Shown here: positions 1 to 64,000 of the stretch, one piece after another | How positions within the stretch are numbered: the stretch's first letter is position 1 | How the letters are laid out: every line of letters begins with the position of its first letter | Origin: Patellaria atrata CBS 101060 | Lineage: Eukaryota | Reading direction: 5' to 3' | DNA: 64,000 nt | Assembly: GCA_010093705.1 (NCBI GenBank) | Contig: MU006097.1 | Coordinates: 383,905-447,904, forward strand | Notes under the pieces: generated by a model | Databases searched by the model: none | What the model was told of the DNA's origin: nothing | What the model saw: only the letters and a program-made list of their open reading frames with translations | Made by a program: the position numbers and the translations under genes

Positions 1-1051
1 AGATCTTGACTGCGCCGTCGTTGCCGCCGGAGGCGAAGACATTCTTTTCGTTTGGTGACCATTGGAGCTCTTCGACTGTGCCGGCGTGGCCTATGTAAGG
101 TGTTGTGTCTGTGACGAAACCGCCGCCTTGGGTGCGGGTTGTCGCGAAGATGCGGCCTCCGATGTCACCAGTGAGGACTTTGCCTTCGGGGATCATGGGA
201 GACCAGTCTACCGCGTAGCCTTCTACGGACTTGTGCGCGCGGACGGTACAAAGGGGTTTGTTTTGCTGGGGAGTTACTGTGGCGCCGGGGGTGTCGAATG
301 TGGATATGTGAGGGGTGATGTCGTGGATGAGCACTTGGCCTGATTCTGTCATAGCAGCCGAGAGAGTCGTGGGAGGCTTTGCGGTGGTGGATTGGGGAGA
401 TTGATGGACTCGTATACGGTTTGTAGTGGAAGTTAGGGGTATCGATTTGGTCTCTAGGATGGGATCTGAGGTTTCATCGTCGTCTTCGTCTGAGTCTTCT
501 TCAGCCTCGCGCTCCATACGGCTGAGACCGCTGAGCTTCATGACCATTATTTGGTTATCCTTTTCTCTTCCTCGTGCTGCTTGCGTGCCTGCTACTGCGT
601 ATACAATTGCCGGGTATGATTTGCGATTGTCACCTAGTTGGTCCTTTATGATATCTAGCGATAAACAAGGCCAAGGGGCTTCTAATGAATGTAGCATCTC
701 GTACGTGGACAGGTCGGGCGCTAGAGTCTCTCCAGCGGATAACTTATGTCTTCCCGGTATAAAGGTATCTTGGTCTACGTCCATTGCATCTGCAGTATCG
801 TTAGACTGACGGTTATGGTAGTGCTTAAGGTGCAGTGAGGCTCACATACTCTCACGCTCTTCAGCCTCCCTCTCTTCATCCGGTCTACCATCTACTCCTG
901 CCTCGAAGATTTCGTCTTCACTCTCGAATTCATCTTCGTATTCATCCTCGAATTCGCCCGCTTCATCTGGTATCTCGGGTTTAAGAGGTCTTTCGCCGGC
1001 TTTGAGAGTATCCGCCTCTTGCTCAGACGTTTCCGCGCGCCTTTTACTCAT
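1..1051 (-). CDS. RRB1: Ribosome assembly protein Rrb1 (GRWD1-like WD40 protein), 3'-truncated by window edge
   Basis: Exon 1051-850, GT-AG intron 849-790, exon 789-<1. Acidic N-terminus (GEFEDEYEDEFESEDE), then LAPDLSTYEMLHSLEAPWPCLSLDII, EGYAVDWSP and GHAGTVEELQWSPNEKNVFAS, typical of Rrb1/CAF1C-WD40. Confidence 0.93.
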
Positions 1052-1573
1052 CTTTTATAAGTGATTTTATAATTCGAAAGTGATTAGCAAAGGTTTGTTT
1101 TAATATTTTTTATGGGAATATCTGGTGCTGGGACTTTTTTTGATATAAAATCTTGGCGAGGATCATCCATCCCACTTGGTGCTGTTTGATGGTTTGACGG
1201 TTTGACATGCCCCGAGTCAAGCAATTCCCTGCCCGAGGATAAACAGCCCAGCAAGCCACTCCAAACATTTCAATTCACATACCCAGACGCTCACATTTTG
1301 CGTTCAATTCTCTCAGGACCTTATAGAAGGACGTATTTCGCCCTGGATATGTATACTGCCCCGTTACTATCGGCCAAACGGGCTTGACGCGAACCAGACA
1401 CCAACTTCTCCTTGGCGGCTAGTAGATTGACCAGTCAGCACGCAAACTCGAAAATTCGCGATATTGAGATTCGAGGGTGAATTTGAACCTGCAAGAGAAG
1501 GGCATTCCCGGATAACACCACTTATCTACCCCGTTTGTACTCCCATCTTCCTCGAGCTCGTTCGTGGTAAACA

Positions 1574-2902
1574 ATGGATACTCACATGGACATGACAACA
1601 TCTCCACCTCAAAGTTACGGCTTCGAGAATCAAACACAACCTCAAATGGAGGTCCCAATACACACTCCGTTGCAAGCTGAGGCGCAGGTACAACCGCAGC
1701 CGCTACCTCAGCCGGACCCTCAACCACAACCTCGACCGCAGTATCAAGACCATCCAATGGAGGGTGACGATAGTAATAACACAACTATTACAGCATCGAC
1801 CATCCAGCAGCTGCCCGAGATCTACAATAACGGTTATAACAATCAACACTCGCATGATACTCGACCGCAAACCTCATACTCTGAGACGGGTTTCTCAAGA
1901 TCATATGGGAACACTCCAGTTGAACATCCACCCCCATATCAGCAATTCGCTCCACCCTCAGATCAGGGCACTCCGCCCTTGCACCAACAACCATATAGTA
2001 GTCGACCAGTGTCTAGACCATCCTCGAGACCGTCCTCAAGTCTATCAGGTACCACTCTGCAACAGGACCGATACAGCTTCTCGGAAGGCCTAACGCGATC
2101 GACGACGTCAACGACCTATCAGGAACAAAACCAAAGGACTTCTCAACCACCACCAGAAAAGAACACCAGCAGCGTGGTCATAAAAGTTGGGATGGTAGGG
2201 GACGCACAGATCGGGAAGACGAGTTTAATGGTGAAATACGTTGAGGGAAGTTGGGATGAAGATTACATTCAAACTCTGGGTATGGCAAATGTGCAACTTG
2301 CTCATAGCGATGGCTAACATGGGGCACCTAGGTGTTAATTTCATGGAAAAGACAATATCCATCCGAAACACGGAAATTACCTTCTCGATATGGGATCTGG
2401 GCGGGCAAAGAGAATTCGTCAACATGCTCCCACTCGTCTGTAATGACGCCGTAGCCATCCTGTTCATGTTCGACTTGACACGAAAAAGTACGCTCAACTC
2501 AATTAAGGAATGGTACAGGCAAGGCAGGGGTTTCAATAAGACCGCTATCCCGTTCCTAGTTGGTACAAAGTATGATCACTTCGTGAACTTTCCCCGAGAG
2601 GAGCAGGAAGAGATATCGAATCAGGTCCGTAGCCATAATCATCCTCAAAACAAACCGTCAACTGACTTCATAATCAGGCCAAACGTTTTGCAAAAGCCAT
2701 GAAAGCAAGTCTCATATTTAGCAGCACAAGTCATAGCATAAACGTGCAAAAGGTCAGTCGATCTTTCCCACCGCTAGTTACCGCATCTAATCGGCTGCAG
2801 ATCTTCAAGATTGTTCTCTCCAAGGCTTTTGACCTACGCTGCACGATCCCTGAAATCGAACACATCGGCGAACCACTCCTGCTTTATCAGTCTGTTGGTT
2901 AG
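1574..2902 (+). CDS. SPG1: Septation initiation network small GTPase Spg1/Tem1 with long low-complexity N-terminus
   Basis: Introns 2280-2331, 2625-2677, 2753-2800 (all GT-AG). Motifs [61 protein letters not shown]. Confidence 0.95.
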
Positions 2903-3505
2903 GATGCCACGGAAAAAGTCTTACGGTGGCGCAGCAGATCGAAAGATAAGAGGATGTAAGGTTTAAAAAGTGCTAGACACGGAATCTGTATGTTTGACGA
3001 TGATGAAGACTTCTCTGGAGTTCTGTACCGGTGGGGAAATCTTGGTAACTTTGCATGGTTTAGGCGCGTTTTACCGGCTGAAAAGCGCAACATGATTTGA
3101 CTTTGTCCGACGGATGAGAGAAGAGGTGCTTGAGTTGGGGATCTATGATAAGTGTAATGTAGAATCTGAAGCACGAGTTTTGCTACGCTCGAGTATTTAC
3201 ACGATTGCTTTGTCGGTTTGCGAAGCGAGGTGATGGGGTGTGGGATTTCGTGATACGGATACCGTATTACACGGTGTTGGCTTTTTCGGTCATATTTACC
3301 CTCCTCCGTGGCTGTCTGCTTGCCGTACGTAAAAGGCTCCGTTCAGATATGAGTACGCACTATAGTTCGAATACACAGCCTCCGTCTGTATACGCGAGAC
3401 CATGCAATTAGTTGAAACTGCGGACAGGGTTCCGCTACCAGGTACGGAACGGGAGGGGGGTTGGAGTAAAGGGTTGAGCGTTGACTAGAGGGGCAGAATA
3501 GGTGT

Positions 3506-3577
3506 GTTGTGATGGGTAGATTGTAGAGAATGAGTGGATTGTGCAGAATGGGCGGGCTGTACGGAATGAGTGGAGTA
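3506..3577. repeat. Imperfect 18-bp tandem repeat, about 4 copies
   Basis: Units gttgtgatgggtagattg / tagagaatgagtggattg / tgcagaatgggcgggctg / tacggaatgagtggagta. Confidence 0.7.
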
Positions 3578-4067
3578 TACAGAAATCTGCGGGTCAGGAC
3601 GGGGTGACTGAACCGTACAGAAATGCTGGATTGTGGCAGTGAGCTGGATAAGACGATTGATTTTCCAACCGTGTTTTGACAAACGATCGCGTACCGAAGG
3701 AGAAGGTGGTGTTAGTGTGTGCAGAAACCTTATGGCAATGGGCGACTATGACGGGAGTAGGGGTTGAATAAGGTAGTGTATATTAACTGAGTAGTGTACG
3801 GTGAAAGGGGGCGGTGTAAGCCAGAAGGGATAAGGAGGTGAAAGGGGCGGCGAGTATGAGGTCAGGTCGGCCTTTCCATAGAAGATATACTTTGTACACG
3901 GTGTATCATTTCTATGATGGATTAAGACAGAAGAAGTCGATTATTAAAGTGGTATCATAGCGCTCCAGTTTCATATGATAATCGCTAATATGCAGTAAAT
4001 GCTACCAAATACGCTCCCTCTACCCAAAATTTCATAAAGTCATTAGTCCAGGGCTTACTTTTAATAA

Positions 4068-5279
4068 TTATACTTCTTGAAGGTCTGTTTTACGAGAGTT
4101 TAAATAGAATCCAAGGGCTTCTTGGGGATTCCAATCAGGTTTGCGATAGACCAAAGTACCGTCGTCGTCGGTATACGTCTTAGCCGTCTTCGCGTGTTTG
4201 ACTGCCTCAAAAAGCCATTCGTCCCAGCTCGTGGTCTGAGGTGCGGCATTGCTCAACCGTATCCAGCGGGCGTCCTTTGTGATAATGATGACTTTCCAAA
4301 GAGCTTGCGTGAAAGAGTCATTTCTATCGATATGGTACTTTCTGCCCTCCAGAGAACCTTCGATGCGCTGATCGATAACCGTATAAGGTGAAGTATCCCA
4401 ATGTGCTTTGGACGGAACAGCAGCTACCAACCAGTATGCTGCGTTGAGAAGCATATATGCGGCTCCGAACGCAGTCTGGGATTGGACCCGGGCGTTACCA
4501 AGTGCGACGACGCCTACCATGAGCAGCATGGTGCCGCATAGGGAGATCAGTCGGTAGACAACGGGATTGGGGACCATATAGTGAATGTTTTCAGGGGCAA
4601 AGTAAAGTTCTCGTGCAACATCCTCAGTACACTTCACAACTAGGAAGCTGCCCTTGGGATATCTCACCACGACATCCCCATCTGGTGTTCTTGAATTCGG
4701 TGTGGGGTTTCTCTTTGCGAATTGTAGCGTCCATTTGTTTCCGATGCCGATAATTGTCGATAATGCGGATAGACTGACCGTAGCCAATAAGGCCATACCG
4801 TCGTCCCAGACAATGGAGAGGACCAAAAGAGCAATGCTGAAGGCGCATCCTAATATTGTGACCCCGGTGACGAGGCTTAGAGTCTTTGCCTTGACTTCCC
4901 AATGTGCAGTTCCTTTTTCTCTTTTTATTTCAACACATCGCACATCAAAGTCTTGCATATTCTCCGCATCTCTTTATAGTATCAGCATTGGTCCGGATTC
5001 TAGGAACTGGAAGACTCACAGGACTATTTGCCCGATGTGATTGATGTACGTTCTATTGTTCCCGGAATGTACACCCGTAACATAGCCTGGTGTGGGTTCG
5101 AGTTTCTCTGGTCGAGCGGGTCGAAGTAGAGCTTGTGGGGCAGGTAGTAGTCGTGGTAGGAAGATGGAGCGTGAGAGTGTGGAGACTTGAGCATTCGCGA
5201 GGATGGATCCCTCACCCAAAATGGCAAGGAAACCAACTATATCAAGGGATAGATCTTGATATCGGTCGATGAAAAACAT
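4068..5279 (-). CDS. Fungal multi-pass membrane protein of unknown function
   Basis: Exon 5279-5020, intron 5019-4972 (GTGAGT..CTGAT..AAG) joins in frame to ORF 4958-4068. Several hydrophobic helices, e.g. LVTGVTILGCAFSIALLVLSIVW and LISLCGTMLLMVGVVALG. Confidence 0.8.
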
Positions 5280-7111
5280 GGTTGAGTCTCTAGAAAAAGA
5301 GCTCTATAGACTATGGATTGACCTCATAGAGGTTGGATTGTTTTAAAGGGATCAAACTGGTGAATAACTAGAGAGCTTCTCGAAGGCAATGAGGCAATAA
5401 CTGAGGCACGGTCAAGCAGAGTACGTGTGCAGATGCTTCAAAATGATGGGATGATAGGAAAGACACTTTCAGTGAAGGCTGGCAGTGCAGTCTGAATAAG
5501 AAGAGAAAGAAACTTTTGACCCTATGGAGAGCGGCGAGACAGAGACGACTGGGGGTTTGAGGAACCGCGAAGATGTGCAGTCTGCATGGCACGGACTGTG
5601 CCGTAAAGAGCACAGCCCCAGACTGGTGAACATGTCGCATCGCGCGGCTGGTTGCAGTGTAATAGTAAACTTTAAGGTCTATTCATCAGGTGTTGAAATG
5701 GATGAGTCCATGGCCTTGACTATGCGGGATATACAGCTCCTGGTACTAATAATGACATGACAACACCATATGTTTTGTCTCTAGAAGTTCACCGGAATAT
5801 TAGAACTAAAGGTAGACGTGGCACTGTAGTAAACGTTAACCACGCATGTCATGAGAGGGTGCGGAGACTGCTACCACTGTATACTCGTGCACCCGGTTTG
5901 TTTTGAATGGTTGATATCAGCAATGCGTCCTCCATAAGGTATCCTGGTGCCTCTTTTGGTGCCCCTTCTTGGTACGGGTACTTTCTTTATTGTCTCTTTG
6001 GCGGCTCTCTGTGCTGTGCTGCGCCCATCTCACCCGCCCTTCATGCTGCTGTACGGTGCTAGCCTGGATTGCTTGGCTCAGCCTTTCGAGTTTCCTCTGA
6101 AGGCCAAGGACCTCATTGAGGACTGTAAATTGACAACTACATCTCTCGGCCCTTGAATAGAATGAAACATTGCTCATCGACTATCGCGCTCCAATTTCCT
6201 CCTTTATCCGGACCCATTTTTCGAGGCAACAGCTCGAAGATTGTGAGTAGCTTGTGTCCGTCTATCCAAATCAGCGCCGTTGAATGTTTACTCGCGTGAT
6301 TCCATGATGTTATTCATTTTCCCTACCATTGAGACGATGAGAGCAATTTGGCTTATACCTTGTGAAATGCTATTTTCTGCTTCTTCATGCTTTCTGTATG
6401 CTGTATCACCACTTTCATACATTCAGGATGGAGAGCTTATTCAGTCGAACGTGACATTTCCATCACGCCCATAAACATCTTAGACATTGGGGCGCAGTAA
6501 TATGAAAAGGATAAAAAGCTGATCATACTTATCAAAGTCATTTCTCCTCGTCATAAAACTATTTGATTCACCCCTGATAGTCCGTGATAAGTGTCAATAA
6601 ACTGCAGGAGAAGGATTTAATGACTTTATCTAAGAGCGAGGCTATCACTAAAGGACCAATCTTCAATATCATTCACTAACCCATCACAGAGGCGCAGCAG
6701 CCGTTCCTTTAACAGAGCGGAGTTATTTGTACCTTAGACTTTACGGGTTTGACCTGTTGAAAGACCGTGTTTTTTGTGCAACTCAAGCTGGACCTCTCGC
6801 GAAGCCGACTCCACGAGCTGGGCATGCGGCGTCCCTGAATGTCACGGCGCACGTTGCGGAAGAAATTGAGCATGAGCGACGACGAAACAGATCTTCAAAA
6901 AAGCACAAATAAACGCTGGCTGTTCGGTTGGGGCTCAAGCAGGTCAACTAAGTGAGTGATTCTTGTTTGTGACTAGTTCAATGTCCCCTGATGTGTCGTT
7001 ACGGCGTGAGTCGATTATCGAGCTGATGAGTGTTTCTGGATACTCCCCGTATTCCTTTCATGAACGGTCACTTATGTTATAAGAAACAGAGATCTTAACG
7101 GGGAAGGGACA

Positions 7112-9120
7112 ATGCCCAAGTCTTCAATATTTGACTCGCTGAGAAAGAGAAAACGAAATCAAGCTCAAATTCCGAACAAGCAAGCTATCGTCATCATGCC
7201 TCCTGAAAAGGTTATTGAGGATACCTCTCAAGTCATAACTGACAAGTTTGAAAACCATCTCGGTAATGTAAAGCCAGAAGATTATCTCACCAAGAAAAAT
7301 TCTCTTATTGAAGAAGAAGAACTGGTTGAGTGGGATCACGATGCAAAACTCAAGGCTACTAAAACTGAAAAAGACGCTGCTAGAGTTGTTTTTCTAATAA
7401 GAGAAGATGAAAGGGAAGGCCTCTTCGGTAATAAAGCCTCGGAAGCGATCCCGGATCCTACGACGAGGGACATGGGCGGCCAATTTCTCACGAACAGGGA
7501 CCGCATAGAGCAGAGCATCGTTTATCAAATTGCTAAAGAAGCACCAAAGGGGGCACATCTACATCTGCACTTCAACTCGGAGATACCTGCGCCTATCTTG
7601 CTGCAAAGAGCGCTTGGTATTGACAATATGTTTATCAGAAGCACTAAGCCTCTACTAGAATTGACCGATTTCGACCAAACAGAGATTGTTTTCAATGTTC
7701 TCCCAGACGACACGCCGACCGCAAATATCTTCTCTCCGGATTACGATCCAGATGTGAAGAAGAAAGAGCCTGGTCCCTGGATGAAGTTGCACGTGTTCCG
7801 TGCGAACTTCCCTAACCCCCGGGGAATATATGCAGACCGTTGGCTTATCGGTAAAATGGTTGTCACAGAAGACGAAGTATACGGCAAGACTCAAACAATT
7901 AATGGGCAAGTCTAATATGAATCGATCATGTGGAGTTTCCCGTTAACATATTTTCAGTATTTGGGCCCGATTCAACCAGGCAACGCGTGCTTTTAAAGGC
8001 TTGTTGAATTATGAGTCTATATATCGTTGGTATATTGGAAGTGCAATTGACAGCATGATCAAGGACGGAGTTATGTATACCGAGATGCGTCCAATGCTTA
8101 TGGACAAGTTTATTCCTGCTGACAATGGAGTGGACCAAGTTGATCACTTTGCACAAATGACTATTATTCAAGAGGAAGTCCAGAAAAAAATGATACAACT
8201 AGGGAATGATATCGATAAATTTCCTTTTGGTGTCAAGATCATTTATTGCGCACCCAGATCCATTCCTAAAACTAGGATGCAACAAGAATTAAAGGATTGC
8301 ATTAAGCTTAAACTGAAATTTCCCGACTTGATTTGCGGTAAGTCAAACCGGTCACTCCACAATACCTCGAACTCCAGATTTGCTAACACTCATCAGGATT
8401 TGACCTCGTAGGCGCAGAGGACAGGGCAAATCACATTGGTTTCTATGCCAATGAACTTACGGCCTTTGTCGAGACCTGCAAATCGCTCAATATCGAGATC
8501 CCATTCTTTTTCCACGCCGGTGAGACACTGCTTGATACAGGGGGCTCGCGGCATCCGGAGAATTCGAACGTTTTCGACGCACTACTCTTCAATAGTAGAA
8601 GAATCGGTCATGGTATCGCTTTGCTCAAGCATCCAGATTTAATTCAGGAGTACAAAAAGAAGAACATCTGCATCGAACTTTGTCCCATCTCAAACGAATT
8701 GCTCCACTTATGTCGAACGATCAAGGAACATCCGTACCCGCAGTTACTCGCTGCTGGATTACACTGTACGGTTAACAGCGATAATCCTTCTTTATTCAGG
8801 TAAGTGCAACATCATGCATCCTATGGGTGGATTGATAGTAATTCTTGGCTGACAGAGGAACCAAAACATTCAGCTCTTCACTTTCGCACGAGTTCTATCA
8901 AGTCATGGTTGGGACACCAAAGTTTTCCCTTCACGGATGGCGTCAGCTAGCCCTGTGGAGTCTTGAACATAGCTGTTTGACCGATGCCGAGAAAGAAAGG
9001 GCGATAAACATTTTTACGGCCAGATGGGAGGCATTTTGCCAGTGGATAATCGATGAACATGGGCCAAAGGCTAACGAGATTGATGCTAGATTTGCTGCTG
9101 AGCTTGTAGCAAAAGCGTAG
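7112..9120 (+). CDS. Adenosine deaminase-like (ADA2/CECR1/ADGF-type) metallo-dependent hydrolase
   Basis: Introns 7906-7957 (GC-AG), 8338-8396, 8800-8873. Motifs PKGAHLHLH, GFDLVGAED, FFHAGE, RIGHG, IELCPISN, VNSDNP. Confidence 0.88.
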
Positions 9121-9598
9121 TCCTCTGGATGAGACACTCAGTCCACCCTCCCCAGCATTATCTCAAACGAGTGCTTCACGGAGCCGAATGGCGTCTTTAC
9201 GGTTTTGATCAATATCCATCTCAGCAAATGGTTTATACTGTTCAAAAGTATGTCTCTTGAAGTGGTGTTTATGGCTCATGTCTATTCTATTTAGTCTTAC
9301 GGTGTCCCAATATCAGGGGTAGAATAGTGATGATACCAATTCAATTTTATGATTATGCAGAATGAGTGTTATCTAAATATATACAGGGGATGTACTTTTA
9401 TAGTAACATCCGGCTTTGATTTCTGCTGAAGCATTTGAATGATACTCACTTCTAGTACCCTTGAGGGACTACTCCGTATTGAATGTTGAAGGAGTTGGGG
9501 CAAGTTTTGCCGAGACGAGACTCCAAGTTCTATTCTAACCAGCTTCACGAAATTTTTGAGAGCTTGCATCCATGACAGCAAAATCATGGAAATTAACG

Positions 9599-10643
9599 AT
9601 GCTAAACGATGACAATGCATCTGATGGAGTTTATCAATCCGATTCCCAATCTGCATCTGATCGTGCAGCTCGCAGCAGCATATTCTCCGTACCTAGCCCG
9701 ATAAAATGGCTGTTCAATAGCGTTCCTCTCATAACTTATGGCGCAAATGAACTACCTTTGCGCGTACCTCGACGAAACGATCAGAATGCACTATACATAT
9801 TTACTACCCAACATGGAGCTACGCGAGGGGATCCATCCTTCAATCCCAGCTGCCTGAGATGGCAGGTGAGTCGCACCTTACCTCAATTCTCAATGTATTA
9901 TCCTAGGGAGGATACTAACCTGGAATGCGTCTACAGGCTTACCTCAAGTTTTGTCATATTGAACATACCACGGTCGTATCAAACAATCATGCATCTCCAA
10001 GCGGTGCTCTTCCTTTCCTTCTCCCCTCCGTTGCCAAAGGCACCGATAGAGCGGTGCCAGTCCCGTCAAGCAAGCTACAAAGATGGGTCGCACAGAACAC
10101 CGCCAACGTAGTAGACGAGGCCTATGACTTGCGTTACGATGCATATCTGTCTCTTATTGATCATCGGATACGTCGGGCCTGGGTAAGAAGCTCTTCATAA
10201 TGCGAGAGAATGTAAGAAAACTAACAGAAGGGCCACTGAAGTTGTATACCCTCTATCTTACCTCGAACTTTCACACTATTGTTGTCCCACTCTATGTTGA
10301 TCCCAGCTCAACAAATCCTCTCGTACGGATGGCAATCGCCCACGAACTTCGATCCGCGGCCGAAACGGAGTTGTTGAAACATTCGGTGGTCATTGACGCG
10401 GAGCTCATATACCAACAAGCCGAAGAAGCACTTATAGCACTCGAAAGTGTACTCGGCAACTCAGAATGGTTCTTCGGGGCTAGAGCCCCTAGACTCTTTG
10501 ATGCAGCTATATTTGCATACACACATTTGCTACTAGACGAAAAGTTAGGGAATGGGTGGGCGGAAGTGAGGATGAGTAGAATAGTTCGCAAACACGGCAG
10601 ACTTGTACATCATAGGAACGCGATCTTAGACATGTATTTTTAG
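9599..10643 (+). CDS. SAM35: Mitochondrial SAM complex subunit Sam35 / metaxin-like GST-fold protein
   Basis: Introns 9866-9936 and 10183-10241. Motifs PSFNPSCLRWQAYLKF, SNNHASPSGALPFL, WFFGARAPRLFDAAIFAYTHLL. Start may be 9572. Confidence 0.82.
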
Positions 10644-11140
10644 GCTAAGACATTGAAGACGTCGGTCGGATTTTCTTGTACGGATGTATACTACCGGCAA
10701 TTGTACTATAGTAAGTAGCATGTGACGGCGCGTTAGGTTGGTTCCACTCAGCGCGTCAAAGCCTCTACGCGACGGCTCCCTGAAGTCCGGAAAGGACTAG
10801 ATCAAAACTCTTATTTGATGGCAAGCTTTCCTCTCCTGAGCAGCTTCATAGAGCGTGGCGTCGTCTGGCATCCCCCAGTATTGGCGAGGTGCGATGGAAG
10901 TGAGTCATCTTGATGAATGAAGACACCGCACGCAAGCGGTCTATGCAAGGCGTATGGATGAAACTTCAGATATAAAACCGTCGAAATTTTCTTTCAATTT
11001 GGATTGGAGATGACTTCTTTTTCGTTTGGACACTTTTTCGAAGGGAATTTATCCAGATACGTCTTGTTTAAGCTTCGTTGTCGATCTCAGCCCAGGGTCT
11101 AGCATTACTAAAATAGGAAAAAGGAACGTTGCATTTCATC

Positions 11141-12208
11141 ATGACACAACCGTCCCTCAACTTCACTTTCGATACTTCTCTCGTTGATCTCGAGAGAAGG
11201 GATATCAATCCAACGTCAAGTTTCACTTCAGATGTAACTCAGGCATCAGGAGACACAATTCCATATGTCTATGCTCAAGTCGCAACTGAGGGTTCAGAAG
11301 AAGAGGCTTCATTGGCCAATGAAAAGAAGACCCCAACAATGGCATCTTCAGCCTTCGATCGTCCCATAGATCGGGAATCTACATCATCTGAATCATCTAG
11401 TAAGTAAATTCCAGTCGAACATTCAAATACCCACTGACCGCAAGCAGGACCTACTCGTTACGTATCCACAGCGGAAGCATATGCAGCGTGGGCTTCTGTT
11501 TATGATACGGATGGAAATATCTTACAAGCTGTCGATGATCTCGAGCTTGCTTCGATGCTCCCCGAATTTCTCTCAGCAGTGGAACAATTATCCGGAATGC
11601 TTAAAATCATCGATTTTGGCTGCGGCACTGGTCGAAATACCGTGAAATTAGCATCTCAACTCTCTTCCCAGCTGGATGTCGAAATAATCGGAATTGATTT
11701 ATCACCAGAAATGCTCTCGCTCGCGGGGAGCAAACTATCTCGTCTCTCGCTCCCACCATCCATTAGGTGGAAGCTGTTTGCTCATGATTTCCTCGATACA
11801 AAGTCGTCGGACGAGATTAATGCATTATCATCCTCAGCAGATGCTATCATCTCAACTCTTGTGTTAGAACACTTTCCAGCACCTCTTTACTTCCAGTCCC
11901 TAGCTTCCTTAATTAATGTGGGTGGTTACGCTTTAGTAACGAACATGCACTCCGAGATGGGTGCTAAATCTCAAGCGGGCTTCGTCCACATCGATGAGAA
12001 CGGGAAGGAGGTCAAGATTCGGGGCAAGAGCTATGTTGTCACGCCGGCCGAAACAGTTGAGGTAGCTAAAAAAGAGGGCTTCGAAGTCATGGGGACAGTG
12101 AAGGAAAGAGCCGTCACCCAAGAAATGGTGGACAGCCTAGGTGTTAGAGCGGGCAAATGGGTGGGTGTGAAGGTGTGGTATGGGCTTGTGTTAAAGCGTG
12201 TGCGGTGA
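11141..12208 (+). CDS. Class I SAM-dependent methyltransferase
   Basis: Intron 11400-11447 restores frame. Motifs AYAAWASVYDTDGNILQ, motif I IIDFGCGTGRNT, GIDLSPEML, IISTLVLEH. Start could be 11339. Confidence 0.85.
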
Positions 12209-14104
12209 GTGGACAAACATAATCTAGAGGATAAATGGATTATATTCGTAGCTCTTGATGAGGAAAGATGTCCGCAACTTCCAGATATCTACTGGAACCG
12301 AAAAATATTCATACAGCTCAGTATCCTTCTATACAGTCTTATCAGCCACTGTATATGGCGCATGGTAGCATGGGACTGCCCGGCGGTACTATAATTCTTT
12401 GGATCGCCAATGTATGTACTGATAAGGTACCTGAACCGGATGACGATCGTTTCTCAAAAATTGACCATCTGCCAACAATTCTGCACCTTTTGCCGGACAT
12501 GTCATGGATCTGTCCAGTCAGAATGCTACCATTTCAACTACTCTTACATGTCAGACATGTAGCTAAGAGCGTAGTCTTCCGTAAAGCTTGAGCAAGATTC
12601 AAGCGAGCGAATATCTGCACAACGGCTCCAACATTTCCACATTTAATTTATCGCCCAAGTCGCCAATATTAGTCTCACAGGGCAGGAGAGAAAAGCGCTG
12701 AATACGAGGCGCACGCTATCGTCATTTCATGCATGTTTTTCATCTCTGCGTCCGCACAATCGGAGTCCGTAAGTGCTCTGCATGCGGTAGAAAATGAAGT
12801 GGCATTGCTTGAAGAGCTTGGAGATATAATCGATATTTTGTATAGTTGGGGAGAATGAAGATATAAAAGGACGAATGTCGATCTATCGGGACCCTAGGTC
12901 GGCACGAGGTGATCGTCTTCGCGACCAAAAAAAGACTCGGGAGAGCAACATTGATCGACTGCGGAGAAGATGTGATGGAAGGCAACATCTTCGTCCATCC
13001 TTCGTGTCAACCGCTTCCTCCTTCCGAACACTGTTTCCCTTAGGACGAAGGGTGCGTTAGCAGCTGTCATATGCAGGTCCACTCTCAGCTTTCACATTTC
13101 ACGGCAGCATCCGACTGACGGGCCGCTTCAGTGAGATCCTGCAGGGTGAAGCCACTGACGGCATTCTCAAAGAAAAAGCTGATGGTGTGGACGGTTCTTG
13201 CAGACCTTATCTTCCCCAGAGTAGGTTTAAACGCTGCTCAGGGATAGGAGGCATGTCCTACAGTACAGCACGAGGACGTGGGATCCGGGCTTCTTCTGCA
13301 AACGCCACCGGGAGAAGGTGAGAAGGTGAGAAGGAGCACGCAGAATCTTGGAAGATAGTTCTAAATAACCCAACTCTAGGAATCCCTTGGAGGCTGCCTG
13401 AGAAAGTCCGTGAGCATGCGCAGCTAGAATTTTAATAGTTTGTGCGTTGGTATACTTGTTGATAGGAGAAAACAGACGAATGAGAGTCGAGGTATTACCT
13501 CGCAGGTTGACCCGTACAGAAGGGTAAAGGAATGGTAACCCTGCAGCTCTCAGGCTAATATCCTCAACGTCGATCATTACCTTCCCCGATCTTACCCTCA
13601 AACTGAGCGTAACCCCTTTAGGTTGTCAGACTTCACAAGCCGACTACACTCACTACACTACACCAAGGGCAGCTGGTTATGGATTCTGAAATTCACAACT
13701 TACTACGTCGGTGCTCCGGCCAACTCATTGACTTCGACTCAACTTTCCCTGCATTGAACTTTACCGGGACCAAGTCCCACGATACCGAAAGAACTTTCGA
13801 ATGCTTGTGGATGATACAGTGGCTGCTTGACGAAAGTATCCATCCCGACCACCAGGGAAGATGTTGCATGTCAACGCGCTGTTTGCGCTCTTATTTCGAG
13901 CATGGTAGTTATCACAGCTTTGTGCAGACAGAAACACCGTGCTGTCTCAGATGACTATATAAGAAGGCGTCTGCTGCTTGAAAATAAGAGATTGTAAGGC
14001 GGGCAACGAAGGAAATTACCCACATCCTTCCATTCTTTATAAATTCTTCTTTCCCCAGTCTTTAATTGTTTGATACCCCCCCCGTTCATCGTATCGTCGT
14101 CAAG

Positions 14105-15237
14105 ATGCGTGTCTCATCGATTGTCGGTGTCTTCGCTCTCGCGGCATCAACACAAGCCATCACCGTTCCCGGCACCTCAGATGTCTCAGAGGCCTTCTCA
14201 TCGGTCAAGCGCGGTGTCTCCGGTCTCTTCAAGAAGCAGGCCTCCTGCCCGGCTGTATGGAAGACCATCTCGGATGATGAACTGACGCCCATCTTCCGTT
14301 CCTTCCTCAACTGCACTGATCTCGCCCTCCAAGCCATCCGCCTTGCCTTCCACGACTGCTTCGCCGGTGCCGGTTGTGACGGTTCTCTCATCAACGCTGA
14401 GGAGTGGCGCCAACCGCAGAACCAGGGATTAGAAACCATCTCGAAGAAGCTCAAGGCCATCGCTGAGAAGCACAATGTCGGGAAGGCGGATATGATTCAA
14501 TTCGCTGGCTGTACGTTCACAAACAAACCTCCTTGCCCAACCCCCAACTCTTCCCCACATCCCACCCATCATCGAACCCCACCCGAGCAGTGTTACTAAC
14601 CTCGAAAAGCCCACGCCATCATAACCTGCCCCCTCGGCGTCGTCGGCAAAACCTGGGTCGGCCGCACCGACTCCTCCATCCAAGCCCCCGGCACCGACCT
14701 CCCCGACCACACCGCCCCAGCGCAAAGTCTGCTCGACAAATTTGTCGCAAAGGGTTTCACCGCCACCGATCTCGCGGCCCTGCTCGGCGCCCACTCGACA
14801 GCCCGCCAGCGCTTCGTCGACCCTTCCAAGGCCGGCGCCGCTTTCGACGCCACCCCGGGTCAATGGGACGTCACTTATTACGGGCAGGTGACGACGCAGA
14901 CGGCGAACTTTAACCTCGACTCCGACCTCGCGATCTCGAGGCTGCCGAGCGTGCTGCCGAGTTGGACCCTCTTCACCGTCGATCAGGTCGGGTGGAGTTT
15001 GGCGTTTGTCGCTGCGTGAGTAACCCAACCCCTTCATCGATGCTTTGTTGGACTCGGGTTGATGTGTTCGCGTGTAGGTGGCAGAAACTTACTGTACTTG
15101 GTATCCCGGGCGGGACGAGCAGTCTCATCGATTGCACGAATTCCCTCCCGCTTGTGCGTATCTTGCCGAAGCGGGGCGCGGAGAATAAGGAGAAGAGCTC
15201 GGTTTTTGGCCGGTTTGCGGTGAAGAATTGGTGGTGA
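14105..15237 (+). CDS. Secreted class II (fungal) heme peroxidase, generic type
   Basis: Signal peptide MRVSSIVGVFALAASTQA. Introns 14511-14609 and 15016-15077. Distal RLAFHDC/GCDGSL, proximal LLGAHS, FDATPGQWD. Confidence 0.88.
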
Positions 15238-15898
15238 TAGGGGATGTTTTGGTTCCTTGGGATTCTATCGATGGATCGTTGTTCTTGCGCGCGGAGTCGG
15301 GGCGTTCTTTTGCTTGGGTGAGAGGTTTGGATATATGATTGGGGTATGAGCCTGTATATATCAGCGCTGACGGGGCTCGAGGAGGAGAGGATAGTTGAAG
15401 AGGGAAAAGATACCAGGTTAGCATGGGATTGTATCATTTAAAACGATAGCTTTGCCTCACGCATCAATCATATTCTTCTCCTATAACTTCGATCATTGAA
15501 CGCAAGGATGATACATTATACACTGCTTTGGGTAGTCCTTAGTCCCGCTGTTGGCGGAGATGGACGCGGACATGTTTCCGACAGTGGAGAAGTTGCCCCT
15601 CCCCTCACTCGCATACGGTAGGTAGAAAGCGGGATATTTCCATACCATAGGCTATACTATAATTACATCATCATAGAAAAGTTTCATAGGTCATTTACGT
15701 TTGTATAAATCTCTTCTCAGGAATACAAATTTATATTTCTGGCAAGCAGAGTATAAGTGAGCAAATCCAAGGTTTCTTTACTCAATACCCATGTTTTCTG
15801 TCCTCATAAAGTGATATACAGACCTTAGCTGGACGTCATAAAACCAATCCATACAGTAAATTTTAAAATCATTAGTGATATTTCCGCCACATTCCACG

Positions 15899-17271
15899 AT
15901 GACCATCGGCGTCGCCATAATCGGGAGCGGTGAGTCCTCCCGCTTAAGGAAGTAGAGATTAAACTTCAACACTGATGAACACTTTATCCTAGGACTATTC
16001 GTGAAGCTCGAGCATATCGTACGCTCCCCATGTTTCCCCACAACCCCAAACGCCCGATAACAAAATACCTCCCTAGCCCGCCGTCCAAGCGATCCCAGAC
16101 CTAATAAGCCTCAAAGCGGTATACTCCCGCAGCCTGAAATCCGCGGAAAAGGTGACCGATGGTCTCGAAGGCGTGGACCTGTACAGCGAAGATGCCGGTG
16201 AGGGCAAGGGGTATGGTGACGTTCTTGCACGGGAGGATGTGCAGGCTGTTATCATTGCGTAGGACCCCTTTCCCCTCTCCCACAATGCTCCCTTCCCACC
16301 GCTGGCCTAACCCCCGGCCCCCCTTTTAACGCGGTATATTAACACGGTGTAGGCTCCCGATCCTGAATCAACCGGCGTACATCAAGAAGGCGCTCGAAGC
16401 GGGCAAACACGTGCTGGCGGAGAAGCCGATCGCGAAAGACGTGCGCACGGCGAAGGAATTGATCGGGTGGTATACCTCGCACGTCGACACTGCGAACGCC
16501 ACGTGGGGCGTTGCTGAGAATTTTCGGTTCCTGGACTCGTTGTTGTATGCGAGCGAGCAGGTCAGGCAATTGGGGAGGGTGCTGGGGTTTAGGGTTCGCG
16601 TGCACAATATGACGAAGAGTGGCGGGATGTGGTATGGTGAGTGTAAAGAGAGTTTCTATTCTTAAGCAACCCGGTGGGGATACTGATGGCGGGATCTCTA
16701 GAAACGGAGTGGCGGAAAGAACCTGGGTACCAAGGCGGCTTCATCCTCGATGGCGGCGTCCACGATGCAGCGGGGGCTCGACTGCTTTTGGGTTCTGAGA
16801 ATGCGCCTACGCATGTTTCTGCTTTTACCACGCAGTTGCAACCGCACCTCCCCCCCGTCGATACTTTGGACGCGATATGGAAGCTCAATTCCGGCGTCTC
16901 GGGGACCTTCTCCCTGTCGTTTGGAACGACGTTCTCCGGAAAAGAATATGCCGTTGCGTGCGAAAAGGGGACGGTCTTCGTGACTAAGAGTAAGGTGGTA
17001 GTGAATAAAGATGGGAACGAAGAGACCAATGAGTTCCCGGATGAGGGTGCGGGTGTGAAGCAGGAGGTTAAGGCGTGGGCGGAGGGGATAAAGAATGGAA
17101 AGCAGAATCCGAGGCAACTGCCTGCTCAGGCATTGCAGGATCTCATACTTGTGAGTACTTCGAGATGATCGCCATGAACAAGCTGACTTTGCGAAGATCG
17201 AGTCGATGCTGCAAAGCGGAGAGCGCTCTGGAGAGACAATCACCCTCTTGGAGACTAGCTTTTCAGCATAG
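15899..17271 (+). CDS. Gfo/Idh/MocA-family NAD(P)-dependent oxidoreductase
   Basis: Six exons; introns 15930-15992, 16019-16076, 16259-16352, 16637-16701, 17151-17196. Motifs MTIGVAIIGSGLF, ALEAGKHVLAEKP, VAENFRF, GGFILDGGVH. Confidence 0.88.
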
Positions 17272-17338
17272 AGGCACCCCATATGTCGAGCAGTGTAAGA
17301 AGCGATTGAGAAGGCACACAACTGCGACAACTAACACT

Positions 17339-18748
17339 TCATATGTTTTGCGCCCCAACCTGGGGTCGTTCCCCCTCAGCAGTAAGTCCTAGTTTCTCAA
17401 GGTCTATAGCGAGCGGGTCTGTATCGTCCGTAGCTTCTCTAGGACCCTCCATTCCAGCAGGAGGTAGTGCCCAGTCGGGTAGCGGTGTCTCATAACTCCA
17501 TTTCCCGTCCATATCCGCATATCGCTTCGCATGTAGATAGAGTGCCAATTCATGAGGTCCTGGATCACTGTACAGTTCGGTGCCACATACGTCACATGAT
17601 TCTCCTGTCATTTTTTCCGCTTTGCGTTCGTGGTATTTGTCTACTATCTCATCATAATATGCGACGGCTTCCGCCACCTCGTCTTTTCCCATGCGTGAGA
17701 GTCGGGTCATGATGTCCTCGTCGTTGTCGGAGTTGTCGTCTCCACGAGCCAAAGAGGGCCCGAAGACTCGCTGGTTGCAGTAGATGGGGTCGTTTGAGAT
17801 TGGGTGACCGAGAAATTGGAGATGAACGCGAAGTTGATGAGTTCGTCCGGTAAGGGGTAAGCAACGAACGATCGAGTAGCCTTCCATTCTTTTCCAAGCC
17901 ATCCCATCGTTTTTGCCTGGTTCATGAGGGGCCACTCCATCTTTGGTATCGTGGATTTTCTTTAATGGAGGATAGTAAGCCAGCCGCTTGAAAACCGTCC
18001 TCGCCTCCTTTCCATTCGCCCTCACCCTATTCAAACCCAACTTCGGACTAATCTGCAAGATGGGCTGCTCACACACAACTTCCCCTTCCGGAAACTCACC
18101 GATCACCCTCGCTACATACTCTTTCTTAACTGTCCTCGCTTTAATCTGTAGAGTCAACTCATCAGCCGCCTTTCTATGCTTCCCAATAAACATGACTCCG
18201 CTCGTCAGACGGTCCAACCGATTACAAGGAAGCGGATTCCACCCTCCGCCGCGGTCCGCCCGTATAATCTCCACGATAGAATTATAATTATACCGTCCCG
18301 CCGGGTGCACGGGTATACTAGCGGGCTTATTAATCACAATCATATCGTCGTCTTCATGCACGATGCCAATGGCCTGCGCGCTCACGGGCGGCTCATGTCG
18401 GTGCAGGGTATGGGAAACTATATCTCCATTCTTGACCTTGGTATCCGGGGATACCGTCTTCCCGTTTATAACTACCAACCCCTTCTCTATCGCCTCCTTG
18501 TAGTACTCCGCCGGCCGATCGCGGAACTCGCTCGCGAAGATCTCGAGCAGCCCTTGGTCGCGCCAGCGCTCTTTGCAGTAGGTTTTGTAGGTGAAGTGGT
18601 AGGGGCGCACGCGGCGGAGACCGTCGGAGAGGTAGTAGGGTCGTGGCCACGGGTCGCAGGGTGTGGTTATCACAGAGGGAGGGGGGACGAAGACGTCGGC
18701 TTTTGCTTCGACGAAGGGAGGTTGGTGCTCGACGGTTACGAGGGACAT
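17339..18748 (-). CDS. RluA-family tRNA pseudouridine(32) synthase (Pus8/Rib2- or Pus9-like, no deaminase domain)
   Basis: Intronless. S4-like domain, then INKPASIPVHP, catalytic NRLDRLTSG, LTGRTHQLRVHL, LYLHA. The frame is also open upstream to ATG 18964. Confidence 0.88.
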   Translation of the reverse strand: MSLVTVEHQPPFVEAKADVFVPPPSVITTPCDPWPRPYYLSDGLRRVRPYHFTYKTYCKERWRDQGLLEIFASEFRDRPAEYYKEAIEKGLVVINGKTVSPDTKVKNGDIVSHTLHRHEPPVSAQAIGIVHEDDDMIVINKPASIPVHPAGRYNYNSIVEIIRADRGGGWNPLPCNRLDRLTSGVMFIGKHRKAADELTLQIKARTVKKEYVARVIGEFPEGEVVCEQPILQISPKLGLNRVRANGKEARTVFKRLAYYPPLKKIHDTKDGVAPHEPGKNDGMAWKRMEGYSIVRCLPLTGRTHQLRVHLQFLGHPISNDPIYCNQRVFGPSLARGDDNSDNDEDIMTRLSRMGKDEVAEAVAYYDEIVDKYHERKAEKMTGESCDVCGTELYSDPGPHELALYLHAKRYADMDGKWSYETPLPDWALPPAGMEGPREATDDTDPLAIDLEKLGLTAEGERPQVGAQNI

Positions 18749-19055
18749 TGTTGGGGCGGGGATGCGGCCGCGCTGAACGAGGTAGGCGAGGATACGTGGG
18801 GAGGGAGCCACGATGAGAGGGTGTGAGGAGGAGGTGAGGTGTGTATGTTGGGATAGGGAGTCGTATTGTATTTCTGGTGTTGATACGAGAGGTTTTACAG
18901 AGAGCGGAAAACTTCCGCTGGGGTTTTTCGTCTGAGCTTCATTCCCAAAGAGGGACCTCGGCATCTCCCGTCCGATGTCATCGGTACGAAAAGGTATAGA
19001 GTACTATTACCACAAAACAAAACCACGATACTCCTACCTCACGCACTCGACCACA

Positions 19056-19781
19056 ATGGCACCAAACAGAAACACAGATCTCAAATCTCGCACCCGCGCC
19101 TCCTACAAATTCCATCTCGACTACCGCACCCGCTGGAGCGACAACGACATGTACGCGCACCTGAACAACACCACATACCTGCACCTCTTCGACAGTATCA
19201 TCAACGCATATCTGATCGAGTACTGCGGGCTCTCTCCCAATCCCCGACCTCCTACCACCTCACATAATACGTCCTCTTCGCACAATACCTCCTCCTCCTC
19301 CTCACACAATACCTCAACACCGGACACCTTTCCCCACAACTCCTACGGCTACATCCCCCCTTCGAACCCCCTCAAAACCACAGATCCCGGGCCCCCGACC
19401 TCCGAAACCTCAAATACGGCGAATAACGCGTACGGGTACACCCCCCCGCCGTCCTCTACCAAACCCACCTCCTCTAAATCTCCCGCACACCCGCACATCG
19501 GCCTCGTAGCCCACTCCTCCTGCACGTTCTTCCACCCGATTTCCTTCCCCGCAGTCGTGGAAGCCGGGCTCCGTGTCAACGAGCTAGGAAAGCGAAGCGT
19601 GCGGTACGAAGTCGGGATATTCGAGTCTGGGGACGAGAGGGTGAAAGCAGTTGGGGAATTCGTGCATGTGTTTGTGGATAAGGAGGGGAGAGGGGGAGGA
19701 ACAGGGGAGATGGGGAAGGAACTGAGGGAGGGCTTGGAGAAATTGTGGGTTGCGAGGGATGAGTGGAGGGTGAAATTATGA
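19056..19781 (+). CDS. Hot-dog fold acyl-CoA thioesterase (4HBT-like) with low-complexity insertion, ends -VKL
   Basis: RTRWSDNDMYAHLNN motif; GLRVNELGKRSVRYEVGIF; AVGEFVHVFVD. Good start context ccacaATGg. An upstream in-frame ATG lies at 18975. Confidence 0.85.
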   Translation: MAPNRNTDLKSRTRASYKFHLDYRTRWSDNDMYAHLNNTTYLHLFDSIINAYLIEYCGLSPNPRPPTTSHNTSSSHNTSSSSSHNTSTPDTFPHNSYGYIPPSNPLKTTDPGPPTSETSNTANNAYGYTPPPSSTKPTSSKSPAHPHIGLVAHSSCTFFHPISFPAVVEAGLRVNELGKRSVRYEVGIFESGDERVKAVGEFVHVFVDKEGRGGGTGEMGKELREGLEKLWVARDEWRVKL

Positions 19782-20012
19782 GGGGGGTGTTAGGGGAGAT
19801 ATCTGATGTTGTATGATTTATGATTATACGATTTTGAATGCATCTGTATGAATTCACGGGTTGGAGATGTTGATATTGAGGAAAAGGAATCCATTAACAG
19901 TTTTTGTGGTGCCTCTATTTCTCGAGGCCGTATGCTGGATAATATAATCTAACCTATACAGATCCCGCATACCAATTCTATTTACCCCAACGCCAGACGC
20001 ATGCAAAATTAC

Positions 20013-20669
20013 TCAATGATACCCAGACCCGTAGTGGCTTCCATGGCTGCTCTTCTTATGCTTATGCTTCTCCTCCAACTTATGTCCTGCAAATGCACCG
20101 GCCAACGCACCGAGCAGACCATGTCCACCCATCTTATTCCCGCCAAAGAAGCCCGCTGCACCGCCTGCCGCTGCGCCTAGGAGACCTCTGTCACCCTCTG
20201 CTTGCGCATTGGGATCGGTAGCGCCGTACTGAGGCTGATTGGGATCGGACGGATACGGGTTCTGGTTGTAAGCGCCTTGTTGGGGGAATTGGCCGGAAGG
20301 TGTCGGGTTGTAGTTTTGGTCATAGTACGAGGTGCTCTGGCCTTGCTGCTGGTACTGTGCGTTGGGACCGTATTGGGGGGGTTGCTGGGCGTGCTGGAAT
20401 CCTCCTTGAGCTGGAGGTCCGTACTGCTGGTTGTAACCGTGCTCACCGTACGGAGCGGGCGATTGGTATCCACCCTGTTGTGGTGGTGCGGGAGAATGGT
20501 AGCCGCTATGTGGAGTCGGGTAGCCTTGTTGTTGGTAGCCCTGTTGTTGACCGTACGGAGTTTGTTGGTTCTGGTTTGAATCGTAGCTATATTGCGGTTG
20601 TCCGTAACCTTGGGGAGCGGGCGAGCCGTATTGTTGATGAGGAGGGTATTGGTTGTATGGGTCCGACAT
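20013..20669 (-). CDS. Q/Y/P/G-rich low-complexity protein with C-terminal glycine-zipper motif
   Basis: Single ORF of 218 aa. C-terminus DRGLLGAAAGGAAGFFGGNKMGGHGLLGALAGAFAGHKLEEK. Confidence 0.82.
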   Translation of the reverse strand: MSDPYNQYPPHQQYGSPAPQGYGQPQYSYDSNQNQQTPYGQQQGYQQQGYPTPHSGYHSPAPPQQGGYQSPAPYGEHGYNQQYGPPAQGGFQHAQQPPQYGPNAQYQQQGQSTSYYDQNYNPTPSGQFPQQGAYNQNPYPSDPNQPQYGATDPNAQAEGDRGLLGAAAGGAAGFFGGNKMGGHGLLGALAGAFAGHKLEEKHKHKKSSHGSHYGSGYH

Positions 20670-22253
20670 GGTGTATATCGAGGTTATAGAAACTCGAAAA
20701 TTAGGATGTAAGATATAGGAATTAGAAAGATCAGAGGAGATATTTCAAGTGGTACGCGTGGATAGAGAGCCGATATCCGGAAGATGACGTAGACTGTTGA
20801 GGAGAGGGGAGAGTCTTGGAGTATGACGGATATAGCTTATGTAAATTCAAGGACAACAACACTTGAATAGGAGGTACTTATGGAAACAATTGAACAATTG
20901 AAGTGAAAAGGAAAGAAATTTTTGAAAAGATATATACCTATTACCCCGCCGCTGGCGGCTGATGACACTGCAGATGACAGTAGCTCTAGATGCGGCTGAG
21001 TAGTACTCAGCCCCCAAATGCTCAACGTACTTAAAGGAGTACGAAAGCTATTTGGCGCCCAGTTCCGAATATTTCTACTCTTTCGGGTCCTACAGAGTAT
21101 GCTGCATACCGAAGTACAAATCGTTCCTTGCATATTGTTGTTTGCTACTTACCCTGCTTACGGTTGGATACACCTCGAAGGAGTGTACTGTACTTCAACA
21201 CGGGAAGTTTCGAATTACAAGCCGAATTCAATTGAGACTCTGGTCGTAGGGACTGAGTTCTTTGATAATCCGTGGCAATTTGGTCATTCTACTCGTCTCC
21301 GCCACAGCTTTGTAATAAGTTCAAAGAATCAGAAAGATCAAATGGGACCTTAAGATGTTGAGGTGGAAGAGGCGGAGCAAGGAACTCCCGAATCCGTCAC
21401 GTGAATTCGGCCCGTTTTAAAGCCGACTTCTCGTTTCCGACTTTCCGTCCCATCAGGTTCCCGCCGCCCTCCCTTTTGTTACACTCTATGATCCTCCTCG
21501 ATGTCTTTATTAAGTAGAACTCACGCCAGAATGGTTCGCAGTACACCAGACATATGTAGGATCACAGATAGCATACGCAGGGGTTATTCTAGACCCTGTT
21601 TGATCTTCATGTTTCCCAAGGCATGACCACGCTTTACCCCATAGAGTTTCTGAAACACCGCAACAGAACGTCCCTATCTGAGCATCAAGGGGTCCCGACA
21701 CAACGAATGTATCAATTCGTGCTTCAAGACATGCCTCTCCGCATTCACATCTAGTCCATCTTCACTATTTCTGCCTTTTATCTCTGTGTCCTGTTTCAAA
21801 GTCTCCGCACTATTGTCCGTTTATGAGTTTAGTGGCAAGTTTAACGCCAGGACTAGCATCATTTAACCAAAATCCTCAGACTGGTGATGCGTAAGTCGGT
21901 CGCAATGGACCAAAGTAGTCATGGTCTAGTCAATGCGTAGCTTGATATACCGATTGCCTCCCTGTTACATCGTGATTCTCTTCTTCCTCCAAGAATTCGC
22001 CCAGCGGAGTCTCTTCATCTTTTTACGTTCTCTTTTCTAATCTTTTCCTTTACGTCGTTCACTTCTCTTCTTTCGCAGCCGGTCTGCTGTTTAATCTTTC
22101 GTTAATTATACGATTCTGACGGTCCGACTGGTTGGATCTTTGAAAACTCAAACCTACCTGGAGTTCATGCTTTTCATGAGTAACGGACACACGGATTCGA
22201 AGGATACGTAATAATTTCGAAAAAGGTGTTTTCTTGTAGAAAGATTATAGAAC

Positions 22254-23906
22254 ATGCCCGTCAGGAAGTTCGACCAATACGCCTCTCACACTTCCACTCT
22301 GAGAAGACTGCATCCAGAAAGATGGTGGAAACGGCAGAATACGCAACAGGAGGTTCAGGAAGTGGAGGATAACCTGGAAGAGGAAGAGGACGATTTACTG
22401 TCGGACGATTCCGATGGAACGAGTGACGATGATTCAGACGTTGAAGGCGTCGATTCTGACGATGAGGATATGGATCTTTCGAAAGGCTTCATTGGTGAGA
22501 CAAAAAACACAGAATACCCTTCTATAGACGATTCTGATTCAGAGGATGAAGGTTCACCAGACGTACGTCTCATACGGTCTCTATGAGAACGAGTACTGAC
22601 AGGATAGCAGCCATCTAGCACTCGAACTTCTTCCGGTATCCCAACTTCCACAGTATCTTCAGTAAGCTTTCTTTTACAATATGACGTCGCAGTTTGGAGC
22701 ATATCATACTGATTCCTCAAAAGGGTGCAGCATTCGCGAACTTACCCTCCGGATCCACCACTGCCCGACCTACAGCTACAGCACTTGCCGATAGCGATAT
22801 CGCTCGACAAGGTCATTCCCATGGACTCTCGCCAGGGACAAAGCACCTTCTCATTGCCGCTGGCTCAATTTGTAAGAATTTCACATCTCGATGATTACAA
22901 TACGCTTATTCAGTTAACAGTTGGTACTTTATTTCTGGTTCTCATATTATTCTTGGTTTACCGGGTGTGGAAACAGGGTATCCCCATTCGTCAAGCTTTC
23001 GACATCTTCAAACGACGTCGTTCTCGATCTGAGTACGTCAGTACAGTCGGGACTGAAGCGCAAAACTCAAGCTGGCCAGCTCCTGCTTACGAATGGAAAC
23101 AAAATCAGTCGCATGAGGCTTTGATAGAGCGCAAAGACTCATTCGCACCACCTGCTCAGAGCTCACTCAAGAATTCACTCAAAGGCTCCCTCCTACGGTC
23201 GCCAGTTGGATCGATGAAGCAGCTTCCACGAACCCCCAGACCAGTAATGATCAACAACGAAAGCAAACCAAGGAGCGCTCCGATGGTCATCTCCGTCCAA
23301 GCAATGAACCACGACGACCCAAAGACACCAATGACGGAAAAATCTCGCGGTTCATTCCTAGAAGAGGCGTCGCCACCACCAGTCCCACAAATAAAACAGC
23401 AAATACAACATAACCGCGATCCAAGCACAACTCCCAGCTCTCCAGTCTTACCCCTCCAATCCCAGCGAAACACCCAATCGTCCCTCTCCTCCGACCATGA
23501 CGATGAAGAAGTCGACATGCCCGCTCCCCTCATGTACGGCATCCGCGACTCGGCGCCCAAGATCAGCCGCTTCAGTTGGACCAACACGCAAGCCTCACAA
23601 ACGCCGCGGGAGCCACGGTTCAGCGTCGCAACGTCCCGCTCCAGCGTCCCCCGTTTCCGAACCGTCGAGTCCTGGGTGGAAAACCAGACGGGACGGGTGG
23701 AGAGACAGCAGAGCAAGGAGGAGGTTAAGGCGGGACAGGCGGCGAACCAAGAACCGGTGCCTAACGTCCCCGTGCAGTATAAGCACCAGACGAGCTACAG
23801 CGAGCAGACGGTCTTCAGACAGCATCCTGGCACCGAGGTCGTCATGCAGAGGGGGAGTAGAGTCCCCAGCGAGATTTTGGACAAGATGAGACCTGCGGAT
23901 TTCTAG
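22254..23906 (+). CDS. Single-pass membrane protein of unknown function (acidic and S/T-rich N-region, disordered C-tail)
   Basis: Introns 22563-22607/22610, 22662-22722, 22872-22920 join the ORFs. Predicted TM HLLIAAGSIFGTLFLVLILFLVY followed by basic RRR. Confidence 0.72.
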
Positions 23907-25516
23907 GTCAACGAGTTTGCGCTTTTTGTTAGAGGCTCTTTGGGGTCTTGGGGGTTTAGGTTGTTGCGAGGGATCGGGAGATGGTTACTGGTGTAATTTT
24001 TCGTTGGAATGTATTATATGCTGCGAATGGAAAAGGTCGTACTTGTATAAGGTATCATTCGATTAATGACAGGGATAGGTACTTCTTACTGCAAGATGCA
24101 AGCAGATTGGATTTGTCGTAGAGGGTGTTACTAATCCGACATCCGTCCGATTACCTTTGCCAATCCCCAGCCGTGTCTATTACAGTTGGTCACCCCGTAC
24201 GACCCGAACTTCAGGAGATCGAAGATCGGTGGTCTAACGTGGAGTAATGTACAATACACCCTTGCTAATCTGTGGATGATGGTATCGTATGGATAACGTA
24301 GATATTCAAGGCGCTGGGTTGTGGTAGGTGATGGAGCGCTTATTCGCGGCTGTGGAGGATAGTGCAGTATGTGGCAATGTTTACTTTTATGACTGTATGA
24401 CTGTAGGGAAAGACGGTTGTGAATATACTGTACTGTATATTGTGGATCACTGGATAATACCTTAGGTAACATATCAGATCTGTGGGGTCTTTGGTTGGAT
24501 TACCTCTGGTTGTGGGTGAAGTAGTGCAGGCGCTTGTTTTTTCTTTTTTTTTTAATCATTTTTGGTGTGTGTGTCAGATGGTGAGATGATAAGGTAGTTC
24601 TATTGTACGAGTTGAACTAGATGAGTGCGAGGACGTTCAATTAAGAAAGAGAAAATTAGTGTATCATCACAAAGACTGTGAATCTCTTCCTTACCTTACT
24701 CCCCTAACCCACACGCAGCAGAAAAACACTCCCCTCAAAAGAAAAGATTTCCCAGCAACGTGACGATACGGTAACTGGACAAAACCTAACCCACAAACCG
24801 TCATAAGTTTAGGTACGTAGGCTGCTCGGTTATTCCACCCACCCTTGACCCCATCAGGCATCCCGATCCGTCTCCCGAACACCCCGAACCACACATTTCG
24901 CCAAACCAACCCCAATCGCAACCCCCAAGCCCAAAGGCAAATTCTCGGACGAAACCACAGGATAAGGTAACATGATAGATGGTTTCTTACCCGCGCCGCC
25001 GGGTGGCTACACAGAACTCTTCTCGAACCTGACTCCTTCAGGCAGTCGTATGCTATGAGACGTTGGACGAATTGCTGCGAGGTGACGGATGGAGTATAGG
25101 TGACGAGGGCGCTCTGACTGTGGGGAAGGCGGGTGTGGGAAAGCTTAGGTTAGGTTTGGGGGGGATACTGGGATGTCGACGGCGATGACGATTGCTCTAT
25201 GCCCTGAACTGTGGACGTTTGTTGGCAGTGACGGTGGTGGTGGTGATGCTGCTTCACAGGACAGGGTAGGCCATCGTTGGAAAAAAGAAAAACGCCACCT
25301 CTGAGAGTGGTTAAAGCTGCAATGTGATAGCTAGCTACGTAGCATATTCCTGCCCGCTAAATTGGCTTGTTATCTGTTTCCCGCCACCGGTCGATGGGCC
25401 GCTTTAAACCACGTTTCCTTCTTTTTCGCCCGTTTGCAAAAGCTTTGCTCGCAAAATCTGTCTGATATCGTATACCCTGTGCCCTCGATGGGAAATTGTG
25501 CGCAGTACAGCAGACC

Positions 25517-26457
25517 ATGGCAGAAAAGATACACGTCCGCCGCATGACTGAAGCTGATATCGATGGCGCCGTCGATACCATACAGCTGGCTTTCAAGGAC
25601 GACCCGTATAGCAAATGGATCTATAACGAGGAGTCCAAGGTAAGACGCCTGTCCTGGGGTTCACCCATCGCACGCTCCTCCCCCTCTCCCCAAATATCAC
25701 CTCAGCCGTCGTTCGTCCGTCTGCATTCTCCCCCCTTCCCCCTCAAAGAGTCTAATACCCAGCGCTTACACCTTCCCAGTTCTCCCCAGAGCGCAACCGC
25801 ATCTCGCTCTCCCTGCGCTGCAGATGGGGCATCAAACACGGCCTCTTCTACGTGGCGTACCCCGCCTCGGATCCCTCGCGCGTCGTGGGAACAGCGATGT
25901 GGCTCGCGCCCAAGCCGGCCGACGCGCCCGAGTCCTGGTCGCTGTACCTCTCGCGCTGGCACCTCTGGCTCGCGCAGCTGTGCATGAACGCCGTCTACGG
26001 GCGCGGCGGGCTCAACGTGGCGCGGTACTGGACGTGGAAGGCGTCGCAAGCGGCGGCGCAGGCCGAGTGCTGGAGCGACGCCCGGGGCTATTATTTCTGC
26101 AATATCGTGACCGTATTGCCCGGGTGGCAGGGGAAGGGGGTCGGGAGGAAATTGATGGAGGTCGTGTTGGAGAGAGCGGATAGGGAGGGTGTGGGTGCGT
26201 ATTTAGAAAGCAGTTTGAGGGAGCCGAATGTGAGAATTTATGAGAGGTTGGGGTTTAGGCTTGTGAGGGAGATGGAGTGTAAGGAGGGTGGGGAGGGGAT
26301 TATGCTGTTTTGCATGATCAGGCCGCCAAAGGGAGCCGAAGAGGGGAAGAGGGTGGAAAGAAATGAGGTTGGTAATGTGAGAGTGGATGACCGTGAGGCG
26401 GAGGAGACGAACAAGGAAGGGACAAATGACAGGGCAGACTCGCCTATGGAAAATTGA
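25517..26457 (+). CDS. GNAT-family N-acetyltransferase
   Basis: Intron 25640-25779 (phase 0). AcCoA motif VTVLPGWQGKGVGRKLM; AYLESS..NVRIYERLGF. Confidence 0.88.
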
Positions 26458-26774
26458 TGCCGTTTTAGGACGCCCCAAACGACGGGATTGATCATGACTG
26501 AAAGGAATGAGAGACGGAAAGAAAAGATTGTTAAAAGGAAATAAGGTGGAAAATTGTATGAAAGAAAATGTTTGGGATGGAATTGGTATGAATCAAAGCG
26601 GGAAAGTCCACGAGTGAGCATATTCGAAAATAATAAAATGATTCTCGTTGAAACTAATTATCCACTGCATGCTTACAGAGTATGAATATCTCTTCATCGA
26701 AATGACAATCTGACCAACGCCCACGCTATGAGATCAATTGGGTATCTTAGGTTTCAAAATTGAAAAAATTCGGT

Positions 26775-27998
26775 TCATGACGTCTCGGCGGGAGCAGCTT
26801 CTTGCTCTTGTTTGCGGATCTGTTCCTCTAGCCTTCTCTTCTCCGCGTTCTTGAGGCGTATCATAGTCATCTCTTCTAGACTTGGAGACTGAGCGCCTCC
26901 CTTCATGTAGGGGGAGTTTATCGGGGTGTTGAGGTTGGTAGAAGAAAATGAGGCAAAGGAGGGCACTTTTTTGAGACCATTGCCCCCGGACTTGAAGGGA
27001 GATATAGGGGTCGATGGTGTACTGCCAAGACCTGGGAAAGCTCGCGAAGTTGAGGATTTTGCGGAGGATATAGGGGTCGAGGGAACCGATTCCGTGGTCT
27101 GTACTGGAGGACTTTGTACGCGTTCCTTCGTTGATGTTGATGATGATGATGTCATGTTCAATATGTCTTGTAGAATATCCGGTTCTTTACCCTCCAACCA
27201 GAAGACAGACTTAATGCAGCTCCATTCACTATCTTTCTGTTTCGCCGCATCCTCCACGGCCGCATGGGCGCCTACGATTGACGTGAAAATCACTCCAGCG
27301 CTGGCGATTTTCCTGTCGGTCTTCGCTGGTAACAAGAATGCATTCTCCACAATTCCAAAGCGGCGGAACATCGAGGTGAGTTGATCATTGTCCATAGTCT
27401 TCCCCGCACTTTTCCGCGTCCAACGGACCTTAACTGTGCGCTGGACTTCCGGGACCTCCGTTCCACCTTGAGGTCTACTTTCTGCAGTCACTTCTGGACT
27501 CTGGTTCTCCTTTCTCAGTTCCGTCTTCGCCCGCTCCTGCTCTTGCAATTCTCGCCTCAATGCCTCCTCTTTTTCCCGCCGCCGCCGCTCTCCGTCTGCA
27601 GCCAGCTGTCTAATCCTCCTAGCCAGGATCTCCTCCGCATCCGCCTCCTCATCCCTTTTTCTCTTAAATCCACTTTCCCTCCTCTCCAAATCCTCCTTCA
27701 TCTGCCGCCTCTTCCCCTCAAACAAGTCATGCTGACGCTGCTTGTGCAGCCGGGCGGCCCGGACATCATCGTAAGCCTTCTTCGCGACGGGGTCGGTGAG
27801 GACCTCCGTAGCAATGTGAACAAGGTGAAACCTTTCGGCCGCGGTCGGATCGCCCCGGTTTTTGTCGGGATGGTACTTTAAGGCGGCTTTCCGGTAGGCG
27901 CGTTCGATGTCCTTTTGGGAGGTTTCGAACGTTACGCCCAGAAGGGCGTAGAAGTCGGTGTCGCTTGTAGCATGCGCGGTAAGGTCGTCGGACGGCAT
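26775..27998 (-). CDS. CWC23: Pre-mRNA splicing factor Cwc23/Cwf23 (J-domain, coiled coil, RRM-like)
   Basis: J-domain DFYALLG..AYRKAALKYHPDKN; RRQMKEDLERRE coil; RTVKVRW..FRRFG RRM-like region; C-terminal SLEEMTMIRLKNAEKRRLEEQIR. Confidence 0.85.
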   Translation of the reverse strand: MPSDDLTAHATSDTDFYALLGVTFETSQKDIERAYRKAALKYHPDKNRGDPTAAERFHLVHIATEVLTDPVAKKAYDDVRAARLHKQRQHDLFEGKRRQMKEDLERRESGFKRKRDEEADAEEILARRIRQLAADGERRRREKEEALRRELQEQERAKTELRKENQSPEVTAESRPQGGTEVPEVQRTVKVRWTRKSAGKTMDNDQLTSMFRRFGIVENAFLLPAKTDRKIASAGVIFTSIVGAHAAVEDAAKQKDSEWSCIKSVFWLEGKEPDILQDILNMTSSSSTSTKERVQSPPVQTTESVPSTPISSAKSSTSRAFPGLGSTPSTPISPFKSGGNGLKKVPSFASFSSTNLNTPINSPYMKGGAQSPSLEEMTMIRLKNAEKRRLEEQIRKQEQEAAPAETS

Positions 27999-28634
27999 TG
28001 TTGCCTATATGTGTAGTAGGTCGGTATTTGTTGGAAGGGAGGGTGGGATGTTGAATGAAGACGTGGAAAATGCTGGATGACTAAAAATCGGTGCTGAAAC
28101 GATGACGCAGGGGCCACCAGCCACACATCTTCATCTTCCCTCGTCTTTTATTTCCCCCGTAGACCTCAAGTGATTTCCTTTGTGGAGCATTCATCCCACG
28201 TCTAGTGTTAGGAGAAGAACAAATGACGGCGGTCTATCGGTCTACTCTTTCAGCTCAGCCCGCTTAGATATATGCACCGTTATCAAGATATCCTAAGTGG
28301 CTTTTCCGAATCCGGGCGCCAGGCTTCCAGAGAACGAGGCTGAGACTGAATATTGTGGGTGTAGGCAGGATCACAAAGTTCAAGTATAATAAGGTCGCAT
28401 CTCGAACAGTTAGGTTATGTTCAAAAATCGATAAAGCAGTCCTACCTATGACTCCGTCGTTTCTACTGGAGTCACTGGCACCTTCTCTTACTTCTACTAC
28501 CCGTACTTCAAATAGGGGGTTCTCCCACTATCACGCTCAATCATTCAATTTATCGTCTTTGCAGTTTATTTCTATAATTCTTACAGTCAACTACCATTAC
28601 ACTTAAGTCTTCTATCTCATTTTCGCAAGTTCGA

Positions 28635-30290
28635 ATGCGCAAGCAGCGTTATTTGTACTTTGTAGCATTTGCCCATGTCGGATTAACGAGCGCTCTTGCG
28701 CACCAAGGCACATTCATTGGGATGGGAGCATGCTCAAGCAAGTATGCCGACCTACCATCAATGACCTTAGAGCAATGCAAGAGCTTATGTGGAGACGGCT
28801 GGGGACCTTACGACAGATGGGATGTCATTTCGTCCATCGTCACTTGGGTCACCCCTCTATTCGTCCTTGTGGGCAATATGCACTTTTCACATTTCGATGT
28901 GGTGCTTTTCAAGCAGAGACCCCTGAATATCTTTCGAAAATGGCTAATACAGCTTGGCAATAGCCTTTGGGGGTTTGTGGTCAACTACGGATTCGTAATA
29001 CTCCATGTGCTGGGAGATCCTATCGACGTTATATGGAGTTTTTTGGAGCAACTGCATCACATCCACACTATTCGAGCACTCGTTAGAAAGAGGCTAGGAT
29101 GCCTTTCTCTAGAGGACCAAGAGCATGTCATCATTGTCTTGGTCGCTTTGGCCGATTTCAATTTTGGCTACACTGGAAAAGAAAAATTTGAGGATATTCT
29201 CATAGATTGTCTGCTCATTGAGCAAGACAACAGAAAAAAGCGGCTGATAGGAGCCTGTCGGTCCGCCAGTGTCCTCCTGGCCGTGACCCGGGTAAAGAAT
29301 TCTCGCAGATCGGGTCTTGCTATCATCGCATACGTCTCCTTACTGTATACGCAGCTTGCCAATGCCAGAGCAGCGAAGACCGCCGCAGTCCACATACCTC
29401 ACACGATAGCACTGAGGGAGCTGTACTATTGGTTGATTCCAGCTATCACTCTTTCCGCTGCAGCAGGTGCGTTTCCCACTCACTGGACGGCATACGCAGC
29501 TCTACAACCAGTCATGGATGCTCTTCGGGAGTTCGCCTCCTACAATACTCTCGAATTGGGAGCTCTGAAGCCATGGAGCGGGGGGATCTATTGTTTTCGC
29601 CCGGCAAAGCGGTTTGATGGGCTAAGTTCTGTGCGGTGGTTCAGTATGGCGTTTATCTCTGTCGCGAGCGCTTGGGGTATTTCATTCTGCATTTCCTGGT
29701 TCACCCCTACTATCGGACTTGGATGCCGAGCAATGACCGAGCTCTCGTACTTTCTCGCATGGATCACCAGTGTCTTTTTGACTAGTCTCTTTGCATATCT
29801 TCTTAGGAACCGTACCGATCACAGACGATTGTTCATGACGATTTATATCAAGGATGCTGTCTTGGGTCTTCCTATGACCCTGGTGCTCTTCCTGGCATTC
29901 GAAGGTATGTCTAGTACCGAACCATCCCCAAATGGAGCTTAACTGCTGATACTGTCAACAGGTTGGTGGAACAGCTGCGAATGTTGGGCCTCGCCTTGGA
30001 CAGTGGCGAGGGGGGTACCTATGATTCCTCTTCGTATTGCTCAGACGCAGATGCAATTGGGTGGCTTTTATTATGGCATGATTGGGGCTGGTCTCGGGGT
30101 CCAGGTTCTACTCACAATTGCGATGTTGATGATGCATCGCAGAAGTTTGAATATCATCTACGATGGCGACGACAAAGTCAGGAAAATTCATGCTCTGAGA
30201 ACGTCTAGGCAGACACAGGTCAAGCTTCCTCGTATCCCTTCTCTACCCTGGCAGAGTAACCGCCGAGGAACTTTTCTTTATCACTGTTAG
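28635..30290 (+). CDS. Fungal multi-pass membrane protein with signal peptide and N-terminal Cys motif
   Basis: Intron 29905-29961. Cys motif CSS..EQCKSLCG, then TWVTPLFVLVGNM, FTPTIGLGCR, GWWNSCECW, and many hydrophobic segments. Confidence 0.78.
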
Positions 30291-30850
30291 CAATTGATGT
30301 AAATAACTGTTTTTCACGCTTGATGTTCGCTCAATACCTATGTTCCTACATTGCTGAGCTGAAATGACAGGTCCGGGCTTTCCTCACTTGTGGCAGTGGA
30401 GGCCTTGACGGGAAAAGCCTTCAGGTGACTCAACTTTGAATCTTGTTACCTACGTGATTACGCCTCCTTGTTATTCGGACACACTATCGGCACCGAGGCA
30501 ACTCTGAATTATATTGTACTTTTATATGCGTTGTTACTACTGGTGCTCGTGGAAGTGTCCAGGTGACGAATAAGAATTCTGGAAGCGGCTTGCTCCTCTC
30601 TCCTCTCCCACTTGAACTTTTGTTGCATGCGCTCAGCTTTATCATCATCATCGCCGCACCAGCTTCTCTTCCTTATACATTATTCGAAAACTCGGCAATT
30701 ATTTACAACCTTAACCGCTCTATCAGCAATTCTTTAGCCTGGCACTCGAATATTGAATAATCTTCCATACATTGACCGAGCTGCAATCTCTTTCCTACAT
30801 CGCGCTGCTAATCCCGACTGTAGCCGGACTTCCACCTGTGGCTGGTGGGT

Positions 30851-33800
30851 ATGAACGACGTTAGCATGTCCCAAACTCCCAACAATGCGTCAAGTTCAGC
30901 GCCTCCCCCGAAACAAGTCCCCTCTGCACAACATACAAGAACGTATCAGGCCTGCATACCATGCCGTCGGCGAAAGGTACGATGCGACCTCGGCCCTGTC
31001 GACGACCCCCACGAGCCGCCCTGTAAGAGGTGTAAGCGTGAGGGCAAAGATTGTTTCTTCTCCGCTACAAGGAGAAAGAAACGGCCGACCGATGCTGGAG
31101 AAGAACTAGACGACGGCGATATATCTGACTACGAGGCACGTAACGGAAGAAAGAAGATAAGAGCGTCAGTTGAGGACGGTCTAAGGCTTCGACGGAGCAA
31201 TTCCAGCCAGACCGAGTATGGGAATTCCAAAGACACTCTACCTACCCAACCTTTGACACCAGGTGGGTCAGTAGGTAGATATCAGCCCTTACGAAGACCT
31301 GGCTCGAATACCCACGTCTCTCATGAGAACGACGAGGAGGACCAGAAAGTGAACAACGAGACCGCTGCAATGCTTCAACGGTCCGAGATATATAGTGGGC
31401 ACGATGCCTTAAACCTGCTATATGAAGCTGCTGGTAGGAATGGTGACTTCAACGGACTGAACAGTTCACCTAGACATGTACGCAATGGTTCCAATACTGT
31501 ACAGACACCTGGCTCCCAGGGTAGCTATGCTAGCCCGCAGACCAACATATATGCGAACAATTATCCAGGTCAGCGTAGATCTGTCCCAGAACCTGTAATT
31601 GACCCAGCCATCACGAATGGTACCAGTCTTGCAGATGAAGCGGCGTACGAGTCGGCAGTGAAAGCTTGGACTAAATTCCGGTTCGTACGGGCTGGATGGT
31701 TCACCGCAAAGGAAGCGATCGGTTATATCGATTACTTCTACACATTCCTCTCACCATTAACTCCCATAGTGGTACCCGACTATCGCCATCCGTCCAAGCA
31801 TGCTTCGCTCCTTATCGAAGAACCAATGCTTGTTGTTACTCTTCTTACGATCGCTTCCCGGTACATGAAGCTTCCTGGTCCGGGGTCTGCATCTCGCCCA
31901 TACGCTATTCATGAAAAGCTGTGGGCATACCTTCAAGGAATGATAGACCGCATGATCTGGGGTCAAGAGCAGTTCGGTGGAGGATTATGTGGAGCCGGCG
32001 CACAACCTGCCAGTGATGTAAACCCTCTTACTCGAAGAGGTCTTCGTACCTTAGGCACCATTGAGAGCTTAATGTTGTTGACGGAATGGCATCCAAGAGC
32101 ACTACATTTCCCACCAAGTGATGACGATGATGAGCTGGTTACACCAGATATCGTTGCGCTCGCAGGTCTAAATGAAGGAAGTACGACGGAGGCCCAAGAT
32201 GAACCGAAAGCCGTTGGCGGTCAACGTATCAACAGCTGGTTAGAGCCATGTTGGAGGAGCGATAGGATGTGCTGGATGTTATTGGGAAATGCTATGTCCC
32301 TTGCCTTCGAGATTGGAGGTTAGCATTCAATCTCTCATATCCTGAAGAAGATGCTAACTTTAATTATTAGTATTTGACGAAATGAGGGCAGGTGAACTCG
32401 CTGCAGAGAATCCAAACCTGTCTCACCAGAAAGTCATGACCTATATTCGCCGCCGCGATCATCTCAGAGATCTCATTCTCATATATGTCACTCAGACCAG
32501 CGGTCGTGTTGGATTAACTTCAATGTTACCTCGTTCCGCTCAAGAGTCGTCCTTCTTAAACCGTTCAGAAGAGTATCAAGCGAAGCTCCGAAATGTGAAT
32601 CGACAAAGAGTAGAATCTTTGACTAGAGATCGAGCAAGACTCTCTCCCATTGATCGCGTTAGCATGACCCAAGACACTGTACTTTTCTTCTGGATGGAAA
32701 TCGCTGCGTTGATGGAAGCAGGAAATCAACAAATGTTTCCCAATCGAAAGGAAACTAGAAGGCTTATAAAGACCGGAGAATACGTCGGGCTTTTGGAGAG
32801 ATTCAAACCTCTCCTTCGCCACTGGATGATGGACTTTAAGCAGTGTAAGCCTAGTAAGTGGACCCATCTTAGATGAGATGATACGAGCACCGAGGCTAAC
32901 CGTCTTGCAATAGTTCCTGACCACATGCGTCAGATCCTGACCATCGAATATGAGTATTGCCGCGTTTATCTCAACTCATTAGCGCTACAAGCCGTCGTTG
33001 AGCGGTGTACACATAGCACGCCGATGCAGTCTCACGCCCAACCAGTGGGCGGAGCTGGAGGTCTGGCTCCAAAATCAGATGGCAATGCTATCCCCCTTAG
33101 CACTTTGATGAAAGTCTATGGAGATGACCGTCAGTACGTACAAGAAGTTATTGATGCTTGTCGTAGTGTTCTTCGTGTGGTTGTAGATGGTCTATACCCG
33201 GATGAATACCTCAAGCATGTGCCTGTCCGTACTGCATTCCGTATTATCTCGGTTGCTATTATTCTTCTGAAGGTATGATTCACCCACCATTCCCTATCAT
33301 ATGCTGTAAATATACTGACTATGGTCAAGACGTTCGCGCTAGGCGCAACAGAAGGTGAAGTAGCAATCTCACTCGACCTGATGAGTCGAGCAGTAGAAGC
33401 CTTACGAACCTGCGTTGTTGACGACGTTCACGTTGCTAACCGTTTCGCGGAGCTTCTTGATACACTTACTAACCGTATTCGCTCTCGATTCGTTCGCATG
33501 GCTGCCACCGGTGGTACAGGTGTCAGTAGAGGAGCAAGTAGGAGTCCTATGCCAGCAGTAGCGATCCCGCCAATGATGCCTCCACCACCGCATACCCACC
33601 AAGGCGTTGCGCAATGGGCTTCTTCTTTCCAAAACCCGCAACCAGCTCTCGGTAGCCCAGCGCCTGGTAACGGAACCGGAACCGGAACGCAGACCCCTAA
33701 TCCCGCACTTTGGGGAATCTCAACGGAGATATACGACCCGAACAGTAATATTCATATCATGCCGCCACCGACATTTGACACGAACAATAACTCATTCGAT

Positions 33801-34013
33801 ACCAATGCGCAGGCGAGTAACCAGACCCAGGGGTTCCCGGGTTTCGGGGTTGGGGATGGTGAGGGTTATATGTCGGATTGGCTAGCACTACCTCTGGACC
33901 CGTTGATGAATATTAGTTCCGATGCTCCTGTTAACCAGACGACTTATGGCCCTGATGTTGGGGGTTATGATCTCCTGGATGTGTTGTTGAATAGTTATGA
34001 TGGAACGACGTGA
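30851..34013 (+). CDS. ARO80: Zn(II)2Cys6 transcription factor, Aro80-like
   Basis: Introns 32319-32370, 32854-32913, 33273-33329. RTYQACIPCRRRKVRCDLGPVDDPHEPPCKRCKREGKDC with extended loop; LRTLGTIESLMLLTEWHPRALHF. Confidence 0.87.
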
Positions 34014-34949
34014 GAGGCGCCTAGGGAGTAACTTGGAAGACCGAAAGGAGGACTCGGTCGATTATAGATCTGCTAGATCATGCTGTCTTTTTTTATTTTT
34101 CTTTCATGCATTGACTGTATAGGCTTAATTACGGCATTCTGAGAACCCATTTGAATCCCGTTTTTAGGTGGACTATTACGGGTACTTTACGATTTTCATC
34201 GACTCTGGGTGTGCAGTTTTGAGGTTTTCAAAGACGAAGCAGGTGGATTTTTGTTTGTTTATATATACCCAGAGTATTTGATATCTTGGTAATGCTCTCT
34301 GACATTCTGTTGAGCGCTTTACGTTGTATTGTAATAGGTAGTATCACGAATGATGAAGTCATCGAAAGGGAATACAGTAGTCAATTGTATAGCTCTGTAT
34401 GAAGAAGTTTGTAGGCATCATCCTCCATACGATAGTCCATAATCATCCTGACATTGAATCTCGCTCTGTATCGATTTTTAGGACTAATAGGGGGTTATCA
34501 AGCGGAAATAGACGCCGGTCGATGGGTGCCGGCGTCATCCGATCATACATGATTGCCGTGTATGCAGCGCAGTTGTGTACGGCACTTATAAAACCAAGAA
34601 GAAGCAGTCAGCCGAGAAAATATCTGTACCTTATTGATACTGATTTTTCCCTCTATATTATACTTAACTATTGAAAGTGTCGAATTGTAGAAGCGTGTGC
34701 CTGAATAATCGGTGTTTTGAGAGCATACCTAGCAGAATGATGATTGGCTGGTCGACCATAACAAACCCTTGAAGCTAGCCACCTCAATTCCCCCCCGGTA
34801 ATCAACTCCATCCAGCTGCGCTGAGCACCGAGGTTTACAACATCTTCGTTCACTTCTATACCGATCTAATCTCTATAAAAACCCTTCGATAATACATCAC
34901 CTAACATTCTACGGACCGACACGTTTCGGTCGACCCTCTATCGATCGCC

Positions 34950-35805
34950 ATGTCGGTCAAATTCGAGAAGGAGACGCTGAAGACGACGCAGAATGTCGCG
35001 ACCGGGGATCTTGCGAAGGACTTGGGTGAAGCGCTGACCAAAGGTGGAGGTGCTGGAGGATATCTTGCTGTAGGTTACAACGATTGAGGAGACGCATCAA
35101 ATATACAACTTGCAATTGCTAATTTATAGCGCAATGGGCAGGCTTATCTCAAGCAGCTGCAGTCCAACCCTCTCAGGACTAAGATGCTCACATCTGGAAC
35201 TCTCGCTGGCCTTCAGGAATTTCTCGCGTCATGGATCGCGAAAGATCGCAGCAGGGCGGGTCATTACTTTACATCAAGAGTGCCGAAGATGGCTATTTAT
35301 GGTGCCTTTGTCAGCGCACCATTGGGTCATGTCTTGATCTCTATCCTACAAAAGGCGTTCCGTGGACGAACGAGTTTGAAGGCTAAGATCTTCCAGATCA
35401 TTGTTAGCAACTTGGTTGTAAGTGTTGTTTATCACACTAGGTAATCGCCATGTACTAAACCCCATGGCACAGATCTCCCCGATCCAAAACACCGTGTATC
35501 TGATCGCAATGGCTTTCATTGCCGGAGCGCGAACTTTCCATCAAGTCCGCGCCACTGTCAAGGCGGGCTTCATGCCCGTCATGAAAGTCAGCTGGATTAC
35601 ATCCCCAATTGCTCTTGCCTTCGCGCAGAAGTTCCTCCCGGAGCAGACCTGGGTTCCGTTCTTCAACATTGTAGCTTTCGTTATCGGTACATATATCAAC
35701 TCTCACACCAAGAAGAAGAGACTCGCAGCCCTAAGGAAGAAGCACTATGGTGACGCGAGAAGCACATCGGGAAGACCGGAGGATTACGATAGGCGGGGAT
35801 ACTAA
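34950..35805 (+). CDS. wsc: PMP22/Mpv17-family peroxisomal membrane protein, Woronin sorting complex WSC/WscA-like
   Basis: Introns 35070-35141 and 35418-35472. Motifs AYLKQLQSNPLRTKMLTSG, HYFTSRVPKMAIYGAFVSAPLGH, WVPFFNIVAFVIGTYINSHTKKKRL. Confidence 0.8.
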
Positions 35806-36772
35806 ACTTTTCCTTATCAGTGCTGTGGTTGATTGATGTTCGGGAGGGAGATCGAAGCGACAAACTTCCTAGGTACAATAGTCGACCCGCTGGTATCTGA
35901 TTGAGAAAGAACATGGGTCTCATATATGTGCAGCGCAGTATACGCCGCTTGATAATTTCTGAGTGGCGTTGTACATCTTATGGTTGGCGGAAGGGTAACT
36001 TTCTCGGATCTTCTCCTACCTTTCTTCTTCTTCAATTTTCTGCTAAATGAGATGAGAATGAATTTTATCGACAAAGTATTTCCACCCCAACTTCGAAGTC
36101 ACTTTCTGTGCTTCTCAATCGCTTGGTGCCCGATGGGCAGCAAATAGCATCGATAGCGTTGTTCTTTTGAGGGAGACAACCAGCTTCTCAGCTAACTCGA
36201 GTAGGTCTGATCCGGATATCTAGTCGAGCTATGACGAGTACCGTGTCGACCAAAGGTTCTACCACGTTCCTAGATCGAATACTTAACTTCCAGACAAGCA
36301 GTTGAAATCCTCCATCTGCTCCACGGCTTCTTGCTCTTCCTCTATCTCCGTTCAAAAGACAATTGCGAACTCATATCCCATCAAACGTGTTTCAGCTATC
36401 TACCGATTGTTGATAATGCGGGGATCGTGAGATTTCTCTACAGCAATTATGGAAATACTTCCAACTCGTGATAACGACCGAAGCCTACGATTAGCTCCTA
36501 CGTAGTACCGGTGCCACCTCTTCGGTTCTTAGGCAAACATACTAACCGCCGCCACCATCAACGTGGACACTGCGAACGTCTGTAATACTATCGTGAACTT
36601 TTCATATTGTTGTCGGGAAATTGGCTATATAATGATGGGGTGGTCATGCTCTCTTCCTGATCCGCATTTCTAATATCATTATCACTTCATAAGCTTCGAA
36701 ATTCGGACTATAGTCGTGATACGTTTTCAACTTCAATCTCATTTCTCTTTTGATAACTTTTCATTCAGTATC

Positions 36773-38800
36773 ATGGCATATCCCCAAAGAGATAATTGGT
36801 ACCCTCATTCTAGCCTTGTGAGGCTCCCCTCATCTCGCCATTACCGTCGTCCTCACGCCCAGTTGTACCAGACTCGTTCCCCATCTCCCCGTCCTGGTTG
36901 GAATATTGATTATGCCACCGCATTTCTGATCTCTCATCTTGAAACGACGGCCGAGAAGTGCAGCAAAGAACTGTATTTCTGGCGACACTCCTGTACTCCA
37001 CATAGCCTTCCAGATTGCCTTATCAATCTAGACCTCATCCTCTTTGATTCCAAACTCTGGGACCACATTAGCGTCATTCTGGAGCACTTGGGCCGTGAGA
37101 TCTCGGCATGTCTTGTCAAAGTTGCTGGTCCGGGGTTTCATGGTACACCGCTGGAAATTCAGATAAACGGGGATATGCACGTCCCCGGAGATCGAGATTC
37201 TCTGCTCGCCAGTTTATTGCATCAGATGATCCATGCTTACTTCCTTATTGTATGTCCGAGTGCTTATAAGAATGACGGGATGGATACAAGATTAGCACAC
37301 GGCTTCCATTTCGGTGCCGTAATGTACAAAATCAAAGATCTTGCAACCCCGAATAGCAGAAGACCGATGCTACCACTGGATTTCGGTCACCATCTCGGCC
37401 ACCATCTCCCTCACCACAGTCGCGCGAGCAGTGTAAGGGGATACCGTAGAACCAGCAACTCAACCGTTCGAGGTCAGCTTCAATTGCAGAGCTTCGCCTA
37501 CGCTGAATACGCTTACGGACGTCCTAAGCATCGTCAAAAGTATCGTGTAGCTGCCGAGTCAGATGCTTGCCATCGCGCTCAGCCAACCATTGACCGCGCT
37601 CAGATCGAGAAATTCTACGAGGAGAACTGTAAACCGCTCCTGGATGCCAGCGAGGTCGGACGTAGCACTTCCCTTTTCAAGCTTGAGGACAACGAACTCG
37701 TAGAGATTGGCCGCATGCATGATAAAGTCGGACGACCAGCGGAATATGTCGAACTAGTATTTGAGGGCAAGCCGGTCAGGATACCCCGTCCCGAACTAGA
37801 GAGATTCGGGAGTCTGAAAGAACTCTTCGGCGAAGGCAAGAGGGAACTCAACATACCAGAAGGCACGAGTTTCCACACATTCTCGCGACTGTGCGAATTC
37901 ATCACCAAGACAACATACGAGCCAGATATCCAAGAGACGCAAGTAGAGGACCCGGGAGACAACTACGGTCCTCCAGCCATTGTCACTCAAGACGACAAAG
38001 ATGACGAGAAAAGCGCCACAAGCGACGACACCAAAGACGAAACACCCTACCTCCGAATCGACACGCGGGTTTTCCTCCTCGCCTCCCAAATCGGGTTCTC
38101 CGAGATCCAATCTCACGCCCTCGACAGGATGAACAAACAGCACGTCTCCCGCGAAGACCCCGTCGAAGTGCTCAAGGAACTCTACGCCTCCGACGAACCC
38201 CACGAAACTCTCCGCCGCTGGTGCAGGAAATGGCTAGCCCGGATCCGCCCCCAAGCCGTCGAGGACAAGAGGAACGACCACCGCGCCTCCTGCTCCTGCG
38301 GCTCCGACCCCCCCACCGCCGAAACCTCCGTCCTCGAAACCTCCAACCTGGGCCTCCTCTCCACGTACCCCTCTTTCCGCACCTTGCGCGACGGCTCCGC
38401 TCGACTGGCCGAGGACGTCACACGGGTTGAGACTGAGTTCGAAAAATGCGCTAGGGAAGAGGAGAGGCTGCGCTGGGTGAGGGAGGAGAGGGAATGGCGC
38501 TTCGATGGTCGGGAATTTCCCTATGACCCGTACTTTGCCACCCTCTGTCCTCATTCCGCGGCGCAGCTTTACGTCTCCCCACATCTTCCGCCCCACGCGC
38601 ATACGCCGCGGAATCCGCATACGTGCGGGTATAACTCGCGTACGCATACGCCGGGGTCGTGTTCGTGCGAGGAGGGGAAGGGGAAGGGGAGGCCGGGTGC
38701 TATGGATGGGCCGTATTTGAGTGGGGGGGAGTGGTTTTGGAGGGGCAGGGATGGGGGGTTGAGGGTTTGGGATCAGGTGAGGGGGTGGGTTGGGGAGTAG
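36773..38800 (+). CDS. SprT-like zincin domain (HQMIH variant) fused to BTB/POZ-like domain
   Basis: Intronless ORF. LLHQMIHAYFL...HGFHFGAVMYKI matches the SprT HExxH..H layout. EYVELVFEG..FSRLCEFITKTTY..RVFLLASQIGFSEIQSHALDRM resembles fungal BTB. Domain calls are by eye. Confidence 0.7.
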   Translation: MAYPQRDNWYPHSSLVRLPSSRHYRRPHAQLYQTRSPSPRPGWNIDYATAFLISHLETTAEKCSKELYFWRHSCTPHSLPDCLINLDLILFDSKLWDHISVILEHLGREISACLVKVAGPGFHGTPLEIQINGDMHVPGDRDSLLASLLHQMIHAYFLIVCPSAYKNDGMDTRLAHGFHFGAVMYKIKDLATPNSRRPMLPLDFGHHLGHHLPHHSRASSVRGYRRTSNSTVRGQLQLQSFAYAEYAYGRPKHRQKYRVAAESDACHRAQPTIDRAQIEKFYEENCKPLLDASEVGRSTSLFKLEDNELVEIGRMHDKVGRPAEYVELVFEGKPVRIPRPELERFGSLKELFGEGKRELNIPEGTSFHTFSRLCEFITKTTYEPDIQETQVEDPGDNYGPPAIVTQDDKDDEKSATSDDTKDETPYLRIDTRVFLLASQIGFSEIQSHALDRMNKQHVSREDPVEVLKELYASDEPHETLRRWCRKWLARIRPQAVEDKRNDHRASCSCGSDPPTAETSVLETSNLGLLSTYPSFRTLRDGSARLAEDVTRVETEFEKCAREEERLRWVREEREWRFDGREFPYDPYFATLCPHSAAQLYVSPHLPPHAHTPRNPHTCGYNSRTHTPGSCSCEEGKGKGRPGAMDGPYLSGGEWFWRGRDGGLRVWDQVRGWVGE

Positions 38801-38991
38801 GGCTGTTCTTGATTGGGTATGGGGGGTATGGGGGGTATGGGAGAGTGGGAGAGGGGCTGTCGAGGGTTATTGGGGGGTGGGGTTGGGTTAGGGTTTTGTG
38901 GTATGTTGTAGGCCATTCCACCTAAGGTGGGAGAAGTAGATTATGCTAAGATTACCTGTTTCTTCTGAGTAGGATGAGATGGGGTAGGTTA

Positions 38992-39011
38992 GATAGGATA
39001 GGATAGGACAG
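38992..39011. repeat. (GATAG)n microsatellite
   Basis: gatag gatag gatag gacag. Confidence 0.6.
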
Positions 39012-39832
39012 GCTGGATAGAATATAGTAGCTTCTTAAACAATCAATCTTATATAGTACCAATCCCCCCCTAAAAACAAAGGTAATACCCATAACCCACC
39101 CCATAACGATTCATCTTCCCAACTCCCCTAAACCGTTCCCCAACCACTGCCCTCAGAGTATATCCTACCATCAGAGCCCCCCTCCCCCCACCCTAGCAAA
39201 GGAAAAGAAAATAGGAAATCCCCCCCGATACGGGGGATCGTTCGGCAGCTATCTGAGAGTCCTCTGAGGTGAAACTGCGGAGGATCGAGTTTCGAGAGAC
39301 GAGTTGTGCGCGGGTGAGAGCGTCACTTCGATGCGCAGTTTTATCGGGTTGAAGGGGGGTTGAAGGGGTGGGGGGTGCCAAACTCATTTTCATCTGTGTA
39401 GTGATAGCCAATTCTGCGGACTGCGGCGTCGAAGGGGGGTTTGTTCTTTCCTTTATGTACCATACTTGTACGGCCAAAGCATGGCAAGAGATTGGGAGCG
39501 TCGGATATAACGGATTGGACATGTGGGTTGATAGAAGGGATACTGAATCACCAAAGTCTTCAAATTTTAGTCTAAAAAATCATTCAATTCTCATTATGTA
39601 AGACAACGTTGACCTCCAACTCCGGAGCAGTAATCCAGCACTACGAGGGATTGCCAGGGGTCGTGTCGTTTTCGCTGGGTCTCTGTACAAAGATAGTAAG
39701 AGATGGATTGACGAGAGAGGTTTCTTTCACCAGACGTAAAAAAGGGAGAACGCAGACTCGCAAAGATGAAGCAAAGACGCAGGGAAAATGGTATTAAATG
39801 ACCAAAAAGCCACACCGAGCGAAAGGAATAGA

Positions 39833-40944
39833 TTAGAGCCGGCTTCGAGGGCCACGGGATACTTGGGGTATCCATTCCTCCTGTTGGGGTTGCCAGTTGT
39901 GTTTCTCGTATACCTGTGTACGTTTGTCAGTACGCTCTACTTATAGATTCAAAATAGGCTTATTGAGCTCTTCCATACCTCTGTAAACTTCTCGCCCTTA
40001 TGAGGGCCCGCCTGTTCCCTTTGAACGGTATATTCCACATTGACTGGGCCCTGCTGACCCCTTTGGCCCGTGTAATTGCCGTATTGCGCGTGCTGAGGTG
40101 GTGGTTGCGCATGAGCTCCATATTCGCCGTAATTGCCAACCGGCTCTTGCCTCCCTTGTTGATTCTGATATTCGTAGTGTCTGACGTTCCCTTCGACGCC
40201 GCCGTATTCCGCAGCCGGTGCGGCAACCGGCACCTGTCTCTCCCGTCGGTACTCCGTTTCCTTGTACGTCGCATTACCGCCTCGATAGTCTCCCGCTGGG
40301 ACCTGTTTCTCCCTGCGAAACTCATACTCATTGTACCTCGCATCCGCGCCTCCCCCTGGATACTCCTCCTTAAACCTCACATGAGCCTGCTGCTGCGGCG
40401 CATGTTGCTTATCCTTCGCCTCAACTGTAAACTGCTCATACCGATTCCCCTGCCCCTTCTCATCCTGACAACACCTCAACGGCTCCAACCCCCCCAACAA
40501 CGCCAACACCTGCAACAAGCTCTGATGACACGTCGCCAACTCCATCCGTCGATGTACCAACTTCTCATGCTCATCCAAAACCCAAATGACACGATTCTTA
40601 ACCCCAACATGCTTCCCCCGATCCGTATCCTTGCACACTCGTTTCGTATATCTATTGATCTCGTACAGCGCCTCATGCACGCCCGCCATTGTGTCCCGGA
40701 TCCACTCCACCTTCTCCGGGTTTCCCGATAACGCGTACTTGACCTCCTTGACCCGCATTAGGCGCTCCGCTTCCTCCAGGTCGTCGCGCACCCGCGCCGC
40801 GAGCCGCGTGAAGACCGCGTTTTCTTCCGCCACGTCGTGCAGGCGTTTGAGTCGGATCAGCGCTTCGCCGGCTTTGTAGATGCTGCCGACGGCTCCGAGG
40901 GCGGCGCCGACGCCGAGCGCTTCGATGAGTTTGCTTTTGGCCAT
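39833..40944 (-). CDS. HeLo-like/STAND N-terminal helical-domain protein with G/N/Q/Y-rich pseudo-repeats and spliced C-terminal PTS1 (-SRL)
   Basis: Exon 40944-39979 (322 codons), intron 39978-39914 (GTATGG..CTGAC..CAG, phase 0), exon 39913-39833 = VYEKHNWQPQQEEWIPQVSRGPRSRL*. Hydrophobic Gly/Ala first helix (LIEALGVGAALGAVGSIY), amphipathic helices and NRVIWVL motif. Confidence 0.72.
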
Positions 40945-41351
40945 ATTGGGGGAATTGGACCCGTGGGTTCGTTTTATGAGGCCCTTCTGGAAGTGTGGAG
41001 GTTCTGAGGTGGTGCGAAGTTGAGGTGGAGAGCTCCTGAGTTCCGGTGGCTGGGGAAGCTGAACCGGGATGGGACGACTAAGGTGCTTCTTAGTCAGCGG
41101 GATTGTTTACATTTTGAGTGAGGCTTCTTTTGACCACAGTCCACCTCGCAGTGAAAGTTATTTCGAGAATCACTTTTCTAACATAAAAGATATAGAAGAT
41201 GCTTAGATCATAGTTTATTGTATAGAATCTTGTTCGCAAGCTTCTTATAAGCTGACCTTGAATTATCACATCTGCTTGTTGTCAATATATCGTCTCAAAA
41301 CACTCATTTTTCAAATAGTTCTCAAATTAGTTATAAAAACGGTCAATTATA

Positions 41352-43724
41352 CTAAGGGCGATACTCCCGTAGCACTTCATCCCGATTCGGTCCTCCATAC
41401 TTCCAAGTCGATAGTAGCACGGTTCCCGGCATTTCTGATCCGTCCCCTAACTTCAATCTTAGAAAAGTCATGCAGACCATATCCTCATTTGCCTGCTCAC
41501 AGATATTCTCCCGTGACTGTAAGACTTCAGCCTTGGAAATGGCCCGTTGCTTCCTCTCCTCCTCGGTTGATTCACCGGATGCCTCCGCTGTATTTGGGGC
41601 TAACTTATCGGAGACCTCTTCCGTTGACGGTGAAGTATGTCTGCGTAGCAAGTCATTCCAGAGCTCTTCTATCCTCTCCGTTACCTCGCCATTAGCAAGA
41701 GCCAATGCAGCAGCCCTGTAACACCTCGCTGTAGCACTTAGTGGGAAATATGCTCCCAATCCATACTCGTCTACCTCCCGGACGGCAAGATGCATATGCC
41801 AGTCTCTGGCCTGCTGCTCGATTCACTCACTCATTCTTCCCGTCACATTTCTTCCTACGGGAGTCTAGAATAGCTATATCCGTTCATCAGCTTCGCCTTT
41901 TGAGCAGCCTTCTGATGCCATGAAAGCGAGCCATTCATATTTTGTTTGCTCGAACCAGAGTTCACGTACTTGATTATGAGCGATTGGATGGAATAGATAC
42001 TTTCCACGCGAGTTGATTTTACTTAAGGTACCTCTTAGTCTCGACTCCATTCGTTGTTTGTCCGAATGGGGAAGAAGTTTAGGTGGAATGCCTAAATGGA
42101 TAGGAGAAACAGTACAATGACCCAAGGAGGAGTGGAAAGATGTTATGCGACCAATGGTATGGAGTGCATGATAACGATTGATTCCGAAGGCCATTGATCT
42201 AATGGTTTCCTTCTGAAAGCTGAGAGGCATCTCCGGTAATCTGATGGTCGCTTGTGTAGGGTCGCTGTGGCTCACCTCGCAGCATCGATCGACGTACGCC
42301 TTGTCAGCCATGATGATTTGGCCAGTCGGCCTGACGATAGGCAAATAAGTCCGTCTTTACACACCGAAAGAGATCGTCAAGGTGATCCGAACTTTCCTTC
42401 ACCCCCTTAAAGGTGGGTTGAGAGCGAAGTTGAACTAATTCCAGAGGCTCTTCATGGCAATCCGGTCCTGATTGAACTGAGACGAAAGTTTTCCCCATAT
42501 CAGTAACGAAGATGATTATTGTCTTATGAATATTTATGATAATATAGTTAGTGACCTCTCCGATCTCTTCACCTGGCTGTCTGATTTCTTCATCTAGATT
42601 GCTTGCCCCACGTGGTGGTCGTTGATATCATGTCGTTGGAATTATCGCCGAATCAGTGACTAGCATGGCATCTGTGTCAATCTCGTCAGACGCCCTAGTA
42701 ACGGGCTCCCACACGAGGATGCCGATCGAAGAGACAAGTGCAGAGCTCTTGTTGTTGCCCGTCACCACTTTCTTAACTCGCCCGTTTACTAGAGAACTCG
42801 CCTAGCCCTCTACGAGATTCGTATGAAGAAATATGATAGTTAAAGCAAGGTAGAAGTGAGAGTACCATGACCATAATCTACCGCTCTCGGTGAGACTAAG
42901 AACGTGTGTCTCGCCTGCGGAAAACTGATGGATCTTGGAGTAGGGGTCATCACTGCGTTTCCCGGGTTGGTGATATCCGGAAGGTAATTCCAAAGGCATG
43001 AACGGCCCATTTTCAAGTTCATCATGGTGTGGCATCATTGTGACTGGGTCATGTCGATCGCGACGGTCGAAACGATTACTGGTCCAACCGTGTATAAAGC
43101 TCCCTTCTCAGAGAGGACGATCAGAGAATCTAGTCTGCATGCCAATTAGTTAGATCGAACAGTTCTCGTTATGGAATACAACAATTGCGACGTTGTTCCT
43201 CAAGATCTCTTTCTCTCGTTTTACCTCACTCCAGTCGTTTTGGATCGCCAGCTGACTTCACACTTGCCACAAGGAAATTTTTATCTGAATTATTCAAGCC
43301 CGTAGTTCTTCGAATAGATCCGACGACAAAATGTTTTGTAAACGGAAGAGAGTGTCTAAAAGACATGGTAACAACCATACCCGCCCGTCTGTAAATCAGT
43401 TATGACACCCAAGTTTCTGGCGCTTTCAAGTTCCTTCGGGACATGACCCTCACAGCCCCATGTAAAGAGCTTAGTCTGCGTCGCAAGTCACTTATACAAG
43501 GTGTGCCATCCGTGAAAAGGGCCACTGTTGTGAAATGGCCCTTGATATAACCGTGGGAAATTGTTTCGTGTGAGATAACTCCAATAATTGTGATCATGAA
43601 GAACTTCGGTGCAATGAAAATAATGACAGGTGGCGCAAAAGTTAAGAAAGTCATAGACTGGGAGGTACAGAGTAATTGAGAGAATTATCTCTGGACGGAG
43701 TCCTGATAGAGTCCTCGGCCCCAT
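41352..43724 (-). pseudogene. Degraded SAF1/Pof9-like F-box + RCC1-repeat gene
   Basis: F-box LRPEIILSITLYL..FCATC; WHTLYK*LATQTKLFTWG; LGVITDLQTGG, intron about 43380-43135, then SEKGALYTVG; IHQFSAGETHVLSLTESGRLWSW; LGAYFPLSA; RLKLGDGSEMPG. In-frame stops at about 43488, 42802, 42628 and 41874, plus frameshifts. Confidence 0.78.
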
Positions 43725-44400
43725 TTTTTCGATCTAAGGAAGAAATTCACGTTTTCCTTGGCACGGAGAAGGGCTGTAAGATAATATGAAGAAAACATAT
43801 CTGAAATTCGTGGAGCAAAAGTCAATTATTCGGGCTAGGGAGAATGAAGAGTTATCATTAGACAAAGCGAGAGATATAGGAGCTGCAAAAAGCAAGGACT
43901 GGGTTGAGAGATGCAAGAGTCGAAACAGAAAAAGTGAGGAAATATGACCTCAAATGTCCAATTAACCTAAAATTAGGAAACTGTCGCCAAAAAGAATATC
44001 AGTGGCAATAGGGACTGTGAAGTGGATGTGGAGATTTTGGTGCATAAGATGACTGGAGGTGCCCACGAAGCTTCAAAAAGGCATAACGCCTCTTACTAAT
44101 CCTATGGATTAAAATTGCCGTAATATATCCGAACGGTAATGGACAAGGTATAAAGAGATGAGAGCGTGCAGAGAAAGACTATCTCACAAAATCGACTGGT
44201 CTTAAAAAGAAATACTCAAATATGAGCAACTCAAAGTTATAGAAGTATACCATTAAGGAAAAAAAACTCTGAGTTGCGTGATTCATAGTCATTCTACCAC
44301 CATGACGCCCGAATCCAGCAATCTGGTATCTCGATACAAGTCAAAAACGCCGAAACAATATGCCTTCGTATACAAATGTCGTATTGTTATCAACAGATGA

Positions 44401-47285
44401 TTAGAATAGGCTCCACCCCTTTCTCTTTTCCCTCTCCCGTGTCTGCGCTGCTCTAGACGTATATCTCTTTTCTCTCTGCTCGAGTTGGCGTAATGCCTCC
44501 ATTTCCTTAAGCACGTGCTCAAGAAGTTCTTTCCTACGAACGACATCCAGATGGCGGCGGATCTTGGGGTCCTCTCGAGCGAAGCGGTCAACCTCACCCT
44601 GTGATAACCCGCGGCCTAATCTGGCATCAAGCTCACGGGGAAACTATTAACTATGAGTACGGATTCAATTCCTCGGGTATGTGATCCAACTTACGAGATA
44701 GAAGAACTTGGACAGCAGATCTGCTTCTAGGAAAAGATCCGCGGTCTCTGTGAGCTTATCTGCGACGGCATCCAGAAATACCTCCGGACAGTAATACTTG
44801 TTTTTCTTGGTTGCGCACTGTTTTGACTTGACTGCAAGCAATCGCATCTTGATGATATCTGCCCTATCACGTAGGAATACGGCATCCCGCCCTGTTTTGA
44901 AAGATAAGAGTCCGAACCGAGAGTTTTTTATTACAACTTACCTTTATCCAAGAGGGAAGCGCTAAAGCCTCCGGCACCTCCAGCACCATTTCCTTCTAGT
45001 ACGACTTGTCCACTGCGGACTCTGTCAATGAATCCCATGACGTCCCGTAATTTCTTCTTTCCGCCGACCGTACTCTCCACGCTCTTGATGGCTTCCTCGC
45101 ACGTCCGCAACTCCTCTTTCAATACAGTGGAGATATTGTCCCGGCCTTTGGCCCACTCCTTGTCATCCGGCTCAAACTTGAATTTATAGGGTTTAATGCA
45201 AATTTCAAGGTCATCGCTGACTTCATAGGACAAGTCTTTCAATATTGATGCCGAGGCATCAGTAATGGCCTGACGTGCGAAAGGATGAACTGCGAAAGTT
45301 GAGGTACTTATAAGACGATTAATGTGTGCTTGAATAGAATTTGCGACGACACTAGTTGCTAAGCGCCCAATGCCCAGTTTTGTCAGTGAAGAACTCGACG
45401 CATCGAGCTTTAGGTGCCATAGGGGATTCTCGGGGTCCGCTTTGGGTAAGTCGCTCAACGGATCTGATTCAGAGGGAGGCGGAGAGAGGTCAACGAATGG
45501 TTTGTTCCAATATCTCGAAGCCAATAAATTCAGAACTTGCTGATCAAGCTCATGTTTTATGATCTCCCGTACCTGGGGTCGTCCGAAATATTCTGTGAAT
45601 CCCTTAAAGGAGTGTTTGAACGCATCTAGACTTTCCGCCAGATATGACTCTGCACTTAATGGACGCTCATTGTATTGAACTTTGAATTCATAAGTGGTCT
45701 CCGCAAGATCGTGTTGTATGGCCTCGCTGGTCGATTTAAGGCTCGATGCCAGTGTTTGTTCCAATACAAGCATAAGCTTCTTCCTCAATGTAGTTGTACC
45801 CACGTCCAATTCTGACTGAGGTCCGAATTCCAGAGGATGTGATGAGAAGAAAGCATTTTCATTACGAATGATAGCGGAACTTATATTCCCACTACCGCGC
45901 CGGAACACATTATTTAATTGCTGGGGTGGTTTCGAAATAACCCCAACATAACCGAGCCGTAAAGCATACTTCTGGTCAGTAAGCAAATCCACCGCTCGTG
46001 CAGGCTCTACAAGGTCCATCTTGGTAATGACACCTATTGTACGCTCGCCTCTTGGATCGACCTTCCTGCTTGCCCTTAAAGCAGTAGAATTGGCTAGATC
46101 GACATCTGCCGCCGATATTGCAAGAACGATGTTAGGAGCTTGAATGTACTTATCACATAGTTCCGAAATCTTCTCCTTTAACTCAGGAGGTTGATCCCGT
46201 CCGACAACTTGGATGTACCCCGGTAAATCTATGAGTGATAGGTCTGGGACATTTGGAGAATAGATACGGAGTTGTATAGGATCATCGGAGACACATTCAG
46301 ACGCAGGTACAGCAAGATTCAGATCTGTTAAAGTTCTTTGTACCTGACTGAAATCTGTGACTTTGCCTAGACCTATAGCAGGAAATTCCGCGTACTCTGC
46401 CTGAGCATCTGGGGTGTTTATCAGAGTCAATTCGATCGGACGGCGTGTGACCATATTATGTCCCTTAGGTAGGAATTCATGTCCTACAATAGCCTCGAGA
46501 ACCGAGCTCTTGCCTGAGGACTGAGAACCAATAACGACAATCGAAGGTAATGTCAATGTTTCTGACTGTCCTACAGTCTGGAGTAAACTTCTTATCTCTA
46601 TCATTTTTTTCGTCAAGAGCATCATTTGATCATCTCTGGCAATCTTCTCTTCAGAACGGGGATCATCTTCAGGATTCTTATCGTAGCCAAAAGCTGCTCC
46701 AGTAGCACCTCCAACGGCAGCAGCAGCGCTTGCGCTTGATTGCTGGTGATTAGAAGAACCATCAGGACCAGAGGAGCCTTTCCCATTTCCTGACGATTCT
46801 TCCTTACCACCCAAGATTTTTCGTAGCCACTCCGGTAGCTCCGCATTATCTTTTGTCTTCTCAAATCCATTTTTAGTCTGGTGGAACACAGTATTCGCTG
46901 TATCAAATACAGATCCAGCTGTCGAAGCTATACCCTCTTTCGTGCGGTTAAAGATATCAAGAGCGTAATTACCAGCCTGAGTAGCTTGATTTTGCACGTA
47001 TACTAGCCCGGCAACCGCCGCCCCTCCCCCCAATGCACCTAGTGTAGCGAACTTTTGAAAGAGTTTTGGTATGACACGGGCAAATCCCGCTATTGATCTT
47101 ACGGCCACAGCATTATGAAGAGCGTTTGTACCAGCAGGCCATCGCTGCCGTCTTAAAAGCGGTGCTCCTGATGCTGCTCGTAATAAACCGCCAGCATTGG
47201 GGCTTGCGGTGTAGAGAGTTCGTCGTGACGTGGAGAGTCGTTGAGCGAGGGGCGAGGCTCGGGTGGCTATGAGCCTTCCACTCAT
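44401..47285 (-). CDS. MGM1: Mitochondrial dynamin-like GTPase Mgm1/Msp1 (OPA1 ortholog)
   Basis: Arg-rich presequence and TM; VVIGSQSSGKSSVLE, VTRRPIEL, DLPG, TKMD. Introns 44941-44892 and 44694-44644. Ends KGWSLF*. Confidence 0.96.
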
Positions 47286-47549
47286 CTTATATATCCCAGG
47301 TTACTATTATCTTCGACCATAGGTCCTTGTGATGAGGTTAAAGGATGTTAGGTTGTTAGAGGAGGGGGATCGTAGGTGGGACGGTAGCTACAAGGTGTTT
47401 GAAATATGATGTAGGGCAAATCTTGCCGCATCTTCACCGTGCCAAGGTACACTACAGTACACTGCAGTATCTCCCCTTAACAACAACTTATTTAATCTTT
47501 GCGCACGATCGGAACGTGTACTCAAAGCTCCTCAGCATGTATCTGAGAC
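47286..47549. promoter_or_regulatory. Probable bidirectional promoter between MGM1 and MDM10
   Basis: Only 264 bp separate the divergent start codons. Confidence 0.6.
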
Positions 47550-48851
47550 ATGCTGGGGTTTATGGATTATGTGCAACAAGCATTCTACGAAGCATCGCAC
47601 TGGAATCATGACAACAGCTATGGCGCTCTTACTGCGACAGCGAAAGGTACATAAAGCTCGAACTTTCAGTGTGAACGCTCTATTGATTTGTTCTAGCTCT
47701 CCTTGACTTCGAGACACCGCCTGGTCTTCGGTTGAACCTCTCTTCTCTCTCATCTCCTAATTTTGCTACGTCATATACTGTCGGAAGTGTCGGCGTAGTC
47801 GATGGATCATTATCCTACCTTTACTCTTCGCTCCCCTTGAAAACGGAATCAAAGAGCAGCGACATTGACTTATATCATGTTATACGGGGCTACCGTCATG
47901 CGCAAGACCTGCGCAGACCAGATGAACCTTGGTGGTGGGAAATATGGCACGAGGGAAAGCGTATAGACAGGCGAGGTACACTATTTAAGCAACTCTAATA
48001 GGTTACAATCACGATGTTGACCATGTACAGATACACTGCTATACGGGCGTCTCTTCTTACCGCGGTCAAGTCTCGAGGCTCTGTATCTCCGACGCATCTC
48101 TCCAACGAGACAACTCAAAGTGTCATGCGTGAGCGACTCTTCGCTCGTTAACGGTGGAACCATTCTTGCGCTACTGCAAAATGATTATGGCAAGTATAGT
48201 ACGGAATATTTATATAGTACCGATAGTGCTCTTTTTGGGTTCCGTGGACTATATAATTTTGGTCTCGATCCCCGTAAAGCTGCGAAACTTTCAACATCCT
48301 CAACCGCTGCCGAAAATATAGCGATAGAGCCAACATATGGGCGGTTCAGCGCTGGCGCTGAATTGTACTATGGTATACTCAATAAAAGCGGAGGAATGAG
48401 TACTGGGATAAGATTCACCACGCTCCCGCAACATACGGGCTTTCCGTACACCATGACTTTAACTGTAAATCCATTGATGGGCAATCTCTCAACATCCTAT
48501 GCTGTTAAAGCAGGCCGAAGTCTCGCTCTTTGCTCACGTTTCGACTTCAATGTCTACTCTTACGAGTCGGACCTTCAGATGGGATTGGAACTGTGGAGAC
48601 GACAACAACCTACTGGGACAGTAGATTGGGCTGCAAAAATGATCAGAGCAGATTGGAAGAAGCCATCTTTGCGTGCTGACGAAGACATAAGTGGAGTTTT
48701 GAAGGCAAGGGTCGATCAGAACTGGAACATCGGAATCCTGTGGGAAGGAAGAATAAAAGAACTGTTGTTCACGTTGGGAGCTAGTTTTGATTTGAGAAAA
48801 AGAGATAAAATTGTAAAAGGTGTAGGAGTCGAACTGCAATATTCGTCATGA
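47550..48851 (+). CDS. MDM10: Mitochondrial distribution and morphology protein Mdm10 (ERMES/SAM beta-barrel)
   Basis: [24 protein letters not shown]. Introns 47647-47696 and 47976-48030. Motifs [33 protein letters not shown] terminus. Confidence 0.94.
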
Positions 48852-49169
48852 GCTTAAACGTAGAATGCATTATAACATTATCAAGGCCGTAACTGTGCAT
48901 ACAAGTTCAGTACTTTTGAATAGGCAATCCATCTTGCAGAGTTGAAATTTTTGTCATGATCACAGTAGTCAATTCGATGGAGTATCTATTAAAACAGGAG
49001 TCGACAGCTATTTCAAAAAGTTTCTTCGATGCTTGTGGTTCACCAGTTCTCATAGAGAAGCTTGATATCCTTACCTTCCACTTCGTGCACAGTTCTATAC
49101 AAGCTTTGAATTTATCCCGTATACTCACGAGAATACAGCTTGTGGTTTGATAATGGACCTACATATACC

Positions 49170-49580
49170 TAAACACCATTATATTCTCGGACATCTGAGG
49201 CAGTGCATGATTGCGTTCAACGACCGTCCAAATAGGTTTTGAGTTGACGTCTAGCGTGGACGCTGCGAATGGTAGGACGATTCTCGTCATTTAGGAAGAG
49301 GTATAATAAGGGGGAGTGAACTTGTGGTTCCACATAGATCCCAGTACACTCGGTCAAACGTACCTATTCCGCATCATATTAGCATATTGTTGTAAACGCA
49401 AACGAAAGTAAATTATTCTAAACACTTTAGTAGTATCAGACATCCAAGGAAGTATATTTGCGCTCAACGACCGTCTAAGATAGGTTCTAAGTCGACGGCT
49501 AGCGAGGAAACTGCGAATGAAGGAAATGTTTCATCATTTAAAAGATCTGAGTGAGACTAATTGAAGAATTTGCGGCTAAC
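49170..49580. repeat. Diverged direct duplication, period about 248 bp
   Basis: 49211 ttgcgttcaacgaccgtccaaataggttttgagttgacgtctagcgtggacgctgcgaatgg vs 49458 ttgcgctcaacgaccgtctaagataggttctaagtcgacggctagcgaggaaactgcgaatga. Flanks (taaacac..gacatc..agg) also align. Confidence 0.8.
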
Positions 49581-51764
49581 CTTGATTTTGATTCCAGACG
49601 TGGGTTGGAGTATTGATCGTGAAGTAAGTGAAAGATTATAAATTCCTAGCGCGTTAGAGTCCATAAAGGACTGAAAGATAGATGCCATTAGGGCCAAAAG
49701 GTAGGAGTATAAACCGCCAATAGATGGTGAATCGAGAACCGCGGGCGTGAGGGAATCAATCAGGAGGGTACATATCCTGCACTCGACAGTGATGTCGAGT
49801 ACGAGATAGCACGTAAGGCTTGATATGTCTGAATGCAGTCATACGCGGGTAGAGCTTCTCTTTGCATGTTGCGATGATACAACCTTGACTTTGATGCATC
49901 ATGGATGTTGTTGAAAGAAAATTATTTTTGGGCTTTGCTTGGCCTTTAAAAAGGTTGGCGGAAATTCGGAATATCCATGGGAAAATTCGGGCCGGGAGTG
50001 CACGGGCTTGTTTTACCTTAAACAGAAGCGTCGCACTAAGCTGCATTAGCACGTCCACCAGATGTGCCTTTTATGCAAGGTACCGTGCGGAACGGTACTG
50101 TAGAGCTACACAGCTACACCACCAACTGCGTGGTTTGTCCTAATGGTTTGTATGGCGACTGTATTCACACATACCCTCTAATAGAAGGGTGCGTAGTACA
50201 GTACTCCGTGTGCTTCCATCATTGAAGTAAGGTCAGCAAACTAACATATGAGATAAAGGACGTGCCCTAGTTCTGACCAGGGGCCCGCCACTACGCCGGT
50301 AGAATAACAATCCGTTTCTGAGTGAAGCTTAGGATTCCGAATTCTCCTTTTATATCAAGAGAGACGCCTCTTAGGAATCAAGGTGTGACCCTATGACATA
50401 AGAGCGTCCGGTTGGCAGTTGGTCCGAAGCTATTTACAGTACAGTACATACAGGACTATAAATTCATCCTCCGGATGACTTGTCTGCAAAATGATTGCCA
50501 GGAGCAAAGACACGACATTCAAAAATGCCGAGTTCGGCGAAAGTAAAAGGACAGAAGAGGAGACAGCGGCCTTGTGCCCAGTCAGCGGTGCAACAGAAAC
50601 TGTACAGAGTATCCGGAGCCAATGAGAATGCCTACTGAGCAACAACATGCCCCTGCTTTGAAAAGAACGTCTCGAAGGCTGCGGGGATTCCTGGATCTTA
50701 ACAGCTCTGTTGGCAGGGGCTCAATCGCTTCGTGGGTAGAGCACGGATGGCGCGATGACAATGCCTTGGTTTCGTTCCCACAAAGAGGACTTCTGTGGAG
50801 ACCGTTTTCTGCGTTTGTTCATCCGTTAGGTTCTGACGAGAGTCGTATTGTAATGATTATAGAGGCAAATGTGTTGTACTGTGCTTCTCTCCAACTGTGA
50901 ACCTCCAACATGTGGTCAAGGAGAGGTCAGAGCAGTGACTGATGGCGCGATAATAATCGGTTCGATCGGGGCTTTTGATGGGAATCAATCGATATGGGAA
51001 CGGGAAGGGCGCTGGATGAACGACGGCGTGAATTTTGTACTGTAGAGGCGGACACGGCCGGGCCCTTGTCAGGTGCTGCAACGGCTTGAAGCCTTGAAGT
51101 TCGTGAAGCGCAGACCTCCAAAGACGGCGCTTACCCACAAACGGCAGATGCCAAGGCTGCTCCTTGTGCTTTCGAAGCGCTCTCCTTTATCCTTCCTTTC
51201 CCACACGAAAGGGCACCACCCTCTCTTTCACCACCTCGTCGCCCTACCCCATCATCCCAATTGTCCGGATTTTGCTGGTCTTCTCTCACAAAGTCGACGA
51301 CGCATCATCCATCACGTTCCTTTCTTTGACTTATTTGTTCAGCTTTCTTGGAACGACTATCACTCCTTTGGTCTTCCAATACCATTCATTTTTGGCCCAC
51401 GCCAGTCCCTTCCTTTGAAATCCCTCCACTGTCCTTTCAGTCTGTCTTTTCCGACTTCAAGAATCGCAAACCGGTCGATCAACTCCTTTGCCGTCAACTA
51501 CGTTGTCACTTATCACTTCAATTGCACGCTTGGCCGCTGCATCATTACCTGTCCAAGAGACTCGCTCCTTGTGAACCGTTACCATAACAGGCTGCTCACT
51601 ACGAGCCTTCCATTCATTCAGTCCGTCTGCTGCCAATTGACATCCAATTGTTACGACTTGACGACAATTCTCTCCAGGAGGTTATATCCTCACTGAACTT
51701 CATTCCCTCCAAGTGGTCTTTACTGTTACCACTAAATAGTCATATATAGATCCCTCCTCTCAGC

Positions 51765-53629
51765 ATGCAGGCTGTTAAAACCGAGGAGATGCCACATCAA
51801 ATGTCGGCCACACCTTCGCCCACGGCCTCGGCGTCTACAAACCCAAGCTCCGCTGGATCGCGCAGGCCACCGAGGAAGAGTACGCTCACTCAGCAGCAAA
51901 AAAATCAAAAGCGTCAACGAGCGACCACGGACCAACTGTTGACGCTTGAAGTAGAATTTAACAAGAACCCTACACCTACAGCTCTTGTTAGGGAACGAAT
52001 AGCACAGGAGATCAACATGACCGAGCGGTCTGTGCAGATTTGGTTTCAAAATAGGTAGGTTGATGCATAATAGCGGCTAACTCAAAAGTATCTCCCTTTT
52101 TGCTAATTACAAACGTAGGCGAGCAAAGATAAAGAACATTGCGAAGAAGAGTATTGAAAATGGCGATGAAATAGATGGTATTCCCGAGTCAATGCGTCGC
52201 TATCTCGCTTTGCAGGCCATGGAATCTGGAAAACCTCTAGGGGGGAGCTTTGGACGTAATGTCGCCGCTTACGGTAGCGGTATGCTACTTAATACAGAAA
52301 ATAGCTCGAGCAAAGTTGGTGGGTAACCATCTCTTCCATTAGATAATTCTTCCCAACTGACATATCATAGTCATCCATCACTTCTCTTGTAGGTCCCTTA
52401 GTATCGGCTCGTGGCGCCGTGTCGGTCAGAGTGCGATGGATCTGGTTATCTTCTACTCTCCCGACAAGTGCTGTGTTACATATTACATCAACAATGACTC
52501 CGCAGGCTACAAGATCGAATATCCTTTCTCTTATATCAAAACAATCTCCTTAGAAAACGGGGATCCTCAAGCGAGTGCTGAAGGTGCATCACAACGACCT
52601 GGTGGGTTGATAGTCGAGCTCAACCGACCGCCAATGTTCCATATGGATTCTTCGGGTTCTGGAGGCTTCTTCCAATGTGGGGATTTTACGGAAGATCAAC
52701 AAGCGTCACAAGTCCTAGTTCATCATCTTGGAGGTCATCCAAAAGTCCTGAGCGGTCAACTCGCTAAACTTGTCTCTTTGGAGTCGTTCCAAAACAGACA
52801 CAACATTTTCGACCCTAACGCGCTCGTCGTTTCGGCACCTGTTTCGCCTGTCCACCACAGACCAGCGTCACAACCTAACCACGTCGTACATCCCCACATG
52901 GGTGTGTTTCAAGACAACACTTTTGGGCCTAGTTTGCATCCTGGCAGAGGTCACAAACGTCAGAGGAGTCGCTCGGTACCTGTTGCCGTCGATTTTTCGA
53001 TGCTTCGACAACCAATGCCATCTTTCCTGATTCAGCAAGAACCGTCGCCTTATATTCCTAACCCAGAGATATTCGCCCCGGTACCTCAGCATCATAACAA
53101 TGGTGTCGCTGGCCCTATCGGGCCTAATTTAAGTATCGACACATCAGCTGGGTATGGTATGGACTTCCGCCAATATCCCATGTCAGCTACCACTGCGAAC
53201 TCACCCTCCGAGTTTGGCACTCCTGCTTTCTTTACATCGGCGCCTCAAAATGATGCTATGACGGCGGCCAGCTTCAATACCCCCTATAGCCTGCCGTTTT
53301 TGTCGCCAATGATCGATTCATCTAATACCATTCCACCATCCATCTCGCCGTTGTCTAACATGAGCCATACCGACCCGATAATTGCTAACCAGTCCCCGCC
53401 CTTGACTTCTGTTAGTCGTTCCGACTCGATTGATCTATACAACGGTGCACATGATGGTCAATTCACGGATGAAGCACTCTCACTAAGCGATATATATGGA
53501 AAACAGCCGATGACACTACCTTTCCGATCTCCGTTAGAGGATAATTTGGATGATTTCGACATGCAAAATCTTGTCTCGTTCAATGCGATAGACTCCTCGA
53601 GTCTATCGCCTGAAAATCATCACATATAA
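51765..53629 (+). CDS. Homeodomain transcription factor, Pah1/KAL-1/Hoy1/Pho2-like
   Basis: Introns 52055-52118 and 52319-52370. [43 protein letters not shown], then the conserved [23 protein letters not shown] domain. Confidence 0.92.
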
Positions 53630-55179
53630 ACATGGAAGGAACTATTCGCAGGCTATCAGTTTCCACGTCTTGCAATTTGTGCCCTCTTAGCAAGTCTTGA
53701 TCAATCATCATAGAGGAGCTTTATTACCATACCCGCAGAGTTTGCAGTTATTCCCCACGCGCGACTCTTCTTATCTCCGCATAGATATTTCTTGTCCCCT
53801 CTAACCGCATACATCTACGTTACTATTTTGTGGACAATATGTCAAACCCGGGTGGAATTAATACATTCCGAGATCCCGTTTTCTAACGCCAAATTGAACG
53901 ACTTTCTCCAGGGTTGGTTGTGGCGTTTTATTGGGTATCATTTGGAAAGCGAAGGTACAAGACCGGGTTTTTTTTATACCTTACATATCCTGCTCCGGGC
54001 TGGTTGATCCCCGTTGCAAAGATCGTGAGACTTTATTTCCTTCTTCTGCAACCTGTGTGCAATTCACTTTTTCCTATTTGGATTTATCTCTTTCCGTGGG
54101 TTTTCAGGGCATTTTCCTTTTCAGTGTCTCCATTTGTTGCGTTTGAGAGCCTATTTCCTTTGTGAAATCTTATGAGGGAGCAGTTAGGGCTGTATGAAGA
54201 ATCTCTGGTTGGAGTGGTGGACGTAGAGTTGTGTCAGAGGGGGATGTGCCTATAAAAGGCGAATATACCACAGGTGTTGTAGCATCAAGATAGAGTGGGC
54301 GAGCCGGAGAGAGAGGGGACGACCGGGGATGTCAAGTTGAAAAGTGTAGAGAGATAATAACGCGCTGTGCGTGTAAATCTAACTTTACCTATATCCCACG
54401 GTATCTTGAAGACTAAGGTGAACACGCTGACGATACTAATCCATGCTTTACAAATATTCACACCATTCCGAATTAGTACATACCGGCTTCGGGAAACCGA
54501 GTACGAAAAATGCAAATGCCGACGATCTAGGTGTCATGTCACTAACACAGCAAAACAGTCTTGCCGATGATCCGTCTTGAACAATCACGAGTTCATATGT
54601 GCATACTATCATCAGCACGATCTAAGAAATCCGATGCAAATCCGACCGGTACGGATGATGATTGAGCCATATCAACACCACCGTTCCATCAGCTAAAAAC
54701 GAGGACGCCTCTCCACATTATCGTCTTTCCAGCCTCATCTCCACAACGGTCACTCGAAATAGAACGATGTTGCAGTCAAGGTTCTACGCAAGGAAGCTCG
54801 CATCCCGGTCCATCTTGATGTTATTGCGTGATCTCAAGATCCGTAGCTCGTTTCCTGAAACGGTCATGAGAGCTTCATTTAAACAGCTACGGAAACACAC
54901 CCTTTAGCCCAGTTATTTTTGAAGGGTATTTGGGATGTCATGGGGCTGTGGACACCGTATGCACGGGTCGATACTACCGTAGCTCGCGATAGGAAAGGAT
55001 TTGAAATTCGTAGACAACAAGAGTTCTAAGAGTATATGTGTTTGTATCGTAGATATAAAAGACAGTAGGTTTTTAATTCTGCTATATTCTCAACCATATC
55101 AAAAGTCAGAATCAACAATCCTAACTCATACAACCCATAATCACATCTCATCAGACAAGCACCTTTTGACACAATCAAA

Positions 55180-55746
55180 ATGCTCCTCCAAACCCTCCTC
55201 AGCACCACTTTCCTCCTGACCCTTACCGCCGCCGCACCCTCCCTCGGGGCCCGCGGTTGCTCCATCGGGTTCCCCAGCACAATCATCTCACTGGACCAGA
55301 AGGCGCCCACCACCGCCTCCGGCAAGACGCTCAAGATCCGCGCCCTCCAATCCGCCGGCGGCACCGGCCGGGAAGCCATGGAGTTCCAATTCACCAACAT
55401 CCCAGCGAACAGCTACGGATGCCAGCTCGAGCTGAATTTTCCAGCGGGGACCAGCATCACGAACCAAGGGTCCAGCCAGATCGACACGTACGTGCTCGAT
55501 CGGGATATCAGCGTCGCGGATACGTGGAACCGGGCGCCAGGGAAGAGCTATCTGTTCGGCACGACGAACGTGTATAGCGATCCCGGCATGCCGACCACTG
55601 TCGTTGTGAATAGTGTGCAGTGCAAGCCGACGCTTAATTTTAGGGTTGAGATTGCGTCGCAGACTCAGGCGGGTGTTATGGCGTTTGCGCAGCAGAATCC
55701 GCCTAGTACGCAGCCGGTAGGGTTTAGGTTGACGCATAATTGCTAG
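55180..55746 (+). CDS. Small secreted 4-Cys protein, But2 C-terminal-like
   Basis: Signal peptide MLLQTLLSTTFLLTLTAA; FTNIPANSYGCQLELNFP; VVVNSVQCKPTLNFRVEI. Confidence 0.75.
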   Translation: MLLQTLLSTTFLLTLTAAAPSLGARGCSIGFPSTIISLDQKAPTTASGKTLKIRALQSAGGTGREAMEFQFTNIPANSYGCQLELNFPAGTSITNQGSSQIDTYVLDRDISVADTWNRAPGKSYLFGTTNVYSDPGMPTTVVVNSVQCKPTLNFRVEIASQTQAGVMAFAQQNPPSTQPVGFRLTHNC

Positions 55747-56803
55747 AGAGTTAAGGGAAAGGAGGGATGGAGGATAAGAGGCTGGGGGTTAGGGGTGTGT
55801 TGGGTAATGGAGACATTTGTAATATAGCTTTTTTGTGTTTCACATTCCTTTAGCGTGCATTTTATGGTTTTTTGATCGATCTTTGGGATACAGTATATAA
55901 GTTATAAATGAAAAGGTAGCTAATGTACTTCTCGGAAGGTCTTACTATCTATCGAAACATTGGCGGTTGATATGTTGACAGGAAATTGACGTAGAAGGAT
56001 CTGAGCACGTTCTCTTCCCTCCTACTAATGCTGTTTATTTCCTATACTGGCCCTGATAAAAAATCTTTGACTTGGTTGTATACAATGGCTAGATGGTTGA
56101 AAAGCGACGATAGTGGGAAATGACCTAAATTCCACGAGATACAGAGACAGACAGTATAAAATTACTTTACTGTACAAAATAGCCGAATTGTAACAAATAG
56201 ACTGGACTGTACGGAACAACTGAAAGGTACAGACTATAGGATGCTTTTCGGTACAAAATGGCTGAACTGAGCGAAAATACTTCTCTCCATCTTATAATAA
56301 TACGAGCACATCCTCTCCTGATCTTCTGGATTGTCCAAAGTTGTACAGTACAGTACATCATATGGATGTTGAACCTCAACATGGGTTGTACACTGACTCC
56401 AATGAATGGTCTTCTTCTTCAGAACGTTCTCGACTGAAAGCTGTTGTCTCTCACGTGTCTCTTTCGTTTTGTCGATGCATGAAGCTATCACGAGTGGTCT
56501 GTGCTACGAATGATGATGTACGGATCGTCCATACCCTCGCTACCCACTTTTTCTGTATCCGTTATTACATATCTGGTCGTTATATCTGCTCTGCTTTTGA
56601 CTGATGCGTCTACCAGTATGGAAGTCGGGTTCAATCTCGATAGCTCCTCTTCGTCTTTTCTGGCACCGATGTCACGTAGATGGGACTCATGCTAACACGA
56701 AAAACAAAGCATATGAATGACAAGTATCATCAGCCTCGGACTTTAGTTTTCATTATTTTGCCACTTCATCAATTCGGATTGTAAGATACTCCGTATCTTC
56801 GCT

Positions 56804-57613
56804 ATGTCACAGCCACCGTCCTATGACTATGAGCTGGAGGGTTCAACCGATCATACCAATCATATTGATGAAGAGCTTCCAGATTACGAGCCTGCCAACG
56901 TTCCTGGATATCTTGACCGGCAGGCTTCGAATGCGTCTTCGAGGCCGCTCTTCTCACTGCACCTTCTCCAGCATGATAGCAGACTCCAGCGTCTGGTTTA
57001 CTTTGGTCCTTCCAATGGAGATACTTACAAAGTTGCCTTTCGTGGAAGCATGAACTTATTTTCCCGTAAACCAGATATGAACTTGATTCGAATCTCCACT
57101 GGAAGTGAACAAACGGTCGTCGCCAGCATTAGCTTTGTTAAAGATGGTCCTTTACCGTACTATCCAAGGGCAAAGGTCGTTCGTAAGACTCCAGAGACCG
57201 TGAACGAGGAGACGACACCTATGGAATCAAGAAATTTTGAACATTGGTGCTTTAACATCGACGAGATTACCTATGTCTGGTTCGTTAGCTATGATCCGAT
57301 GTCTCTTATGCTCGCGGATAGAACGGGGACCGTCTCTGTTGCTCAGTTCACATATAGCTCGGTGGGAATTGCAGCAGCTAAAGGTGCTGAGATTGGAGAA
57401 CTCTCAATCCTCGATCCTCAATTTGCATTCAATAGAGACTTAGTAGAACTCGTAATATCGAGTTGCTTAGTTGCCATCAATCACTTCAAAAACCTAGGGA
57501 GACATTATCGGGCTGGAAAATCCCGTGCAGCAAGAGGATCGGAAACAAGGACTGATACACCATCTGTATTATTCACGACTGCTAGGTCAAATAGCCTACA
57601 GACAACAGGATAA
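56804..57613 (+). CDS. Hypothetical protein with N-terminal PY-type motifs
   Basis: 269-aa ORF with PPSY, LPDY and VPGY motifs, then a beta-rich domain ending in a hydrophobic helix (LVELVISSCLVAI). Confidence 0.7.
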   Translation: MSQPPSYDYELEGSTDHTNHIDEELPDYEPANVPGYLDRQASNASSRPLFSLHLLQHDSRLQRLVYFGPSNGDTYKVAFRGSMNLFSRKPDMNLIRISTGSEQTVVASISFVKDGPLPYYPRAKVVRKTPETVNEETTPMESRNFEHWCFNIDEITYVWFVSYDPMSLMLADRTGTVSVAQFTYSSVGIAAAKGAEIGELSILDPQFAFNRDLVELVISSCLVAINHFKNLGRHYRAGKSRAARGSETRTDTPSVLFTTARSNSLQTTG

Positions 57614-57693
57614 TGCGAATTGAACAACTATAGTCTAGCTTTTCATCTCTCCATCGCTACGAGTCAACAACCTGTCAAGCAACTCTCGAGGCC

Positions 57694-58203
57694 TCAACCA
57701 TCAAAATCCACAGACTGTGACGCTTGACCCGCGGCTTCCTCATCCAAAGCAACATTCTTGTTCAACTTGGTCGTCTGCTCTGCCAACTTATCCGCCACAT
57801 CGTCCCCGTTTGCTTGCTTAATCATGAGTTGTAACACTTGGAGCTGCAACTTCAAGACCTTGTTCTTAATCTTCCCGTTCTGAAGCGCTATTCCAGCTTC
57901 ACTGTCCTCTCCTGCAGCTTCAATTGCAGGGTTGAAACCATCCACCTCGGCAGACTCGGCTACCTCGCGGGCCGCGCTCATGATTTCGATATCAGACTCG
58001 GCGACGTTTGCGATGTCGTTCAGGTCGATGGGGAACTGAGCGTTCACTTCCGCGAGTGCGTTACCGGCAACGCCATCGGAGACTTGGAATTGGGAGTATG
58101 GGAGCGTCTGTAGAACACCTCCTTGTCGTTTTGCTTTCAGGATTGGACCGGCAGAGGTGAGGGAGAGTGTCGAGAGGATTGCAATGAAAATTGAGGACCG
58201 CAT
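57694..58203 (-). CDS. Small secreted acidic helical protein with Kex2 site
   Basis: Signal peptide MRSSIFIAILSTLSLTSA, KR processing site, motifs YSQFQVSDGVAGNALAEV and ALQNGKIKNKVLKL. Confidence 0.82.
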   Translation of the reverse strand: MRSSIFIAILSTLSLTSAGPILKAKRQGGVLQTLPYSQFQVSDGVAGNALAEVNAQFPIDLNDIANVAESDIEIMSAAREVAESAEVDGFNPAIEAAGEDSEAGIALQNGKIKNKVLKLQLQVLQLMIKQANGDDVADKLAEQTTKLNKNVALDEEAAGQASQSVDFDG

Positions 58204-60303
58204 TGTGATCGTTTTCCGGTAATTATTTTTGAGAGGTTTCTTAAGGAGTGTATCTTTTTTTCAATGTCGAACGAGATATAAATGCAAAAAGGGATAGTAT
58301 GTACACGAATAGAACGGTAGTCTGAGCCAGTCAAACGAAGAAACGAAAAGCGAATCGCACAGCGATGTTTCCCAAGATTGGCGAACAAAGGGAATTGAAG
58401 AGATGATTCAATTAATGCTGGATATAACTGTTTGCTGAAGGCATATCATTCACCTTTTATATCTGCATGAATGCCCATCGAAGTCGGTTGTCTCGGCCCT
58501 CTCCAAAACTTACCACCTAAGTCAATTTCTCCACACCAAACCTTAAATCAGTAACTGAGTCTATACTCTATCTTATTGGAGCAAAATTCAGGAACGGGTT
58601 TGCTGGAACATGAGGCTCTGGTGTTGCAACCTTAAAATCCTCCTCAGGGGTTTGTTAGTGTGACGTCTCAAGAGCCTCGCTTCGGTGAAACTTGCCTCAC
58701 CACTCAACGTCTATGATAGACCACTGGAGCATTAGCTAATAGATGCTCTGGAAAAGCTCACTGGCGCGGTTACGACTCTATTATGGAAACCTTGTTTTGT
58801 TGTCTGGAAGCTTGTGCTTATTTCAAATTTGAATGTGGGGTGAATGGACGACGAGTCATAGAGAACTCATTGAGCGCGAAGATAAAACGCTTGATCGTCA
58901 ATAACCAGACGTTGCGAGATTCAAGATGAACGCTTAGCGGCTCTGAATGACCTCTCGAGCACGCCTTTATTTCAAGTGACATGAGGGGATTGAGGTGAAA
59001 ATGTAAGGGCTAAGAAAAGTTCTACCCAAGAGTATAAAAGATATTTCATCATGCCTAGATTCCTATTAATTTCGTCTTATATAGGGTTTATTTGGGGAAA
59101 TGATCACGCACAACTAACTATAACTGGCTATTGATAGATAAGAAAATATATAGACTATATCTGGTCTATAACTTACGGAACTAACTCCTGGAATGACAAT
59201 GATTCCAAGTAAGGATATCTAGAATGTTCTGGTTCTCGGTGAGATTCGAGACATATTAAATACGCGGATGAGGACAGGATTTATAGCTCTAAAAAAAAGG
59301 ATAGGGAGAAAGATGTTTTTCTTAACCTACTGTATCAATCCCGCAGCTCATCCTGCTTCCCATCATGAAAGGTACGATACATTCATCTTGACCAGCGATC
59401 ATGAGCTCGTGGTTCCTCTTTAGTGCGGTCGTACTCAATTCTACGACGAGCTTTTAGTACAGCACAAGACATATTTTAAGAGTCCTATAAAACATTTTGT
59501 AAAATTAGTTCCATTAGTATATTTATGCCTTTATTGGCTAGTGATTCGCGTTACCAGCTGTTAGATGGTGGAGCTATCGGGGTGTTGATTCTTGTGGTAA
59601 CCAGGGGTAGTGAGCTAGTCGCTTATACCACCACAATTACGGTATCGTCGTAACCTAGGGTTTCTAAACTAACATAACACTATCTTTTAGTTCTTGTGTT
59701 GGTGCTATTTTCGTTATTTTCTGAGACATAGATTTCATACTGTTCCGTCCGTTTTAGTACACACCTGCAGTATATAACAGCTAGATAGAACCTCTCTTTT
59801 GAGAATCAAGCGACATATTCCATGCACCTGCAGATCCAGTTTATCTAATACCAGCCCAGTCGTGCTATCTTATATAATCACATTCGATTATATCATAGCT
59901 CACTCAAACTCCATCCTATCTCCATATGCTATAAGTATAACAGTTTACTAGAAAATTCTTCCACACCAAGTTCATAATCATTAGTGACGACTTCACACAA
60001 TTACATCGTACGAACCCACCAATTTCCCCGCTTTCATCGTGCCACAATGTCTTCTTTGCCACTAATCAATACCGCTATTTGTCAGCCCTTAACTGTGCCC
60101 CCTGACTGATCTGATATATATCACATGTCTCCTTCTCCCATCAGGTGTGCTGTTAAAGGAACAATTGATGAGTACAATTGTTTGGATAACCTCTTTTTGC
60201 TATACCCCTTGCATCAGGCCCGAGCGTTACAATCTAATAAAGACTTCATACTCAATCAACTTTTCCTACTGATCTCTAGCTTCTCATACCCTACACTAAG
60301 AAA

Positions 60304-61368
60304 ATGGCACCTACATATCTCATCACAGGCGCAACTGGTGGCCTCGGCCACTCAATTCTCAATACGCTCATCCCACTTCTCCCTTCAGGCACCCTCTTCG
60401 CAGGATCCTCCAACCCGGCCAAACGCCAAAAACTCGAAGCCCAAGGCGTAGGCTTTCGCCATTGCAACTTCTCGGACAAGGAGTCCCTGATCAAGGCCTT
60501 CCAGGGCATAGACAGGCTCTTCGTCGTCTCGGTCGACGAATTCGACAACGATACCAGAGTCCGACTGCACAGAAACGCCATTGAAGCAGCGGAAGCAGCG
60601 GGCGTGGGTCATGTCTGGTACTCCAGTCTCGCATTTGGAGGCTATGGAGATTCGGACGTTTTCTTTCAAAAAGCCCATCTAGATACGGAGAAGTTGCTGA
60701 AGGAGTAAGTGTTAGAAAGTTATGTAAAGTACCAATTTCAGTACAGGGTTTGCTGATGGAAATGTTGGCAGGTCGAAGTTGACGTGGACGTCTGTACGCG
60801 AAGCTATCTATGCAGATGCGTTCCCGGTGTTCATGAACTGGTATCCCACGGATCCGAATCAGGTGCTTTATTTACCGTCGGATCCGGCGGTGGCGTTGGC
60901 GGATAGGGAAGAGTTAGGGGAGGCCACGGCGAAACTCATGTTGAAGGGTGGTTTTGAGAATCAGATAGTGAGTACAATGTCACGCGGTTGAGATATTGAA
61001 TAGTTGTTAATGAAGCATAGGTTCTCCTATCTGGACCGAACGCGTTCCGGTACTCGGATGTGGTGAAAGTTATCAACGAGACGACCGGACGGAACGTGAA
61101 GCTCGAGATTGTCCCGAAGAAGGAGTATGTGAGGAAGTGTGCTGAGAATGACGAGGGAGGGAAGAATGAGGCATTTTTCAAAGCTTGGGCGGGTATGTTC
61201 GATTGCATGGACAAGGGCGATGCAGCGACCGTGTCCCCCACGTTATCCGAGGTGTTAGAACGGCCAGCGAAGGACGGGTTACAGGTGATTAAAGAGCTGT
61301 TGAAGAAGGATAGGAATTTCACGTGGCATCAGAACTACGTCAACAGGGAAAAAGTGAGGGTATGTTGA
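60304..61368 (+). CDS. NmrA-like / atypical SDR NAD(P)-binding protein
   Basis: YLITGATGGLG; introns 60705-60771 and 60968-61020; HVWYSSLAF..QKAHLDTEKLL, ALADREELGEATA. Confidence 0.88.
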
Positions 61369-61708
61369 TGGCAAGAAGACATACTCGAATGCCTAAGTCA
61401 CTGGACAGTCACTGAGAACAAATATATAATGGGAATCAAAAGTTATCCCCAAGAGACATATATTACAACATCCCAACCTAAAGCACATGACCCACCGGTC
61501 CCCCCCCTTTCACCTCCTGCTGCTGCGGTTATTTTATTATTAGAGGGTTTGGAGAGTGGTTTTCCGCGAGGTGTGATGATGAATTATTTGCTGGGACAAC
61601 GGGGATGGCATGGTCCATTACAGCGTTGCAGATCCGTGGGAAACAATCTTGTAAAATTCTATGAATTAAGATTTTTATGGAGCAACTAACATCTTCCACC
61701 TCTAACCC

Positions 61709-63387
61709 TCAAGCCTCCGTATTTCTCCTATTCCAATCCCGACGCCCATCCCTCTTTCCTACAATGACTTCCAAAGCCTGCAACAGCGCCTTCTCATCAT
61801 ATCTCAACCCCTTCCCCTCGCCAGTCCTCCCGTATAACCTCACCGTCTCGATTCCCAAATCCGCCAGTCTCGCTTTCTCCACATTCGGCGTTCCCGGCCC
61901 CTCGAGATGGATCACATGCGTAACGTACATCTTGTACTCCTCCGGCTCCGGGGCTTTATCCAAGCCGCGGGACTCAGCCGCCGCCCTCGCGATCGCGGCG
62001 ACGAAATCGACCGCGGTGTACGGGTTTGAAGAGGGCCCGGTTTCGCGGTCATTGGTGCTGTTCAAGATGAGAATTTTATGCCTGATGCGCGGCGAGGCGA
62101 GCGTGGCGCCGACGTCGCGCAGGATCAGTGAGGGCACGATGGAGGTGTACAGCGAGCCGATGCTGTAGATGACCGTGTGCGCGGCGTCCAAGGCCTCGAG
62201 GACTTTGGGGTTCGCGGGGGGTCGGATCTCCTGGCCGTACGGGTTGATGTACCAGATGCGCTCGATGCGGGCGGGGAGGTCTTCCTCGTCGGTTTTGGAG
62301 AAGGCGATATTGGGTTTGCGGAGAGAGGGGAGGGAGCCGGGGAGGTTGGCGTCTTCGATGCTGTCGTGGGCGTAGGTTTCGTGGGAGAGGGAGAGCGTGG
62401 ATTCCGGGAGGCTGGTTGGGATCGAGGGGTGGGAGATGGCGTTTTGGCCGACGATCGTGAGGCCGTTGGAGAGGCCGGCGGAGATGTGGTGGGTGTGGTT
62501 TGTGTTTATGGCGGGGAGGACGGAGATTTGGGCCGGCACGCTGCAGATAGTTGATAGGAGGTAGATGGCAGATTCGAAGGAGCCAGTGAAAATGCGGGCG
62601 CTTTGTGGTGTTAGGAGGAATGGTACGGTATTGGTTTGTGTATAGGAGAAAGAAGAGAGTGAGAAATGATTATGGGGAAGGGGGATGACACCAGTAATAG
62701 AGAGAAATATAGATATTAAGGTAGGGAGAGGGCTAGGGGTAAAGAGTGAAATTGACGGTTGTTGTTGATGGCTTACCCAGTAAGAAACAGATTCCCAATA
62801 CTAGCAGTGGAAAAGTTAAAAGCTGACGATGGCCTTATTCGCTTAACTATCTCTAGATTTAGAAAGTTGAGGAAGGATCGTATGAGTTCTTTTCTTGAAG
62901 TTGATATATTGGTCCATAACTCATCTCGAGCTTCGACGATATCAAGCCATTCGAGCCGGGCTTTCTGCTTGTCATTGGAAAGCCGATGATTGAAAAATGC
63001 TTTAATAGCAGCTTTATGGACATCTTGTCCATCGTCTCCATCGGCGTTTTCAGGGATAAGACGGACAAGACGGCCTATCAAACGTGGCAATAGCTGTTAG
63101 AAATTTTTATGATTCAGGGCTAGAGAAACAGAAAGACATACTTCTCACGTCGCCAATGCCTACTATGTATTAGAAAAATTCTTTCGAAACGATATACTAA
63201 TCTTACCTGGGCCACCAAAGACTCGGATCAGCTCAGACGAAGAGCCTCCATTATCACTTATAGGTATGACGTAGCTTAGAGAGCACTTCTTAGTCTCTGT
63301 CAAGCTTGTAAAGACATCAACAAGACTGTTCGCTGCACTACCGCCTGAGAATATCACAATGCCCTTTGATTGGACAACTTCATTCAT
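61709..63387 (-). CDS. CofD/UPF0052 (YvcK/YNL011C-like) family protein
   Basis: IVIFSGGSAAN, ISDNGGSSSELIRVFGGPGIGDVRSRL, ASIGNLFLTG, IYSIGSLYTSIVPSL. Introns 63206-63160, 63141-63075, 62776-62601. Confidence 0.9.
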
Positions 63388-63907
63388 CTTGAGAGTTGGG
63401 ACGACGACGAGAGAGTGTAGGAATGAGGGAAGATTGGAGATGAAAAGAAAGGAACGATAACAATGATACGCTCATCGGGAGGCTATTTTGGTCTCTGAAC
63501 TACATTTCATATCAAATTCATTTATTTTAGCCACGGTAACTATTGCCATTACTCCTATTACTACTTTACCTCAAGGTAGACTGGTCTCGTATTGAAGGGA
63601 AGAGTCACAGCTCGTCTGTTTCAGCTTTTTTTTCGAAAGCCGATGTAACCCCAAAGGGCACATACCTTAGCATCAGCGGAAATCACATTTCCCTAAGCTA
63701 TTAATTCTCTATAATCTGTAAGTTTGGTAGAAGTTTTCGTTCGATATCAAGACTTTGTACAATGATCGAGCATTTCAAAAAGTCCCGAGAAGCTTGCTCG
63801 TACATACACGACCTGTGCCAAGCCATCAGAGACTCTGCTTGGACTGACCATCCACATCGTGAGCGTTACTGAAGCATTCGTAAATTGTGTTATCTATGCA
63901 CCACACA

Positions 63908-64000
63908 ATGTCGAAATTTCACTTTGACCCATCGCTGGCTCCAATACCACCTGTTGATGCAAACAACCCCTCTGCCAACTGTCTTTCGTCACCAAAGTTC
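63908..64000 (+). CDS. Possible start of a further gene, truncated by window edge
   Basis: Strong start context cacacaATGt and an open frame MSKFHFDPSLAPIPPVDANNPSANCLSSPKF to the edge. Confidence 0.3.
   Translation, partial: MSKFHFDPSLAPIPPVDANNPSANCLSSPKF

Follow-up and report, generated by a model that had tools for sequence, protein, structure and literature searches.

The gene considered here lies on the minus strand of the 64-kb window (the whole stretch of 64,000 nucleotides that was analysed), and is best read as a two-exon gene of ordinary kind, spliced as in the public gene model. Exon 1 (39979..40944, minus strand) has 322 codons, starting with the ATG at 40944 and ending ...KFTE, and its product can be aligned to homologs from residue 1 onwards. 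It is followed by a 65-nt phase-0 intron (39914..39978, minus strand), which has the donor GTATGG, the branch sequence CTGAC and the acceptor CAG. The CTGAC occupies 39930-39926, with the branch A 13 nt upstream of the 3′ end of the intron. Exon 2 (39833..39913, minus strand) contributes 26 codons, VYEKHNWQPQQEEWIPQVSRGPRSRL, and then the stop codon TAA at 39835-39833. The terminal tripeptide, Ser-Arg-Leu, which has the form of the peroxisomal targeting signal PTS1, is encoded at 39836..39844 (minus strand). The GC content of the intron is 0.38, as against 0.58 and 0.54 for the exons. When the frame is read without splicing, it ends VWKSSISLF, with a stop 9 codons into the intron.

All 286 GT..AG pairs with a donor within the last 396 nt of the open reading frame (ORF) and an intron length of 42–251 nt were enumerated. 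The combination of a GTRNGN donor, a CTRAY branch and a YAG acceptor is found in just one of them, namely the 39978-39914 intron, and because this is the sole pass the intron call is beyond chance. The first-pass annotation of this DNA had proposed the same phase-0 intron with the same three signals, and this is confirmed in the letters, with the exon ending RSRL-stop; translation likewise bears out its suggestion that splicing replaces the ending VWKSSISLF by an SRL end. The basic residue that it placed just upstream of SRL is an arginine at position −4, and there is another at −7. It also described the terminal exon as hidden, which does not hold: the exon is already present, with the intron and the SRL end, in a public 348-residue model. 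The spliced translation is identical at every letter to the hypothetical protein M501DRAFT_993038 (NCBI; P0003 in our numbering) of the dothideomycete saprobe Patellaria atrata CBS 101060, which means that the SRL gene model has been publicly available ever since annotation of the genome. The view of ORFs from which the first-pass annotation was made had no intron modelling. Annotation by the JGI pipeline is mentioned in excerpts of the genome paper (PMC7082219), in which no transcript support for P. atrata was found. The contigs of two sequencing runs (X1 and X2, from one sample and one study) are unbroken over genes and spacers, which indicates that these runs are DNA; they show no joint at the intron and have no bearing on expression or splicing.

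The neighbours within the window are housekeeping genes only; none is peroxisomal, and there is neither an NLR nor a PF17111 protein among them. They include a RBBP4-like WD40 protein, a Ras GTPase, an adenosine deaminase, a GST, a peroxidase, a pseudouridine synthase, a DnaJ protein and a Zn2Cys6 factor. An MGM1-type dynamin (44934-47300, minus strand) adjoins MDM10 (48021-48848, plus strand), forming a mitochondrial-morphology pair. A 708-codon ORF (36674-38797, plus strand) has an SprT-like match that falls short of the threshold (E 5e-5; 23.5 bits, where the cut-off is 25.6), and at its 3′ end there is a G-rich tract (38640-38900) containing GGGGTATGGGG-type repeats. The contigs of one run break within this tract at 38753, where the loose end consists of 15 G.

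The structure of the protein was predicted using AlphaFold2. The conserved N-terminal domain, delimited by the model and the alignment, comprises codons 1-160 (40465..40944, minus strand). With an alignment of 95 sequences, the N-terminal 165 residues gave a mean pLDDT of 90.7 and a pTM of 0.75, and the domain is confidently modelled as a four-helix bundle, with long helices at residues 4-36, 38-63, 76-108 and 115-153 and a short helix at 66-72. The start of helix 1 (codons 4-22, 40879..40935, minus strand; SKLIEALGVGAALGAVGSI) is rich in glycine and alanine and is hydrophobic on the Kyte-Doolittle scale. The maximum over 19 residues is 1.34 in Patellaria and 0.99-1.86 across 17 orthologs, in nine of which it is transmembrane-like (1.6-1.86). 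Directly behind the bundle, 21 of the 48 close members have a Cys-Cys pair (LEP-x-x-CC; residues 155-160, window about 40465-40482, minus strand), which could be an acylation or a metal site.

The remainder of the protein has a pLDDT below 50 (residues 164-348). Codons 164-322 (39979..40455, minus strand) form a region predicted to be disordered from the pLDDT and the composition, which is rich in G, Q, E, Y, A and R. Most orthologs have linkers with abundant Glu, Arg and Asp; in Patellaria the abundant residues are Gly, Gln, Glu and Tyr. In three orthologs the linker clearly repeats in tandem, with periods of 18, 21 and 19 residues, while in the Patellaria linker no regular repeat rises above shuffled sequences (best lag −0.27, shuffle mean −0.25). 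The homologs P0006 and P0008 have near-identical N-terminal domains and are 78% identical overall, and their linkers differ by whole 18-residue units of the form xRETVxxRExEVYERxEP, which suggests that the charged linker evolves through gain and loss of repeats.

A Pfam search of the 348-residue protein returned no family matches, and thus no HEX-1 (eIF-5A-like) domain. The N-terminus had been called HeLo-like in the first-pass annotation, and this is not borne out: 156 family members were compared with PF14479, PF17111 and PF17107 (HeLo, HeLo-like and SesA) at thresholds of E≤10, E≤0.01 or E≤0.1 depending on the batch, and not one matched; fold searches gave generic helical bundles only. The same 156 members have no Pfam match to NACHT, NB-ARC or prion domains. 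The C-terminal region, which is charged, disordered and prone to repeats, contains no recognisable amyloid motif. When the family profile was compared with the sequences of solved structures, only low-complexity matches were found (huntingtin, TBP), and Foldseek against the PDB gave nothing at E≤1e-3. The best Z scores from VIA-align were 10.8 and 10.4, where the background of that tool for helical bundles is roughly 13, and HET-s HeLo and MLKL are absent among the matches listed (the best 50 of each of three fold searches). NINJ1 is the top row of the second VIA-align of the model m4ee4b421a780 (residues 28-147; Z 10.4, rmsd 3.6, 106 aligned), and further matches were to a wheat CC-resistosome chain (Z 8.6) and NINJ2 (Z 8.5). 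These ties with NINJ1, NINJ2 and the CC-resistosome were given no weight, given that vinculin tail, FAT domains and designed bundles tie with them.

There are two weak leads in the direction of HeLo. A language-model Atlas gives sub-threshold similarities of 0.86-0.88 to clusters in which 10-13% of the members are PF17111 or SesA proteins, and two homologs carry the UniRef name 'Fungal N-terminal domain-containing protein'. Like HeLo-like domains, the Patellaria domain is an N-terminal all-helical bundle of some 155 residues, confined to fungi, with small hydrophobic residues at the start of helix 1 and a repeat-prone C-terminal region behind it. According to excerpts of PMC4986451, HeLo-like domains are defined through HMM signatures and are found mostly on NACHT NLRs. 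Unlike them, the Patellaria family has no HMM match, no NACHT or NB-ARC partner, no amyloid motif and no specific fold match. A distant relationship of the bundle to HeLo-like domains is possible.

A HMMER profile made from five close homologs was searched against 1.84 billion representative sequences, and gave 320 matches at E≤1e-3, 191 at E≤1e-10 and 69 at E≤1e-30. These define an ascomycete family that has no Pfam entry and for which our literature search found no published name. It can be aligned only over the first 155-160 residues, beyond which its members vary in length and sequence and their middle parts defy alignment. The family occurs in some Dothideomycetes, in Clonostachys and in metagenome fungi.

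A tree was made from the N-terminal parts of 92 rows, namely those of P0003-P0091 with at least 180 residues, P0091 itself, and P0156-P0165; other rows shorter than 180 residues and P0092-P0155 were left out. It splits into two halves of 47 and 45 rows, with an SH-aLRT of 100. The half with 47 rows has 14 canonical [SAC][KRH][LM] ends and five near-canonical ones (SRI, SKF, TKL, SNL and THL), leaving 28 without a PTS1-like end, as compared to no PTS1-like ends at all in the other half. Ordered by search rank, the 38 best matches include 10 canonical ends and the following 115 include one. That one is P0091, a short Cenococcum protein, which the tree places in the PTS1 clade. The only members from Sordariomycetes are those of three Clonostachys species (P0037, P0156 and P0158), and they are nested in a group of 12 rows (SH-aLRT 100) together with the dothideomycete Verruconis gallopava (P0161) and metagenome sequences. 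This patchy distribution in Clonostachys and Verruconis could reflect gene transfer or wide loss.

All 13 members of the PTS1 clade that come from genomes annotated at NCBI end in a PTS1-like tripeptide, which is canonical S[RK]L in ten. The end is SRL in Patellaria, Rhizodiscina lignyota, Mytilinidion resinicola, Pseudovirgaria hyperparasitica, Amniculicola lignicola and Cenococcum geophilum, and SKL in Verruconis gallopava and the three Clonostachys species. The first-pass annotation had asked whether homologs keep [SA][RK]L, and for these ten the answer is yes; the other three have SRI (Microthyrium microscopicum), SKF (Delitschia confertaspora) and THL (Aulographum hederae). Among the 19 PTS1-like ends of the clade, 17 have S and two have T at position −3; position −2 is occupied by R ten times, by K seven times, and by H and N once each; and 16 of the ends finish in L, with I, F and M found once each at this position, −1. 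These substitutions belong to the classes that the PTS1 receptor PEX5 tolerates. Ends of the S[RK]L type are kept down to about 30-50% identity, even though the middles of the proteins have diverged past alignment, and proteins with PTS1-like ends have an overall identity of just 30-39%.

The SRL of Patellaria, followed directly by TAA, fits the class of [SAC][KRH][LM] tripeptides at the extreme C-terminus. A favourable context for PTS1 consists of basic residues, no acidic ones, and an accessible flexible tail. The last 11 residues of the Patellaria protein, PQVSRGPRSRL, contain three Arg and no Asp or Glu, and the tail is expected to be flexible and exposed because it lies in the part that AlphaFold2 predicts to be disordered. 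From the clade-wide ends and this predicted disorder, the SRL end very probably is a working PTS1, as the first-pass annotation had supposed.

Conservation also extends upstream of the tripeptide, in a weak pattern: [WY]-P stands nearby, positions −4 to −7 carry W or P, and 10 of the 19 ends have P at −11, which gives a tail consensus of roughly P-x(3-6)-[WY]-P-x-S-[RK]-L. This is more than PEX5 binding is known to require, and it speaks for a different reading, in which the tail is not a PTS1 and [WY]-P-x-S-[RK]-L serves some other partner, the protein being either cytosolic or anchored in another membrane by its N-terminal helix. The hydropathy of helix 1, which reaches 1.86, would suit such an anchor, and the non-canonical tripeptides of three of the 13 annotated orthologs count against a PTS1. 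Set against this, the variation in the last three residues (S/T, then R/K/H/N, then L/M/I/F) is what is expected for a PTS1 under selection, and the signal occupies the very C-terminus of a tail predicted to be disordered. We know of no other motif family with an end of the type [WY]-P-x-S-[RK]-L. We regard this alternative as unlikely. It is barely credible that the gene is unexpressed or decaying and that its SRL end arose in the gene model by coincidence, given that the reading frame is intact, the N-terminal domain has 40-53% identity with many relatives, and the SRL-type end recurs throughout the clade.

The reading that we prefer, and consider probable on the sequence evidence, is that the 348-residue protein is a PEX5 cargo, imported into the peroxisome matrix and belonging to a clade of an unnamed family in which the PTS1 is conserved. 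The exposed SRL tail would be bound by PEX5, and the folded protein would then be imported into the matrix. Inside the peroxisome, the bundle would most likely lie on the inner face of the membrane or associate with itself, with the linker acting as a spacer, although our confidence in this role for the bundle is much lower than in the import itself. Before PEX5 comes into play, the hydrophobic helix 1 could already steer the protein to a different membrane.

The 28 rows of the clade that lack a PTS1-like end are, wherever the source was looked up (as it was for the 38 best matches other than P0017, P0030 and P0040), all gene calls from metagenome, Logan or ENA data. For the P0007 gene, the DNA (L002) shows that the called ORF continues into a donor, GTGAGA. 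The intron that begins there (1172-1227) is 56 nt long and in phase 0, with the branch CTGAC and the acceptor CAG, and it is followed by a last exon MYHSERDDDVTIRERRDVPIRAHWPMDRSRL and a stop, so that the protein ends HWPMDRSRL. The PTS1 is therefore missing from the gene call because the last exon was missed. In the P0017 gene (L001) the ORF runs into GTATGA...GCTAAC...CAG at the matching place, and the contig terminates within the last exon.

Protein sequences carry the same signature. P0163 and P0036 are 82% identical and diverge exactly after ...GSDE, which is the expected donor site and beyond which P0036 reads YVKRTVVEERVENDVPLRVHWPTKL. Six further metagenome calls switch to unrelated sequence that begins with V, often VS, which is the reading of a GTAAGT-like donor. 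It appears that protein calls for fungi from metagenomes often drop a short last exon, and the targeting signal with it, and that read-through of this kind is a systematic artefact for counts of C-terminal signals in metagenome-derived collections.

In Patellaria, L002 and L001 alike, the codon ahead of the phase-0 intron is Glu. Based on these three DNA sequences, of which two are metagenome loci, and on the read-through signatures in the proteins, the intron directly ahead of the last 26-31 codons is judged to be old. Four metagenome members (P0006, P0013, P0033 and P0035) have the PTS1 inside one uninterrupted called ORF, which means that the intron was lost or that spliced RNA was the template of the assembly.

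Built on the first-pass annotation, a rival model takes the N-terminal domain to be a HeLo-like module that attacks membranes, and has regulated retention of the last intron decide whether the protein is locked away in peroxisomes or Woronin bodies or, lacking the PTS1, stays in the cytosol. Several observations are compatible with this. In Patellaria, as in L002, the PTS1 is encoded wholly downstream of the last intron; were the Patellaria intron retained, translation would stop 9 codons into it. The intron is at the matching place in two distant relatives, and the read-through tails begin there. The weak leads to PF17111 and SesA and the Gly/Ala-rich helix 1 point the same way. Fungal alternative splicing that adds a PTS1 to enzymes was reportedly described by Freitag et al. 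in 2012. In GAPDH and PGK of Ustilago and Aspergillus, and in malate dehydrogenase of Yarrowia, a PTS1 is gained by alternative splicing or by read-through of the stop codon, and genes of the GAPDH/PGK type share with the Patellaria gene a PTS1 located beyond an intron near the 3′ end. Parts of PMC3798809 and PMC3713238 likewise describe how fungi add PTS1 to glycolytic and other enzymes by alternative splicing.

The difference is that two isoforms have been demonstrated for the GAPDH/PGK-type genes, with a cytosolic enzyme as the main form, whereas in Patellaria the PTS1 form is the sole form annotated. Any intron with an in-frame stop truncates the protein if it is retained, so nothing about regulation follows from the stop within this one. 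Fungal intron positions are commonly conserved, and four metagenome members carry the PTS1 in an uninterrupted ORF, as noted above. Nor does the required domain appear, since there are no HeLo, HeLo-like or SesA matches among 156 members, no NACHT or other domain, and structural matches no better than the helical-bundle background. The model as a whole is very unlikely. Splicing of the last intron is most likely constitutive, and we infer that the intron, old as it is, merely happens to precede the last 26-31 codons.

Sorting to Woronin bodies is pure conjecture. The terminal tripeptide of the Woronin body protein HEX-1 is also SRL. Like HEX-1 and other PTS1 matrix proteins, the Patellaria protein has its PTS1 at the extreme C-terminus, in a tail that is predicted to be exposed, with basic residues upstream. 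A section of PMC3713238 states that Hex1 is targeted via PTS1. However, the Patellaria protein has no relation in sequence or domains to HEX-1 or to the known matrix enzymes, and because its family is limited to some Dothideomycetes, Clonostachys and metagenome fungi it is not a core component of Woronin bodies.

The more elaborate version of this idea, to which we give very little credence, would have the bundle distantly akin to membrane rupturers of the HeLo-like, SesA or NINJ1 type, stored in peroxisomes or Woronin bodies by means of the PTS1 and acting on membranes either from the lumen or once the organelle is damaged, with the old intron allowing a cytosolic form. The literature that was searched contains no description of a HeLo-type domain joined with peroxisomal targeting. 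It is concluded that neither a hidden exon, nor a splicing switch, nor a sequestered pore-former is established at this locus.

We return to the reading as a PEX5 cargo of the peroxisome matrix. If this prediction holds, a non-enzymatic, lineage-restricted protein, built from a helical bundle, a charged disordered linker and a PTS1, would join the inventory of fungal peroxisomes. The clade offers a clean test case, in that it combines a conserved signal with no known domain and has culturable members such as Clonostachys, and it may be used to ask what structural or membrane-active proteins do within peroxisomes.

Follow-up and report, generated by a model that had tools for sequence, protein, structure and literature searches.

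A two-exon gene of Patellaria atrata encodes a helical-head protein of an uncharacterized fungal family with a conserved PTS1-type C-terminus

The gene described here is, as far as its sequence tells, a real two-exon fungal gene with an uncharacterized product, whose Ser-Arg-Leu (SRL) end is reached only after splicing. With slightly better than even confidence, we infer that this product belongs to a new family and resides in peroxisomes, possibly in Woronin bodies. Made in the cytosol, it would be bound through its SRL end by the PTS1 receptor Pex5 and taken up into peroxisomes, among them possibly those of the Woronin-body lineage, which derives from peroxisomes. The helical head, conceivably a HeLo/MLKL-type bundle of very distant kinship, would work at the organelle membrane or on it; the charged Tyr/Arg/Glu tail would form a flexible spacer or else a self-associating region of weak beta propensity. 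With a peroxisome tag at its very end, the molecule looks like an organelle-targeted protein, not like the prion-like cell-death switch envisaged in the original prediction for this DNA. A conserved PTS1 would give a large unnamed family a concrete, cheaply testable cell-biological address.

The window, that is, the whole 64-kb stretch of DNA analyzed, is fungal nuclear DNA. Its ORF list contains a minus-strand ORF (39949..40944) that translates into 331 aa and whose best database match is P0002, a hypothetical protein of 348 aa from Patellaria atrata CBS 101060; identity is 99% over 98% of the query, with the difference confined to the 3′ end. As shown in Table 1, this end is accounted for by a short intron and a second exon, whose translation (VYEKHNWQPQQEEWIPQVSRGPRSRL, followed by the stop) is identical to the C-terminus of P0002. 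The original prediction, which covered 39979..40944, had put its lower bound on the exact last base of exon 1 but had overlooked the intron and the last exon. No joint across the 65-nt intron was found in two sequencing runs at the locus, both of which behave as DNA. The present gene illustrates how a missed 3′ mini-exon can hide targeting signals in fungal gene models.

Table 1. Features of the gene and of its neighbourhood, in window positions.
Feature	Positions	Strand	Evidence
Exon 1, 322 codons, ATG at 40944-40942	39979..40944	minus	ORF list, translation, P0002 match
Phase-0 intron, 65 nt (GTATGG donor, TACTGAC branch-like site, CAG acceptor)	39914..39978	minus	sequence reading
Exon 2, 26 codons plus stop, encoding VYEKHNWQPQQEEWIPQVSRGPRSRL	39833..39913	minus	matches P0002 C-terminus
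Ser-Arg-Leu C-terminal tripeptide, canonical PTS1 after Pro-Arg	39836..39844	minus	sequence and translation
Conserved N-terminal helical domain, residues 1-155	40480..40944	minus	AlphaFold2 and homologue conservation
Gly/Ala-rich first-helix segment, residues 6-24, small-xxx-small spacing	40873..40929	minus	sequence, AlphaFold2, hydropathy
LEPLRCC motif closing the helical domain	40468..40488	minus	homologue alignments
Low-complexity exon-1 tail, residues 160-322, Q/E/G/R/Y-rich	39979..40467	minus	composition
Two clearly related repeat units, residues 197-239, GGGADARYNEYEFRREKQVP / GGNATYKETEYRRERQVP	40228..40356	minus	shuffle test
Third, degenerate repeat unit, residues 248-269, GGVEGNVRHYEYQNQQGRQEPV	40138..40203	minus	score 28 against copy 1
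Upstream neighbour, 708-aa stop-to-stop ORF	36674-38800	plus	weak SprT-like match, E 5e-5
Mgm1-type dynamin	44931-47300	minus	Dynamin_N 4.8e-46, LIS_MGM1 1e-22
Mdm10	48021-48851	plus	7.3e-98
SAM35-like fragment	9560-10111		

The PTS1 consensus is a free C-terminal (S/A/C)-(K/R/H)-(L/M), and SRL with Pro and Arg upstream is a textbook peroxisomal import signal. The spliced protein ends in ..SRGPRSRL, a strict match to this consensus that is shared by the deposited P0002. Among 152 relatives, 11 end in [SAC][KRH][LM], eight of them in SRL, and the strict matches fall on 10 of the 39 closest representatives versus 1 of the 113 more distant ones. Tail composition predicts 0.0015 strict ends per sequence; the corresponding nominal binomial P of 4e-20 cannot be read as a true probability, given the relatedness of the sequences. 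Further relatives have near-canonical ends (SRI, SKF, TKL, THL, SNL), often after W-P or P-R. Basic residues precede SRL in the present protein, and its homologues carry R, K, H or P at positions -4 to -7; for plants, parts of PMC9542071 describe upstream basic residues as enhancing PTS1 targeting. To judge by the sequences compared, the C-terminal signal of the present subfamily is a conserved PTS1.

Twenty-nine of the 39 closest representatives have no strict PTS1 as modelled. The model of P0016, which ends in ..GPAEV and has no PTS1, reads into a canonical intron (GTATGA..TGCTAAC..CAG) within region 1130-1295 of contig L001, so that the count of 10 in 39 is probably too low, on the strength of this one case only. 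Contig L001 is 1295 nt long and ends before the true stop of the P0016 homologue, the last exon running off it. Mis-modelled 3′ ends may hide signals in other members as well: P0009 ends in ..PRASR, and P0012 and P0021 continue past ..SR. At a metagenome locus (L002), the ..KF..E codons of an unannotated homologue are likewise followed by a phase-0 intron, and its last exon ends in HWPMDRSRL; two other ORFs of L002, when scanned, matched no Pfam family. The metagenome search with alignment A4 returned two short loci only, and the search with P0005 alone returned no relative.

According to PMC2213590, RFP with an added SRL serves as a marker of the peroxisome matrix in Neurospora, and HEX reaches Woronin-body precursors via its PTS1 and PEX5. 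The present protein would resemble HEX, the Woronin-body core protein, and other PTS1 matrix cargo in its SRL-type C-terminal PTS1, predicted to be read by PEX5; it is also like HEX and other PTS1 cargo of filamentous ascomycetes in that its relatives, where a source is named, are restricted to Pezizomycotina. Unlike HEX, it consists of a helical head and a disordered tail. In the literature searched, which omits most subscription journals, no paper describes such a protein or connects one with peroxisomes.

The family comprises at least 200 cluster representatives (50% identity) matching at E ≤ 1e-3, mostly over the head, and it is an uncharacterized one, having neither a Pfam model nor a named member. 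The Pezizomycotina in which it occurs include Dothideomycetes (Rhizodiscina, Mytilinidion, Pseudovirgaria, Amniculicola, Delitschia, Microthyrium and Aulographum), Sordariomycetes (Clonostachys, with a PTS1-bearing orthologue) and, for the paralogues, Leotiomycetes (Cadophora). The family plan is a confidently predicted head bundle, a fast-evolving, near-neutral polyampholyte tail with lineage-specific repeats, and a short conserved C-terminal signal. More distant paralogues (P0036-P0153, 500-940 aa) keep the head and the long tail but terminate in conserved motifs other than a PTS1, such as ..K.MMDLLGSLE/..SIDT, RRRA.QDL..G, ARRM.LAYGSD and RRRAMMEAALGV. Such terminal motifs in the paralogues suggest that the family is built in general from a head, a spacer and a terminal signal, with several destinations or partners.

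The helical domain of about 155 aa that had been read from the sequence was borne out by AlphaFold2, which, with 133 aligned sequences, produced a confident model of the head (pLDDT 89.1, pTM 0.74). Its helices (residues 4-36, 38-63, 66-72, 76-108 and 115-153) are long and antiparallel, and the homologue alignment has nearly invariant columns at F45, V52, D55, E58, R61, W121, H140 and L143. The first helix, originally described as Gly/Ala-rich and hydrophobic, is truly rich in Gly and Ala, yet its hydrophobicity is no more than borderline: over the best 19 residues the Kyte-Doolittle mean amounts to 1.34, under the usual transmembrane threshold, and the mean reaches 1.6 in 13 of 37 close homologues. 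In the PTS1 subfamily the domain is closed by a double cysteine within LEPL(A/R)CC (LEPLACC being the close-subfamily version of the motif), with E154, P155, C158 and C159 invariant in alignment A4; the motif is apparently lost in the distant paralogues viewed. The paired cysteines might be lipidated, bind a metal or form a disulfide.

The same anatomy might serve a cytosolic or membrane-anchored adaptor or tether, which we regard as an unlikely but serious alternative. The head would be anchored via its Gly/Ala-rich helix, perhaps with the help of the CC motif, the tail would be a spacer and the C-terminal motif would recruit a partner; the motif of the present subfamily would bind Pex5 or peroxisomes without full import, and the motifs of the paralogues would bind other partners. 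This account draws on the paralogues that retain head and long tail but end in ..MMDLLGSLE, RRRA.QDL..G or ARRM.LAYGSD, on the conserved cysteines at the domain end and on the variable length (74-314 residues) and mostly low confidence of the tails. It can also appeal to the borderline hydrophobicity of the first helix, although in the present protein the value of 1.34 is not transmembrane-grade, and it has to contend with a canonical SRL preceded by Pro and Arg, given that SRL alone imports RFP in Neurospora (PMC2213590, in part).

Residues 156-348 are composed of Q (13%), E (12%), G (11%), R (9%) and Y (8%) to a large extent, with 26 basic versus 27 acidic residues, and the combined share of I, L, M, V, F and W in the tail is only 11%. 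Over residues 160-322 the charged fraction is 0.27 and the net charge almost nil. The repeats described in the original prediction survived shuffling in part: the pair YNEYEFRREKQV / YKETEYRRERQV has a BLOSUM62 score of 44, reached in 0 of 300 shuffles (maximum 41, mean 27.7), but the other copies proposed score 21-33, inside the shuffle range, and so does the third unit of Table 1. At the DNA level, a tandem-repeat finder detected no tandem repeat in the tail. Its only find was a run at 40469-40517 on the plus strand (9-bp unit CAACACCTC, 5.6 copies, 70% matches), which corresponds to about residues 143-159, at the end of the helical-domain code, and reflects codon and composition bias, not a protein repeat.

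In the full-length AlphaFold2 model, pLDDT is below 50 at residues 164-201, 245-251 and 269-345, and strands are predicted at 187-192, 205-215, 227-240, 252-265 (the low-confidence strand of the third unit) and 319-325 with pLDDT values of only about 54-60. The ESM Atlas model of the tail, also of low confidence, resembles beta-meanders and beta-barrel proteins with TM scores of 0.36-0.47; the ESM Atlas gave no usable feature match for the tail. Both models place antiparallel strands of 11-14 residues through residues 197-269 (40138-40356, minus strand), at low confidence, and the predicted repeat strands would have one mostly acidic face and one that is basic and aromatic. The modelled strands could represent a charged single-layer sheet or an artefact.

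Comparison with the tails of 29 close homologues attested to a conserved composition. Their charged fraction is 0.26-0.51, their net charge lies between -0.12 and +0.04 per residue (within ±0.05 in 17 of the 29), I, L, M, V, F and W amount to 11-32%, and their length is 74-314 residues. The tails do not align with one another, however, and share composition, not sequence. They contain repeats of other sequence, with periods of 6-54 residues, such as RETVDFREKEVY, RVEEREVWVEH and YRREYEVQEEPR, and these lineage-specific repeats exceed z = 5 in 12 of the 29. The repeats noted in the present protein are not conserved in its homologues. Nor did the alternation of polar and hydrophobic residues claimed for the tail exceed chance (z = 1.0; z = 0.16 pooled over the 29 homologous tails); adjacent hydrophobic pairs are depleted in the pooled tails (z = -1.9). 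Composition is thus conserved and no motif is, and the tail behaves like disordered sequence where repeats emerge separately in different lineages.

A tail of this kind might do more than space: rich in Tyr, Arg, Glu, Gln and Gly and prone to beta structure, it would drive reversible assembly after import, with the head as an oligomerization module, and the protein would be a self-assembling peroxisomal core or condensate protein. We consider this distinctly improbable. The content of Tyr (8%), Arg (9%), Gln (13%) and Gly (11%), the recurrence of lineage-specific repeats (z > 5 in 12 of 29 tails) and the conserved PTS1 are all consistent with it, and both AlphaFold2 and the ESM Atlas model give a beta-meander over the repeats; but the pLDDT of those strands is only 54-60, the structural matches of the ESM model all stay below a TM score of 0.5 and alternating hydrophobic patterns are not in excess. 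Strong polyampholytes of near-zero net charge, moreover, may simply remain disordered.

With regard to the head, its proposed HeLo-like character is in keeping with its helical anatomy and with sub-threshold leads to HeLo and PF17111, but no family threshold was reached. When 95 members were scanned at E ≤ 10, the weak family that recurred most was HeLo (PF14479), with four members matching and a best E of 0.025. Among 66 members scanned, five (P0036, P0041, P0051, P0064 and P0088) match HeLo at E 0.025-0.085, all of them by aligning the helix 3-4 half of the head with about positions 120-180 of the 205 in the HeLo profile, and their scores of 13-15 bits lie below the cut-off of 23.2; one more (P0103) matches MLKL_N at E 0.037. 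The nearest named ESM-Atlas clusters contain PF17111 (10-26% of members) and SesA, with scores of 0.87-0.88, below the bar of 0.9.

The window protein itself matched neither HeLo nor HeLo-like (PF17111) in Pfam at E ≤ 10, and sequence searches with it against Pfam and against PDB chains returned nothing meaningful. The homologue P0006 bears the UniRef name 'Fungal N-terminal domain-containing protein' but has no match at E ≤ 10 in the current Pfam; despite its name, neither P0006 nor 13 other close relatives matched PF17111 at E ≤ 10. When 66 relatives were scanned against Pfam at E ≤ 0.01, none had a family above its cut-off, and the sole match listed was GatC in P0066 (18.5 bits, below the cut-off of 23). 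As for structure, Foldseek gave no match of the head model to the PDB at E ≤ 1e-3, VIA-align with the head gave generic helical bundles only, with no HET-S or MLKL chain among the 50 matches listed, and PDB profile searches with alignments A2 and A5 gave low-complexity or chance matches only, again with no HET-S or MLKL chain. The closest known structures include generic antiparallel three- and four-helix bundles (FAT domain, vinculin tail, ApoE N-terminal domain, plant CC-NLR coiled-coil domain).

HeLo-like and SesA domains occur as NLR N-termini. The head was not seen in such a position: no NLR module was fused to it in any of the 66 relatives scanned or in any of the seven long ones (745-1295 aa). 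Taking these comparisons together, we put the chance that the head is a distant kin of HeLo at roughly one in three.

If it were HeLo/MLKL-like, a membrane-attack-type domain would be delivered into an organelle rather than to the plasma membrane, with consequences for the biology of peroxisomes and Woronin bodies and for the diversification of fungal cell-death modules. In its strongest form, which we consider improbable, a distant membrane-disrupting module of HeLo/MLKL type would be directed by its PTS1 to peroxisomes or Woronin bodies as an organelle-directed executioner or gate, stored in the peroxisomal membrane or acting on it from the lumen, with the charged, beta-prone repeat tail controlling assembly and no NLR involved. 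If the head were not HeLo/MLKL-like, the imported protein that we favor would still define a new peroxisomal protein family.

The original prediction went further and proposed a possibly new amyloid-like motif class. In the corresponding model, a HeLo-like pore-forming head would stay inactive until the C-terminal pseudo-repeats are turned into amyloid on the template of an NLR whose N-terminus bears a matching motif, leading to membrane attack and cell death. The likeness to HET-S and HELLP effectors (HeLo PF14479 or HeLo-like PF17111) extends to several features. Both have an all-helical N-terminus with a small-residue-rich hydrophobic helix from residue 1, so that the Gly/Ala-rich first helix and the bundle recall the HeLo plan; both have a non-globular C-terminal region with short repeats, of which two copies exceed chance here and have low-confidence strands predicted on them; and both are found in filamentous fungi only. 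The weak matches described above, to HeLo on the same region in five of 66 members and to MLKL_N in one, the recurrence of HeLo among the weak families (four of 95) and the proximity of PF17111 and SesA clusters point the same way, all of them being sub-threshold leads.

In the known systems, according to parts of PMC5485727 and PMC9815663, a motif of ~20 residues, single or in two to three repeats, lies at the C-terminus of the effector, a homologous motif is located at the N-terminus of the NLR, usually the product of the adjacent gene, and the HET-s rungs combine a hydrophobic core, Asn ladders and three salt bridges. The present protein departs from this pattern. Its overall anatomy of a helical head with a repeat-bearing tail had been recognized correctly, but the repeats are not C-terminal: the good copies are internal (residues 197-239 of 348), the repeats lie 80-150 residues from the C-terminus, and the C-terminus itself is a conserved PTS1 on a separate exon ending in PRSRL. 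When the two good copies are aligned, the charged positions pair as E/E, R/R, R/R, E/E and K/R, and such like charges would make parallel rung-on-rung stacking repulsive, in contrast to the salt bridges around a hydrophobic core in HET-s (PMC5485727, in part). The repeats are highly charged and not conserved across homologues, and only 11% of the tail is I, L, M, V, F or W.

Concerning the partner, we found no NACHT or NB-ARC match among the 28 long ORFs of the 64-kb window, in agreement with the earlier remark that no cognate NLR is present there, and there was no fusion of the head to NACHT or NB-ARC among the relatives scanned; a non-adjacent partner encoded outside the window may still exist. 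Proteins of 610-2000 aa compared with residues 190-330 gave none at E ≤ 1; the search was word-based and of low sensitivity, making the lack of a long protein with the repeat weak evidence against an NLR. With HeLo scores of 13-15 bits versus a cut-off of 23.2, no HET-S or MLKL chain in the PDB profile searches, internal, unconserved and like-charged repeats, a PTS1 at the C-terminus and no NLR partner found in the window or by this search, HET-S-type NLR-templated amyloid signalling is unlikely, and as an explanation of this gene we think it very improbable indeed.

The genes around it in the window are unremarkable, among them those for a SprT-like protein, an Mgm1-type dynamin, Mdm10, a DnaJ protein and a Zn2Cys6 factor. 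The Mgm1-type dynamin and Mdm10 adjoin each other, 4-8 kb from the gene; these mitochondrial-dynamics neighbours are probably unrelated to it. The 3′ region of the SprT-like ORF (about 38650-38930) is GC-rich and of low complexity, encoding a Gly/Trp/Val-rich stretch in one frame and a Pro-rich one on the opposite strand.
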